A stretch of DNA of 64,000 nucleotides from assembly GCA_002269645.1 (NCBI GenBank), contig NIVC01002811.1, positions 170,578-234,577 on the forward strand. The letters run 5' to 3'. Below, piece after piece: positions 1 to 64,000 of the stretch. The DNA is from Macrostomum lignano (lineage: Eukaryota). Both the position numbers and the translations under genes were made by a program. Numbering within the stretch: the stretch's first letter is position 1; each line of letters opens with the position of its first letter. Below the pieces are notes generated by a model that saw only the letters and a list, made by a program, of their open reading frames with translations, was not told where the DNA came from and ran no database searches.

Positions 1-247
1 TTTTTTAAAGCTCCATCCCAATAATATCCCTAACATTAGTTCGCTAGAAATCTGAGCATATATCATAGATCGAGGAGCTAAGTCTGCATACGCTGGGCTA
101 AGCCAAGGCAAGAAAAACCAAGGACAGGCAATGAGTCACGAAGGAACACAAGAATACAGCCAAATCGCTAATGATCATTTATAATTAGTCCGCACTAATT
201 AGTACTTTAGTGCCGAATATGAGGAGCAAATGCTAGCATCCTCATGA

Positions 248-5558
<5,311 letters not shown>

Positions 5559-7421
5559 ATCTGTAGTTTTCAATTGACCGAAATCTCATATTGGAATCGA
5601 ATCTGAGCTGTAATTGTGAAGTTTTATTGCTTTATAAATCATACTTGCTTTCTTATATTGATTGGGCAGTACTGTAATGGTTTTATTAATAAGAATTGAA
5701 CCTTATAGTTTTTAAGCATTTCTGTTTTGGTGGTTGTGGATGTGATATTGAAAACTTATTCGATATGCACATGTACAAATCACAAATGTTCTAGAATGAC
5801 ATAAAGAACTTTCTGTCATTTACAGCTCACGCATTTTAGCTTTAGAACTAACTTCGTAGTAGGCTGGTATTTTCTACTTTTGAATTATTGTACTGAAAGT
5901 AGCGCGGAAGGAAAAGTCGATAATATCATTTTTCCTTCGTTCCTTCGTCGTCTGTTTTAATTCATTCATTTTGGCTAGCTGTTATATTCTGCACAAACGA
6001 CGCATTTGTGATGAATCAATAATAATGTCGTGCGAGTGTTTTACTATATTAATCGATCAATACCTACGCGGCATCAAATATAGAGATAAGGAAATGCAAT
6101 TCAGGCGTTTTTGTAAGGCACCAATTTATACCGCGCTTGGAAAATTGCGATCGTCTTCATGTGTTTTCTGTCGCACAGAGTCATATTTGTGAAAAAATTT
6201 TTATTAGGGATTTTGATCGATACAATTTATGTATGCGTAATCAAAATCATGAAGATGAAAGATTTCGGTCAAGAAACAGATTCAATAATTTTTTCTACAG
6301 GAGTATATTGCCATTGGGGTCAGGGACTTACGGGAAGCTGCTTTACATTTTGCCTAGAGACAGTGATTAAGGGCTGAAGTGTATGTCACATCTCAAATAC
6401 TGGCTACCAAAGTAATTATTTTTACAATTAAAGCCTAAATGATTAATAAACCCTATGTTATATATACCCAATTTGTTCGTGTCTATCTGGATATCGACGC
6501 GTTAACTCTATTTCGGTGCATAGAGTTCACGAGTCGTAAATCGTTTAATTCTGTTATAATTTTCGTACTCAGACGATTTCAAAGAGAATATTTTCAATGA
6601 AACGGATCATGGTCTTGTCAAGCAAAATTTTTGCAACAGTCAACAGTGTATATAACATCTTAAAATTCTCTTTTTAAATACAAAACCCTTTAAAATGCTA
6701 AGAAATTGAAAGAAGCGCCTTGGAACAGTCGGAAAAATATTTTCCATAACTATAATAAAAACTTTTCAATTCATCATTTTGTGTTCAAACTTAATGCTTT
6801 CCAATTTGGCTTTTAGCTTTGCTTTGAAATTTTTAGGCCTATAGCCAACTACTAGCCTCTGTAAAAAATTCTCCTTATTGTATACAATTACAGGCTATAG
6901 GTTTGCTATTGAATAAATAATTGAAGCTAAGAATTTATAATATAAAATTTAATTACTGAAATGTTGAGATATCTATTTTTGTTTGTTCTTAGATCCATCT
7001 TCTATAAATTTAGATGATAAGATGATAAATCTATAGTGTTTAAGTCTCTAATGTTCATTAATAATAAAAGCTTAAATGAGAGATGAATGAACTGATAGGC
7101 TCCTATTTAATTAAAATAAGTCAAAATACTAATTTGTAATTAAATTTATTTTCATACTTTGACTAAGCTTTGCCTTACCTACAGTGTCTCTAATATTAAG
7201 TTTCTAATATAAAATTATAATAATGTTTCCAATATAAAAGTTTATCTCAAAGTTATGTTGTACAAACAATGAGAATTTCTGTACCAAATAGCATATTTTT
7301 CTGATGAGCAATGTATTATAGTATAAAAGATGAACTGGTACCTGCCTAATAACAAAGATCCAATAATAGGTAAACTAACTCTGCCATTGCTCTTCTACAT
7401 CTGAAATTGGCTCAACTGCAG

Positions 7422-8930
7422 GCTCCATCTCTGCGCCTCTCCGCCAACCTCAGCTGGTTGTTCGCCGACCGGCCTGGCATTGTTGAGCGGCTGGGCCGCG
7501 CGGCGGCTCGCGGCTTTCGCTACGTGGAGGCGATGGACGCCGGCGGCGAGACCCCGGCCAGCCTAGCGGATGCCTGCCGGCGCGCTGGAGGACTTCAGTT
7601 CGCCCTTATCAATGCGCCGCCCTGCCGGCTGCCCAGCGGCGATCTTGGCTTAACGGCCCTTCCAGATAGGTGAAATGGAGTGGCAATTCTTAGCCTACCC
7701 CAACCCATCCTCCAATGTGCACACGCTCTCAGTCTGCCCCTAATAACTCCACCCATCCCCCAATGTACATACGCTCTCAGTCTGCCCCTAATAACTCCAC
7801 CCATCCCCCAATGTACATACGCTCTCAGTCTGCCCCTAATAACTCCACCCGTCTCCCAATGTACACACGCTCTCAGTCTGCCCCTAAGAATCCCACCCAT
7901 CCTCCAATGTACATACGCTCTCAGTCTGCCCCTAAGAATCCCACCCATCCCCCAATGTACATACGCTCTCAGTCTGCCCCTAAGAATCCCACCCATCCCC
8001 CAATGTACACACGCTCTCAGTCTGCCCCTAATAACTCCACCCATCCCCAAATGTACATACGCTCTCAGTCTGTCCCTAAGAATCCCACCCATCCCCCAAT
8101 GTACACACGCTCTCAGTCTGCCCCTAATAACTCCACCCATCCCCCAATGTACACACGCTCTCATTCTGCCCCTAAGAAGCCCACCCATCCCCCAATGTAC
8201 ACACGCTCTCAGTCTGCCCCTAATAACTCCACCCATCCCCCAATGTACATACGCTCTCAGTCTGCCCCTAATAACTCCACCCATCCCCCAATGTGCACAC
8301 GGCTACCAGCCTGCCACTACCAACCATAATATCTTAAATCAAAAGTTCGAAATGTACTATTGTAACCAAAATTCGAACTTTCCTTCCGGCAGACGCGAAG
8401 AATTCCGCGCTGGCCTGTCCGCCGCGGCCGACCTGTGCTCGGCTCTGTCCTGTCCGACACTTCACGTCATGTCCGGCCGCACGACCGTCCGGAGTCCGGA
8501 GGTCCGCGCCGCCTACGTAGACGGTCTGCGTGAAGCTGTCCAAATTTTTGCGCCTCTCGGCGTCACCTGCGTTATCGAGCCAATTAGCAACATAGCCGAT
8601 TATTACCTGAACTCGTACACCGATGCGGTGGCCATCATTAACGACGTGCCGGGCCTTCGCCTACTGCTGGACCTGTTCCACCTGCAGATGCTGGAGGGCT
8701 CGCTTGACTCGCTGCCAGCCTACCTGCCTCTGGCCGGTCACGTGCAAATCGCGCAGGCACCTGGTCGCCAAGAACCCGGAGCACCGGGCGATATCGACTA
8801 TGGCGCGGTGTTGCGTCAGATTGGTGAGGCCGGCTACTCGGGCTGCGTCGGACTGGAGTACCGACCGAGCGACGGTGCCGAGGCCGGCATCGACTGGCTG
8901 ATTGAGATGGGCTACCTGCAGCCTCATTAA
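7422..8930 (+). CDS. HYI: Hydroxypyruvate isomerase-like protein; exons 7422-7669 and 8393-8930; no genomic in-frame ATG (see findings)
   Basis: APSLRLSANLSWLF matches the HYI N-terminus. Downstream motifs are LINAPP, LHVMSGR, VIEPI, LDLFHLQ, HVQIAQAPGRQEPG and VGLEYRP. The intron 7670-8392 is GT/AG and phase 2 joins correctly. Confidence 0.92.
7700..8300. repeat. 57-bp minisatellite, HYI intron
   Basis: Tandem units; 19-aa periodicity in the ORF track. Confidence 0.95.
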
Positions 8931-9021
8931 TCGCCACCCGCTGCGGCCTCTTCAAAGTTTTCCAATTTTCAATAATTATGCCACCGATATGCTTTCGGAT
9001 AAGGAATTCTAATGTACTACA

Positions 9022-9442
9022 AAGCGGCACCTGGACTGGAAACAGGATTTTTAACTCGGGTAGCACCTGGACTGGAATCAGGATTTTCAACTTGGGTAGC
9101 ACCTGGACTGGAATCAGGATTTTTAACTTGGGTAGCACCTGGACTGGAAACAGGATTTTCAACTTGGGTAGCACCTGGACTGGAATCAGGATTTTTAACT
9201 TGGGTAGCACCTGGACTGGAAACAGGATTTTCAACTTGGGTAGCACCTGGACTGGAATCAGGATTTTTAACTTGGGTAGCACCTGGACTGGAAACAGGAT
9301 TTTTAACTTGGGTAGCACCTGGACTGGAAACAGGATTTTTAACTTGGGTAGCACCTGGACTGGAAAGAGGATTTTCAACTTAGGTAGCACCTGGACTGGA
9401 AAGAGGATTTTCAACTTGGGTAGCACCTGGACTGGAAACAGA
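9022..9442. repeat. 36-bp minisatellite downstream of the HYI stop
   Basis: Unit tagcacctggactggaatcaggattttcaacttggg. Confidence 0.95.
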
Positions 9443-9617
9443 AATTTTAGCATTTCTAAATAACTTTCTGATTGCAATTTTGATTATCCAAACATAAAAT
9501 TATTTTCAAAGCGCATCTAACTAATTCCTTTGTGGTCCAAACAATTCTATGCTGTTTGCATTCTTCATTCACCGCGAACTGTGCTGCTCCCATTGAGACC
9601 AAACTGGCCAACCTCAA

Positions 9618-9730
9618 GACGCCGCTGTACACCCTGTGAGAGCGTGTGCATGAGTGTGTGCCTGAGTACAGTATTGGCACTCTTGTATGTGCTCAGGACT
9701 CAGTGGAATGGGCTGAATCGCCTCAGCGCT
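9618..9730 (+). repeat. Interspersed ~110-bp repeat, copy 1 of 3
   Basis: gctgtacaccctgtgagagcg...cagtattggc...atgtgctcagga...gaatgggc is shared with 10835-10950 (-) and 57541-57657 (+). Confidence 0.75.
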
Positions 9731-10834
9731 GGCTGTGGGACCATCTCGCCGAAGGGTGCCCGCAGCTCTCCTGCAAATATTTGTCGATAAAGACATTTTG
9801 AGGTATACTGTTTATTCTGTTAAACTCTTTAAATAAATTTTGAATTGCTACTGAAAGTAGTATCGCATTGCAGAGAAGTATACCACGTGTTTCTATTTAT
9901 AGTTCAGAATGTGCATGCCTTTCATAATGAAGCACATACAACCTCATATGGACCGTGTGGAAGTGACTCGTTATTTGACAGTTTTTTCAGCAATAACTGG
10001 GTCAGTTTTCTTATTTGCTCAAGTTCTGGATTAGAAAACATTCAATATATTCAGTCTCAGAGGATGATTTACCAGTTTTTAATAGACACTAGTGCATGTG
10101 GCCTAGTTTGTTGTGGTCACCCATCGTAATATTTTGATAAGTCTCTTTATGAGGCCTATGAAGGCTTCAAAAGGTATCAAGTATTCAAGTAATTTATGGA
10201 TTTGATCGCATTGATCCAACTAGCTAATATTAGGCGCTAAAAATCGAGTTTAAATAGGCCTTTAAAACTTTTTTTCCCCAAAGTCTGAATTCCTCTTGAC
10301 GCCAGACTTGTTTGTCCTTTTCTGAACTTACTCGGCCTCACTCTATTCCCAATTTGGAGAATTGCAGCCTTCAGAGCCCTGCCAGAGTCTGTCTCGATAA
10401 TGCTACAGCCGCTTCCACTCATTCTGCTTAACGAGAAGTGGCGGCAGCTAGAGCCGCACTGGCTGAACCCTCCCCTCTCCCTCCTATCAGGTTTTATCTT
10501 TCATGGCACTTGGCCTGTCTGCAAGCGCCTCTTTGTGCGATGAGGGCGGCCAGTGAGCCTCTGTGTGACGAATCTCTGGTCTGCCATTTCAGTCAGAAGG
10601 AGATCTGAAGTCTGGAGTCTGGCATTGCAGTTTTAGAGACATCCAAAGCATAGCTAAGGTTATGAACAACTTTGTGAAGAACGTTTAACAATAATATTAG
10701 AGCGGTTATCAATGCAAATTTGAAACGCTTTACCTTAATACTTGAGCTCAAGCTTTGTCAATAGCTTCCGTTTTGAGTAAAAAACAATCAAATTAGATTT
10801 TTGGACTCTAAATAATAATTTCAGTAGGCTTGTG

Positions 10835-10950
10835 GGCGGCGCCAGTTCTGCCCATTCTGCTGGCTCCTGAGCACATGCAAGAGCGCCAATACTGTACTCA
10901 GGCGCGCACTCATACACCGCTCACACAAGGTGTACACATCGGCCTTGACT
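10835..10950 (-). repeat. Interspersed ~110-bp repeat, copy 2 of 3
   Basis: The reverse complement matches 57541-57657 and 9618-9730. Confidence 0.75.
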
Positions 10951-11071
10951 GTCTAATCGTCAGGAATGCACACGCCAATCCAGGATTTTGTTGAAGATAA
11001 CCTTGATCCACGTACCCAACCTCGGTTCCGCCTCAGACTGCCGCAGCCGCTCTTCTCCTTCGATCGCCAAT

Positions 11072-11726
11072 CAAGGACGACTTAAGTAGAAGGACGGGAA
11101 ACCTCGTTTCTTAGAAAGTTTTTGAAGGCACTTTTTCCCGAAAAAAATACACTGCGGAGATAGGAAATTTTCATTTTTTCAGCACAAAAATTGCTATAAC
11201 TTTTGATAGGAGGCAGATCCAGTGTTGATCTTTTGATATGTTGTGCCTTTTTTATTGCTCTATCGATATTTATAAAGCTTTCCGTTCAGAAAATTAGGAT
11301 TCTATGTTAATTTTTTATTCTACGTATATTTTCATGTGTCTTGTGCTTGAAATACATTAGAATGCCACGGCTTGGCTCTTTGATTTTATGAGTCTACGAG
11401 TATTTTGTCATTCTTACCTGACTGTATAGCAAATAGTCGTAACATAGATGATAAAATAGATTCATAAAACCAAATATTAGAGCTGTGTCATGCATTTTTG
11501 TGATTTTTCTGAACGGAAAGCTTTATAAATATCGATAGAGCAATAAAAAAGGCACAACATATCAAAAGATGAACACTGGATCTGCCTCCTATCAAAAGTT
11601 ATAGCAATTTTTGTGCTGAAAAAATGAAAATTTCCTATCTCCGCAGTGTATTTTTTTCGGGAAAAAGTGCCTTCAAAAATTTTCTAAGAAACGAGGTTTC
11701 CCGTCCTTCTACTTAAGTCATCCTTG
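11072..11726. mobile_element. Intact non-autonomous DNA transposon (MITE family A), about 225-bp TIRs, 8-bp TSD TCGCCAAT, P-superfamily-like
   Basis: The ends caaggacgac and gtcatccttg are near-perfect inverted repeats. TCGCCAAT occurs at 11064-11071 and 11727-11734. There is no ORF inside. Confidence 0.92.
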
Positions 11727-12839
11727 TCGCCAATTCTCTTCCTGCATATCCTCTGCTCAGTTTCCCATCGGACTCTATCAGAGCTGCAGCTCTATTGAGC
11801 AGACTCTGTTGATTCAACAAGTGATTCAGGTCAGCTGTCAATAGAACTCAATCAATGGGATTGCATCGATTTCTATGCTTTTTTAATTACTTTTTTCTTC
11901 ACTGTACGCGAACTTCATGATCGAGAGTGCAGGTTGGCCGCTATGAACAATATAAAGACACTTTAGTCAATTTTCTTAGAAATGAACAGGAGAGCAATCA
12001 GATTTTTATCGCGCATTTCTAAGGAAGCTCATTTCTAAGAAAATCGAGCGTATCGTCTTCTGCTACAGTTAGCAGCCTATTAAACTGTACACTAACCGGG
12101 ACCAAATCTGCTTAACTTGAAACTGGTCCACTCGGTTATACATGTAGTTATATTTATAGCGATTTCCGGCCGGACAACTTGAACAGTTTCGGAACTGTGA
12201 ACTCTTAGACTAATCATCACATGCCCGGGCCCGTACCCGACATCTTGAGCAGTTCTCCAAGAAAATTTCCTCTGTACCAACTTGAGCAAGCGGCGGCGTA
12301 GCTGCTCAAAGGACTGCCCGAGCTGCCCGAGCAACTGGCAGAGCTGAGAACCCCGGGGTTTTAAGGGTTTCGATCGCGGGGTCTCTATATAAGCGCATCC
12401 CCTGTCGGTCTCTTCGCAACCAGCCCCAACCTTCATTCGGCTCAACAGGAGGATCCGCCTCTCCCCTCAACTCCCCGGAGACCGCCACTCCTGCATGCGT
12501 CCTCGAGGCCGACAGACTGTGGAACGGAAGGCTTGCTGGAAATCTTCTTATTTATAAAATCCTGTCAATCATGGCTTGATTCAAAACTGGCCCGCTGCAT
12601 GGGTGCTCTCGGCCGATGAGGTTAAACTGAAATCCCAGATTTTGACTTATCTAAATTTATGTCACGAATTTAAATGCTTCATTGCTTATGGAGGATCTGA
12701 TCATCGGTCATGAAGAATCTGGTCATAGAGGATCTTGGTATGGAGGGTCTACACGGTCATATATGATTTTTATCACTCATGGAGAACCTGATCATGGAGG
12801 ATCAGGTCATAAAAGACTTGGTCATCGAGGAGCATCTGG

Positions 12840-13385
12840 TCATAAAGATCTGGTTATAGAGGATCTGGTCATGGAGGATCTGGTCATGGAGGATCTGGTC
12901 ATAAAGATCTGGTTATAGAGGATCTGGTCATGGAGGATCTGGTCTGGTCGTCAATCGTGGAGAATCTGGACCTAGATCATGGAGGATCTGGTCATGGAGG
13001 ATCTGGTCATCGATCATGGAGGATCTGGTCATCGATCATGGAGGATCTGGTCATCGATCATGGAGGATCTGGTCATCGATCATGGAGGATCTGGTCATCG
13101 ATCATGGAGGATCTGGTCATCGATCATGGAGGATCTGGTCATCGATCATGGAGGATCTGGTCATCGATCATGGAGGATCTGGCCATCGATCATGGAGGAT
13201 CTGGCCATCGATCATGGAGGATCTAGTCATCGATCATGGAGGATCTGGTCATCGATCATGGAGGATCTGGTAATCGATCATGGAGGATCTGGTCATCGAT
13301 CATGGAGGATCTGGTCATCGATCATGGAGGATCTGGTCATCGATCATGGAGGATCTGGTCATCGATCATGGAGGATCTGCTCATG
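12840..13385. repeat. 22-bp minisatellite (gatcatggaggatctggtcatc)
   Basis: Direct tandem units. Confidence 0.95.
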
Positions 13386-14174
13386 GAAGATCGGGTCATA
13401 AAATATCAGATAAAAAAGGACGTCATCAGTCATCAAGGATCTTATCTTAAGGATCTCAAGGAGCTTGCTAATGTACTTTTCTCACTTATAAGCATGAAAT
13501 TTTCTCTACTTCATCAGTCACTTATCTCAGCTCATAAAACAAAGTGAACCACCAGTAAATGCAGATGCGAAATGCGAAAATCATGATAAATGATTGGAAG
13601 AAATCTTTAAAAATATATGGAACTCTGGAGCAGAATCTGGGAGCTTCTTTTCTTTCCCAGATATCAAATTAGGTTTCAACCTCGTAAGACATGGTTATCC
13701 GTCTTGTTTGTGGGGAACATGCAGTTTAATTTGTTTGAAAAGTGCAGCACCGTTATTCATCCCTGTTTGCTACATGTTCTGCCTAATGCGCCTGCGGACA
13801 TTTCCGATCTGGCCTGCCACTTATCTGTCAGCGGGACCCTGTCCCAGAATCGATTGTCTGTCTAGCAGCTGTCTGGCGCTGTTGCTAGCCAATAGTAATG
13901 GCGCAAAATAGTGTTCTTTTCTCTCTATCGAATTTCAATCAATATTGGAAGGGTAGGAAAGTTGCGAAAAATTTCTAACTAGTAAAAAAACTGAACTAAT
14001 TTTCTGGTGTCTCTGACTCTCCTCTGTAGCTAATTAGACTGAGCCAAATAGCTCTTGGGTCCTGAATATTTTTGATTCTGAGAGAGAGAGAGAGAAAATA
14101 TAGATAATGTACAATCTGAGTTCATGAAGAATGTACATGTAGTTAACAGATAGAACTGGAACGAGAGGCGGGTT

Positions 14175-14760
14175 TCTTGAGGGGCAGGGAGTGAGGTGGG
14201 TGTCTTGAGGGGTAGAGAGTGAGGTGGGTGTCTTGAGGGGTAGAGAGTGAGGTGGATGTCTTGAGGGGTAGAGAGTGAGGTGGATGTCTTGAGGGGCAGC
14301 TGTGAGGTGGGTGTCTTGAGGGGTAGAGAGTGAGATGGATGTCTTGAGGGGTAGAGAGTGAGGTGGATGTCTTGAGGGGTAGAGAGTGAGGTGGATGTCT
14401 TGAGGGGTAGGGAGTGAGGTGGATGTCTTGAGGGGTAGAGAGTGAGGTGGATGTCTTGAGGGGTAGAGAGTGAGGTGGATGTCTTGAGGGGTAGAGAGTA
14501 TGGTGGATGTCTTGAGGGGTAGAGAGTGAGGTGGATGTCTTGAGGGGCAGCTGTGAGGTGGGTGTCTTGAGGGGTAGAGAGTGAGGTGGATGTCTTGAGG
14601 GGTAGAGAGTGAGGTGGATGTCTTGAGGGGTAGCTGGTGAGGTGGGTGTCTTGAGGGGCAGGGGTGGGGTGGGTATCTTGAGGGGATGGGTGTCGAGAAG
14701 GGCAGGGAGTGGGGTGGGTGTCTTGATGGGTTGGATTTAGGTGGGCATCTTGAGGGGAAA
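14175..14760. repeat. 28-bp minisatellite (gagtgaggtggatgtcttgaggggtaga)
   Basis: Direct tandem units. Confidence 0.93.
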
Positions 14761-15664
14761 TGGGTGAGGTAGGCGTCCTTAATCTCAAGGATTTTCTTAT
14801 TGTCTTATTTTCTTTCCTTTTTGTCAGAAATTCACGCAGTTACGGTTCTACTTGTGCTCTCTGTATATTTTTTCATTTTTCGGCTTCGCATCTGCAAACC
14901 ACAGCACCGATTTTTGGCCTTCCCAAATGGCCTAATTTCAGTCTTTTTCTTGGCCAATGCGCCAGCATGAGGATTAGGCAATTATTTTCCAACACTTCTG
15001 AAATTCGAGTGCAAGGTCTAAAACTCCAGCTTTCTGTTATTTTTTTTACTAGAAAACTGCAGTATCAGCTGCGCTGCAATGAATCGCGGAAGATGAGGAA
15101 GATATCGCTGTTTAGTAATTGTCTTTTGCTCTGTACCGTGCACGAACGACATTTTGGCATTCTTCTGTGGAGGTCAATCCACGGTTGCCGGTGCTGTAGC
15201 ACACGTGTAGTGGCGGCTATGGCGGTCTTACCAGCTTAACACCGTTCCTTGCCCAGGGCTGAGAGTGCTGCAGGGATTTGGAGAGCGGGGGAGCTAATCA
15301 AGCCTGGGGATCTGTCGACAAGCGATCCTCCTAATTCCCATTTGCCGAGCTGTTCACGACTGGCCGGGCTTGAGTGGCCGCGCGAACTGAATTAGCTGCC
15401 ACTTGCAACTTGGCCAGTAACTGGTCCCTTTATTGCCTCACACTTGCTTGTTGTGGTAGTAGAGTGCGGCTTTACTATAGTGCACATGGACTACACCGAC
15501 ACAGAATTTCGATGGTTCATTGATAAAATTGGCTTAAATTATGCTGTACAACATTATATTATTGCTCTATTTTATAATACCGTAGCTGGAAGTGTATTTT
15601 TTAGTATTATGGTGAGGCAGGTTACGAAAGGAATAGGGAGCGAGTTGGGGGTCGATAGGAACAG

Positions 15665-16180
15665 GAAGTGAGGTGGGTGTCAAGAGAGACAGGGAGTGAG
15701 GTGGGTGTCAAGAGAGACATGGAGTGAGTTGGGTGTCAAGACAGACAGGGAGTGAGGTGGGTGTCGATAGGGACAGGGAGTGAGGTGGGTGTCAAGAGAG
15801 ACATGGAGTGAGTTGGGTGTCAAGACAGACAGGGAGTGAGATGGGTGTCGATAGGGACAGGGAGTGAGGTGGGTGTCAAGAGAGACATGGAGTGAGGTGG
15901 GTGTCAAGACAGACAGGGAGTGAGGTGGGTGTCAAGAGAGACATAGAGTGAGGTGGGTGTCGATAGGGACAGGGAGTGAGGTAGGTGTCGATAGGGACAG
16001 GGAGTGAGGTGGGTGTCAAGAGAGACATGGAGTGAGTTGGGTGTCGATAGGGACAGGGAGTGAGGTGGGTGTCGATAGGGACAGGGAGTGAGGTGAGTGT
16101 CAAGAGAGACATAGAGTGAGGTGGGTGTCGAGAGGGACAGGGAGTGAGGTGGGCGTCGAGAGGGACAGGAAATGAGGTGG
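15665..16180. repeat. 28-bp minisatellite (gagtgaggtgggtgtcaagagagacagg)
   Basis: Direct tandem units. Confidence 0.93.
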
Positions 16181-16624
16181 GCTTACATTTTTTCTTGACT
16201 TTCAATCGACAATCGCAAATTTTTGCAACGGGAGCAACAATAGTTTAGTTGCATTTGTTTTATTTTTTATTGATTGCAGCGCCGTGACAGACGTCATGGC
16301 ATTTTTTACCAAGTCAAAGCTAAATGAAAGATAAAAAGGTCAATTTCATCAGCCGCGAAGACAGTAGGAAGTGTCGAGGAGAGTGATTAGAATCATTCAG
16401 CAGATTTTAATCTCTTTACCAATACCCGAAGGAGTTCAACTCAGTACAAGAACGGCACAATCAGCTTAGTACAGTAAAACTTTAAAATTTGACTAATTAT
16501 TGATTGTCTTTGATAGTTTGTGGAGTAAGTAGAGTGCGTCCGAGGTGTGTTTCTACCGTTTCTAGGAACATTAAAGTACCATCAATGGCAACCAGGACAA
16601 GATCCTAGGTTGCATGCTCCCATG

Positions 16625-16820
16625 TGGTAACAAGCTACCAGGTAACAAGCTACCAGGTAACAAGCTACCAGGTAACAAGCTACCAGGTAACAAGCTACCA
16701 GGTAACAAGCTACCAGGTAACGAGCTACCAGGTAACAAGCTACCGGATAACAAGCAACAGGGTAACAAGCTACCAGGTAACAAGCTACCGGATAACAAGC
16801 AACAGGGTAACAAGCTACCA
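16625..16820. repeat. 15-bp minisatellite (caagctaccaggtaa)
   Basis: Direct tandem units. Confidence 0.95.
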
Positions 16821-16925
16821 GTTCTAGGTTTCAGTCGGATATTAGAAGTTAAAGTCCCTCCCAGTCCCTCAGCTGCACAATATCGCATCAGACAATGAAA
16901 AATTTTCGCAAGGCAAAAATTCGAA

Positions 16926-19900
16926 TCAGTTGGCAGTCTGCAGCAGTTGGCCATCTTGCCGGCTGCCGCTCCTGCCCAGCATTGCGGTACTCTTGGACTG
17001 AGCGCTGAGAACAGACGGCGAGGTGCACATCGAAGCGTTCATGAACAGTTCAACGTCTCTCAGGTCCGGCCGGCCGGACGAGCCGGCCAGCAGTTTGGGG
17101 ATCCGCATGGGGTTGCGCTTCGACCTGGTGAAGCTGCCGATCAGCTCGTACCAGTAGTATGACGCGCACACCATCAGCAGCTCGGCGAATTCGAACAGGG
17201 TCACTATGCTGAACCCGATCCACAGGCCGAGGACGCCTGCGAATGGGGGGGGGGGTAAGTGGGGTCATTGGTTTGGGAGTGTTGTCCACTTGTATGCATC
17301 AACATTCCCTACACGTTCTTTCAGCCCCAGTGGGATTAATAGAGAGAAACTGAGGAATCTCTTATGCCAACCTAGGCCCCTAGAATATAGGGCAGAGCAG
17401 TTCGCGCCACTCTGGCGCCACGACCCCTGGTTCGATTCAATTCAACGCAAAGCAAAAAAGCAGCATCCAGTTAAAGGTCGCAATTGAGTGCTTCTGTTAA
17501 AAAAAAACAGAAAGACTTTGCCTTTTAATAGGTACAGTTGCTTTTAAAAATTCATGTTTTTATCGTGTCCAGTCCATCAATCTGTTTTAGAAGTCCTTGG
17601 TGACAGACGGCAAGTCAACGGACAATTCTCAGTTTAAATTCCAAGTCACTTCACCAATCGGGTTCGTGGGGAGAGTGGGGTCGCCAAGATTTTAATCACT
17701 CAGGGTTAGTCCGCAGCACTTGAGCTCTTGAGGGCTGCAGTCACTCTAAAATCGAGGCAGCACCAGGCCAGGGTAGAAGGGGCTGCATAAGCATTGGATA
17801 GTAAATTTTTTACCAATTAGAAGCTTACGTTCTCGCACACTTCAACGCGACAGATATGCGGTGGCCAGTGGAACCATTTGCGCTGGGAGGGTTGGGAACA
17901 GGAACTATACTCAACAAGTCTCTCGATCTGACTAATCGTTTAACTGCAGGATTGAGATCAGTTTAGCCTATGGACTGCCTTATTAGTTAGTTTTATTCAT
18001 AGTTAGCGACTAGGAAGAGACTTCGCTTAATAGGCTATTGGTATATGCGCAATGGTTCGGAATTTCAATATCACTCCGCGATAAATTATATCACATTGGT
18101 TTGGTTAGTGTCTCCGGCCAGTCCTTATAGGCTTCACTGTTCAGAGAGACGCTTGACGGATGCCCCGTTCGGTTCGTACCGTATAGCTTATTAAGCTTAT
18201 TAATAACAATAGACCAGCTTATTGGCTTCGGCTATGGTGATTTATGACTGACTGTGTCTGCCAGTGCAGCGCAGTAGGCTCAGAAGCTTTAGTCTAGATT
18301 TTGAAGTCCTTCAGTTCGCGCCGCTTTCAACCGCTTCCAACGATTTCGTGTGACCCCGTTAGCTACGATTATCTGTGAGGCAACTTTAACCATGCAAGAT
18401 AGTCTTCCTTTGTTAACACCCAGAACTCAGAAACCTGAGCTTGACCTTCACATGACCTTGAAAACCCCGAAGTCACTTGACCTTGAAGGTAAAAACACCA
18501 AGTCACGTGACTCTGAAAGTATCTAATTCATGAGACCTTAAAAGTCGCTCCCGAGCTGCAGCATGACCTTGAAAGGAATCCCGACAATCTGTCTATAGCA
18601 AAACCCCGTTCAGCGCTATGAGTTCTCAAAGAAAATCGTGTATAGCGCATGGATGAATAATATATCTGGATCGCCAAAAGCTCGATTTGTTTGGTCCTAG
18701 CCATAGACAGGCACCAGCATCACAAGAAGCTGATGACGCCATGAATTTATTGTCTTCACTTGACTCTCATTTGTCAAGTTTGCTTGCAACTTATTTGGCT
18801 GTTTGTTTTCGCCTTTTATTGTTTATTTGTTCGTCAAGGTTTGCAGCTTCTGCAACTGCTATTTGTCTATGTGTGAAAGTACGGCGTCATGAGCTTCTTG
18901 TGATGCTGGTGCCTGTCTATGGCTAGGACCAAACAAATCGAGCTTTTGGCGATCCAGTTACATTATTCATCCTTGGTATAGCGTCCTTCTACTTCAGTTG
19001 TCCATGGACTCTATTTCCAGACTCCAAGACTCTATTTCCCGTTAAATTTATGAATAAATATCCTATGATAGGCCGTCACAACAAACCTCATACTGCGCTA
19101 TTAATTATTCCATTAGCCGGTTTTATAAGAATACTTTGGAATACTCGGTGGACATCTGCGAGAGAAAAATAGATTTGGAATCTCGGTCATCACTGCTCAG
19201 CATAGAATTGGGTTTTTTACGACAGAATAACTGCATGGAATTATTAATTAAGCCATTAGTTGGCTGCTGTTCAGTTTTGTTAGGCTTTATAGGTCCGAAG
19301 TCCGACGTCACGTCTGCTAGCTAATGACTAAAGGTCTGCGCGTCATCTTATGTCGGCCACACGGCATGGGGGTCATAAAAGCAGGAAGATCCAGGTAATC
19401 CCACTTCACACCGTCAAGTTATTTTTATACATTTGACCTTGAATCATGCACGCTGCGCGTGAAAGGACTAAGAAGGTGGTCCTTGGTCCTAAGCTGGTTA
19501 TCTGATAGAAGCAGACAAGAATATATCTTGTCTGATCCAAATTTTCCAACACTGATCCCTTACTGTAAACGTACCAGGGTATACGTACTCCGACGCACCC
19601 TCGCACAGGGTGTACAAGATTTACGTAGAAAAGCCTTCTTTTACGAAAACAGTTCTATGAAATTTTTGAAGTGCCTTTCCTACTTGAGAAGTCTTTGACC
19701 TGCCCCTGCCTGCAGTACCACAGCAGTTCAGGGTTCAAATCAATAACCGTCTGTTCTGGGGTTTTCTTTAACTGTAACCCGAATTGACACTGCCCATGCC
19801 ATGTGGTGCTTCAGTGCGTAATACCCCTACCGAACAACAGAAGTGCAGAGTGGTAGACTCTACTGAGCTGGAAGAATCTTGTTTTTTGAAAGCTCCCTGC

Positions 19901-21826
19901 TGGATTGAGATAATTCGAAAATCACCTGACGCTTAAGGCACACGTGCAGGAATGCGAGGGCTAATTCTAATTGTTAGTGTGCCGCAACAGTTGTTATAAT
20001 GTTTAGTAGGCCACAACACCAAACAGCCACATCACCAAACAGCCACATCACCAAACAGCCACATCACCAAACAGCCACATCACCAAACAGCCACATCACC
20101 AAACAGCCACCTCACCAAACAGCCACCTCACCAAACAGCCACACAATACAACACAGTTAGCACCATAAAAGCCTATTCTGTAGAAAAAGAAACGCACCAC
20201 CCATGTCCGAGCAGAGATTGACCAGCTCGTAGCTCCTCTCCTCAATGATGTGCCGCACGGTGAGCGTCTCCGGGTAGACCCGCAGCTGCACTATGGATCT
20301 GCGCACGAACAGCTGCACCCGGTGGCACTCTTTTGGCTCCGGCACCGTCATGTCCTGCGTGTCGTAAGTCTGGCAGCTGTTGGTGTTCAGCTTGTGGTGC
20401 TGCATCGACCGTGCCAAAGCCGACACCGGCATCTCGTCGCCGTGCTGTCGCTCGTACTCGTCAAGCATCTGAGCAATTTTTATCATCTGAATCTGAGCGT
20501 TGCGCACCTTGAATGAGTCTTCAGGCCAAGGGCACTGGGACAGGCTGTACGAGTACTTATTGTAGTTGCAGGAGTCGTAGCAGCTCTCCGGCTTCACTGC
20601 ATTCTCGGACACATTGTCGGCGCACATCATCCTGGTTAGGGGCACGTCCAGGCTGGGGTCCATCTGTCGCATTAGTAAGCCGATCTTGATGTAATCGCCC
20701 AGGCCTTGGGGTGGCCCCTCCAGGCTGTCCAGAGCCTTCCTGTAGAGTCGCTTCACAGCGGCAACTCGGCCTGGAGTCGTCACCCCGATCAAGTCGTGGC
20801 AAAAGCTCTCGGTGGTGCTGTTGAAGCCAGGTTTCAGGATCACGTGACTCTCGAGCAGACAGGTGCAGAGCTTGTAAACTTCCTGATGGTACTCGGCTTT
20901 GATGCAGTCGAACAGTTGACGCTCGTAGCTTCGAGTGAAGTTGAACTGATTGTCGAATAGCTCCAGCTGCACGTCCGGCACGCACGGATGCGTGGGCGTG
21001 TTGGCCAGAGAGGTTTTCACCTGCTCGAGGCCGACAGCGGTCAGCGTACCGGTGGGCGCCATGATTCCGTACTCTAACGGGTGCGGGATGGTGTCCCGCT
21101 GGTGAATCTGGAACCGAATGCCGTTATTTTCTAGTCCGGAAGCAAGCCTGGCCAGGCTGTCCAGCTTGAAGCTGGGGTCAGCCGAGGGCACGTAGAGCAG
21201 CAGGAAGAGGCCCCGGTCCATGCCGCTGCTGCGGAGGTGCCTTGCCGGCGGCTTGAATGTGAAGCAGTTGGTGTACAGTCGGTGGTAGAACACCCGGAAG
21301 TTGTGATGACTGCAGGGCTCGCCGTCGAATGTGCAGTAGAGCACCATGTCCATCGGCCGGATGTTTACGTTGGTGATGTTGAGCAGGTGCTCCCAGGTGG
21401 TATAGATCATTTCGATTGCTTTGCGTTCCTTCCGCCAGTCGTTCTCGGTGCCGAAGTGGCTGTACACCAGGCTATAGGTGATCACCCGTTCGTCCACTCT
21501 GTCGGCTTTTTTGCCAGTTCTGCGCTGCTGTTGTGAAAGAATCGCTTATTGAGCGGGTCGCAGAAGGTCAGGTCTGGAAACTCGAACGAGTTCGGCTCCT
21601 GCCGGTTGGTGCTGCTCACTGGATACTGCAGGTAGGTCGTCACCTGTTTTGTCGCGTGAATGATGGCACCAAGCAGGGCGCACGACACAATGCCGATCCA
21701 GACCATGCGCACCCAGTTCTGGCCGGAGTTGATCCTGCTGAATCCGTGTGCCGTTGTACCGCTGGTGAAGTTGTGTACGTAGCCGCGAAGCATCGCTCGA
21801 CGACTGCGCTGCAAGTCTGACGTCAT
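16926..21826 (-). CDS. DEG/ENaC family cation channel, about 645 aa; exons 21826-20201 (one-base frame break at 21507-21512) and 17236-16926
   Basis: ATG at 21826, pre-TM1 TTAHG motif, TM1, FPDLTFCD, a Cys-rich ectodomain, and TM2 SDMGGVLGLWIGFS with a GxS filter. The two ORF-track frames join only if one A is added in an A6 run or the ribosome slips -1. Confidence 0.9.
18648..18975. mobile_element. MITE family B, about 100-bp TIRs, 8-bp TSD GTATAGCG, inside the DEG/ENaC intron
   Basis: The ends catggatgaataa and ttattcatccttg are inverted. GTATAGCG occurs at 18640-18647 and 18976-18983. Confidence 0.9.
20015..20145. repeat. 16-bp minisatellite (accaaacagccacatc), DEG/ENaC intron
   Basis: Direct tandem units. 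Confidence 0.92.
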
Positions 21827-22771
21827 TTTGCAAGTCTCTGGCCAGACTGCTGGGAGTCCACAGCATATTGTCCAGACTACTGCATGGCGCCGTGCGAGCG
21901 AGTTTTAACAGTAGAGATTTACCGCTCGAAAAGCTTAGAGGAGGCCGTTCATATGTATATTAGAGTTCAATCTAGTTCGGGTTGGGTGGCACAGCTAGCA
22001 GCCAATGGTGGCGCTCTCAGTCATTCGCTTCCTCTCAGTTGAGGCACAAATATAGCTTGTATTCAGTCGAAGCCATGCGTATTGGGCACCACATTGAGCG
22101 TTGCCAGCCAATGTTTTACGTCTTTTTGCGTTCTAATTCGATAAAACTGCATTCATTTTCATCTTCACCATGAACGCAGTTTTATCGAAATAGAACGCAA
22201 AAATGTGTAGTGTTTGAACAGTTAATGGTGAAGCCAGTGTAAGTTTAGCAGTTCTGTGCTTCCTTGGCAACCAATGCTGTAGCCATAGATAAAGTTCCAA
22301 ATTACCAATAGCCATAACGAAGTACATTATTACAGAGCAGCACTATTGCCAACGTTCTGGCGGTTGATTTAGTCGAATGAAAAATTCAGACAGTTGCCTG
22401 AAGAAAAACTTGCAAAGCTTCAGGCGCTGCATTGCCCATCATTCGTGCTGCGTGCGCGGGGCTGTGGAAACCAGCCCCACACCCGCGCCATCTGCGCGAA
22501 GTACTACTTGACTACTTGGTCCCGGATTGGGGTAGCGCTGGCTGTTATTAAGGAACTGCTTTTCTTGCACTCGTTTGGCATCGTATATTAAACTAGAAGC
22601 AATTCAACAGCAGCTTCTGCCCGTGAAAGCAGACTTCTTGGTCTGGAAAAATTGATATCTTCTGCTTTTAGGGTATCCGTGCACCGGAAACTCCCTAGCT
22701 TTAGACAGTTGCTGGGGGTGCACTAGCTGCACTGCTGGAAATAAAGTTAATTGTAGAGGAACAGTTGCTTG

Positions 22772-23545
<774 letters not shown>

Positions 23546-24002
23546 CAGCATAGAGGCAGCTAAGGCAAAAGTACAAATCGAAGGTTGGGGCCCTGACGCA
23601 GCGGCAGCAGCTGAGTTTGGGATGTGTTATCTGGGAAAGCCAAGATGCATGAAACGTGTGAGGGGTGACGCGCAGGCATAGCAATTTTGGAATCGAAATA
23701 GACACGCGACAGTTGGCAGCACAGCGTTGTTCCGCCGCATATTTGCACAACTGGATCTGGTGTGTATTGGAGCTGCAGCAGTTCAGTGCTGCTTCATGGA
23801 ATCATAAACTGCCTGCCCTTTATGTGGATGTGTCTTGAAAAATTATTTCATAGCTTTACATGTAGTGCGTTAAGAAATGTTTGTTTTAACGAAAACGTGC
23901 ATGCGTTTAAAAGTTAAGATTTTCAGCCCAAGACTTGGGCAAGGATTTAGTCGTAGAAGATCAAAAGAGTCAGGTTCTATGATCTCTAGGTACAGGGGAT
24001 GT

Positions 24003-24254
24003 GCGTAGAATAAAAAATTAACATAGAATCCTAACTTTCTAAACGAATAGCTTCATGACTATCATGTAATGGAGCTACTATGAGAAAAGCACAGCATCCC
24101 AAAGACATCTGGTCTGCCTCCTATCGAAAGCAATGATATTTTTGTGCTGAAAAATACAAACTTCATATTTACTTAGTGTATTTTTTTCGAAGAAAACCAT
24201 TTGGAAATTTCTAAAGTTTCCAAGCTTCCCGTCCTTCTTCTTGAGTAGTCCAAG
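24003..24254. mobile_element. Degenerate right arm of MITE family A
   Basis: Shares catagaatcctaa, ctgcctcctatcgaaag, tttttgtgctgaaaaa and cttcccgtccttct with 11500-11726. Confidence 0.7.
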
Positions 24255-25151
24255 TGAACTGTGCCGATCCGTTTGTCAAGCTGAATTCAAAAGTGTGCAT
24301 TTTATAGAATTAAAATAAAATTAACGTATTGTTTTTTAAAAAAAGTAAAAAATTATAGAACTATAAATGTGACCTAATTATTTACAAAAGGTCTGAGCAA
24401 TTTAAGAATTAATACAAATGATTGTGCAAAACAAAAAATGTCATTAAATCCACAACTGGGCGGGAGTTTAAGTTGACTGCGGCGACATAGTTTTTTTTCA
24501 AGGTTAACCTTACTTTAGAGAGTATTTATTTTATTTTTATGTGATTTTACACTTTTTAAAACATAAGAATATTTTCAGTATAGAATAAATAAAAATATTT
24601 GAGTCTCTTTTGGTAATTGCCGCGATGAATGTCATAGAGTCATGAGTCATTACATTCCTTTCAAATCGACTAGAGTCACGAGACTACTGGCTAGGCGAGG
24701 CAAAGCCAATTAAGTTGGTCGGATCGGATATAAATTTTTTAATTCAATTTTTAAGTCCAACAACTGCATCATCTCATAGCTCTTAATTTTATATATTAAG
24801 TGTATACTTTATTTTTATTGCATTTTATATTTATGTATTATAATAATATTAATATTACTAGTTCTTCTAACTTCTAATATTTTAAATATCTAAGTGATAG
24901 ATAGTCACTACTAACAAATCAGCCAGTGTTTTATATTAAAGGCTTCTAATTAAAATCAAATTTGACAGGGCCTTCATCACTTTTATATTTTTAAAAATAG
25001 AGAATAGATGTATATTTTTATTGTAAAGCTGATCGAAGGGAATATATCATATATTTTAAATTTTTAGGTTTTTGACTAAACTAAAAAATTTAACATACTA
25101 ATTAACCCTACATATATTCTATATTTCAGTGTGCTTAATAAACTGTTTCAC

Positions 25152-28100
25152 ATGGTACAAAGTAAGTATATTTGAAGAAATGCATATTGTTGTAAAATGT
25201 GGAAGAAACCCATCTTAATGCTGCAATATCAGTGCTCTTACCCTCAATCACTTCAGTTACAGAAGATCTAGTTCGGCGAAGAGCTGAACACAATGAGTGC
25301 CAGATCAGCACTTTGGAAGAGCTGTCTCTGCATCAGCAAGATATTGAAAAGTGAGCTCAAATATTTGCTTTTTAAATTATTAATTAGATTTTCAAATTTT
25401 TAACCTAATTATATTTTCTATTGACAGAATCGAACACTTGGACAAGTGGTGCAGAGATCTGAAAATTCTATACTTGCAGAGCAACCTGATTGGCAAAATT
25501 GGTGAGTTTGAAGATCCTAATTAAAATCTGATTTTTATTTTACATTCAGAGGTGCCACTATTTTCTTCAAGTGGGGTGCAATTAAAAAGAGGGAGTTCTG
25601 GCGCCACCTCCCTCAAACCAGTTCTGGCGCCACCTCCCTCAAACCAGTTCTGGCGCCACCTCCCTCAAACCAGTTCTGGCGCCACCTCCCTCAAACCAGT
25701 TCTGGCGCCACCTCCCTCAAACCAGTTCTGGCGCCACCTCCCTCAAACCAATTCTGGCGCGTTCTTGGGCCAGCTTATTTACATGTTGACACCCCAAACC
25801 CGCCGTATCCGCACGCAGAGAATGTTGGCCGGCTAAAGAAACTCGAATACTTGAACTTGGCGCTAAACAACATTGAGCGAGTGGAGAATCTCGAAGGCTG
25901 CGAGTCTCTGGCGAAGCTCGACCTGACGGTGAACTTCATCGGAGATATTCTGTCCTTGGCCAGCCTGACAGGCCTGGTGAACCTTAGGGAGCTCTACCTC
26001 ACTGGGAATCCTTGCGCCCAGTTCGAATCCTACAGAGATTTTGTTATCTGCACGTTGCCGCAGCTCAAGGTTTGACCATCTGATCTCTTCTGAGAATTTG
26101 ATGCTCCCTTCGAAATTAAGAAGTCTTCTCTTTCCTCTTTCAGTACCTTGATGGAGAAGAGATCAGCCGGTCCGAGCGAATCAAAGCTGAACAGGTGACT
26201 CTTTATTGAAGTACGAATTTGATTGGAACCTAAGTAGTACAATTCTAAATGACGTTAAAAAATCTAGTTCATTGCTAAAGTACAAGTATAATTCTAATGC
26301 TAAGGTTTTAGTGGACGCTTTGTAAGTCAAATAGACGCAAAAAGCAAATTTAAGGTCGACATTAAAGTGCAAATCTTAGTGCAGTAGCCGCTAAATGTAC
26401 AACTATAACTGGCACTAAAGTACAAAAAATGTAGACAATAAAGTAAAAATCAAGGTACACACTAGGGTACAAATCAAGGCAGAAACTAAAGTACAAGTCG
26501 AGGCAGACACTAAAGAACAAGTCAAGGCAGACACAAAAGTACAAGTCAAGGCAGACACTAGAGTAAAATCAAGGCAGATACTAAAGTAAAATCAAGGCAG
26601 ACACTAAAGTAAAATCAAGGCAGACACTAAAGTAAAATCAAGGCAGACACTAAAGTAAAATCAAGGCAGACACTAAAGTAAAATCAAGGCAGACACTAAA
26701 GTAAAATCAAGGCAGACACTAAAGTAAAATCAAGGCAGACACTAAAGTAAAATCAAGGCAGACACTAAAGTAAAATCAAGGCAGACACTAAAGTAAAATC
26801 AAGGCAGACACTAAAGTAAAATCAAGGCAGACACTAAAGTACAAGTCAAGGCAGACACTAAAGTACAAGTCAAGGCAGACACTAGAGTAAAATCAAGGCA
26901 GATACTAAAGTAAAATCAAGGCAGACACTAAAGTACAAATCAAGGTAGACGTTAAAGTACAATTCAAGACGACTCTAAAAGTACACCCGTTTTTTATTTT
27001 TTATCAGTTTCTTACAATAATTCCTATCTTTCTTATCAACTAAAACTCAGCCACCCATCATCACGCGCACAGAACTACCCGTTTATTTACGAGCGCACGC
27101 GTCAAGCGCAGGCGGACTGGGCCAGACAGCGGGAGGTCGAACGCCAGGAAGCGGCCGAGAGGCAGCGGGAACGGGAAAAACTGAAGGCTGCGGGTGCCGG
27201 ACTGGATGAACAGTGAGGCACTGGCAGATTGGGGATGATGGCAGTGAGGCACTGGCAGATTGGGGATGATGGCAGTGAGGCACTGGCAGATTGGGGATGA
27301 TGGCAGTGAGGCACTGGCAGATTGGGGATGATGGCAGTGAGGCACTGGCAGATTGGGGATGATGGCAGTGAGGCACTGGCAGATTGGGGATGATGGCAGT
27401 GAGGCACTGGCAGATTGGGGATGATGGCAGTGAGGCACTGGCAGATTGGGGATGATGGCAGTGAGGCACTGGCAGATTGGGGATGATGGCAGTGAGGCAC
27501 TGGCAGATTGGGGATGATGGCAGTGAGGCACTGGCAGATTGGGGATGATGGCAGTGAGGCACTGGCAGATTGGGGATGATGGCAGTGAGGCACTGGCAGA
27601 TTGGGGATGATGGCAGTGAGGCACTGGCAGATTGGGGATGATGGCAGTGAGGCACTGGCAGATTGGGGATGATGGCAGTGAGGCACTGGCAGATTGGGGA
27701 TGATGGCAGTGAGGCACTGGCAGATTGGGGATGATGGCAGTGAGGCACTGGCAGATTGGGGATGATGGCAGTGAGGCACTGGCAGATTGGGGATGATGGC
27801 AGTGAGGCACTGGCAGATTGGGGATGATGGCAGTGAGGCACTGGCAGTGAGGCACTGGCAGATTGGGGATGATGGCAGTGAGGCACTGGCAGATTGGGGA
27901 TGATGGCAGTGAGGCACTGGCAGATTGGGGATGATGGCAGTGAGGCACTGGCAGATTGGGGATGATGGCAGTGAGGCACTGGCAGATTGGGGATGATGGC
28001 AGTGAGGCACTGGCAGATTGGGGATGATGGCAGTGAGGCACTGGCAGTGAGGCACTGGCAGATTGGGGATGATGGCAGTGAGGCACTGGCAGATTGGGGA

Positions 28101-30307
28101 TGATGGCAGTGAGGCACTGGCAGATTGGGGATGATGGCAGTGAGGCACTGGCAGATTGGGGATGATGGCAGTGAGGCACTGGCAGATTGGGGATGATGGC
28201 AGTGAGGCACTGGCAGATTGGGGATGATGGCAGTGAGGCACTGGCAGATTGGGGATGATGGCAGTGAGGCACTGGCAGATTGGGGATGATGGCAGTGAGG
28301 CACTGGCAGATTGGGGATGATGGCAGAGGCACTGGCAGATCGCAGTCTGATTCACCCGCAGGTTCATGCAGGAGAAGGTGCCCTACACGCCCGAATCGCG
28401 CATTGAGACGCACGAATTTATGCAGGAGAAGCGGCGGCGCGAGAATCCCGAGCCGTGAGTTGAGCTGGCATGAACTGCTCTGCCTTGCCTGTCTGTCTGC
28501 CTGTCAGGATAAATTTAGCCAGCCTCCCCCATCGATGCCCCCGCAGCGAAAAACCGGCCCCGAAGCAGCACCCGCTGTTTTTCCCGGACGGCCGACCCTA
28601 CAATATAAACGAGTCAAAGTGAGTCGTGCCAAAAATTGATTGCTCGGCTTACTTTAAAATCATTGTCACAAGCCAACCAGCTCCTACTGGACTGCAGACT
28701 CGACTTCACACTCACTGACGATGAAGAGAACAATGCCTATATTCTGGACGTCGCGGTGTTCAAGTGAGTGAGGCTGGGAGGCTCCGGAGATCCGGAAAGT
28801 ACATGCAAGGGAATTTATTGTGAAATTAGAACTTTTTGAAATTACTAGATTCGGACAGTCGGGGAATTACTAGATTCGGACAGTCGGGGAATTACTCGAT
28901 TCGGACAGTCGGGGAATTACTCGATTCGGACAGTCGGGAAATTACTAGACTCGGACAGTCGGGGAATTACTCGATTCGGACAGTCGGGAAATACTAGATT
29001 CGGACAGTCGGGGAATTACTCGATTCGGACAGTCGGGGAATTACTCGATTCGGACAGTCGGGGAATACTAGATTCGGACAGTCGGGGAATTACTCGATTC
29101 GGACAGTCGGGGAATTACTCGATTCAGACAGTCGGGGAATTACTCGATTCGGACAGCCGGGGAATACTAGATTCGGACAGTCGGGGAATTACTCGATTCG
29201 GACAGTCGGGGAATTGCTCGATTCGGACAGTCGGGGAATTACTCGATTCGGACAGTCGGGGAATTACTCGATTCAGACAGTCGAGGAATACTAGATTCGG
29301 ACAGTCGGGGAATTACTCGATTCGGACAGTCGGGGAATTACTAGATTCGAACAGTCGGGGAATTACTAGATTCGAACAGTCGGGGAATACTAGATTCGGA
29401 CAGTCGGGGAATTACTAGATTCGGACAGTCGGGGAATTACTAGATTCGGACAGTCGGGGAATTACTAGATTCGGACAGTCGGGGAATTACTAGATTCGGA
29501 CAGTCGGGGAATTACTAGATTCGGACAGTCGGGGAATTACTAGATTCGGACAGTCGGGGAATTACTCGATTCGGACAGTCGGGGAATTACTCGATTCGGA
29601 CAGTCGGGGAATACTAGATTCGGACAGTCGGGGAATTACTCGATTCGGACAGTCGGGGAATTACTCGATTCAGACAGTCGAGGAATACTAGATTCGGACA
29701 GTCGGGGAATTACTCGATTCGGACAGTCGGGGAATTACTAGATTCGAACAGTCGGGGAATACTAGATTCGGACAGTCGGGGAATTACTAGATTCGGACAG
29801 TCGGGGAATTACTAGAATGTTCAGAGAATTCTCCCTGCCCGCCGCAGGCACATGGACACCAGCTTGATCGACTGCGATGTGCAGCCCCAGTACATCCGCG
29901 TCACCGTCAAAGGCCGCCTGCTTCAACTGGCCTTGCCTGGCGAGGTCCGCACCGACGAATCCTCGGCCGTACGCTCAGCCACCACCGGCCACCTACTGGT
30001 CACCATGCCGAAGGCGCATGGAGAGCCGCTGCGAAAATCGGCGGCATCGGCGGCTGTAGCCAAACCGGCAGCCGCCGTTCCGCCGACAACGAAAACGGAG
30101 TCGCAGCCGCGCCACGCCTACTTGGAAGTCGACGAATCCAGCAGGCGAGGCGTCGTCGACCTCCGTGTGGTGCCGCCAGAAGCCGACAAGGTCAGCGGCG
30201 GCAAAAACGGCGGCGGCTTTGCTGGCCGGTCAACAGCGAAGACCGCCGTTGAGCGGCCGAATTCGCCGGGTTTTGTTGACGATCCCGACGTGCCGCCGCT
30301 GATCTGA
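25152..30307 (+). CDS. DNAAF11: Dynein axonemal assembly factor LRRC6/tilB, 436 aa; exons 25152-25161, 25257-25350, 25428-25501, 25819-26069, 26144-26194, 27073-27212, 28362-28454, 28547-28618, 28698-28763, 29848-30307
   Basis: Translation reads [17 protein letters not shown]...LEELSLHQQ, LRRs ending [22 protein letters not shown], then [10 protein letters not shown] and a CS-like domain [23 protein letters not shown]. All 10 exons are phase-consistent (1311 nt). Confidence 0.96.
25600..25760. repeat. 26-bp minisatellite, LRRC6 intron 3
   Basis: Unit cagttctggcgccacctccctcaaac. Confidence 0.93.
26440..26960. repeat. 23-bp minisatellite, LRRC6 intron 5
   Basis: Unit aaatcaaggcagacactaaagta. 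Confidence 0.95.
27211..28340. repeat. 31-bp minisatellite filling LRRC6 intron 6
   Basis: Unit gcagtgaggcactggcagattggggatgatg, with two shortened 14-bp units. Confidence 0.98.
28845..29817. repeat. 24-25-bp minisatellite, LRRC6 intron 9
   Basis: Unit tcggacagtcggggaattactagat. Confidence 0.97.
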
Positions 30308-30779
30308 CCTACTCGTATTTTCATTATGCATGTACCCGTAGCTGACACATTTTGCCGATATGATCGAAAAAAGTTTTGCTTTAACAAGCAAAACTTTACT
30401 TTAACATTCTGAGTGTTTTATTAATAATAAACTTGTATTTTACCGCATTATTTGGCGCATTTTGTCACTGTGCTTAACTTTATTTCATACCAATTGCATG
30501 TACAAGCGTATATACATGTACTTACTTGATAATACACACCTAGCCGTCCATTTTAATTTAGTTGATTTGTTGCTTACAAAATAGAGAAACAATAATTCCT
30601 TTCAGCGTCAATTGCTTTTAAGATAATTTAACTGCCTGCTTTTGGCTCTTCCACAATGTTTCCTATGAACTAATTGACCACTTTTTGGATAAATATATAC
30701 ATTACATATACATTCAGCAACATTCTGGTCTGGTCTGGTCTGGTCTGGCTGCAGCGGCGCAGAGTGAAGGGGGCTGGAA

Positions 30780-31230
30780 GGCATAGGGATGAGAGATAAG
30801 GCTGCCAATCATATGGGGTGTGAATACGGCCAGTCTGTCTGCAGGGGCAGAGAGTGAGGTGGGGCCTCGAAGGGGTAGAGTGGAGAGATAAGGCTGCCAA
30901 TTATATGGGGTGTGAATACGGCCAGTCTGTCTGCAGGGGCAGAGAGTGAGGTGGGGCCTCGAAGGGGTAGAGTGGAGAGATAAGGCTGCCAATTATATGG
31001 GGTGTGAATACGGCCAGTCTGTCTGCAGGGGCAGAGAGTGAGGTGGGGCCTCGAAGGGGTAGAGTGGAGAGATAAGGCTGCCAATTATATGGGGTGTGAA
31101 TACCGCCAGTCTGTCTGCAGGGGCAGCGAGTGAGGTGGGGGCCTCGAAGGCGTAGAGTGGAGAGATAAGGCTGATATAGAGTGTGAAAACGGCCAGTCTG
31201 GCTGCAGGGGCACCGAGTGAGGTGGGGCCC
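30780..31230. repeat. 92-bp tandem repeat, preceded by a short (tctgg)n tract
   Basis: 92-bp offsets are visible in the ORF-track starts 30900, 30992 and 31084. Confidence 0.9.
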
Positions 31231-31777
31231 GGGGAATTAAGGGGTAAAGAAATTGAACTTGAATTAATAAGGCTGATAGCTATATGGGGCCTAGGATATG
31301 TACACGGTCAGTTAGGCGGGAACTTAGGATTAGGAAGGAGAAATAAAGCTTTGTAAGAGTTCAGACATGAAAGTTATTTACCACCTGAAAAAACGCAAAA
31401 TAAATAAAATTAAACAAAAGCACCCGGCATCCATGCACTACCGATTTGCAGTACATTTTTTACATGAATACAATTACATCTTAAAATCAAGTGGCAGTAG
31501 AAATGCGTTCAGAAAGAGGCTTTATTCTCAGCATGCGTTGAGCAATATGAAGAGAATAACAAACTTCAACTAACAAATAAGAAATAGTACTAAAAGTTCA
31601 GAAAACATGAAAATCACTAACTAAACCAATTCACTAGCATTCAAAGAGGTTAAAATGTTACGCCTATGGTAGGGAACTTGTAGTAGAAGTTTAGGCCCAT
31701 AACAGGGGATTGTTGATCAAGACTGAGGACCATGAAAGGGGACTATTGGTCTAGCCTGAGGACTATAAAAGTGGACT

Positions 31778-31975
31778 CAAGGACTACTCAAGTAGGGCGG
31801 GAAACTTCGTTTCTTAGAAAATTTTAGGAAGCAGGTTTTACCGATAAAAAACACAACGGAGATAGGGAGTTTTTATTTTTTTCAGCATAAAATTGTTATT
31901 GCTTTCGATATGAGGCAGACCCAATGTTTATCTTTTGATCTGTTGTGCCTTTCTTATAGCTTTATTGATATTCAA
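31778..31975. mobile_element. Degenerate left arm of MITE family A
   Basis: Starts caaggactactcaagtag and continues gtttcttagaaa, cggagatagg, gaggcagacc and gttgtgcctt, as in 11072-11270. Confidence 0.75.
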
Positions 31976-32039
31976 CTGTGGACCCGGCAGGTACATTTTC
32001 ACGCGCCAGTATCAGACAAAGAGTTAACAAAATCGCAAA

Positions 32040-33550
32040 CTAAACAGCGGCAGTCCGTCGCCTGGCAGCCGACTCGGAGGCGAGGCTGCCGGCCCTGTCC
32101 AGCAGGTTGCCCGTGTTGGCGACCGAAGTTACCGCCGCAGATCTGGCGCAATAGCCGGCCATCCTGACCAGATAGTCGGCAAACTGCCTATAATCGGCAT
32201 TATCGTTGCCATAGCAACCGACCGGATAAGGCCAGCCCGACACGGAGAGCCGCTTAGCCGGCAGCAGTTGAAGAGCCGAGCCGCTCCATTCGATTGGCTC
32301 CTCGGACAGCAGGAGCTGCAGCCGCCGACTGTCCTTGGCCAAGGCGGTCAGGTGCATCGGCGAGCAGCGCATCGCCACGGCCAGCGAGCGGCCGTTGTCG
32401 GAGTCGCGGTGGCGCAGGCCCAGCAGGTGATAGGCTCGGAGCCGCAGCCACTGCCGGCCAATCAGTGGCGGCCAGTTGACGAGCGGGCTGCAGGCGGCGA
32501 TGGCGGCGGCCGGCAGGACGCGCAGCACAGAGTGAGACCACAGGCCGGCGGTTAAGTCGGCCAGTAGCCGCAGCGCCGACCATTTCTGCAGCGGGTCCGG
32601 GTCGCTGGGAGCCGTCAGCACCGCGCCAGATAGCAGCTCCGGTGCCAGGGTTGCCATAGCAACGGCTGGCCAGCAGGCCTGACCGGAGGCCACAACTAGC
32701 ACGGGCCGGTTGGGCATGGATCTGAGAGCGCGGTTTCTGAGCAGCCGGCACAGCAGGATGGAGTTCTCAGCTGCCGAGTAGGAGAATACCTGCGAGGATT
32801 AGTGAGGTGCTCAGTTGATGCTCGATTCATACTACTGACTGTTTCATTTCCTCGATTTTTATACTACTGACTACTTATTCGATTCATACTACTGACTACT
32901 CATTCGATCCATACTACTGACTATACCCTTGATTTATACTACTGACTACTCATTCGATTTATACTACTGACTACTATCTCGATTTATACTGACTGACTAC
33001 TGAATAGACTCATAGTACTGAATATTATACTTAACCGATTGACAATGACTACTCAATTGACTCATACTACTGAATACTTAACCGATTGACAATGACTACT
33101 CAATTGACTCATACTACTAATCACCAGCAGACTCACCCGCTCATCCTTAGCCGAGTGTCCGGGCGAGCCCAGACCCGGCCAGAGCGGCAGCAGCACCCGT
33201 TGGCCGGCCTCCTCCAGATAGCGGCCGAGAGTCTCAACCTCCGAGTAGCCGCGCCCAAACGGCGCCAACAGGAGGAACAGCGCGTGCTGAGACTGGTGCT
33301 TCTTAGCCGGCACCGGGCTGAGATAGTAGCGCAATTTGAACTGCACCCCGGTGTAAATAGCCCTGTGCAGCCAAGCGTCCGAGGTTACCAGGGTCTCGCT
33401 CAGCGGGCCCAGGTGCTGCAGGTATTCGCTGGCAGTTTTCACTGTTGCAGGGCCGCCAGTTCCATTGGAATTGTTGGTCTCGGGTCCGGCCGTGCTGGCG
33501 AGCTGACGGCGCCAGCAAAAGCGGCGCCACGAGAGGAGCCGACGCGGTAA
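32040..33550 (-). CDS. Divergent alpha/beta-hydrolase-fold protein (ABHD-like); exons 33550-33137 and 32789-32040; no genomic in-frame ATG
   Basis: Two GC-rich exons are joined by a phase-0 GT/AG intron. RVLLPLWPGLGSPGHS...FSYSAAENSILL...RPVLVVASG...APELLSGAVLTAP follows the motif order of ABHD hydrolases. The family assignment is by eye only. Confidence 0.6.
32820..33120. repeat. Degenerate ~22-bp repeat in the hydrolase-like gene intron
   Basis: Recurring cgattcatactactgactac. Confidence 0.75.
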
Positions 33551-33684
33551 CTGAAGGATTGGGTTTTTCAGCGATTGGAATACGTAATATGAACACTTAT
33601 AGCAGGTATTCTTTAGTTATAGCATAACAGGTAATACATGGACCTAAAAATACTCATGGAACTAAGGACGCATATTGCCTAACG

Positions 33685-34240
33685 ACAGCCTGATGGACCT
33701 AAAGACGGGCTGATGGACCTAAAAACGGGCTGATGGACCTAAAAACGGGCTGATGGACCTAAAAACGGGCTGATGGACCTAAAAACGGGCTGATGGACCT
33801 AACGACAGGCTGATGGACCCAACGACAGGCTGATGGACCCAACGACAGGCTGATGGACCTAACGACAGGCTGATGGACCAAACGACAGGCTGATGGACCT
33901 AACGACAGGCTGATGGACCCAACGACAGGCTGATGGACCCAACGACAGGCTGATGGACCTAACGACAGGCTGATGGACCTAACGACAGGCTGATGGACCA
34001 AACGACAGGCTGATGGACCAAACGACAGGCTGATGGACCAAACGACAGGCTGATGGACCTAACGACAGGCTGATGGACCAAACGACAGGCTGATGGACCA
34101 AACGACAGGCTGATGGACCAAACGACAGGCTGATGGACCAAACGACAGGCTGATGGACCAAACGACAGGCTGATGGACCAAACGACAGGCTGATGGACCT
34201 AACGACAGGCTGATGGACCTAACGACAGGCTGATGGAATT
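33685..34240. repeat. 20-bp minisatellite (aacgacaggctgatggacct)
   Basis: Direct tandem units. Confidence 0.95.
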
Positions 34241-34799
34241 AAAGAGGAGGCGATGGAAATTATGAAGGGCCGATGGACCTAAACACTAACTTGCTGAAAT
34301 ACCTTTAAAATTAAGCTAAATAAAAAGGAATAAAAACACGAATATTCCCTTGTCAATGGCGGTGTGTATTTTACAATCATTATGCTATCTTTACCAGCCA
34401 CAACACATCCAAACACACGATTTTATAATTGAGGTACACAAACAGAAAAAAATATTACAGAATAAATGAACAAAATAATTAGAGCAAATCTACAGTTTCT
34501 CTACACATTGTTTCAGAAGCTTACTACGAGTAAAATCGGGGAAAATCCAGGCGATTATCTGGTTATAAAACGGACTGAGCCAATGCTGAATAACTGAACT
34601 TTACAGAGCGCGCATGTAGAAACGCACTCCAAGAAATCAGCGGTGAATCTGCTTGTTCGATTGATGCATTATTGATTAAAATAGATGCGCTCGAGCCGGT
34701 TAATACTTTTTAGTAATTCTAAAGTATTAATATATTTGTACTGGAGTTCGACTGCCAGCTACGGGCCACGGCAGCTTGTGGAGATGGACTGAACTGAAA

Positions 34800-34876
<77 letters not shown>

Positions 34877-34887
34877 GACAGACAGAC

Positions 34888-34966
<79 letters not shown>

Positions 34967-35025
34967 CTAAGACAGGCAGACACAGACAAACAGGCAGACA
35001 GACAGACAGACAGTGAGACAGACAC
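34800..35025. repeat. (CAGA)n microsatellite
   Basis: Direct tandem units. Confidence 0.97.
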
Positions 35026-35704
35026 AATGGGAGACAGGCCAGAACGAGACAGGCATGCCGAGCAAGCCAGATGCCAAAACAAAGTCTCCAATTAACGAAA
35101 CCGGTAAAATTGAAGGCAATAAAAGGCAGACACACAGGCAAACAGCATATTTGGCCGAACTAAACCACACAGCGTGGTACAGACTCAGGCAAAATGATTT
35201 GATGCACAGAAGAAAAAACAAATTAAGTTTGGCAAGGGCCTGTATGAAAGAGACTGAAGAAATTAAAGCTACATACATACATATTCGTAAGCCTCACTGT
35301 ACACGTCTGGGAGTGAACGAACAAGATTAACATCAAAGTATGGGCTGCTGAACTTTAGTTTAATTAATAATAATTAATTAATAACAGCCTAGTCATAATT
35401 AGTTACCATAATAATAGAACTGAAGCCTGTACAGTACATGCATTATGACAGTTGAAATTGTTTGATTAATAGGCAGTATGACTCTGGTGAGATCGGGGTT
35501 CCTTTGTTGACCCAGAGAGTAGGCCATGTCAATGAAATAGGTCTGGCTCATACGGTTCTCCGATTCTCGTACAAAGTCACAGTCACACAGATACGCTCGT
35601 AATAAAGACTGCCAATGGACAATAGCAGAGCTACCGCGGGCGCGAAGGTCAAGGCAGGTCACGTCAGGAATCGTCCAACACAGACTACTCTGGGGAGGGC
35701 ATTA

Positions 35705-36190
35705 TCAGGTCAGGGCAGCACAGGCTCTACTCTCGGGGTCACGCCAGGTCAGGGCAGCACATGCTCTACTCTCGGGGTCACGCCAGGTCAGGGCAGCACA
35801 GGCTCTACTCTCGGGGTCACGCCAGGTCAGGGCAGCACAGGCTCTACTCTCGGGGTCACCCCAGGTCAGGGCAGCACATGCTCTACTCTCGGGGTCACGC
35901 CAGGTCAGGGCAGCACAGGCTCTACTCTCGGGGTCACGCCAGGTCAGGGCAGCACAGGCTCTACTCTCGGGTTACGCCAGGTCAGGGCAGCACAGGCTCT
36001 ACTCTCGGGGTCACGCCAGGTCAGGGCAGCACAGGCTCTACTCTCGGGGTTACGCCAGGTCAGGGCAGCACAGGCTCTACTCTCGGGGTCACGCCAGGTC
36101 AGGGCAGCACAGGCTCTACTCTCGGGGTCACGCCAGGTCAGGGCAGCACAGGCTCTACTCTCGGGGTCACGCCAGGTCAGGGCAGAGTCT
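35705..36190. repeat. 39-bp minisatellite starting at the PLEKHM2 stop codon
   Basis: Unit ggtcacgccaggtcagggcagcacaggctctactctcgg. Confidence 0.95.
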
Positions 36191-39100
36191 GTTCGCACAG
36201 CAGCGTCAGCGCCCTGGCTGAGGCGCGAAGTCCGCCGGCCCGACCTGGCGGCAGGCGGCGCAGCGGCAGCCTGGGCAGCAGGTGGCGCAGCAGGCGGCCC
36301 AGCCGGTTCCGCTCTTCGGCGGAGCCCAGGCAGATCAGCCAGGTGGTGGGAGGGCGCAGCCGCAGGGTCAGATAAGTGGGGTAGTGCGGATCGAAGCCAA
36401 TACTGCGGATCTCGTCTAAAGTGACTAGATCGACCGTTTCTACCTGGAAGTTTAGAATGAGAAACAGCTCAACTGCAGCTATAGAATGCTCAGATTGCAG
36501 CTCAACTGCAGCTATAGAATGCTCAGATTGCAGCTCAACTGCAGCTATAGAATGCTCAGATTGCAGCTCAACTACAGCTATAGAATGCTCAGATTGCAGC
36601 TCAACTGCAGCTATAGAATGCTCAGATTGCAGCTCAACTGCAGCTATAGAATGCTCAGATTGCAGCTCAACTACAGCTATAGAATGCTCAGATTGCAGCT
36701 CAACTGCAGCTATAGAATGCTCAGATTGCAGCTCAACTACAGCTATAGAATGCTCAGATTGCAGCTCAACTACAGCTATAGAATGCTCAGATTGCAGCTC
36801 AACTACTACAGCTATAGAATGCTCAGATTGCAGCTCAACTACTACAGCTATAGAATGCTCAGATTGCAGCTCAACTACTACAGCTATAGAATGCTCAGAT
36901 TGCAGCTCAACTACAACTATAGAATGCTCAGATTGCAGCTCAACTACAACTATAGAATGCTCAGATTGCAGCTCAACTACAGCTATAGAATGCTCAGATT
37001 GCAGCTCAACTACTACAGCTATAGAATGCTCAGATTGCAGCTCAACTACTACAGCTATAGAATGCTCAGATTGCAGCTCAACTACAACTATAGAATGCTC
37101 AGATTGCAGCTCAACTACTACAGCTATAGAATGCTCAGATTGCAGCTCAACTACAACTATAGAATGCTCAGATTGCAGCTCAACTACAACTATAGAATGC
37201 TCAGATTGCAGCTCAACTACAGCTTTAGAAAGCCACTATAATACGTACAGCTCAAATGCTACTTCACAGGAGCCCCAGATCCCGCCCAAGAGCTGCACTC
37301 ACCGTCCAGACACCGGGCACCTCGGCGCCCAGAGCGAGGCCATGCTCAGTAACCAACAGCGTCAGAATCTTTGAAGTGGCGCCGCTGCCGCTGCCGCCAG
37401 CGCCGCCGCGCACCAGAGCGGTGCAAATTGCCTGTTTCCAAGTGACAGCGCTCTGGCCGCCGATCATGACGGTGTCACCGCCGGCCAGCGTCACCTCCAC
37501 TACGGTGCCATTGTCGGCGTCCTGAACCAGGCAGCATCCCCGACAGCCGGCCAGCGACCACTGCGGCCCGCCGTCGCCCGGAGCGGCCAGCAGCCAGCCG
37601 CCGGAGAGCAGCAGTCGTCGGCGACTCCAATCGCCGCGCGGCGGCCGCACAGGCAGCCGGGCATCGAGCAGCACCTCGTGCGTAGTTAGCGCGTAGTGCA
37701 TCGGCGCGCCAGACAAATTGGGCGCCTCGGCGCGCAGCCATTTGCCCAGGCCGACATCTTGGCAGGGCGAGCCGCGGAACAGCGGCACAGTTGGCAGGCA
37801 GCGGCGCAAGTCGCGGGTCGCCGATTCGCCGATCGACTGGTCGACGCAGGCGACAAAATGGCGGGCGGAGCGGACCACGCCGACCAGGTGAAGCAGGTGG
37901 CCCTGGCCGCTCTGGCACACGTGATCGAGCGAATCCGGCCGCCATTCGCACAGCCTGCGTTAATGCGGATGGAATTCTACTACTTTTAGTAGAGTATGCG
38001 AGTTATCCGTGATCTACTGCTGTAATATTTAGAGTAATACTGCCACGTCAACCCTCCGGAATCCCCCGCTGCCAGACCCTCAACCCTCCGGAATTCCCCG
38101 CTGCCAGGCCCTCAACCCTCCGGAATCCCCCGCTGCCAGGCCCTCAACCCTCCGGAATCCTCCGCTGCCAGGCCCTGAACCCTCCGGAATCCTCCGCTGC
38201 CAGGCCCTCAACCCTCCGGAATCCCCCGCTGCCAGGTCCTCAACCCTCCGGAATCCTCCGCTGCCAGGCCCTCAACCCTCCGGAATCCTCCGCTGCCAGG
38301 CCCTGAACCCTCCGGAATCCTCCGCTGCCAGGCCCTCAACCCTCCGGAATCCCCCGCTGCCAGGTCCTCAACCCTCCGGAATCCTCCGCTGCCAGGCCCT
38401 CAACCCTCCGGAATCCTCCGCTGCCACCACCTCCTTGAAATCCTACAGTCCCAAATGTACTACAAGTTGATTACACGGTAAAACTGTTAACAATCAACAA
38501 TGAAAACAAAGGTGACAGAAGCAGACTCCGCACCTGGACAGAGAACCGGAAGACACCAGTCTAACCCGGCCAGGCGACAGGCACAGCAGGCAGGCCGCCC
38601 AGGCGTCGCCTCGCCACCACAGAGCTCTATAAGCTGCGCTGAGTGTCGCATCGCCCAACGTGTCCTGAACCTGACGCAACGGCAACGCGTAGTCGCTAGA
38701 GAGAGCCGCCGGTTCAAAAGGATTTGGCGCATCTGATGTCACTGAATCGTCCGACAAAGATTCATCAGTGTCAGTGTCAGCATCCGTTTTAGCTTTGGCA
38801 CTGGCTGCATCCGCATCCGCATCCGCATCCGCAATCGCATTTACATCCGTATAGGCATTCGCTTCATCTGAATATGTGTACATATCAGCATCCGCATCTG
38901 CATCCGCATCAGCATCCGCATCAGCATCCGCATCAGCATCCGCATCCTCATCAGCTCGCAAAGCCGCTTCGGCCTCTTGTAGTTCGTCGGCCAGCGACCT
39001 GGCCAAACTGGCGGGCTGCTGCTGGCCGGACCGCAAGAGTTGGTTGCCCGACGCCGCCGCCGCCGACATGGACAACGGCATCGACATTGGCAGCGGAAGA

Positions 39101-40582
39101 GACGGTCGAGGATGTCGCTGCTGTTGTTGCCGATTTCTGGACGATCGAACATCGCCATTCAGTTTGACAGGCTCAGCAGCAGGGGGCGCAGGTTGGCTGT
39201 CAGGTTGGCTGTCAGGTAAGCTGTCAGGTTCATCGCCATCGAGCCGCTGCAGCTGGTTGTGATTGTCGGCTAGCAGGCCAGCGGCAACGGGAAAACAGTC
39301 GGCATCGTCGTCGGAGTCCGCCAGCGCCAGCCGATAATAGTTGGATGACGAGCCACCGTTGACTGCCTGCTGCTGTTTCTGGCGATGCGTCAGCTTGCGC
39401 TCAACAACCAGACTGTCTTCCTGCGACATCGCGATACTGTTGAAATCGGACGACAGGTCCTGCTGCTGCGGCGGCTCGTCTGGCTGCTCGTCAGTCGGAG
39501 GCATTGTTGACGAAGATCTAGACGACGACGGCGGCTGTTGATCCTGAGAGGAGCCAGTTGACGACGCCTGCGGATGGCTGTTGGCCTCGGCTGGGTCAGG
39601 CAGAGCGGAGAGTGAGCCAGACGAGCTGGACTCGGTGTCGCCGCGGTGCCGATCGCGCCGGGCCGGGTCCTGACAGCCGACGTCCAAGAAGGTGACGGTG
39701 GCCCAGGACACGCAGGACAGGTCGCAGTGCTCCAGGCCGGCCAGCAGGGTCTGCAATAGGCGGGTTCTGTTGGCATTGGCCAGCAGGGCGTGCGGCTCGT
39801 AGAATTTGCGTAGCAGGGGGACATCGCCGGCAAGGCTGGCCAGATAGGACTCGAGTAGAGACTCGCTGAGAGCCCGGAACAGCCAGGCGCGAGCTCTGCC
39901 GTGATTGGTTAGGAGGTACCTGGGCAAAGATAAGGGATTGAACGGGTACACTGCTGAGGCATGAGCCTGACTGTGCATACGTGCAAACTGAGGAATATAA
40001 GCGTAGAATGGATATTACAAGCTGTGAGGTGTGTACATTGTGTGTGTACATTGGGGGGTAGAGAGGTGTGGCTGTAGGGCGGAAGATTGTGTGTACATTG
40101 AGGGGTAGAGAAGTGTGGGCGAGGGCGGAAGATTGTGTGTACATTGAGGGGTAGAGAGGTGTGGGCGAGGGCGGAAAATTGTGTGTACATTGAGGGGTAG
40201 AGAGGTGTGGGCCAGGGCGGAAAATTGTGTGTACATTGAGGGGTAGAGAGGTGTGGGTGAGGGCGGAAAATTGTGTGTACATTGAGTGGTAGAGAGGTGT
40301 GGCCTCAATGCAGGAGAATATTGGAAGGCAAAGGGCTTTAAGCTAGAGTTACCTGCTGGCTTTAATCTCCCGAATAACATCTTTATGGCTGAGCTCCACA
40401 AGCAGGTCCCAGTAGCCGCGCGACGGTGTCCTTAGGCCGTCAAGAAATACTCGATCTAGACAGTGACAGACTTTTTGCACGCAGGGATTGTCGCTGGTTA
40501 GAGCGATGCTCTCGGTGCAGATGCACTGGATCTCTTTGAGGGCGACGCTAAGCCGCTGCAAATGAGCGTCCTTGATGGACAT
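36177..40582 (-). CDS. PLEKHM2: PLEKHM2/SKIP-like RUN and PH domain lysosomal adaptor, about 844 aa; exons 40582-40353, 39919-38534, 37954-37303, 36443-36177
   Basis: The N-terminal RUN domain (CHCLDRVFLDGL...GYWDLL...TNHGRARAWLFRALSESLLESYL) parallels SKIP. It is followed by an acidic low-complexity linker and a C-terminal PH-like region (TWLICLGSAEERNRL). Phases are consistent (2535 nt). Confidence 0.85.
36465..37225. repeat. 33-36-bp minisatellite, PLEKHM2 intron 3
   Basis: Unit cagctcaactgcagctatagaatgctcagattg. Confidence 0.96.
38050..38425. repeat. 32-bp minisatellite, PLEKHM2 intron 2
   Basis: Unit ccctcaaccctccggaatcctccgctgccagg. Confidence 0.95.
40030..40300. repeat. 46-bp minisatellite, PLEKHM2 intron 1
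   Basis: gtgtacattg recurs every 46 bp. Confidence 0.92.
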
Positions 40583-40764
40583 TTTCGCGTTGAGCGCGAA
40601 AAAGTGAAACAATTGTTGCTTAACCAAATTTTGCTGGCATCATGCAGTTTTATGAAAAAAACTTAAGAGTGAAAATTATGTAATACAATTTTTAATATAC
40701 TGTGGTTTTGCCTACCAAATCTACCAATGTGCACGACTTAGCTCGTATAACTAACATTTTTAAA

Positions 40765-41885
40765 CAGTTCAGGCCATAGACATAGCAACTGCATCCAGAC
40801 CATGAGGCACTAGCTGACCTGCTCAACAACAACAGTTCAGGCCATAGACATAGCAACTACATCCAGAACATGAGGCACTGGCTGACCTGCTCAACAACAA
40901 CAGTTCAGGCCATAGACATAGCAACTGCATCCAGACCATGAGGCACTGGCTGACCTGCTCAACAACAACAGTTCAGGCCATAGACATAGCAACTGCATCC
41001 AGAACATGAGGCACTGGCTGACCTGCTCAACAACAACAGTTCAGGCCATAGACATAGCAACTGCATCCAGAACATGAGGCACTGGCTGACCTGCTCAACA
41101 ACAACAGTTCAGGCCATAGACATAGCAACTGCATCCAGAACATGAGGCACTGGCTGACCTGCTCAACAACAACAGTTCAGGCCATAGACATAGCAACTGC
41201 ATCCAGAACATGAGGCACTGGCTGACCTGCTCAACAACAACAGTTCAGGCCATAGACATAGCAACTGCATCCAGACCATGAGGCACTGGCTGACCTGCTC
41301 AACAACAACAGTTCAGGCCATAGACATAGCAACTGCATCCAGACCATGAGGCACTGGCTGACCTGCTCAACAACAACAGTTCAGGCCATAGACATAGCAA
41401 CTGCATCCAGACCATGAGGCACTGGCTGACCTGCTCAACAACAACAGTTCAGGCCATAGACATAGCAACTGCATCCAGACCATGAGGCACTAGCTGACCT
41501 GCTCAACAACAACAGTTCAGGCCATAGACATAGCAACTGCATCCAGAACATGAGGCACTGGCTGACCTGCTCAACAACAACAGTTCAGGCCATAGACATA
41601 GCAACTGCATCCAGACCATGAGGCACTAGCTGACCTGCTCAACAACAACAGTTCAGGCCATAGACATAGCAACTACATCCAGACCATGAGGCACTGGCTG
41701 ACCTGCTCAACAACAACAGTTCAGGCCATAGACATAGCAACTGCATCCAGACCATGAGGCACTGGCTGACCTGCTCAACAACAACAGTTCAGGCCATAGA
41801 CATAGCAACTACATCCAGAACATGAGGCACTGGCTGACCTGCTCAACAACAACAGTTCAGGCCATAGACATAGCAACTGCATCCG
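40765..41885. repeat. 68-bp tandem repeat, about 16 copies, between NTE and PLEKHM2
   Basis: catgaggcac recurs every 68 bp. Confidence 0.97.
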
Positions 41886-42524
41886 TCATTGTGAATTTAA
41901 GTAAAAAAATACATAATACAAACTAGAACAGCTTGGAAGCCAAAAATAACTTATATATTTATCAAAATGAAAGCGTGAAACGAAAAAAGCAATTCAGTCA
42001 TAAAGTTCTAAAATAGTCTGAATTTTTAAAAAACTAAACTAGGACATGGTTATTTGATATACGAATCAATCAAGAGAATGAATACTAATCAAATGGATTA
42101 GTAATGCAGAATGTTACATGGAATTCGCAGACCCGCACTACTAGATAAGAATGCAAGTAGAGAAACCAATACAATGCTGTGCATACGCTAGCAACTAAGC
42201 CAGTTGGTATCGAATCAAACGGTTAGATGAGCAGTAAAACCATCTACCTAACATTTTTTCTAAGAAATGCCGAGCAGTGTAACTATATGACAGCGCAGTA
42301 CTTGAGTACATTGGCTTAATAACGGCTAGTGTTTTCATAATCTACGAGTGGTATATAGATAATAAACATGTTAATCAATCATCTACTCGTAGCTAGATTT
42401 AGACTAGAAGTCAAGCAAATGTTCATTATAAAACAATCAAGCACTTCTTTGTTAAAGGCAGGTGAAAGCGCATTGAAAGCCGATTTTAAGACTACTTCCG
42501 GTAGGTTGCATGTAATACACTAAC

Positions 42525-42900
42525 CGAACAGCTGATGAAGCAGCTGATCAAACAGCTGACCAAACAGCTGATCAAACAGCTGATCAAACAGCTGATCAAA
42601 CAGCTGACCAACACCTAATCAAACAGCTGACCAACAGCTAATCAAACAGCTGACCAACAGCTGATCAAACAGCTGACCAACAGCTGATCAAACAGCTGAC
42701 CAACAGCTGATCAAACAGCTGACCAACAGCTGATCAAACAGCTGATCAAACAGCTGACCAACAGCTGATCAAACAGCTGACTAACAGCTGATCAAACAGC
42801 TGACCAACAGCTGATCAAACAGCTGACCAACAGCTGATCAAACAGCTGACCAACAGCTGATCAAACAGCTGACCAACAGCTGATCAAACAGCTGACCAAT
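42525..42900. repeat. 11-12-bp minisatellite built on CAGCTG
   Basis: Unit pair aaacagctgaccaacagctgatc. Confidence 0.93.
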
Positions 42901-43025
42901 ACAGTTGATATTTTTAAGGATAATATGTCTTTTAAAAATCGGCCCTCAAAAATATTGACAAAGTAGTTTGAAATTTGCATCACTGTTAAAAAAAGAAATT
43001 AAAAAATAATTTCCCCAAACAAAAG

Positions 43026-48687
<5,662 letters not shown>

Positions 48688-48751
48688 CTGCAATGCATGT
48701 TTGAACGGCACTCTTGAGGGGGAATGAAATCTTCTAGCTGCATAACATAAG

Positions 48752-49252
48752 CAAGGACTGAAAATGTTAAGGAGGCCAGGCCAGGTTTTACCGAAAAATA
48801 CTTTACGGAGATGGGGAATTTTCAGTTTTTTTCTGGACAAAACTTGCTACTGCTTTTGATAGGCGCGGCCTGACCCAATAATCATCTTTTGGTACGTTTT
48901 GCTTGTAAATTAGGATTCTATGATAATTTTATATCCTACGTGTATGTCCTATTTAAAATGAAAAATAAAAATGACACAGCTCGACTCATTCTGTTACAAA
49001 GTTTGTTACACAGTCAGCTAAGAATAACAAAACAGATTCATAAAACCAATGAGCCGAGCCGTGCCTTATGAATATCAATAGAGCTATAAGAAAGGCACAA
49101 CATAAAGATAAACACTGGATGTGCCTCCTATCGAAAGCAATAACAATGTAATATGAAAAAAGTAAAAGCTTCCTATCTCCGTTGTGTATTTTTTCGGCGA
49201 AAACCAGCCTCCTAAACATTTTCTAAGAAACGTAGTCTCCCGTCCTTCTAGT
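48752..49252. mobile_element. Degenerate, internally deleted MITE family A copy just upstream of the NTE acceptor
   Basis: The left end is caaggact. Internal ttaggattctatg and gattcataaaaccaa are shared with the intact copy. The right arm reads aaggcacaacat...tcctatctccg...ttctaagaaacg...cccgtccttcta. Confidence 0.75.
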
Positions 49253-49689
49253 TGAGGTGAGAAGTGTCTAAGAGAGAACTGCCTTCTATCAATTCACAGA
49301 TACTAAAATACATTAAAAAAGACACATCGCAATAAAAATCAAAACCAATGAGGGGGCCGCTCGTCTTGCGAGACGGCAATTTACTAATTGTATTTTTGCA
49401 TTAGAGGATGAAGCGCTTGCCATATGCAATGAGTATGGTCTTTGTGAGTCTTACATTACAGTAGCAAGCGACTGATTAGGAAATTATCGCACTATATAAG
49501 TCACTACTACAGGCGCTATATATTAATATGAGTAAGTCGATATCAATCACAGGCAGCCAGCCTAGCCATTGGTATAATTTACAGAAATTGGTAGACTATA
49601 AGATAGAGTTTAGATTTTACTGACATGAAGCCTGCATTAGCAAGTTAGCGAAGCAGGGAAGCAGAGCTCAACAGAAATGAGGAGGAGCC

Positions 49690-50515
49690 GGCGGAGACCG
49701 GGGGGAGAGGGCGGAGACAGGGGGTGAGACAGGGGAAGGGGCGGAGACAGAGGGTAAGACAGGGGAAGGGGGCGGAGACAGAGGGTAAGACAGGGGAAGG
49801 GGGCGGAGACAGAGGGTAAGACAGGGGAAGGGGGCGGAGACAGAGGGTGAGACAGGGGAAGGGGCGGAGACAGAGGGTGAGATAGGGGAAGAGGCGGAGA
49901 CAGAGGGTAAGACAGGGGAAGGGGGCGGAGACAGAGGGTAAGACAGGGGAAGGGGGCGGAGACAGAGGGTAAGACAGGGGAAGGGGGCGGAGACAGAGGG
50001 TAAGACAGGGGAAGGGGGCGGAGACAGAGGGTGAGACAGGGGAAGGGGCGGAGACAGAGGGTGAGACAGGGGAAGGGGCGGAGACAGAGGGTAAGACAGG
50101 GGAAGGGGCGGAGACAGAGGGTGAGACAGGGGAAGGGGCGGAGACAGAGGGTGAGATAGGGGAAGGGGCGGAGACGGGGGGTGAGACAGGGGAAGGGGCG
50201 GAGACAGAGGGTGAGACAGGGGAAGGGGCGGAGACGGAGGGTGAGACAGGGGAAGGGGCGGAGACGGGGGGTGAGACAGGGGAAGGGGGCGGAGACAGAG
50301 GGTAAGACAGGGGAAGGGGCGGAGACAGAGGGTGAGACAGGGGAAGGGGCGGAGACGGGGGGTGAGACAGGGGAAGGGGCGGAGACGGGGGGTAAGACAG
50401 GGGAAGGGGGCGGAGACAGAGGGTGAGACAGGGGAAGGGGCGGAGACGGAGGGTGAGACAGGGGAAGGGGCGGAGACGGAGGGTGAGACAGGGGAAGGGG
50501 CGGAGACGGAGGGTC
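49690..50515. repeat. 30-31-bp G-rich minisatellite just downstream of the LCMT1 stop
   Basis: Unit gagacaggggaaggggcggagacagagggt. Confidence 0.96.
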
Positions 50516-50568
50516 AGTGATAGGCTAGCAGAAGGGCAGTACAAGAGGCTGAGCAGTGGTGGGGGAGG

Positions 50569-52559
50569 TCAGCGAACGCTAGCCAAGCGATTTGCCAAGT
50601 CGGGCTCAGACGGGAAAGGCGAGCTGGCAGCGTAGGCGATGCAGTAGTGCTCCAGCAGCTGGTCGAATCCTTCTCGTTCGTCCAGCATCTCGATGCGCTC
50701 CACCCTAGCCGTGGCCGGCTGCGGCAGGGCCGCATAAACTCGGCGCATCGTCCAGACAGCGGCCGCGGGCCAGCCGGCGCGGAGCAGGCGCTGACGCTGG
50801 GCGTCTTCGCTGGCGCAGGCGGCCGAGCCGGCGAGGTCGCAGCCGCGAGAGCGAAAATTTGATAGCATCACCTCGCCGAAACGGTCGCTGAGATTAACCT
50901 GGCGAATTAGGGATTTAACAAAAACTTTCTATATTTATATAAGTGGAAAATATTGCATTTGCCGATCAAGCCAAATACTCGTAGTTAAAACGGCCCTTTT
51001 AGGGCACAGTTAACTCGTAAAAAGTAGCCAATCGCGAGTAGATTATGCATGAGAATTCTAGACATAATATCCTCTTGACCCACCAAACCAGAAAGGTTAC
51101 TTGACTCTCTCTTCAGACGCTATTGGACATAACTTTCGATACATATCGGCTGACTGAGAAATCGTTACTTTCGATACATATCGGCTGACTGAGAAATAGT
51201 CACTTTCGATACATATCGGCTGACTTACATTGTAGAAATAGTTACTTTTGAATACACATCGCTGACTGAGAAATAGTCACTTTCAATACATATCGGCTGA
51301 TTGAGAAAGAGTTACTTTTGATACATATTGGCTGACTGAGAAATAGTTACTTTCGATACATATCGGCTGACTGTGAAATAGTTACTTTCGATACATATCG
51401 GCTGACTGAGAAATAGTTACATGTACTTTCAATACGCATCAGTTAACCAAAAAATACTTTAGATACATAACGGCTGTTCTTCTCACCTGTTCATAATGCA
51501 GCAAAGCGGATTTAGTAAACTGATTAGCTAATTGAGCCAACAGTTTCTCGCTAGACTCGACAGGCAGGTAAACCAGAACGCATTCGGCTAAGAAAATGGT
51601 AGGCAAGTCTGCATCAAGTCCGCAGCTACTCCGCAGAGTAGACACCACAGCTGCTGGATCGCGCAGATCAGCGGGCACAATGTGATACGGATCAGCGTGC
51701 AGCTCATGCCGATTGTGCACAATGTCAACCTCATCGCCACCGATAGCTTCCAATAATTGCCGATTAGAGGTCACCTGTAGAACTTTGCGGCTAGTGTTGT
51801 CTTGCAGGTCGGCGTCAACCCATTTGCATGGCAACCAGTCGGCCTGGGGCCAGCTAGTGCACAAGCACATGTAGGTTGTGTCAGACCCGGCACCCAGGTT
51901 CACTACCTGTTGTGTGTGACGTAATGGTAGAATTTGAATGGAGTTAATACGACAAGGACCGGTCAATAGAAACGGAAAGTTGGATTTTAACTCTAAAGTG
52001 ACTGGATTTCACAGTGAATGGATTGACAGTGACTGGAGTTCACAGTGACTGGATTTCACAGTGAATGGATTGACAGTGACTGGAGTTCACAGTGACTGGA
52101 TTTCACAGTGACTGGAGTTCACAGTGACTGGAGTTCACAGTGAATGGATTGACAGTGACTGGAGTTCACAGTGACTGGATTTCACAGTGACTGGATTTCA
52201 CAGTGACTGGAGTTCACAGTGACTGGAGTTCACAGTGACTGGAGTTCACAGTGACTGGAGTTCACAGTGACTGGATTTCACAGTGACTACAGTGAACTTC
52301 AGCGAGCTACACAACACACCTGGCATCGGCACCCGACATCTCGCAGCAAGCTGATTAAGATAGCGCGCAGAGCGACTACTCTGGCCCAGTAGCCTCGGCT
52401 GATCTCCGGCGGTTTGCTGGCATCCCCTCCGCCCGCGAAGCCGCCGCCGCCGCGGCTAACCGCAGTTATGAACGGGTCTTCGTAGTAGCCCAGGCGTACG
52501 GCGTGTCGCTTGGAGGCGGCCGCATCGTCGTTAGTCTGCTGTACAACCAGGTCGGACAT
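50569..52559 (-). CDS. LCMT1: Leucine carboxyl methyltransferase 1, 329 aa; exons 52559-52320, 51906-51487, 50898-50569
   Basis: VQQTNDDAAASKRHAVRLGYYEDPF, PEISRGYWARV, QVVNLGAGSDT, PTIFLAECVLVY, HYEQVNLSDRFGEVM and LDEREGFDQLLEHYC are all present. All introns are phase 0. Confidence 0.95.
51125..51430. repeat. ~35-bp minisatellite, LCMT1 intron 2
   Basis: Unit ttactttcgatacatatcggctgactgagaaatag. Confidence 0.9.
51995..52295. repeat. 16-bp minisatellite, LCMT1 intron 1
   Basis: Unit cacagtgactggagtt. Confidence 0.93.
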
Positions 52560-52704
52560 GGCCAGTCAGTTGAGGAATTCACTAGCGGTTGATCGCTGCT
52601 TGGCTATGCAATGCAGCTCTCTGGAGTGCAGTAAAACTGGTTCAGCTTAGTAACACAGCTGCAATACAGCTTGCCTGCTAGGACCTGAAGGATTCCATGA
52701 CCAC

Positions 52705-53760
52705 ATCAAAGCCGGTCCCTAACCCTATCAAAGCCGGTCCCTAACCCTATCAAAGCCTGTCCCCAACCCTATCAAAGCCGGTCCCTAATCCAAACAAAGC
52801 CGGTCCCTAACCCTATCAAAGCCGGTCCCTAACCCTATCAAAGCCGGTCCCTAACCCTATCAAAGCCTGTCCCCAACCCTATCAAAGCCGGTCCCTAACC
52901 CTATCAAAGCCGGTCCCTAACCCTATCAAAGCCGGTCCCTAACCCTATCAAAGCCGGTCCCTAACCCTATCAAAGCCTGTCCCCAACCCTATCAAAGCCG
53001 GTCCCTAACCCTATCAAAGCCGGTCCCTAACCCTATCAAAGCCGGTCCCTAACCCTATCAAAGCCGGTCCCTAACCCTATCAAAGCCGGTCCCTAAACCC
53101 ATCAAAGCCAGTCCCTAACCCCAGCGAAGCCGGTCCCTAACCCCAATGAAGCCGGTCCCTAACCCAAACAAAGCCGGTCCCTAACCCAAACAAAGCCAGT
53201 CCCTAACCCCAGCGAAGCCGGTCCCTAACCCCAATGAAGCCGGTCCCTAACCCAAACAAAGCCGGTCCCTAACCCAAACAAAGCCGGTCCCTAACCCAAA
53301 CAAAGCCAGTCCCTAACCCCAGCGAAGCCGGTCCCTAACCCCAATGAAGCCGGTCCCTAACCCAAACAAAGCCGGTCCCTAACCCAAACAAAGCCAGTCC
53401 CTAACCCCAGCGAAGCCGGTCCCTAACCCCAGCGAAGCCGGTCCCTAACCCCAATGAAGCCGGTCCCTAACCCAAACAAAGCCGGTCCCTAACCCAAACA
53501 AAGCCAGTCCCTAACCCCAGCGAAGCCGGTCCCTAACCCCAATGAAGCCGGTCCCTAACCCAAACAAAGCCGGTCCCTAACCCAAACAAAGCCAGTCCCT
53601 AACCCCAGCGAAGCCGGTCCCTAACCCCAATGAAGCCGGTCCCTAACCCAAACAAAGCCAGTCCCTAACCCCAGCGAAGCCGGTCCCTAACCCCAATGAA
53701 GCCGGTCCCTAACCCAAACAAAGCCGGTCCCTAACCCAAACAAAGCCAGTCCCTAACCCT
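52705..53760. repeat. 22-bp minisatellite containing CCCTAACCC, upstream of LCMT1
   Basis: Unit aaagccggtccctaaccctatc, with variant blocks after about 53100. Confidence 0.96.
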
Positions 53761-54611
53761 TATACTCTTATCTGCAGCTAGCTAAGGTGTGATTGGAATA
53801 AACTAATAAAAAAATGAAGCTAGCAATGTAAGAATTGAAAAATCCAGTGCAGAATCACAATTGCGGCATTTATTTGCATTCGCAAAGTGTTGGCATGCAA
53901 ATTTTAAGAAAACATTTTGTCCAAGGTTAAATAAAACCGAAGCTGACCAAAAAAGTTTATTGTGTTTTATGTTTTCAACAGTCGAAATACTATGCTTGAT
54001 ACTACTTAGTAAGTAGCCAATGCAATGGGGACAGAGCAGCTCAGTGATAAACGCGCCACAACCCCTAGTTCGATCGCATTCATTTGGGGGCTCGTGTGTG
54101 CACGAAGTTTGGCCGGAAGGTTGTCGTGCGATTCACAGCTATGAGGGCCAACCCCAAGCGCTGGTTGCGGGAAGATGTCGCCGAAGGCGTCGCGCCAGGG
54201 TGGCCGCAACCCTCCGGAGAACATTTTTAATACATATTTTTATATTATTAGTAGCTCATCAGCACTTAGGAGACATTATTAAATAAAAAATAAGTGTTTA
54301 GACTGTTGAAAACCCATTGTAAAAAGAAACATGAACACTGGACCTGAACTGGATTAATCTGGAAACAATTAAATACTGACGAGTCCAAGCTTCACTGCAG
54401 AGGATTGAAACTGCCTCAAATACCTTTAGCAACAGTACCTCCGATTGGCAGCAACGCGTGTAAAAAGCAGGGAAGTCTTAGTTACAAACTAAGTGCAGAG
54501 AGTTCAGCAGTGGAAAGGATGGTTAAGCTGTTTGGGATAACTTTAACGATGTTATAATTAAAGTTGGGAGTGCAGATGCGAACTCAGATTGCTTTGGAAT
54601 TTGGAATTATG

Positions 54612-54790
54612 TGCAACCGACAGCTCAGCCGCAGCTATTGCGCGGCGCATCTGAAGGCTGCGTACGGCTGTTCAGTCCAAGGACTGGGGGGTCGCCACGC
54701 ACAGCCTCAATTACCCCAGCTAATGCTGGCACCCATTTTACAGCTGGGTGAACTGAAGCAATGCAGAGTTCAGTGTCTTGCTCAAGGACA
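54612..54790 (-). mobile_element. Head-truncated second copy of the CORE-type SINE
   Basis: About 180 bp nearly identical to 55990-56168. Confidence 0.8.
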
Positions 54791-55343
54791 AAAATTATAT
54801 TGATTTGATTATAAAAGTTAACTTTTATACCTGCTTGAGAAATAAGACTATTTTTAAACAGTAATTTATGACTCAGAAAAATTGTTTTACTGATCTGAGC
54901 ATTTAGATTACAAATAATAAGTTCACAAATAAGGCTGTTTGTGAACTTATTTGCAAAGAAATATTTTTGTATTAACAGTGTACCGAAAACAATAAAGTTA
55001 ATAAAAATCTGACATTATTATTATGCTGATGCAAACTCTGTACAGCATGTACGGAAGCATGAATTGCTAATTAACAATTACTGCAATTACATCTAAAATC
55101 AATCAGCACTAATTAAACCCCCTAGCTAAAATCTTAGTGCAAATTATACAGACAAATCGCTATTGAATACAGAAATATCCCGTTCTGTTCCATTGGCAAA
55201 TAGAAAAATCATGAGAGTAATCTAGCAGAATAAAATAGGCACCGTTTACCGCAATAGAAAATTATTAGTAATCAAACGCGTTATGATTAATTTGCACAGT
55301 AATGATTAGGTTATTCAACGCAGGCCGTGCTTGCACAAGCAGC

Positions 55344-61125
<5,782 letters not shown>

Positions 61126-61989
61126 TGTCTCAAAGATAATATTGCAGTGATTAGGATGTTATGCTGCAATATTTCATTATTGTTTCAATAACTGAGTGAA
61201 AAATGCATTTGAAGCTTTAAGGTATAAAAAGCAAAAATTTAGCTTGCATTCAAATTCTAGTTTGTAATTAGCTGCTATATAGAGTATTCATGCAATTTTT
61301 TTGCTTAAAACACATTCTAGAAAAATATAGTTTTGCAAGTGTTATAAATTAAATGGTTTAAAAATGATGACAATTTAATATATACATGGAATATACTAGT
61401 CAATAAATAAAAATAAACACAAATTATTTTAATTACAAATTATTAAATATTGGATATACTTTTAAATAAAAAGGTAAGTTTGAGCTTTATTCAAGGATTT
61501 CAATAGCAACAAATTAAATTTGGAATTGTTAGAAGATATAAATTATAACAAAATTAGTTCAAAAATGGTAGTATAGATAAATGAGAAGTTGAATAGAAAT
61601 GAATAAATGTATAAACTATTATATCATTAGAAAGATTTGCTAAAGTTACAACTATAGCTATAGTATATTATGGCAACAATGGCAAAATAGATACCTTATA
61701 TAGTTTAATTATAATGCTGTTATAAATAAAACAGAATTTTAAAGCTTTGATAACCTAAGCAAGCTAGTGCCCTCTTTGGGGTGGCCAATAAGAAAGAAAC
61801 AGAAACTATTTATGCAAATCTATAAACCCCACATTTTGTTAAGAACCAATTCCTTGTTCAGTTTTATAATCACCTTATTTGAGTAAAATTATCACAGACA
61901 AAGATGTTTGCTATTAATCTCTTTTTTCTAAAAGTAGCAAAAGAACATAACAAAATAAAGCCTTCTAAAGATAGCAAGCATTCCCAATT

Positions 61990-62270
61990 TCACCTATATA
62001 GTAAGCATCCTCCCAAATAGCAAACATCCCCTAGATAGCAAGCATCTCCCAGATAGCAAGCATCCTAAATAGCAAGCATCTATATAGCAAGCATCCCTAA
62101 ATAGTAAACATCCCTAGATATCTAGCATCCCCTAAGCAAAAAGTACCCCCTTTCCCAAATGCAAGCATCTTCCAATAGTAAACATCCCTTAGATAGCAAG
62201 CAACCCCAAGATAGCAAGTGCCTCCCAGATAACAAGCATCTCTTAGATAACAAGCATTCCTCCTAATAGC
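61990..62270. repeat. Degenerate short-period repeat (tagcaagcatccc)
   Basis: Recurring motif with irregular spacing. Confidence 0.65.
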
Positions 62271-64000
62271 AAGCAAATCAAATAGATTTATATTTCTTTT
62301 TTTCTCCCTTTCTCTAGCTTTTAAAGTCAGTTTGCCAATTGTGCATGAAGTAGTTATGATATAATCAGTTTCTTAGTTGGTCAATATCAGTCTCAATTAA
62401 AAACAAATTGGTTGAACACAATCAAAATCAAATTGCATGCTATACTTCGACACTATGCTTTCAATATTGACTATTTAAGTTAGAGTCACTATATTACAAT
62501 TCAATTGTGATGCAATCTTTATCAAAATAAGATTTAAACCATGATACATGTACAAACAATAAAGAGTGAGAGGGAAAAAGGCAGAGAAAAAGAGAGTGGA
62601 AAGAGAAAGAGAAAATGGAAAAGACAGAGAGAAAATATAAAGAAAAGAGAAGGAAAGCAAATACTAGTTTTTTCATTGTGCATAAAAAATCAAAAGACTG
62701 AGTGATTGGTACTAAAATGCTTTAGGAATGGAATGGAATAGCTAAGTTTACTATATCTACAAGCCATTAGGTTGCTAATTAAAACCTAAAATTAGAAAAA
62801 GCACATAAAATTACAAATATTATCTATTAAGATAGACAAATCTTAGAAATTTAGTATATTGTGATAAGCACTCAAACATTAGAAAATCAAAAGTGCTAGG
62901 AAAAGGATAATGCATTGTACTCGTATGCCATAGAAATTCATTTTCTAAGGGAAAGCATATGCTCTTGATATTGCGAACTCTTACTACCCATATGCATAGG
63001 GGTTCAGTTTTAGTTTTTCTTCTTGCATGGGATAATTTATTAGTAATTAATAAAATGACTAAGGTTTAAGACCATTTCATTGGCTAAGTTGACAAATCAA
63101 ACAAAGAAAACTAAAACTAAGTTGAAAAATGGCAAAATGCCAGTTGATAGAATGACTAAGGCCCATATTACATTATTACTTAACCTGTAACTAAAAGATA
63201 AAAAATAAGCCTCTAAAAAGATATAAAACTCAGATTTATAATTTTAAACCTATTTCCTAAAAAACACACAATAGAAATACAGACTCAAATAAAATCTAGA
63301 CGCTAGCCCTTAGTAGACCAAGATAGGTCTACTCAAACACATTTTGAATAGGTTTTATTATTTAATTATTAATTAAATAATTTAATAATTTAATTTAAAT
63401 AATTTAATTAAATAATTTAATTATTAAATATATAAGTTCTATTATTAATATTATAGAATTAATCAAATTAAATCATTAGATATGGCTATTCTTTTAATTT
63501 TTTATATTTTATTGCTAAGGTAATAGGCCTATGCTCAACTGGGTTTATTATAGGGCTTATACTATATTTACACTATCTAGAGCTCTAAACAAATAGCCAA
63601 TAAGGAATATAAGACAATTTGATAACAGACAATTCTGTAATAGACAATTTGGTAATAAGTTGAATGCTATTTGTAATTTTTTTAATATATTTATATTTAA
63701 TATACAAGTATAATATACTTTAAATGATGTGATTTAATTATCAATTATTTAATTAATCTAGGCCTACCCTGATAGAGATTAGAATAATATTGCATAAGCC
63801 TACCTAGAAATTAAGTCATCCTAGAATTAGAAAGCAAAATTTTGCTTAAGAGTGCCAAAATGAATACCTGTTATATCAAAATGATTGCTTGTAGTACTAA
63901 AATGAATGTCTGCACCTGCGGCACTAAATTGCTAAAATGATTTTTAGGGTGTAAGACCAAGATGGCCACACACCAAGATGGCCACAGCTGAGGTGGGGGT

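What the first reader, a model, noticed from the sequence alone, without database searches (positions are those of the whole stretch)
7371..7470. HYI has no genomic start codon; a spliced-leader AUG would restore it exactly
Seen: between an in-frame TAA (7371) and the conserved N-terminus there is no in-frame ATG. Instead there is a branch-point-like ACTAAC (7374-7379), a pyrimidine-rich tract, and a first downstream AG at 7420-7421, followed in phase 0 by GCT CCA TCT CTG CGC. Known: flatworm spliced leaders end in AUG, and this AUG has been shown to initiate translation in schistosomes; human HYI begins MAPLRFSANLSWLF. Inference: trans-splicing gives MAPSLRLSANLSWLF, the orthologous N-terminus at the right length, so the gene would depend on the SL for its initiator Met.
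Basis: partly seen in the sequence, partly recalled or inferred. Interest (0 to 1): 0.82.

Follow-up and report, generated by a model that had tools for sequence, protein, structure and literature searches.

The report
Spliced-leader start codon for HYI gene
A hydroxypyruvate-isomerase gene of the flatworm Macrostomum lignano has no start codon of its own and most likely borrows the AUG at the end of the trans-spliced leader RNA, a mechanism known in flatworms since 2006, so this is a clean but ordinary example.

Summary
There is an in-frame TAA at 7371-7373 and no in-frame ATG after it. The only AG between 7374 and 7440 is at 7420-7421, and the exon then opens GCT CCA TCT CTG CGC (APSLR). The window is Macrostomum lignano, assembly Mlig_3_7, contig NIVC01002811.1.

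The gene has two exons (7422-7669 and 8393-8930) and encodes 261 genomic codons of a PF01261 hydroxypyruvate isomerase.

The published M. lignano spliced leader (SL) ends in ATG. The acceptor CTGCAG matches the published trans-splice motif [T/C]TNCAG. SL-AUG plus exon 1 places Met 8 residues before the conserved ANLS motif. All but a handful of 64 homologues start just upstream of that motif, most often 5 residues before it.

All three genomic copies lack a genomic ATG. Four of five UniProt models start exactly at Ala-7422, and GenBank flags the CDS as 5'-partial.

I could reach no RNA read showing the junction, so trans-splicing at this site remains an inference. One public model instead cis-splices the upstream KCNQ1-like gene's last exon, in frame, to the same acceptor. 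The ACTAAC "branch point" is not kept in one copy.

SL-AUG initiation is established in schistosomes and has been noted for Macrostomum.

The parts
7371..7373 (+). In-frame TAA that closes the HYI reading frame 51 nt upstream of exon 1
   Evidence: The same TAA is present in copies L002 and L003.
7374..7421 (+). 3' end of the outron. It holds ACTAAC (7374-7379), a pyrimidine-rich stretch (7380-7402) and the acceptor CTGCAG (7416-7421).
   Evidence: The acceptor matches the published M. lignano trans-splice motif [T/C]TNCAG. ACTAAC is not conserved in L002.
7422..7669 (+). HYI exon 1 (248 nt, 69% G+C). It begins in phase 0 with GCT (Ala) and has no ATG before codon 38.
   Evidence: UniProt models A0A1I8H9T6, A0A1I8HG90, A0A1I8FT49 and A0A1I8FU30 start at this residue.
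7533..7535 (+). First in-frame genomic ATG (Met38). Starting here would remove the conserved N-terminal segment, including the ANLS motif.
7670..8392 (+). Intron 1 (GTGAAA...GGCAG) carrying a 48-nt x 12.5 tandem array at 7703-8301
8393..8930 (+). HYI exon 2, ending with stop TAA at 8928-8930
5478..5483 (+). Weak donor GTGAAC inside the last exon of the upstream KCNQ1-like gene. UniProt model A0A1I8JS92 uses it to cis-splice, in frame, onto 7422.
   Evidence: It is conserved in all three copies.
5556..5558 (+). Stop codon of the upstream KCNQ1-like gene, 1,863 nt before the HYI acceptor

Best explanation
The locus is gene Mlig001525.g1 of Macrostomum lignano, a two-exon hydroxypyruvate isomerase (HYI). 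The primary transcript is cut at the acceptor CTGCAG|G (7421|7422), and the 35-nt spliced leader is trans-spliced onto it. The leader's last three bases, AUG, land in phase 0 directly before GCU CCA UCU. The mature mRNA therefore reads ...UUGC AUG GCU CCA UCU CUG CGC and encodes a 262-residue protein, MAPSLRLSANLSWLF...

The initiator Met is thus encoded by the SL RNA gene and not by the HYI locus. Without trans-splicing, no full-length enzyme can be made.

Shown here: the sequence anatomy, the organism, the gene model, the fit of the N-terminus to homologues, and the absence of an ATG in all three copies.
Taken from the literature: the SL sequence, the acceptor motif, and the use of the SL AUG as initiator in flatworms.
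Inferred: that this particular acceptor receives the SL, and that ribosomes start at the SL AUG on this mRNA.
For: 1. Identity of the locus. The window matches GCA_002269645.1 contig NIVC01002811.1 exactly. The spliced protein is 100% identical to PAA55101.1 over that model's length and 98% identical to A0A1I8H9T6, 'putative hydroxypyruvate isomerase, M. lignano'. It hits PF01261 at E = 4e-33.
2. The spliced leader. The M. lignano SL ends in ATG, and 30-39% of the species' genes are trans-spliced.
3. The acceptor. CTGCAG equals the top trans-splice acceptor motif [T/C]TNCAG.
4. The closed frame. The frame is closed by TAA 51 nt upstream, and the next in-frame ATG is codon 38.
5. The N-terminal fit. 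With the SL Met, the start lies 8 residues before the conserved ANLS motif, the same as in shark HYI. Across 64 homologues the Met most often lies 5 residues before the motif, and only a handful fall outside 4-17. The solved relatives 1k77 and 3ngf align from query residue 6, at chain residues 3 and 11.
6. The three copies. L001 (identical to the window), L002 and L003 all keep the acceptor, the TAA and the lack of an ATG. All three keep 261 intact codons. CDS divergence is 0.8-1.1%. Upstream divergence is about 5.5% for the window's copy against the other two, though only about 1% between L002 and L003.
7. Public models. Four of five UniProt models start exactly at the exon boundary rather than extending back to the TAA. 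This is what transcript alignments look like when the 5' part does not map to the genome. GenBank marks all three CDS as 5'-partial with no upstream exon.
8. No alternative exon. No ATG...|GT[AG]AG phase-0 mini-exon exists in the 1,863 nt back to the upstream gene.
9. Upstream ATGs. An unprocessed 5' region would carry 11 upstream ATGs within 400 nt.
10. Precedent. The SL AUG serves as initiator in S. mansoni, where 28% of trans-spliced mRNAs have it in frame and more than 40 cDNAs need it. All reported flatworm SLs end in ATG.
Against: - No RNA-seq read, cDNA or 5'-RACE sequence carrying the SL-7422 junction could be reached. Held supplements list neither the gene nor HYI. The protein collection holds no 'MAPSLRL...' product. 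A junction scan of metagenome contigs was empty, as expected.
- UniProt A0A1I8JS92 joins the same acceptor in cis, in frame, to the KCNQ1-like last exon. The acceptor is therefore not exclusively a trans-splice site.
- GenBank CDS starts lie 30-33 nt inside the exon rather than at 7422, which I cannot explain.
- The three copies are recent duplicates, so their agreement says little about long-term constraint.
- The motif match is weak evidence on its own. By my rough estimate, about 15% of CAG sites would fit by chance.
Confidence: 0.78

Rival explanations
1. Cis-splicing supplies the start. The KCNQ1-like gene and HYI are transcribed together. The weak donor ACG|GTGAAC (5477|5478) in the channel's last exon is spliced to 7422. 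HYI is then translated as the C-terminal part of a channel-HYI fusion that starts at the channel's own ATG.
For: UniProt A0A1I8JS92 (P0072) has exactly this join. Its residues 15-91 map at 100% to the KCNQ-like last exon, and residues 90-352 map to HYI exons 1 and 2. The join is in frame. The donor is conserved in all three copies. The model starts mid-exon in a shifted frame, which looks transcript-derived rather than ab initio. Parasitic flatworms share acceptors between cis- and trans-splicing.
Against: - It is one model out of eight. It comes from the older, indel-rich assembly, has frameshifts at both ends and carries no Met of its own.
- The RNA-seq-guided GenBank annotation keeps the channel gene, which ends at its own stop, separate from HYI in L002 and L003.
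- The donor misses the conserved G at position +5 of the GT[G/A]AG motif.
- Of 64 HYI homologues, only three carry more than 21 residues ahead of the ANLS motif (at most 44), and none carries a channel-sized N-terminal extension.
- About 7% of assembled M. lignano transcripts are unprocessed precursors, which would explain such a model.
Confidence: 0.07
2. An unannotated small 5' exon of HYI itself supplies the ATG by ordinary cis-splicing. The best candidate is the ORF MKDFGQ...CLET (6255-6362), followed by GTGATT in phase 0.
For: That ORF and its GTGATT are present in all three copies, with one in-frame 6-nt indel. In all, 29 ATG...|GT phase-0 combinations exist in the intergenic region.
Against: - None of the candidates has the species' GT[G/A]AG donor.
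- The other candidates differ between copies.
- The region is 26% G+C, against 63-69% in the real exons.
- A 36-38-residue extension matches no homologue.
- Neither public annotation has such an exon.
Confidence: 0.05
3. No SL Met is used. Translation starts either at the genomic Met38 (7533) or at a non-AUG codon in the unspliced leader (CTG 7398, TTG 7407 or CTG 7416).
For: These codons exist in frame. Non-AUG starts occur in other SL-using taxa.
Against: - A Met38 start removes the N-terminal segment that aligns from residue 3 of the solved relative 1k77, along with the ANLS motif found in nearly all homologues.
- An unspliced leader carries 11 upstream ATGs in 400 nt, including in-frame ones that run into the TAA.
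- On a trans-spliced mRNA, the SL AUG is the first AUG and is in frame.
Confidence: 0.05
4. The gene is a decaying or untranslated copy, so its lack of a start codon has no functional meaning.
For: M. lignano is a hidden polyploid with many redundant copies. GenBank labels the CDS partial.
Against: All three copies keep 261 uninterrupted codons and both splice sites. CDS mismatch is 0.8-1.1%. Upstream mismatch is about 5.5% plus many indels for the window's copy against the other two, though only about 1% between L002 and L003. Synonymous changes are at least as frequent as non-synonymous ones.
Confidence: 0.03

Closest known systems
Schistosoma mansoni mRNAs that use the SL 3'-terminal AUG as initiator Met (Cheng, Cohen, Ndegwa & Davis, J Biol Chem 2006; summarised in PMC9851317, PMC5832876 and PMC12582326)
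   Same: In both cases a flatworm SL ending in AUG is joined in phase 0 to an ORF that has no genomic start codon. The resulting protein has the orthologous N-terminus.
   Different: The species and lineage differ: this is a free-living macrostomorph, not a parasitic trematode. Here the junction and the initiation are inferred from DNA and public gene models. In S. mansoni they were shown with cDNAs and translation assays.
slORFs: reading frames created by SL addition (slORFfinder, PMC9851317)
   Same: The start codon is supplied by the leader, so the ORF cannot be seen in the genome alone.
   Different: That work used ribosome footprints in nematodes, Oikopleura and trypanosomes, mostly with near-cognate NUG codons. 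Here the codon is a true AUG, and no footprint data were available.
SL trans-spliced genes and operons of M. lignano (Wudarski 2017, PMC5730564; Ustyantsev & Berezikov 2021, PMC8629364)
   Same: The species, the SL and the acceptor motif [T/C]TNCAG are the same. The gene is conserved and has a human homologue, which is the class enriched among trans-spliced genes.
   Different: Those papers do not analyse the use of the SL AUG as a start codon. The raw distance to the upstream same-strand gene is 1,863 nt, above their 1-kb repeat-adjusted operon threshold, so operon membership is unsettled.
Hydroxypyruvate isomerase / OtnI-type xylose-isomerase-like TIM barrels (PF01261; E. coli YgbM 1k77; vertebrate HYI)
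   Same: The match is full length: 38-42% identity to shark and other HYI over 97% of the query, and E = 3e-34 to 1k77. The motif ANLSWLF is shared with vertebrate HYI.
   Different: Enzyme activity was not tested. All listed full-length homologues carry their own start codon, and the M. lignano gene does not.

Membership tests
Flatworm mRNAs initiated at the spliced-leader AUG | The species' SL ends in AUG at its 3' terminus | tested here: met
   The organism was identified as M. lignano. The published SL, CGGTCTCTTACTGCGAAGACTCAATTTATTGCATG, ends in ATG. The final ATG is noted as a translation start codon in Macrostomum.
Flatworm mRNAs initiated at the spliced-leader AUG | The SL AUG falls in frame with the conserved ORF, with no stop between | tested here: met
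   Exon 1 begins in phase 0 at 7422. AUG plus GCT CCA ... gives MAPSLRLSANLS....
Flatworm mRNAs initiated at the spliced-leader AUG | No genomic in-frame ATG can give the orthologous N-terminus | tested here: met
   There is a TAA 51 nt upstream, the first ATG is at codon 38, and the same holds in all three copies. The N-terminal alignment of 64 homologues supports the SL-Met start position.
Flatworm mRNAs initiated at the spliced-leader AUG | RNA evidence that the SL is joined at this acceptor | not testable with these tools
   No transcript or read collection of M. lignano could be reached. Indirect support only: public models begin exactly at 7422, and the acceptor matches the trans-splice motif.
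Flatworm mRNAs initiated at the spliced-leader AUG | Translation actually initiates at the SL AUG | not testable with these tools
   This needs ribosome profiling, N-terminal proteomics or a reporter assay.
Hydroxypyruvate isomerase (PF01261 TIM barrel, HYI/OtnI type) | Full-length sequence match to the family above curated thresholds | tested here: met
   Pfam PF01261 scores 115.5 bits against a cut-off of 31.1. Homologues named HYI cover 94-97% of the query. PDB 1k77 and 3ngf match at E = 3e-34 and 5e-33.
Hydroxypyruvate isomerase (PF01261 TIM barrel, HYI/OtnI type) | Catalytic activity on hydroxypyruvate or a related keto-sugar acid | not testable with these tools
   This needs an enzyme assay.
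M. lignano operon (downstream, SL-resolved gene) | A same-strand upstream gene within 1 kb after subtracting repeats (criterion of PMC8629364) | tested here: inconclusive
   The KCNQ1-like gene lies on the same strand, and its stop is 1,863 nt upstream. Its poly(A) site is unknown. Only one 47-nt tandem repeat was found in the gap, and the gap has no other copy in the window. The fused model A0A1I8JS92 hints at co-transcription.

The most novel reading that the evidence does not exclude
The acceptor at 7421|7422 may be a genuine dual-use site. It would mostly receive the SL, giving free HYI started at the SL Met. In a regulated fraction of read-through transcripts it would instead be cis-spliced, in frame, to the KCNQ1-like gene's last exon. 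That would produce a potassium channel whose C-terminal tail is replaced by a hydroxypyruvate-isomerase domain, and this arrangement is conserved in all three genomic copies.
Probability: 0.06. Interest if true: 0.45.

Novelty: new member of a known kind. Interest (0 to 1): 0.17.

Why it matters
The case explains why every public model of this gene is 'partial' or lacks a Met. The missing codon lies in the SL RNA gene, not in an assembly gap. In M. lignano 30-39% of genes are trans-spliced, so the same correction (prepend the SL AUG when it is in phase and no genomic ATG precedes the conserved N-terminus) probably applies to many gene models. It also matters when designing transgenes from trans-spliced genes. 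Biologically, it extends SL-AUG-dependent coding from parasitic flatworms to an early-branching free-living flatworm, which fits the view that the terminal AUG is an ancestral and functional feature of flatworm spliced leaders. It opens no new question.

Tried and rejected
- **Gene-level trans-splicing evidence in supplements.** I searched the held supplementary files of Wudarski 2017, Grudniewska 2018, Grudniewska 2016 and Ustyantsev 2021. Nothing was held or listed for Mlig001525, Mlig031072 or HYI.
- **Wasik et al. 2015.** This paper describes the source annotation of the UniProt models. It is not held.
- **Look-up of the SL-Met protein in public assemblies.** The 5.8-billion-protein search found no 'MAPSLRL...' product and no HYI from any other flatworm.
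- **Junction scan of metagenome contigs** with TTTATTGCATG|GCTCCATCTCTGCGCC. There were no hits, which was expected and is uninformative.
- **SL RNA gene in the window or loci.** None was found.
- **Cis mini-exon search.** No candidate has a consensus donor. Only one weak candidate is conserved across copies.
- **ACTAAC as a conserved branch point.** Rejected, because L002 has ATAAAC plus a 24-nt insertion that adds another AG at -42.
- **Pseudogene reading.** Rejected on intact ORFs and low CDS divergence.
- **Repeat-adjusted operon distance.** No repeats worth subtracting were found in the gap, so the operon question stays open.
Full report
**What is in the sequence.** Reading 6400-9400 and re-deriving the codons confirms every coordinate in the finding.
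- TAA at 7371-7373 is in frame with the exon.
- ACTAAC lies at 7374-7379.
- The only AG between 7374 and 7440 is at 7420-7421.
- The exon then reads GCT CCA TCT CTG CGC CTC TCC GCC AAC CTC AGC TGG TTG TTC, which is APSLRLSANLSWLF.
- No ATG occurs in the 16 codons between the TAA and 7422. The next in-frame ATG is at 7533.
- The pyrimidine tract is real for 7380-7402 (78% pyrimidine) but not for the 17 nt next to the CAG (47%).
- G+C rises from 26% in the 500 nt upstream to 69% in exon 1.

**Gene model.** Exon 1 is 7422-7669 and its donor is GTGAAA. The intron is 7670-8392 and carries a 48-nt tandem array. Exon 2 is 8393-8930 and ends in TAA. Together they give 786 nt, or 261 codons. The protein hits Pfam PF01261 at E = 4e-33. 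It matches the solved structures 1k77 (E. coli YgbM) and 3ngf at E = 3e-34 and 5e-33, aligned from query residue 6 to chain residues 3 and 11.

**Whose genome it is.** The protein search returned 'putative hydroxypyruvate isomerase, Macrostomum lignano' at 98% identity. The next best hits are 37-42% identical (sharks and unnamed contigs). GenBank protein PAA55101.1 (BOX15_Mlig001525g1) is identical over its length. Its contig, NIVC01002811.1 of assembly GCA_002269645.1 (Mlig_3_7), contains a 2-kb stretch of the window exactly. [quoted passage not shown]

**The spliced leader.** M. lignano has a single 35-nt SL, CGGTCTCTTACTGCGAAGACTCAATTTATTGCATG. Between 30% and 39% of its genes are trans-spliced, and conserved genes with human homologues are enriched among them. 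The top motif at trans-splice acceptors is [T/C]TNCAG, and the site here is CTGCAG at 7416-7421. Joining the SL to 7422 gives ...TTGC ATG GCT CCA TCT..., in phase 0.

**Does the product make sense?** I aligned the SL-Met protein with 64 homologues. The start Met most often lies 5 residues before the conserved ANLS motif, and only a handful of sequences fall outside 4-17. The SL-Met protein has 8 residues there, as do four shark HYI proteins (MLCSLRFA and MSCPLHFA). The naked mole-rat protein has 7 (MAPLRFS). Starting at the genomic Met38 would remove this motif and the segment that aligns from residue 3 of 1k77. A transcript with an unprocessed leader would carry 11 upstream ATGs in 400 nt.

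**Other copies.** M. lignano is a hidden polyploid, and two further copies were fetched: L002 (NIVC01003031.1) and L003 (NIVC01001051.1).
- All three copies have the same acceptor, an in-frame TAA upstream, no in-frame ATG and the first ATG at codon 38.
- All three keep 261 codons.
- CDS mismatch is 0.8-1.1%. Upstream mismatch is about 5.5% plus many indels for the window's copy against the other two, though only about 1% between L002 and L003. Synonymous changes are at least as common as non-synonymous ones.
- The gene is therefore under constraint, but the copies are young, so their agreement is shallow evidence.
- L002 has ATAAAC instead of ACTAAC, and a 24-nt insertion that adds an AG at -42. 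The branch-point reading therefore should not be relied on.

**What public annotations say.** Four UniProt models from the earlier assembly start exactly at Ala-7422, without a Met. They do not extend back to the TAA, as an open 5'-partial ORF on an unspliced transcript would. This is the pattern expected when the transcript's 5' end does not align to the genome. The GenBank CDS of all three copies are flagged partial, have no upstream exon and start 30-33 nt inside exon 1. I cannot explain that offset.

**The cis-spliced model.** A fifth UniProt model, A0A1I8JS92, joins part of the last exon of the upstream gene to 7422. The donor is ACG|GTGAAC at 5477|5478. It is in frame and conserved in all three copies. 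The upstream gene is a KCNQ1-like potassium channel. Its pore exon matches KCNQ1 structures at E = 3e-26, and its stop at 5556-5558 lies 1,863 nt before the HYI acceptor. The fused model has no Met, begins mid-exon in a shifted frame and ends with a frameshift. About 7% of assembled M. lignano transcripts are precursor RNAs. I read the model as a read-through or precursor artefact or a minor isoform. It may indicate co-transcription of the two genes, but it is the main rival and could not be excluded.

**Search for another source of the ATG.** Between the channel's stop and 7421 there are 29 ATG...|GT phase-0 combinations. None has the species' GT[G/A]AG donor, and five have GT[AG]A. Only one, the ORF at 6255-6362 followed by GTGATT, is kept in all three copies. 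It lies in 26% G+C sequence and would add 36-38 residues that no homologue has.

**What could not be done.** No read or cDNA with the SL-7422 junction was reachable.
- The supplements held for the four relevant papers do not list the gene, and the paper behind the UniProt models is not held.
- The protein collection has no 'MAPSLRL...' product and no HYI from another flatworm.
- A junction scan of metagenome contigs was empty.
- Trans-splicing at this site and initiation at the SL AUG therefore remain inferences. I rate them at about 0.78.

**Comparison with what is known.** Use of the SL 3'-terminal AUG as the initiator Met was shown in S. mansoni in 2006. There the AUG is in frame in 28% of trans-spliced mRNAs, and more than 40 cDNAs depend on it. 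All reported flatworm SLs end in ATG. The Macrostomum genome paper of 2023 labels the SL's final ATG a translation start codon. None of the 11 held papers that mention SL trans-splicing together with M. lignano came up as a study of SL-AUG-dependent genes. The dedicated 2021 study mentions AUG once, in a general remark. HYI is therefore a new, clean member of a known class. The mechanism is the known one, and the only addition is the species and the gene.

**Verdict.** Novelty is low, and so is interest. The practical value lies in annotation: prepend the SL Met to 5'-partial models when the acceptor is in phase.

Noticed in passing
window 7703-8301; L002 and L003 introns: The HYI intron carries a 48-nt x 12.5 tandem array. 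Intron length in the three genomic copies is 723, 675 and 771 nt, which are steps of exactly one repeat unit.
   Followed up: partly
window 9027-9449: A 36-nt x 11.8 tandem array begins about 100 nt after the HYI stop codon, probably in or just beyond the 3' UTR.
   Followed up: no
window 598-5558 (+): The upstream gene is a KCNQ1-like potassium channel (pore exon E = 3e-26 to KCNQ1 structures). Large arrays that appear to lie in its introns sit at 981-1543 (23 nt), 1777-2823 (13 nt x 80) and 3225-3974 (24 nt x 31).
   Followed up: partly
window 7452-7455; L001-L003 position 10001: The GenBank CDS of the three HYI copies are 5'-partial and start 33, 30 and 33 nt downstream of the acceptor rather than at it. 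This may be a by-product of how transcript 5' ends were set in the Mlig_3_7 annotation, but it is unexplained.
   Followed up: partly
window 5477|5478 to 7422: UniProt A0A1I8JS92 models an in-frame cis-splice from the KCNQ1-like last exon to the HYI acceptor. The donor is conserved in all three copies. This may be a sign of co-transcription or of shared cis/trans use of the acceptor.
   Followed up: partly
L002 9896-9970: The outron of copy L002 has a 24-nt insertion that creates an extra AG 42 nt before the acceptor. It also changes ACTAAC to ATAAAC. If that AG received the SL, the AUG would be out of frame.
   Followed up: partly
window 6255-6362: A short ORF (MKDFGQ...CLET), followed by GTGATT in phase 0 with exon 1, is retained in all three copies with a 6-nt in-frame indel. 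It is probably chance in 91%-identical DNA.
   Followed up: partly
window 20157-21497, 38494-39978, 44265-48840 (all minus strand): The downstream genes are convergent with HYI. They are an amiloride-sensitive sodium channel (ASC), a RUN-domain protein and a neuropathy-target-esterase/patatin-like gene with cNMP-binding domains.
   Followed up: no
L003 11522-11524: Copy L003 uses TGA as its stop codon where the window and L002 use TAA, and its last residues read HPH rather than QPH.
   Followed up: no

What the first reader, a model, noticed from the sequence alone, without database searches (positions are those of the whole stretch)
33490..33640. Hydrolase-like gene: an SL-donated Met would create a mitochondrial-type presequence
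Seen: the frame is open from a clean acceptor (aatccttcag| at 33551-33552, minus strand, phase 0), with no in-frame ATG back to the upstream in-frame stop. The first residues are LPRRLLSWRRFCWRRQLAST, which are Arg-rich, free of acidic residues and amphipathic. Inference: M+LPRRLLSWRR... looks like a real N-terminus (a mitochondrial targeting peptide). This independently suggests the acceptor is the start of the mRNA rather than an internal exon.
Basis: partly seen in the sequence, partly recalled or inferred. Interest (0 to 1): 0.7.

Follow-up and report, generated by a model that had tools for sequence, protein, structure and literature searches.

The report
Spliced-leader start codon, flatworm hydrolase-like gene
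This Macrostomum lignano gene has no start codon of its own and almost certainly takes its first Met from the ATG ending the trans-spliced leader, a known flatworm mechanism; the Arg-rich N-terminus could be a mitochondrial signal, but that is unproven.

Summary
The sequence facts are correct. On the minus strand a CTTCAG acceptor ends at 33551. The frame is open in phase 0 from 33550. An in-frame TAA lies at 33619-33617 with no ATG between it and the acceptor. The next in-frame ATG is codon 163, inside the conserved domain.

The window is Macrostomum lignano scaffold NIVC01002811.1 and the gene is BOX15_Mlig005851g2. All three genomic copies are annotated "partial", with the CDS starting 0, 3 or 6 nt after this acceptor. 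The M. lignano spliced leader ends in ATG. The annotation pipeline cut transcripts at SL-read peaks and trimmed the SL, which explains the "partial" flag. No credible upstream ATG exon exists.

An SL-donated initiator Met is therefore well supported, though indirectly: no junction reads could be examined. It is a known flatworm mechanism (Cheng et al. 2006).

The mitochondrial presequence is only plausible. There are six Arg and no acidic residue in the first 24 residues, plus an R-3-like cleavage motif. However, the hydrophobic moment is no better than shuffled sequence. No orthologous N-terminus and no localisation predictor were available.

The protein is restricted to this lineage and has only sub-threshold alpha/beta-hydrolase similarity.

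Verdict: an ordinary new instance of a known kind, of low interest.

The parts
33551..33556 (-). 3' splice acceptor CTTCAG (AG at 33552-33551), proposed SL trans-splice site
   Evidence: It matches the [T/C]TNCAG motif reported for M. lignano trans-splice acceptors (PMC8629364). The annotated CDS starts of the three gene copies lie 0, 3 and 6 nt downstream. GC content steps from 34% in the 100 nt upstream to 67% in the 100 nt downstream.
33617..33619 (-). Nearest upstream in-frame stop (TAA); no ATG between it and the acceptor
33500..33550 (-). First 17 codons, LPRRLLSWRRFCWRRQL: an Arg-rich, acid-free segment and candidate mitochondrial presequence once the SL Met is added. A candidate MPP R-3 site, R16-Q-L|A-S, follows L18.
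   Evidence: GC3 is 0.80 in this frame, against 0.78 CDS-wide. The motifs were read by inspection. AF2 places a helix at residues 3-19, but at pLDDT about 31-35.
33137..33550 (-). Coding exon 1 (138 codons, phase 0, no in-frame ATG)
   Evidence: The donor is GTGAGT at 33136.
32790..33136 (-). Intron (GT...AG) filled with 25/47-nt minisatellites
   Evidence: Repeat copy number differs between gene copies.
32040..32789 (-). Coding exon 2, with stop TAG at 32042-32040. It contains the conserved VASGQACWP, TAGLWSHS, GLRHRxSDN and GWPxPxGC blocks.
   Evidence: The annotated CDS end maps to 32040.
31961..31966 (-). AATAAA, likely poly(A) signal about 75 nt after the stop
   Evidence: by inspection.
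33557..34237 (-). Outron-side non-coding DNA: about 120 nt of unique AT-rich sequence, then a 20-nt minisatellite (28 copies, 33678-34237)
   Evidence: There are 28 copies in g3 and 54 in g1.

Best explanation
This is the 5' end of the Macrostomum lignano gene Mlig005851.g2, a two-exon gene for a lineage-restricted protein of 387 genomically encoded residues with faint alpha/beta-hydrolase similarity.

The gene encodes no initiator codon. The pre-mRNA is SL trans-spliced at the CTTCAG acceptor ending at 33551. The 35-nt M. lignano spliced leader ends in AUG, so the junction reads ...UUGCAUG|UUACCG.... This places the AUG in frame and makes the 388-residue protein M-LPRRLLSWRRFCWRRQLAST...

Shown here: the sequence anatomy, the identity of the organism and gene, the 5'-partial annotation of all three copies at this acceptor, and the absence of any alternative AUG.

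Taken from the literature: the SL ends in ATG, annotated 5' ends were set by SL reads, and flatworm SL AUGs can initiate translation.

Inferred: the SL is really joined here and its AUG is really used.

Secondary and weaker (about 0.45): the Arg-rich, acid-free first ~18 residues act as a cleavable mitochondrial matrix-targeting presequence.
For: Organism and gene:
- The translation is 100% identical to PAA55104.1, BOX15_Mlig005851g2, 'partial'.
- The 21.5-kb locus fetched around that gene from scaffold NIVC01002811.1 is an exact substring of the window.

Anatomy:
- The acceptor, phase 0, the upstream TAA and the lack of an in-frame ATG before codon 163 are all confirmed.
- Codon 163 lies inside the region matching alpha/beta-hydrolase profiles (residues ~84-237), so it cannot be the start.

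SL and motif:
- The SL is CGGTCTCTTACTGCGAAGACTCAATTTATTGCATG. The trans-acceptor motif is [T/C]TNCAG (PMC8629364).

Annotation:
- Copies g1, g2 and g3 are all 5'-partial. They begin RRLL, PRRLL and LPRRLL, which is 6, 3 and 0 nt after the acceptor.
- TBONE cut transcripts at SL-read peaks after trimming the SL, and TransDecoder then called ORFs (PMC5730564).
- Internal control: the neighbouring LRR gene's annotated 5' end sits 1 nt inside an exon that follows a TTTCAG acceptor.

No alternative start:
- Between 33551 and 36400 there are 40 phase-0 ATG..|GT candidates. None scores above 3 of 5 on a simple donor check. The best-scoring lie in 27-56% GC DNA and encode low-complexity peptides. None lies at 34.6-34.8 kb.
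- The upstream DNA consists of minisatellites whose copy number varies between gene copies.

Coding signal from the first codon:
- GC3 is 0.80 in codons 1-25, against 0.78 for the whole CDS.
- g1 versus g2 shows 5 synonymous and 5 non-synonymous changes, roughly dN/dS 0.3. All copies keep the ORF and the acceptor.

Mechanism precedent:
- Cheng et al. [quoted passage not shown]

For the presequence:
- 6 Arg and 0 Asp/Glu in the first 20 residues, with the first acidic residue at 25.
- The stretch is unique within the protein.
- By inspection there is a W9-R-R-F-C13 phi-x-x-phi-phi motif and an R16-Q-L|A-S R-3 site.
- A low-complexity linker (TAGPETNNSNGTGGPATVKT) follows before the domain.
Against: - No SL-junction read or SL-bearing transcript contig for this gene could be examined. 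The protein collections hold no M-extended or RNA-derived version.
- The three annotated starts differ by 0, 3 and 6 nt rather than coinciding exactly.
- 'Partial' in this annotation only means that the ORF is open to the trimmed 5' end. The neighbouring LRR gene is also open to its 5' end although it has its own ATG eight codons in.
- In parasitic flatworms, 3' acceptors are often shared between cis- and trans-splicing (PMC12582326).
- The SL AUG context is weak by inspection (U at -3, U at +4).

Against the presequence specifically:
- The hydrophobic moment is not above shuffles, since 65% reach it.
- Arg-rich, acid-free windows occur in about 1.2% of ORF windows in this GC-rich DNA.
- Nothing shows conservation of the N-terminus, because the only non-lignano relative covers the C-terminal two thirds.
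- Both structure models are unusable, with pLDDT 31-35.
Confidence: 0.75

Rival explanations
1. The SL-donated Met is real, but the Arg-rich N-terminus is not a mitochondrial presequence. It could be a short basic, disordered extension produced by GC-rich (CGN-rich) sequence, or another kind of basic signal such as a nucleolar or RNA-binding patch.
For: - The hydrophobic moment is 0.29, and 65% of same-composition shuffles reach it.
- The composition is found in about 1.2% of 20-residue windows in this window's long ORFs.
- GC2 is 0.72 in codons 1-25, which reflects CGN and GCN codons.
- No orthologous N-terminus shows conservation.
- One of the few differences between copies (F to C at codon 11) lies here.
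Against: - The stretch lies exactly at the N-terminus and nowhere else in the protein.
- It lacks acidic residues for 24 positions.
- It alternates Arg pairs with Leu, Trp and Phe.
- It has a plausible R-3 cleavage site, followed by a flexible linker (by inspection).
- These are the classical compositional hallmarks of matrix presequences.
Confidence: 0.35
2. The acceptor at 33551 is an internal cis-splice acceptor, or one shared between cis and trans use. The true start codon would then lie in an unannotated upstream exon, so LPRR... is internal sequence in at least some mRNAs.
For: - Phase-0 acceptors followed by open frames are common for internal exons.
- Flatworm acceptors are often shared between cis- and trans-splicing (PMC12582326).
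- The upstream same-strand gene ends only 2.6 kb away, at 36177.
- No read-level data were available.
Against: - None of the three transcriptome-based gene models has an upstream exon.
- No upstream ATG..|GT candidate scores above 3 of 5 on a simple donor check, and the best-scoring lie in 27-56% GC DNA. There are none at 34.6-34.8 kb.
- The intervening DNA is largely minisatellite (about 1.26 kb of the 2.6 kb) that varies in copy number between gene copies.
- The upstream gene ends in its own TGA.
Confidence: 0.12
3. The locus is not translated from an AUG at all. It would be a decaying or non-coding duplicate family, or it would use a near-cognate start such as ACG codon 20, GTG codon 37 or CTG codon 44.
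For: - There is no genomic ATG.
- The family is tiny and lineage-restricted.
- The catalytic motifs are degenerate.
- Structure prediction fails.
Against: - The 387-codon ORF is intact across two exons in all three copies, with roughly dN/dS 0.3.
- A relative that is 51% identical keeps long identical blocks.
- GC3 is coding-like from codon 1.
- An in-frame AUG is supplied by the known SL, so no unusual initiation is needed.
Confidence: 0.05

Closest known systems
Flatworm mRNAs whose initiator Met is the 3'-terminal AUG of the spliced leader (Cheng, Cohen, Ndegwa and Davis 2006, J Biol Chem 281:733; called 'slORFs' in PMC9851317)
   Same: The SL ends in AUG. The acceptor is in frame with the main ORF. 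The mRNA body lacks a usable AUG, so the ORF depends on the SL.
   Different: The class was described experimentally in Schistosoma mansoni. Here the species is the free-living M. lignano, the case is inferred from genome and annotation only, and the gene is lineage-restricted. I found no paper listing this gene; a text search for Mlig005851 returned nothing.
Trans-splice-site choice that changes N-terminal targeting signals in trypanosomes (Nilsson et al. 2010, PMC2916883)
   Same: SL trans-splicing determines which N-terminus a protein receives, and hence potentially which organelle-targeting signal.
   Different: In trypanosomes the SL gives no AUG, and alternative acceptors include or exclude a genomic AUG. 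Here the AUG itself comes from the SL, and no alternative acceptor use is shown.
Alpha/beta-hydrolase fold proteins (Pfam Abhydrolase_6 and Abhydrolase_1; PDB 3qit CurM thioesterase, 9jux carboxylesterase)
   Same: Weak profile matches cover the strand-3 to strand-6 region. Ser173 aligns with the nucleophile Ser of GHSMG in 3qit.
   Different: All matches fall below the curated cut-offs: 21.9 bits against 26.3, and 14-16 bits against 25.8. The elbow reads V-A-S-G-Q rather than G-x-S-x-G. The HG oxyanion motif reads AP. No conserved catalytic His was found. No reliable model was obtained.

Membership tests
SL-AUG-initiated flatworm mRNA (Cheng 2006 class / slORF) | The organism has an SL RNA whose leader ends in AUG | tested here: met
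   The window is M. lignano. Its 35-nt SL ends ...TTGCATG (PMC8629364). No SL RNA gene lies in the window itself.
SL-AUG-initiated flatworm mRNA (Cheng 2006 class / slORF) | The SL is joined to this acceptor in mature mRNA (junction reads or cDNA) | tested here: inconclusive
   The evidence is indirect only. The three copies are annotated 5'-partial starting 0-6 nt after the acceptor. The pipeline sets 5' ends from SL reads. The acceptor fits [T/C]TNCAG. No reads or SL-bearing contigs were obtainable.
SL-AUG-initiated flatworm mRNA (Cheng 2006 class / slORF) | The SL AUG is in frame with the main ORF, with no intervening stop | tested here: met
   The exon starts in phase 0 at 33550, and 387 codons are open to TAG at 32042-32040.
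SL-AUG-initiated flatworm mRNA (Cheng 2006 class / slORF) | No genomic AUG can encode the conserved protein | tested here: met
   The first in-frame ATG is codon 163, inside the hydrolase-like core. No credible upstream ATG exon exists.
SL-AUG-initiated flatworm mRNA (Cheng 2006 class / slORF) | Translation actually initiates at the SL AUG | not testable with these tools
   This needs ribosome profiling, reporter assays or proteomics.
Mitochondrial matrix-targeting presequence | An N-terminal stretch of 15-50 residues, rich in Arg/Lys, lacking Asp/Glu, with hydrophobic and hydroxylated residues | tested here: met
   6 Arg, 0 Asp/Glu, 9 hydrophobic and 2 Ser/Thr in the first 20 residues. The first acidic residue is residue 25. 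The stretch is unique within the protein.
Mitochondrial matrix-targeting presequence | An amphipathic helix (segregated basic and hydrophobic faces) | tested here: inconclusive
   The hydrophobic moment is 0.29 over 18 residues and 0.49 over 11 residues. 65% of shuffles reach the 18-residue value. AF2 draws a helix at 3-19, but at pLDDT about 31-35.
Mitochondrial matrix-targeting presequence | An MPP cleavage motif (R-2, R-3 or R-10) and a TOM20 phi-x-x-phi-phi motif | tested here: inconclusive
   By inspection only: R16-Q-L|A-S fits R-3, and W9-R-R-F-C13 fits phi-x-x-phi-phi. Both are short, degenerate motifs, and no chance estimate was made.
Mitochondrial matrix-targeting presequence | A positive call by trained predictors, or demonstrated import or processing | not testable with these tools
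   TargetP, MitoFates and localisation experiments were not available.
Mitochondrial matrix-targeting presequence | Presequence character conserved in orthologues | not testable with these tools
   The only relative outside M. lignano (P0008, Logan SRR31628394) lacks the N-terminal third.
Alpha/beta-hydrolase fold superfamily | A profile match above the curated threshold | tested here: not met
   Abhydrolase_6 scores 21.9 bits against a 26.3 cut-off (E=3e-4, core fragment only). Abhydrolase_1 scores 14-16 bits against 25.8. PDB 3qit gives E=0.026.
Alpha/beta-hydrolase fold superfamily | A Ser-Asp-His triad with a G-x-S-x-G nucleophile elbow | tested here: inconclusive
   Ser173 aligns with the 3qit nucleophile, and VASGQACWP is conserved in P0008. 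However, both elbow Gly residues are replaced and no conserved His was found (WPYP versus WPHP).
Alpha/beta-hydrolase fold superfamily | The alpha/beta-hydrolase three-dimensional fold | tested here: inconclusive
   Two AF2 runs gave pLDDT 34.9 and 31.2, so no fold search was justified.

The most novel reading that the evidence does not exclude
A young, Macrostomum-restricted hydrolase-like gene has no start codon of its own. It would be both translatable and mitochondrially targeted only because SL trans-splicing supplies the Met in front of an Arg-rich exon start. Trans-splicing would then be an obligatory step in making an organelle-targeted protein. It could also be a switch, if the acceptor is also used in cis or left unspliced.
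Probability: 0.35. Interest if true: 0.35.

Novelty: new member of a known kind. Interest (0 to 1): 0.2.

Why it matters
The value is mainly for annotation. In the public M. lignano annotation, ORFs that depend on the SL AUG appear as "partial" proteins lacking their Met. N-terminal features such as targeting peptides are therefore missed or mis-scored. Adding the SL-derived Met back to trans-spliced, in-frame, ATG-less gene models would complete this gene. It would also give correct input for localisation predictors. If the presequence is functional, this would be a clean example of an SL-supplied Met heading a targeting peptide. The mechanism itself has been established since 2006.

Tried and rejected
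1. Direct evidence from transcript assemblies. Three word-index protein searches, one exhaustive HMMER search and cluster listings found no M-extended or RNA-derived version. They returned only three GenBank models, four older UniProt models of M. lignano (two of them frameshifted), and one Logan contig.

2. Orthologous N-termini. The Logan contig L003 (SRR31628394) covers only the C-terminal two thirds. It looks genomic or unspliced, with an acceptor-like cag at 160-162. It therefore gives no test of presequence conservation.

3. Structure. AF2 on the single sequence and on a 3-sequence alignment gave pLDDT 34.9 and 31.2. No fold search was run, because the matches would be meaningless.

4. 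A recalled precedent. I thought S. mansoni phytochelatin synthase gained a mitochondrial leader through the SL. The paper says its transcripts are not trans-spliced (PMC3101182), so I dropped it.

5. No credible candidate was found.

6. An SL RNA gene or any Rfam family in the window. None was found.

7. Cheng et al. 2006 itself is not held in the library. Its figures are quoted second-hand from PMC9851317.

8. A text search for the gene id returned nothing.

Full report
**What is in the sequence**

Read on the minus strand...aaaaacccaatccttcag ends at 33551. The next base, 33550, opens TTA CCG CGT CGG CTC CTC TCG TGG CGC CGC TTT TGC TGG CGC CGT CAG CTC GCC AGC ACG. This translates to LPRRLLSWRRFCWRRQLAST.

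- The nearest upstream in-frame stop is TAA at 33619-33617. The 22 codons between it and the acceptor hold no ATG.
- Exon 1 runs 33550-33137 (138 codons, donor GTGAGT).
- A 347-nt intron full of 25/47-nt minisatellites ends in ...ctcgcag at 32790.
- Exon 2 runs 32789-32040 and ends in TAG.
- AATAAA follows about 75 nt after the stop.
- The 387-codon ORF has no in-frame ATG before codon 163. The only ATGs in exon 1 are in frame +1.

**Organism and gene**

The translation is 100% identical to GenBank PAA55104.1, [quoted passage not shown]. A 21.5-kb stretch of scaffold NIVC01002811.1 (assembly GCA_002269645.1) is an exact substring of the window.

M. lignano carries two more copies, g3 (L001, identical CDS) and g1 (L002, 5 synonymous and 5 non-synonymous differences). 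All three are annotated "partial". They begin LPRRLL (g3), PRRLL (g2, this window) and RRLL (g1), which is 0, 3 and 6 nt after the same acceptor. None of the models has an upstream exon.

**Why the SL-donated start is the best explanation**

- The M. lignano spliced leader is a single 35-nt sequence, CGGTCTCTTACTGCGAAGACTCAATTTATTGCATG, which ends in ATG. About 30% of genes receive it. The top motif at trans-splice acceptors is [T/C]TNCAG (PMC8629364). The site here is CTTCAG.
- The Mlig_3_7 annotation was built by trimming the SL from reads, mapping them, cutting transcripts at the SL peaks (TBONE) and then calling ORFs with TransDecoder (PMC5730564). An ORF that depends on the SL AUG must come out of that pipeline as a 5'-partial CDS starting at the acceptor, which is what is seen in triplicate.
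- An internal control lies in the same window. The LRR/DNAAF11-like gene on the plus strand has its annotated 5' end at 25131, one base into the exon that follows a TTTCAG acceptor.
- The composition switches at the acceptor from 34% GC to 67% GC. GC3 in codons 1-25 (0.80) equals the CDS-wide value of 0.78.
- Flatworm SL AUGs are known to serve as initiators. Cheng et al. 2006 reported the SL AUG in frame in 28% of trans-spliced S. mansoni mRNAs and required by more than 40 cDNAs. This is quoted from PMC9851317. PMC12582326, PMC7653826 and PMC5832876 also describe it.

**The internal-exon rival**

I enumerated every ATG between 33551 and 36400 on the minus strand that stays open to a phase-0 GT. 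There are 40 candidates. None scores above 3 of 5 on a simple donor check. The best-scoring lie in 27-56% GC DNA and encode AT-rich, low-complexity peptides.

- About half of the 2.6 kb up to the stop codon of the upstream same-strand gene (TGA at 36179-36177) is tandem repeat. It holds a 20-mer x28, (AGAC)n and a 39-mer x12.
- The repeat copy numbers differ between the gene copies. The 20-mer has 28 copies in g3 and 54 in g1.
- This rival is not excluded, because flatworm acceptors are often shared between cis- and trans-splicing. I give it about 0.12.

**What could not be shown**

I could not see a single SL-junction read.

- The protein collections contain no M-extended or transcript-derived version of this protein.
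- "Partial" in this annotation means only that the ORF is open to the trimmed 5' end. The LRR neighbour is also open to its 5' end although it has its own ATG eight codons in.
- What makes the present gene different is the complete lack of any usable ATG.

**The mitochondrial-presequence claim**

With the SL Met added, the N-terminus is MLPRRLLSWRRFCWRRQLASTAGPETNN...

In favour:
- There are six Arg and no acidic residue in the first 20 residues. The first acidic residue is at position 25.
- No comparable stretch occurs elsewhere in the protein.
- By inspection there is a phi-x-x-phi-phi element (W9-R-R-F-C13) and an R-3-type processing site (R16-Q-L|A-S).
- A Gly/Asn/Thr/Pro linker follows before the folded part.

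Against, or missing:
- The 18-residue hydrophobic moment at 100 degrees is 0.29, and 65% of shuffles of the same residues reach it. The "amphipathic" label adds nothing beyond composition.
- Basic acid-free windows of this strength make up about 1.2% of 20-residue windows in this window's long six-frame ORFs.
- No trained predictor was available.
- The helix that AF2 draws at residues 3-19 has pLDDT of about 31-35.
- No orthologous N-terminus exists in the databases I could search.

I put mitochondrial import at roughly 0.45. That argument is weak, even though its conclusion is supported on other grounds.

**The protein**

An exhaustive HMMER search of 1.84 billion representatives found only M. 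lignano entries plus one 1,026-bp Logan contig. That contig is P0008 (SRR31628394), about 50% identical and covering residues 183-363. Conserved blocks (VASGQACWP, TAGLWSHS, GLRHRxSDN, GWPxPxGC) show a real protein under constraint.

The alpha/beta-hydrolase similarity is consistent but below threshold:
- Abhydrolase_6: E=3e-4 and 21.9 bits, against a 26.3 cut-off, for the core fragment only.
- Abhydrolase_1: 14-16 bits, against a 25.8 cut-off.
- PDB 3qit: E=0.026, with its GHSMG Ser aligned to Ser173 of V-A-S-G-Q.
- The HG motif reads AP, and no conserved catalytic His was found.

"Hydrolase-like" is a fair description. "Hydrolase" is not established.

**Comparison with known systems and verdict**

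The gene works like the SL-AUG-initiated mRNAs of schistosomes. Of that class's defining features:
- Three are met here: the SL ends in AUG, the AUG is in frame with the ORF, and there is no genomic AUG.
- One is only indirectly supported: the SL junction at this site.
- One is untestable with these tools: initiation at the SL AUG.

It is a new, unremarkable member of a known kind. Its practical value is the note that such genes are deposited as "partial" proteins without their Met. The mitochondrial targeting idea is reasonable but untested. Interest is low, at about 0.2.

Noticed in passing
window 25110-25160 (+ strand): The LRR/DNAAF11(LRRC6)-like gene has its annotated 5' end at 25131, one base into an exon that follows a TATTTCAG acceptor. 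If it is SL trans-spliced there, the SL ATG would open a 3-codon uORF (ATG TGT GCT TAA) ending 11 nt before the gene's own ATG at 25152. Its deposited CDS appears to include 7 codons of 5' UTR (VLNKLFH) because the frame is open to the trimmed end.
   Followed up: partly
window 33678-34237; L001 4800-5358; L002 4783-5867: A 20-nt minisatellite (AGGTCCATCAGCCTGTCGTT) lies about 130 nt upstream of the acceptor. It has 28 copies in this copy and in g3, but 54 in g1. Its function, if any, is unknown. It sits in the presumed outron.
   Followed up: partly
window 32858-33118 (intron); L002 6495-7043: The single intron is almost entirely 25/47/52-nt tandem repeats. It is about 350 nt in g2 and g3 and about 690 nt in g1.
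   Followed up: partly
window 34802-35024, 35706-36185, 36465-37230: An (AGAC)n microsatellite (57 copies), a 39-nt array (12 copies) starting just after the stop codon of the upstream 862-aa gene, and a 33-nt array (23 copies) inside that gene's range. The last keeps a long open frame on the opposite (+) strand, which is a repeat artefact.
   Followed up: no
window 48687, 43331 and 57069 (- strand): These are other [T/C]TNCAG sites followed by at least 100 open phase-0 codons with no in-frame ATG back to the previous stop. At 48687 the frame starts [20 protein letters not shown], which looks like a signal peptide, and its first ATG is at codon 103. They may be internal exons or further SL-AUG-dependent starts.
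   Followed up: no
UniProt A0A1I8FPM5 and A0A1I8FHQ1 (P0002, P0003): These older ML2-assembly models of the same gene family are frameshifted translations that read through the acceptor (NPIIQLPRRLL...). They carry misleading names ('Exostosin domain-containing', 'Pecanex-like').
   Followed up: partly
L003 1-1026 (Logan SRR31628394): This is the only relative outside M. lignano. It is about 50% identical over the C-terminal two thirds and conserves ASGQACWP. An acceptor-like cag at 160-162 suggests an intron that M. lignano lacks. The source species is unknown to me.
   Followed up: partly
window 36177-43547 (- strand): Upstream on the same strand lie an 862-aa gene with no Pfam hit (40636-36177) and the 3' end of a 1208-aa NTE/patatin (PNPLA6-like) gene ending at 43026. 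After subtracting tandem repeats, the gap to Mlig005851.g2 is about 1.4 kb, just over the 1-kb operon threshold used for M. lignano.
   Followed up: no
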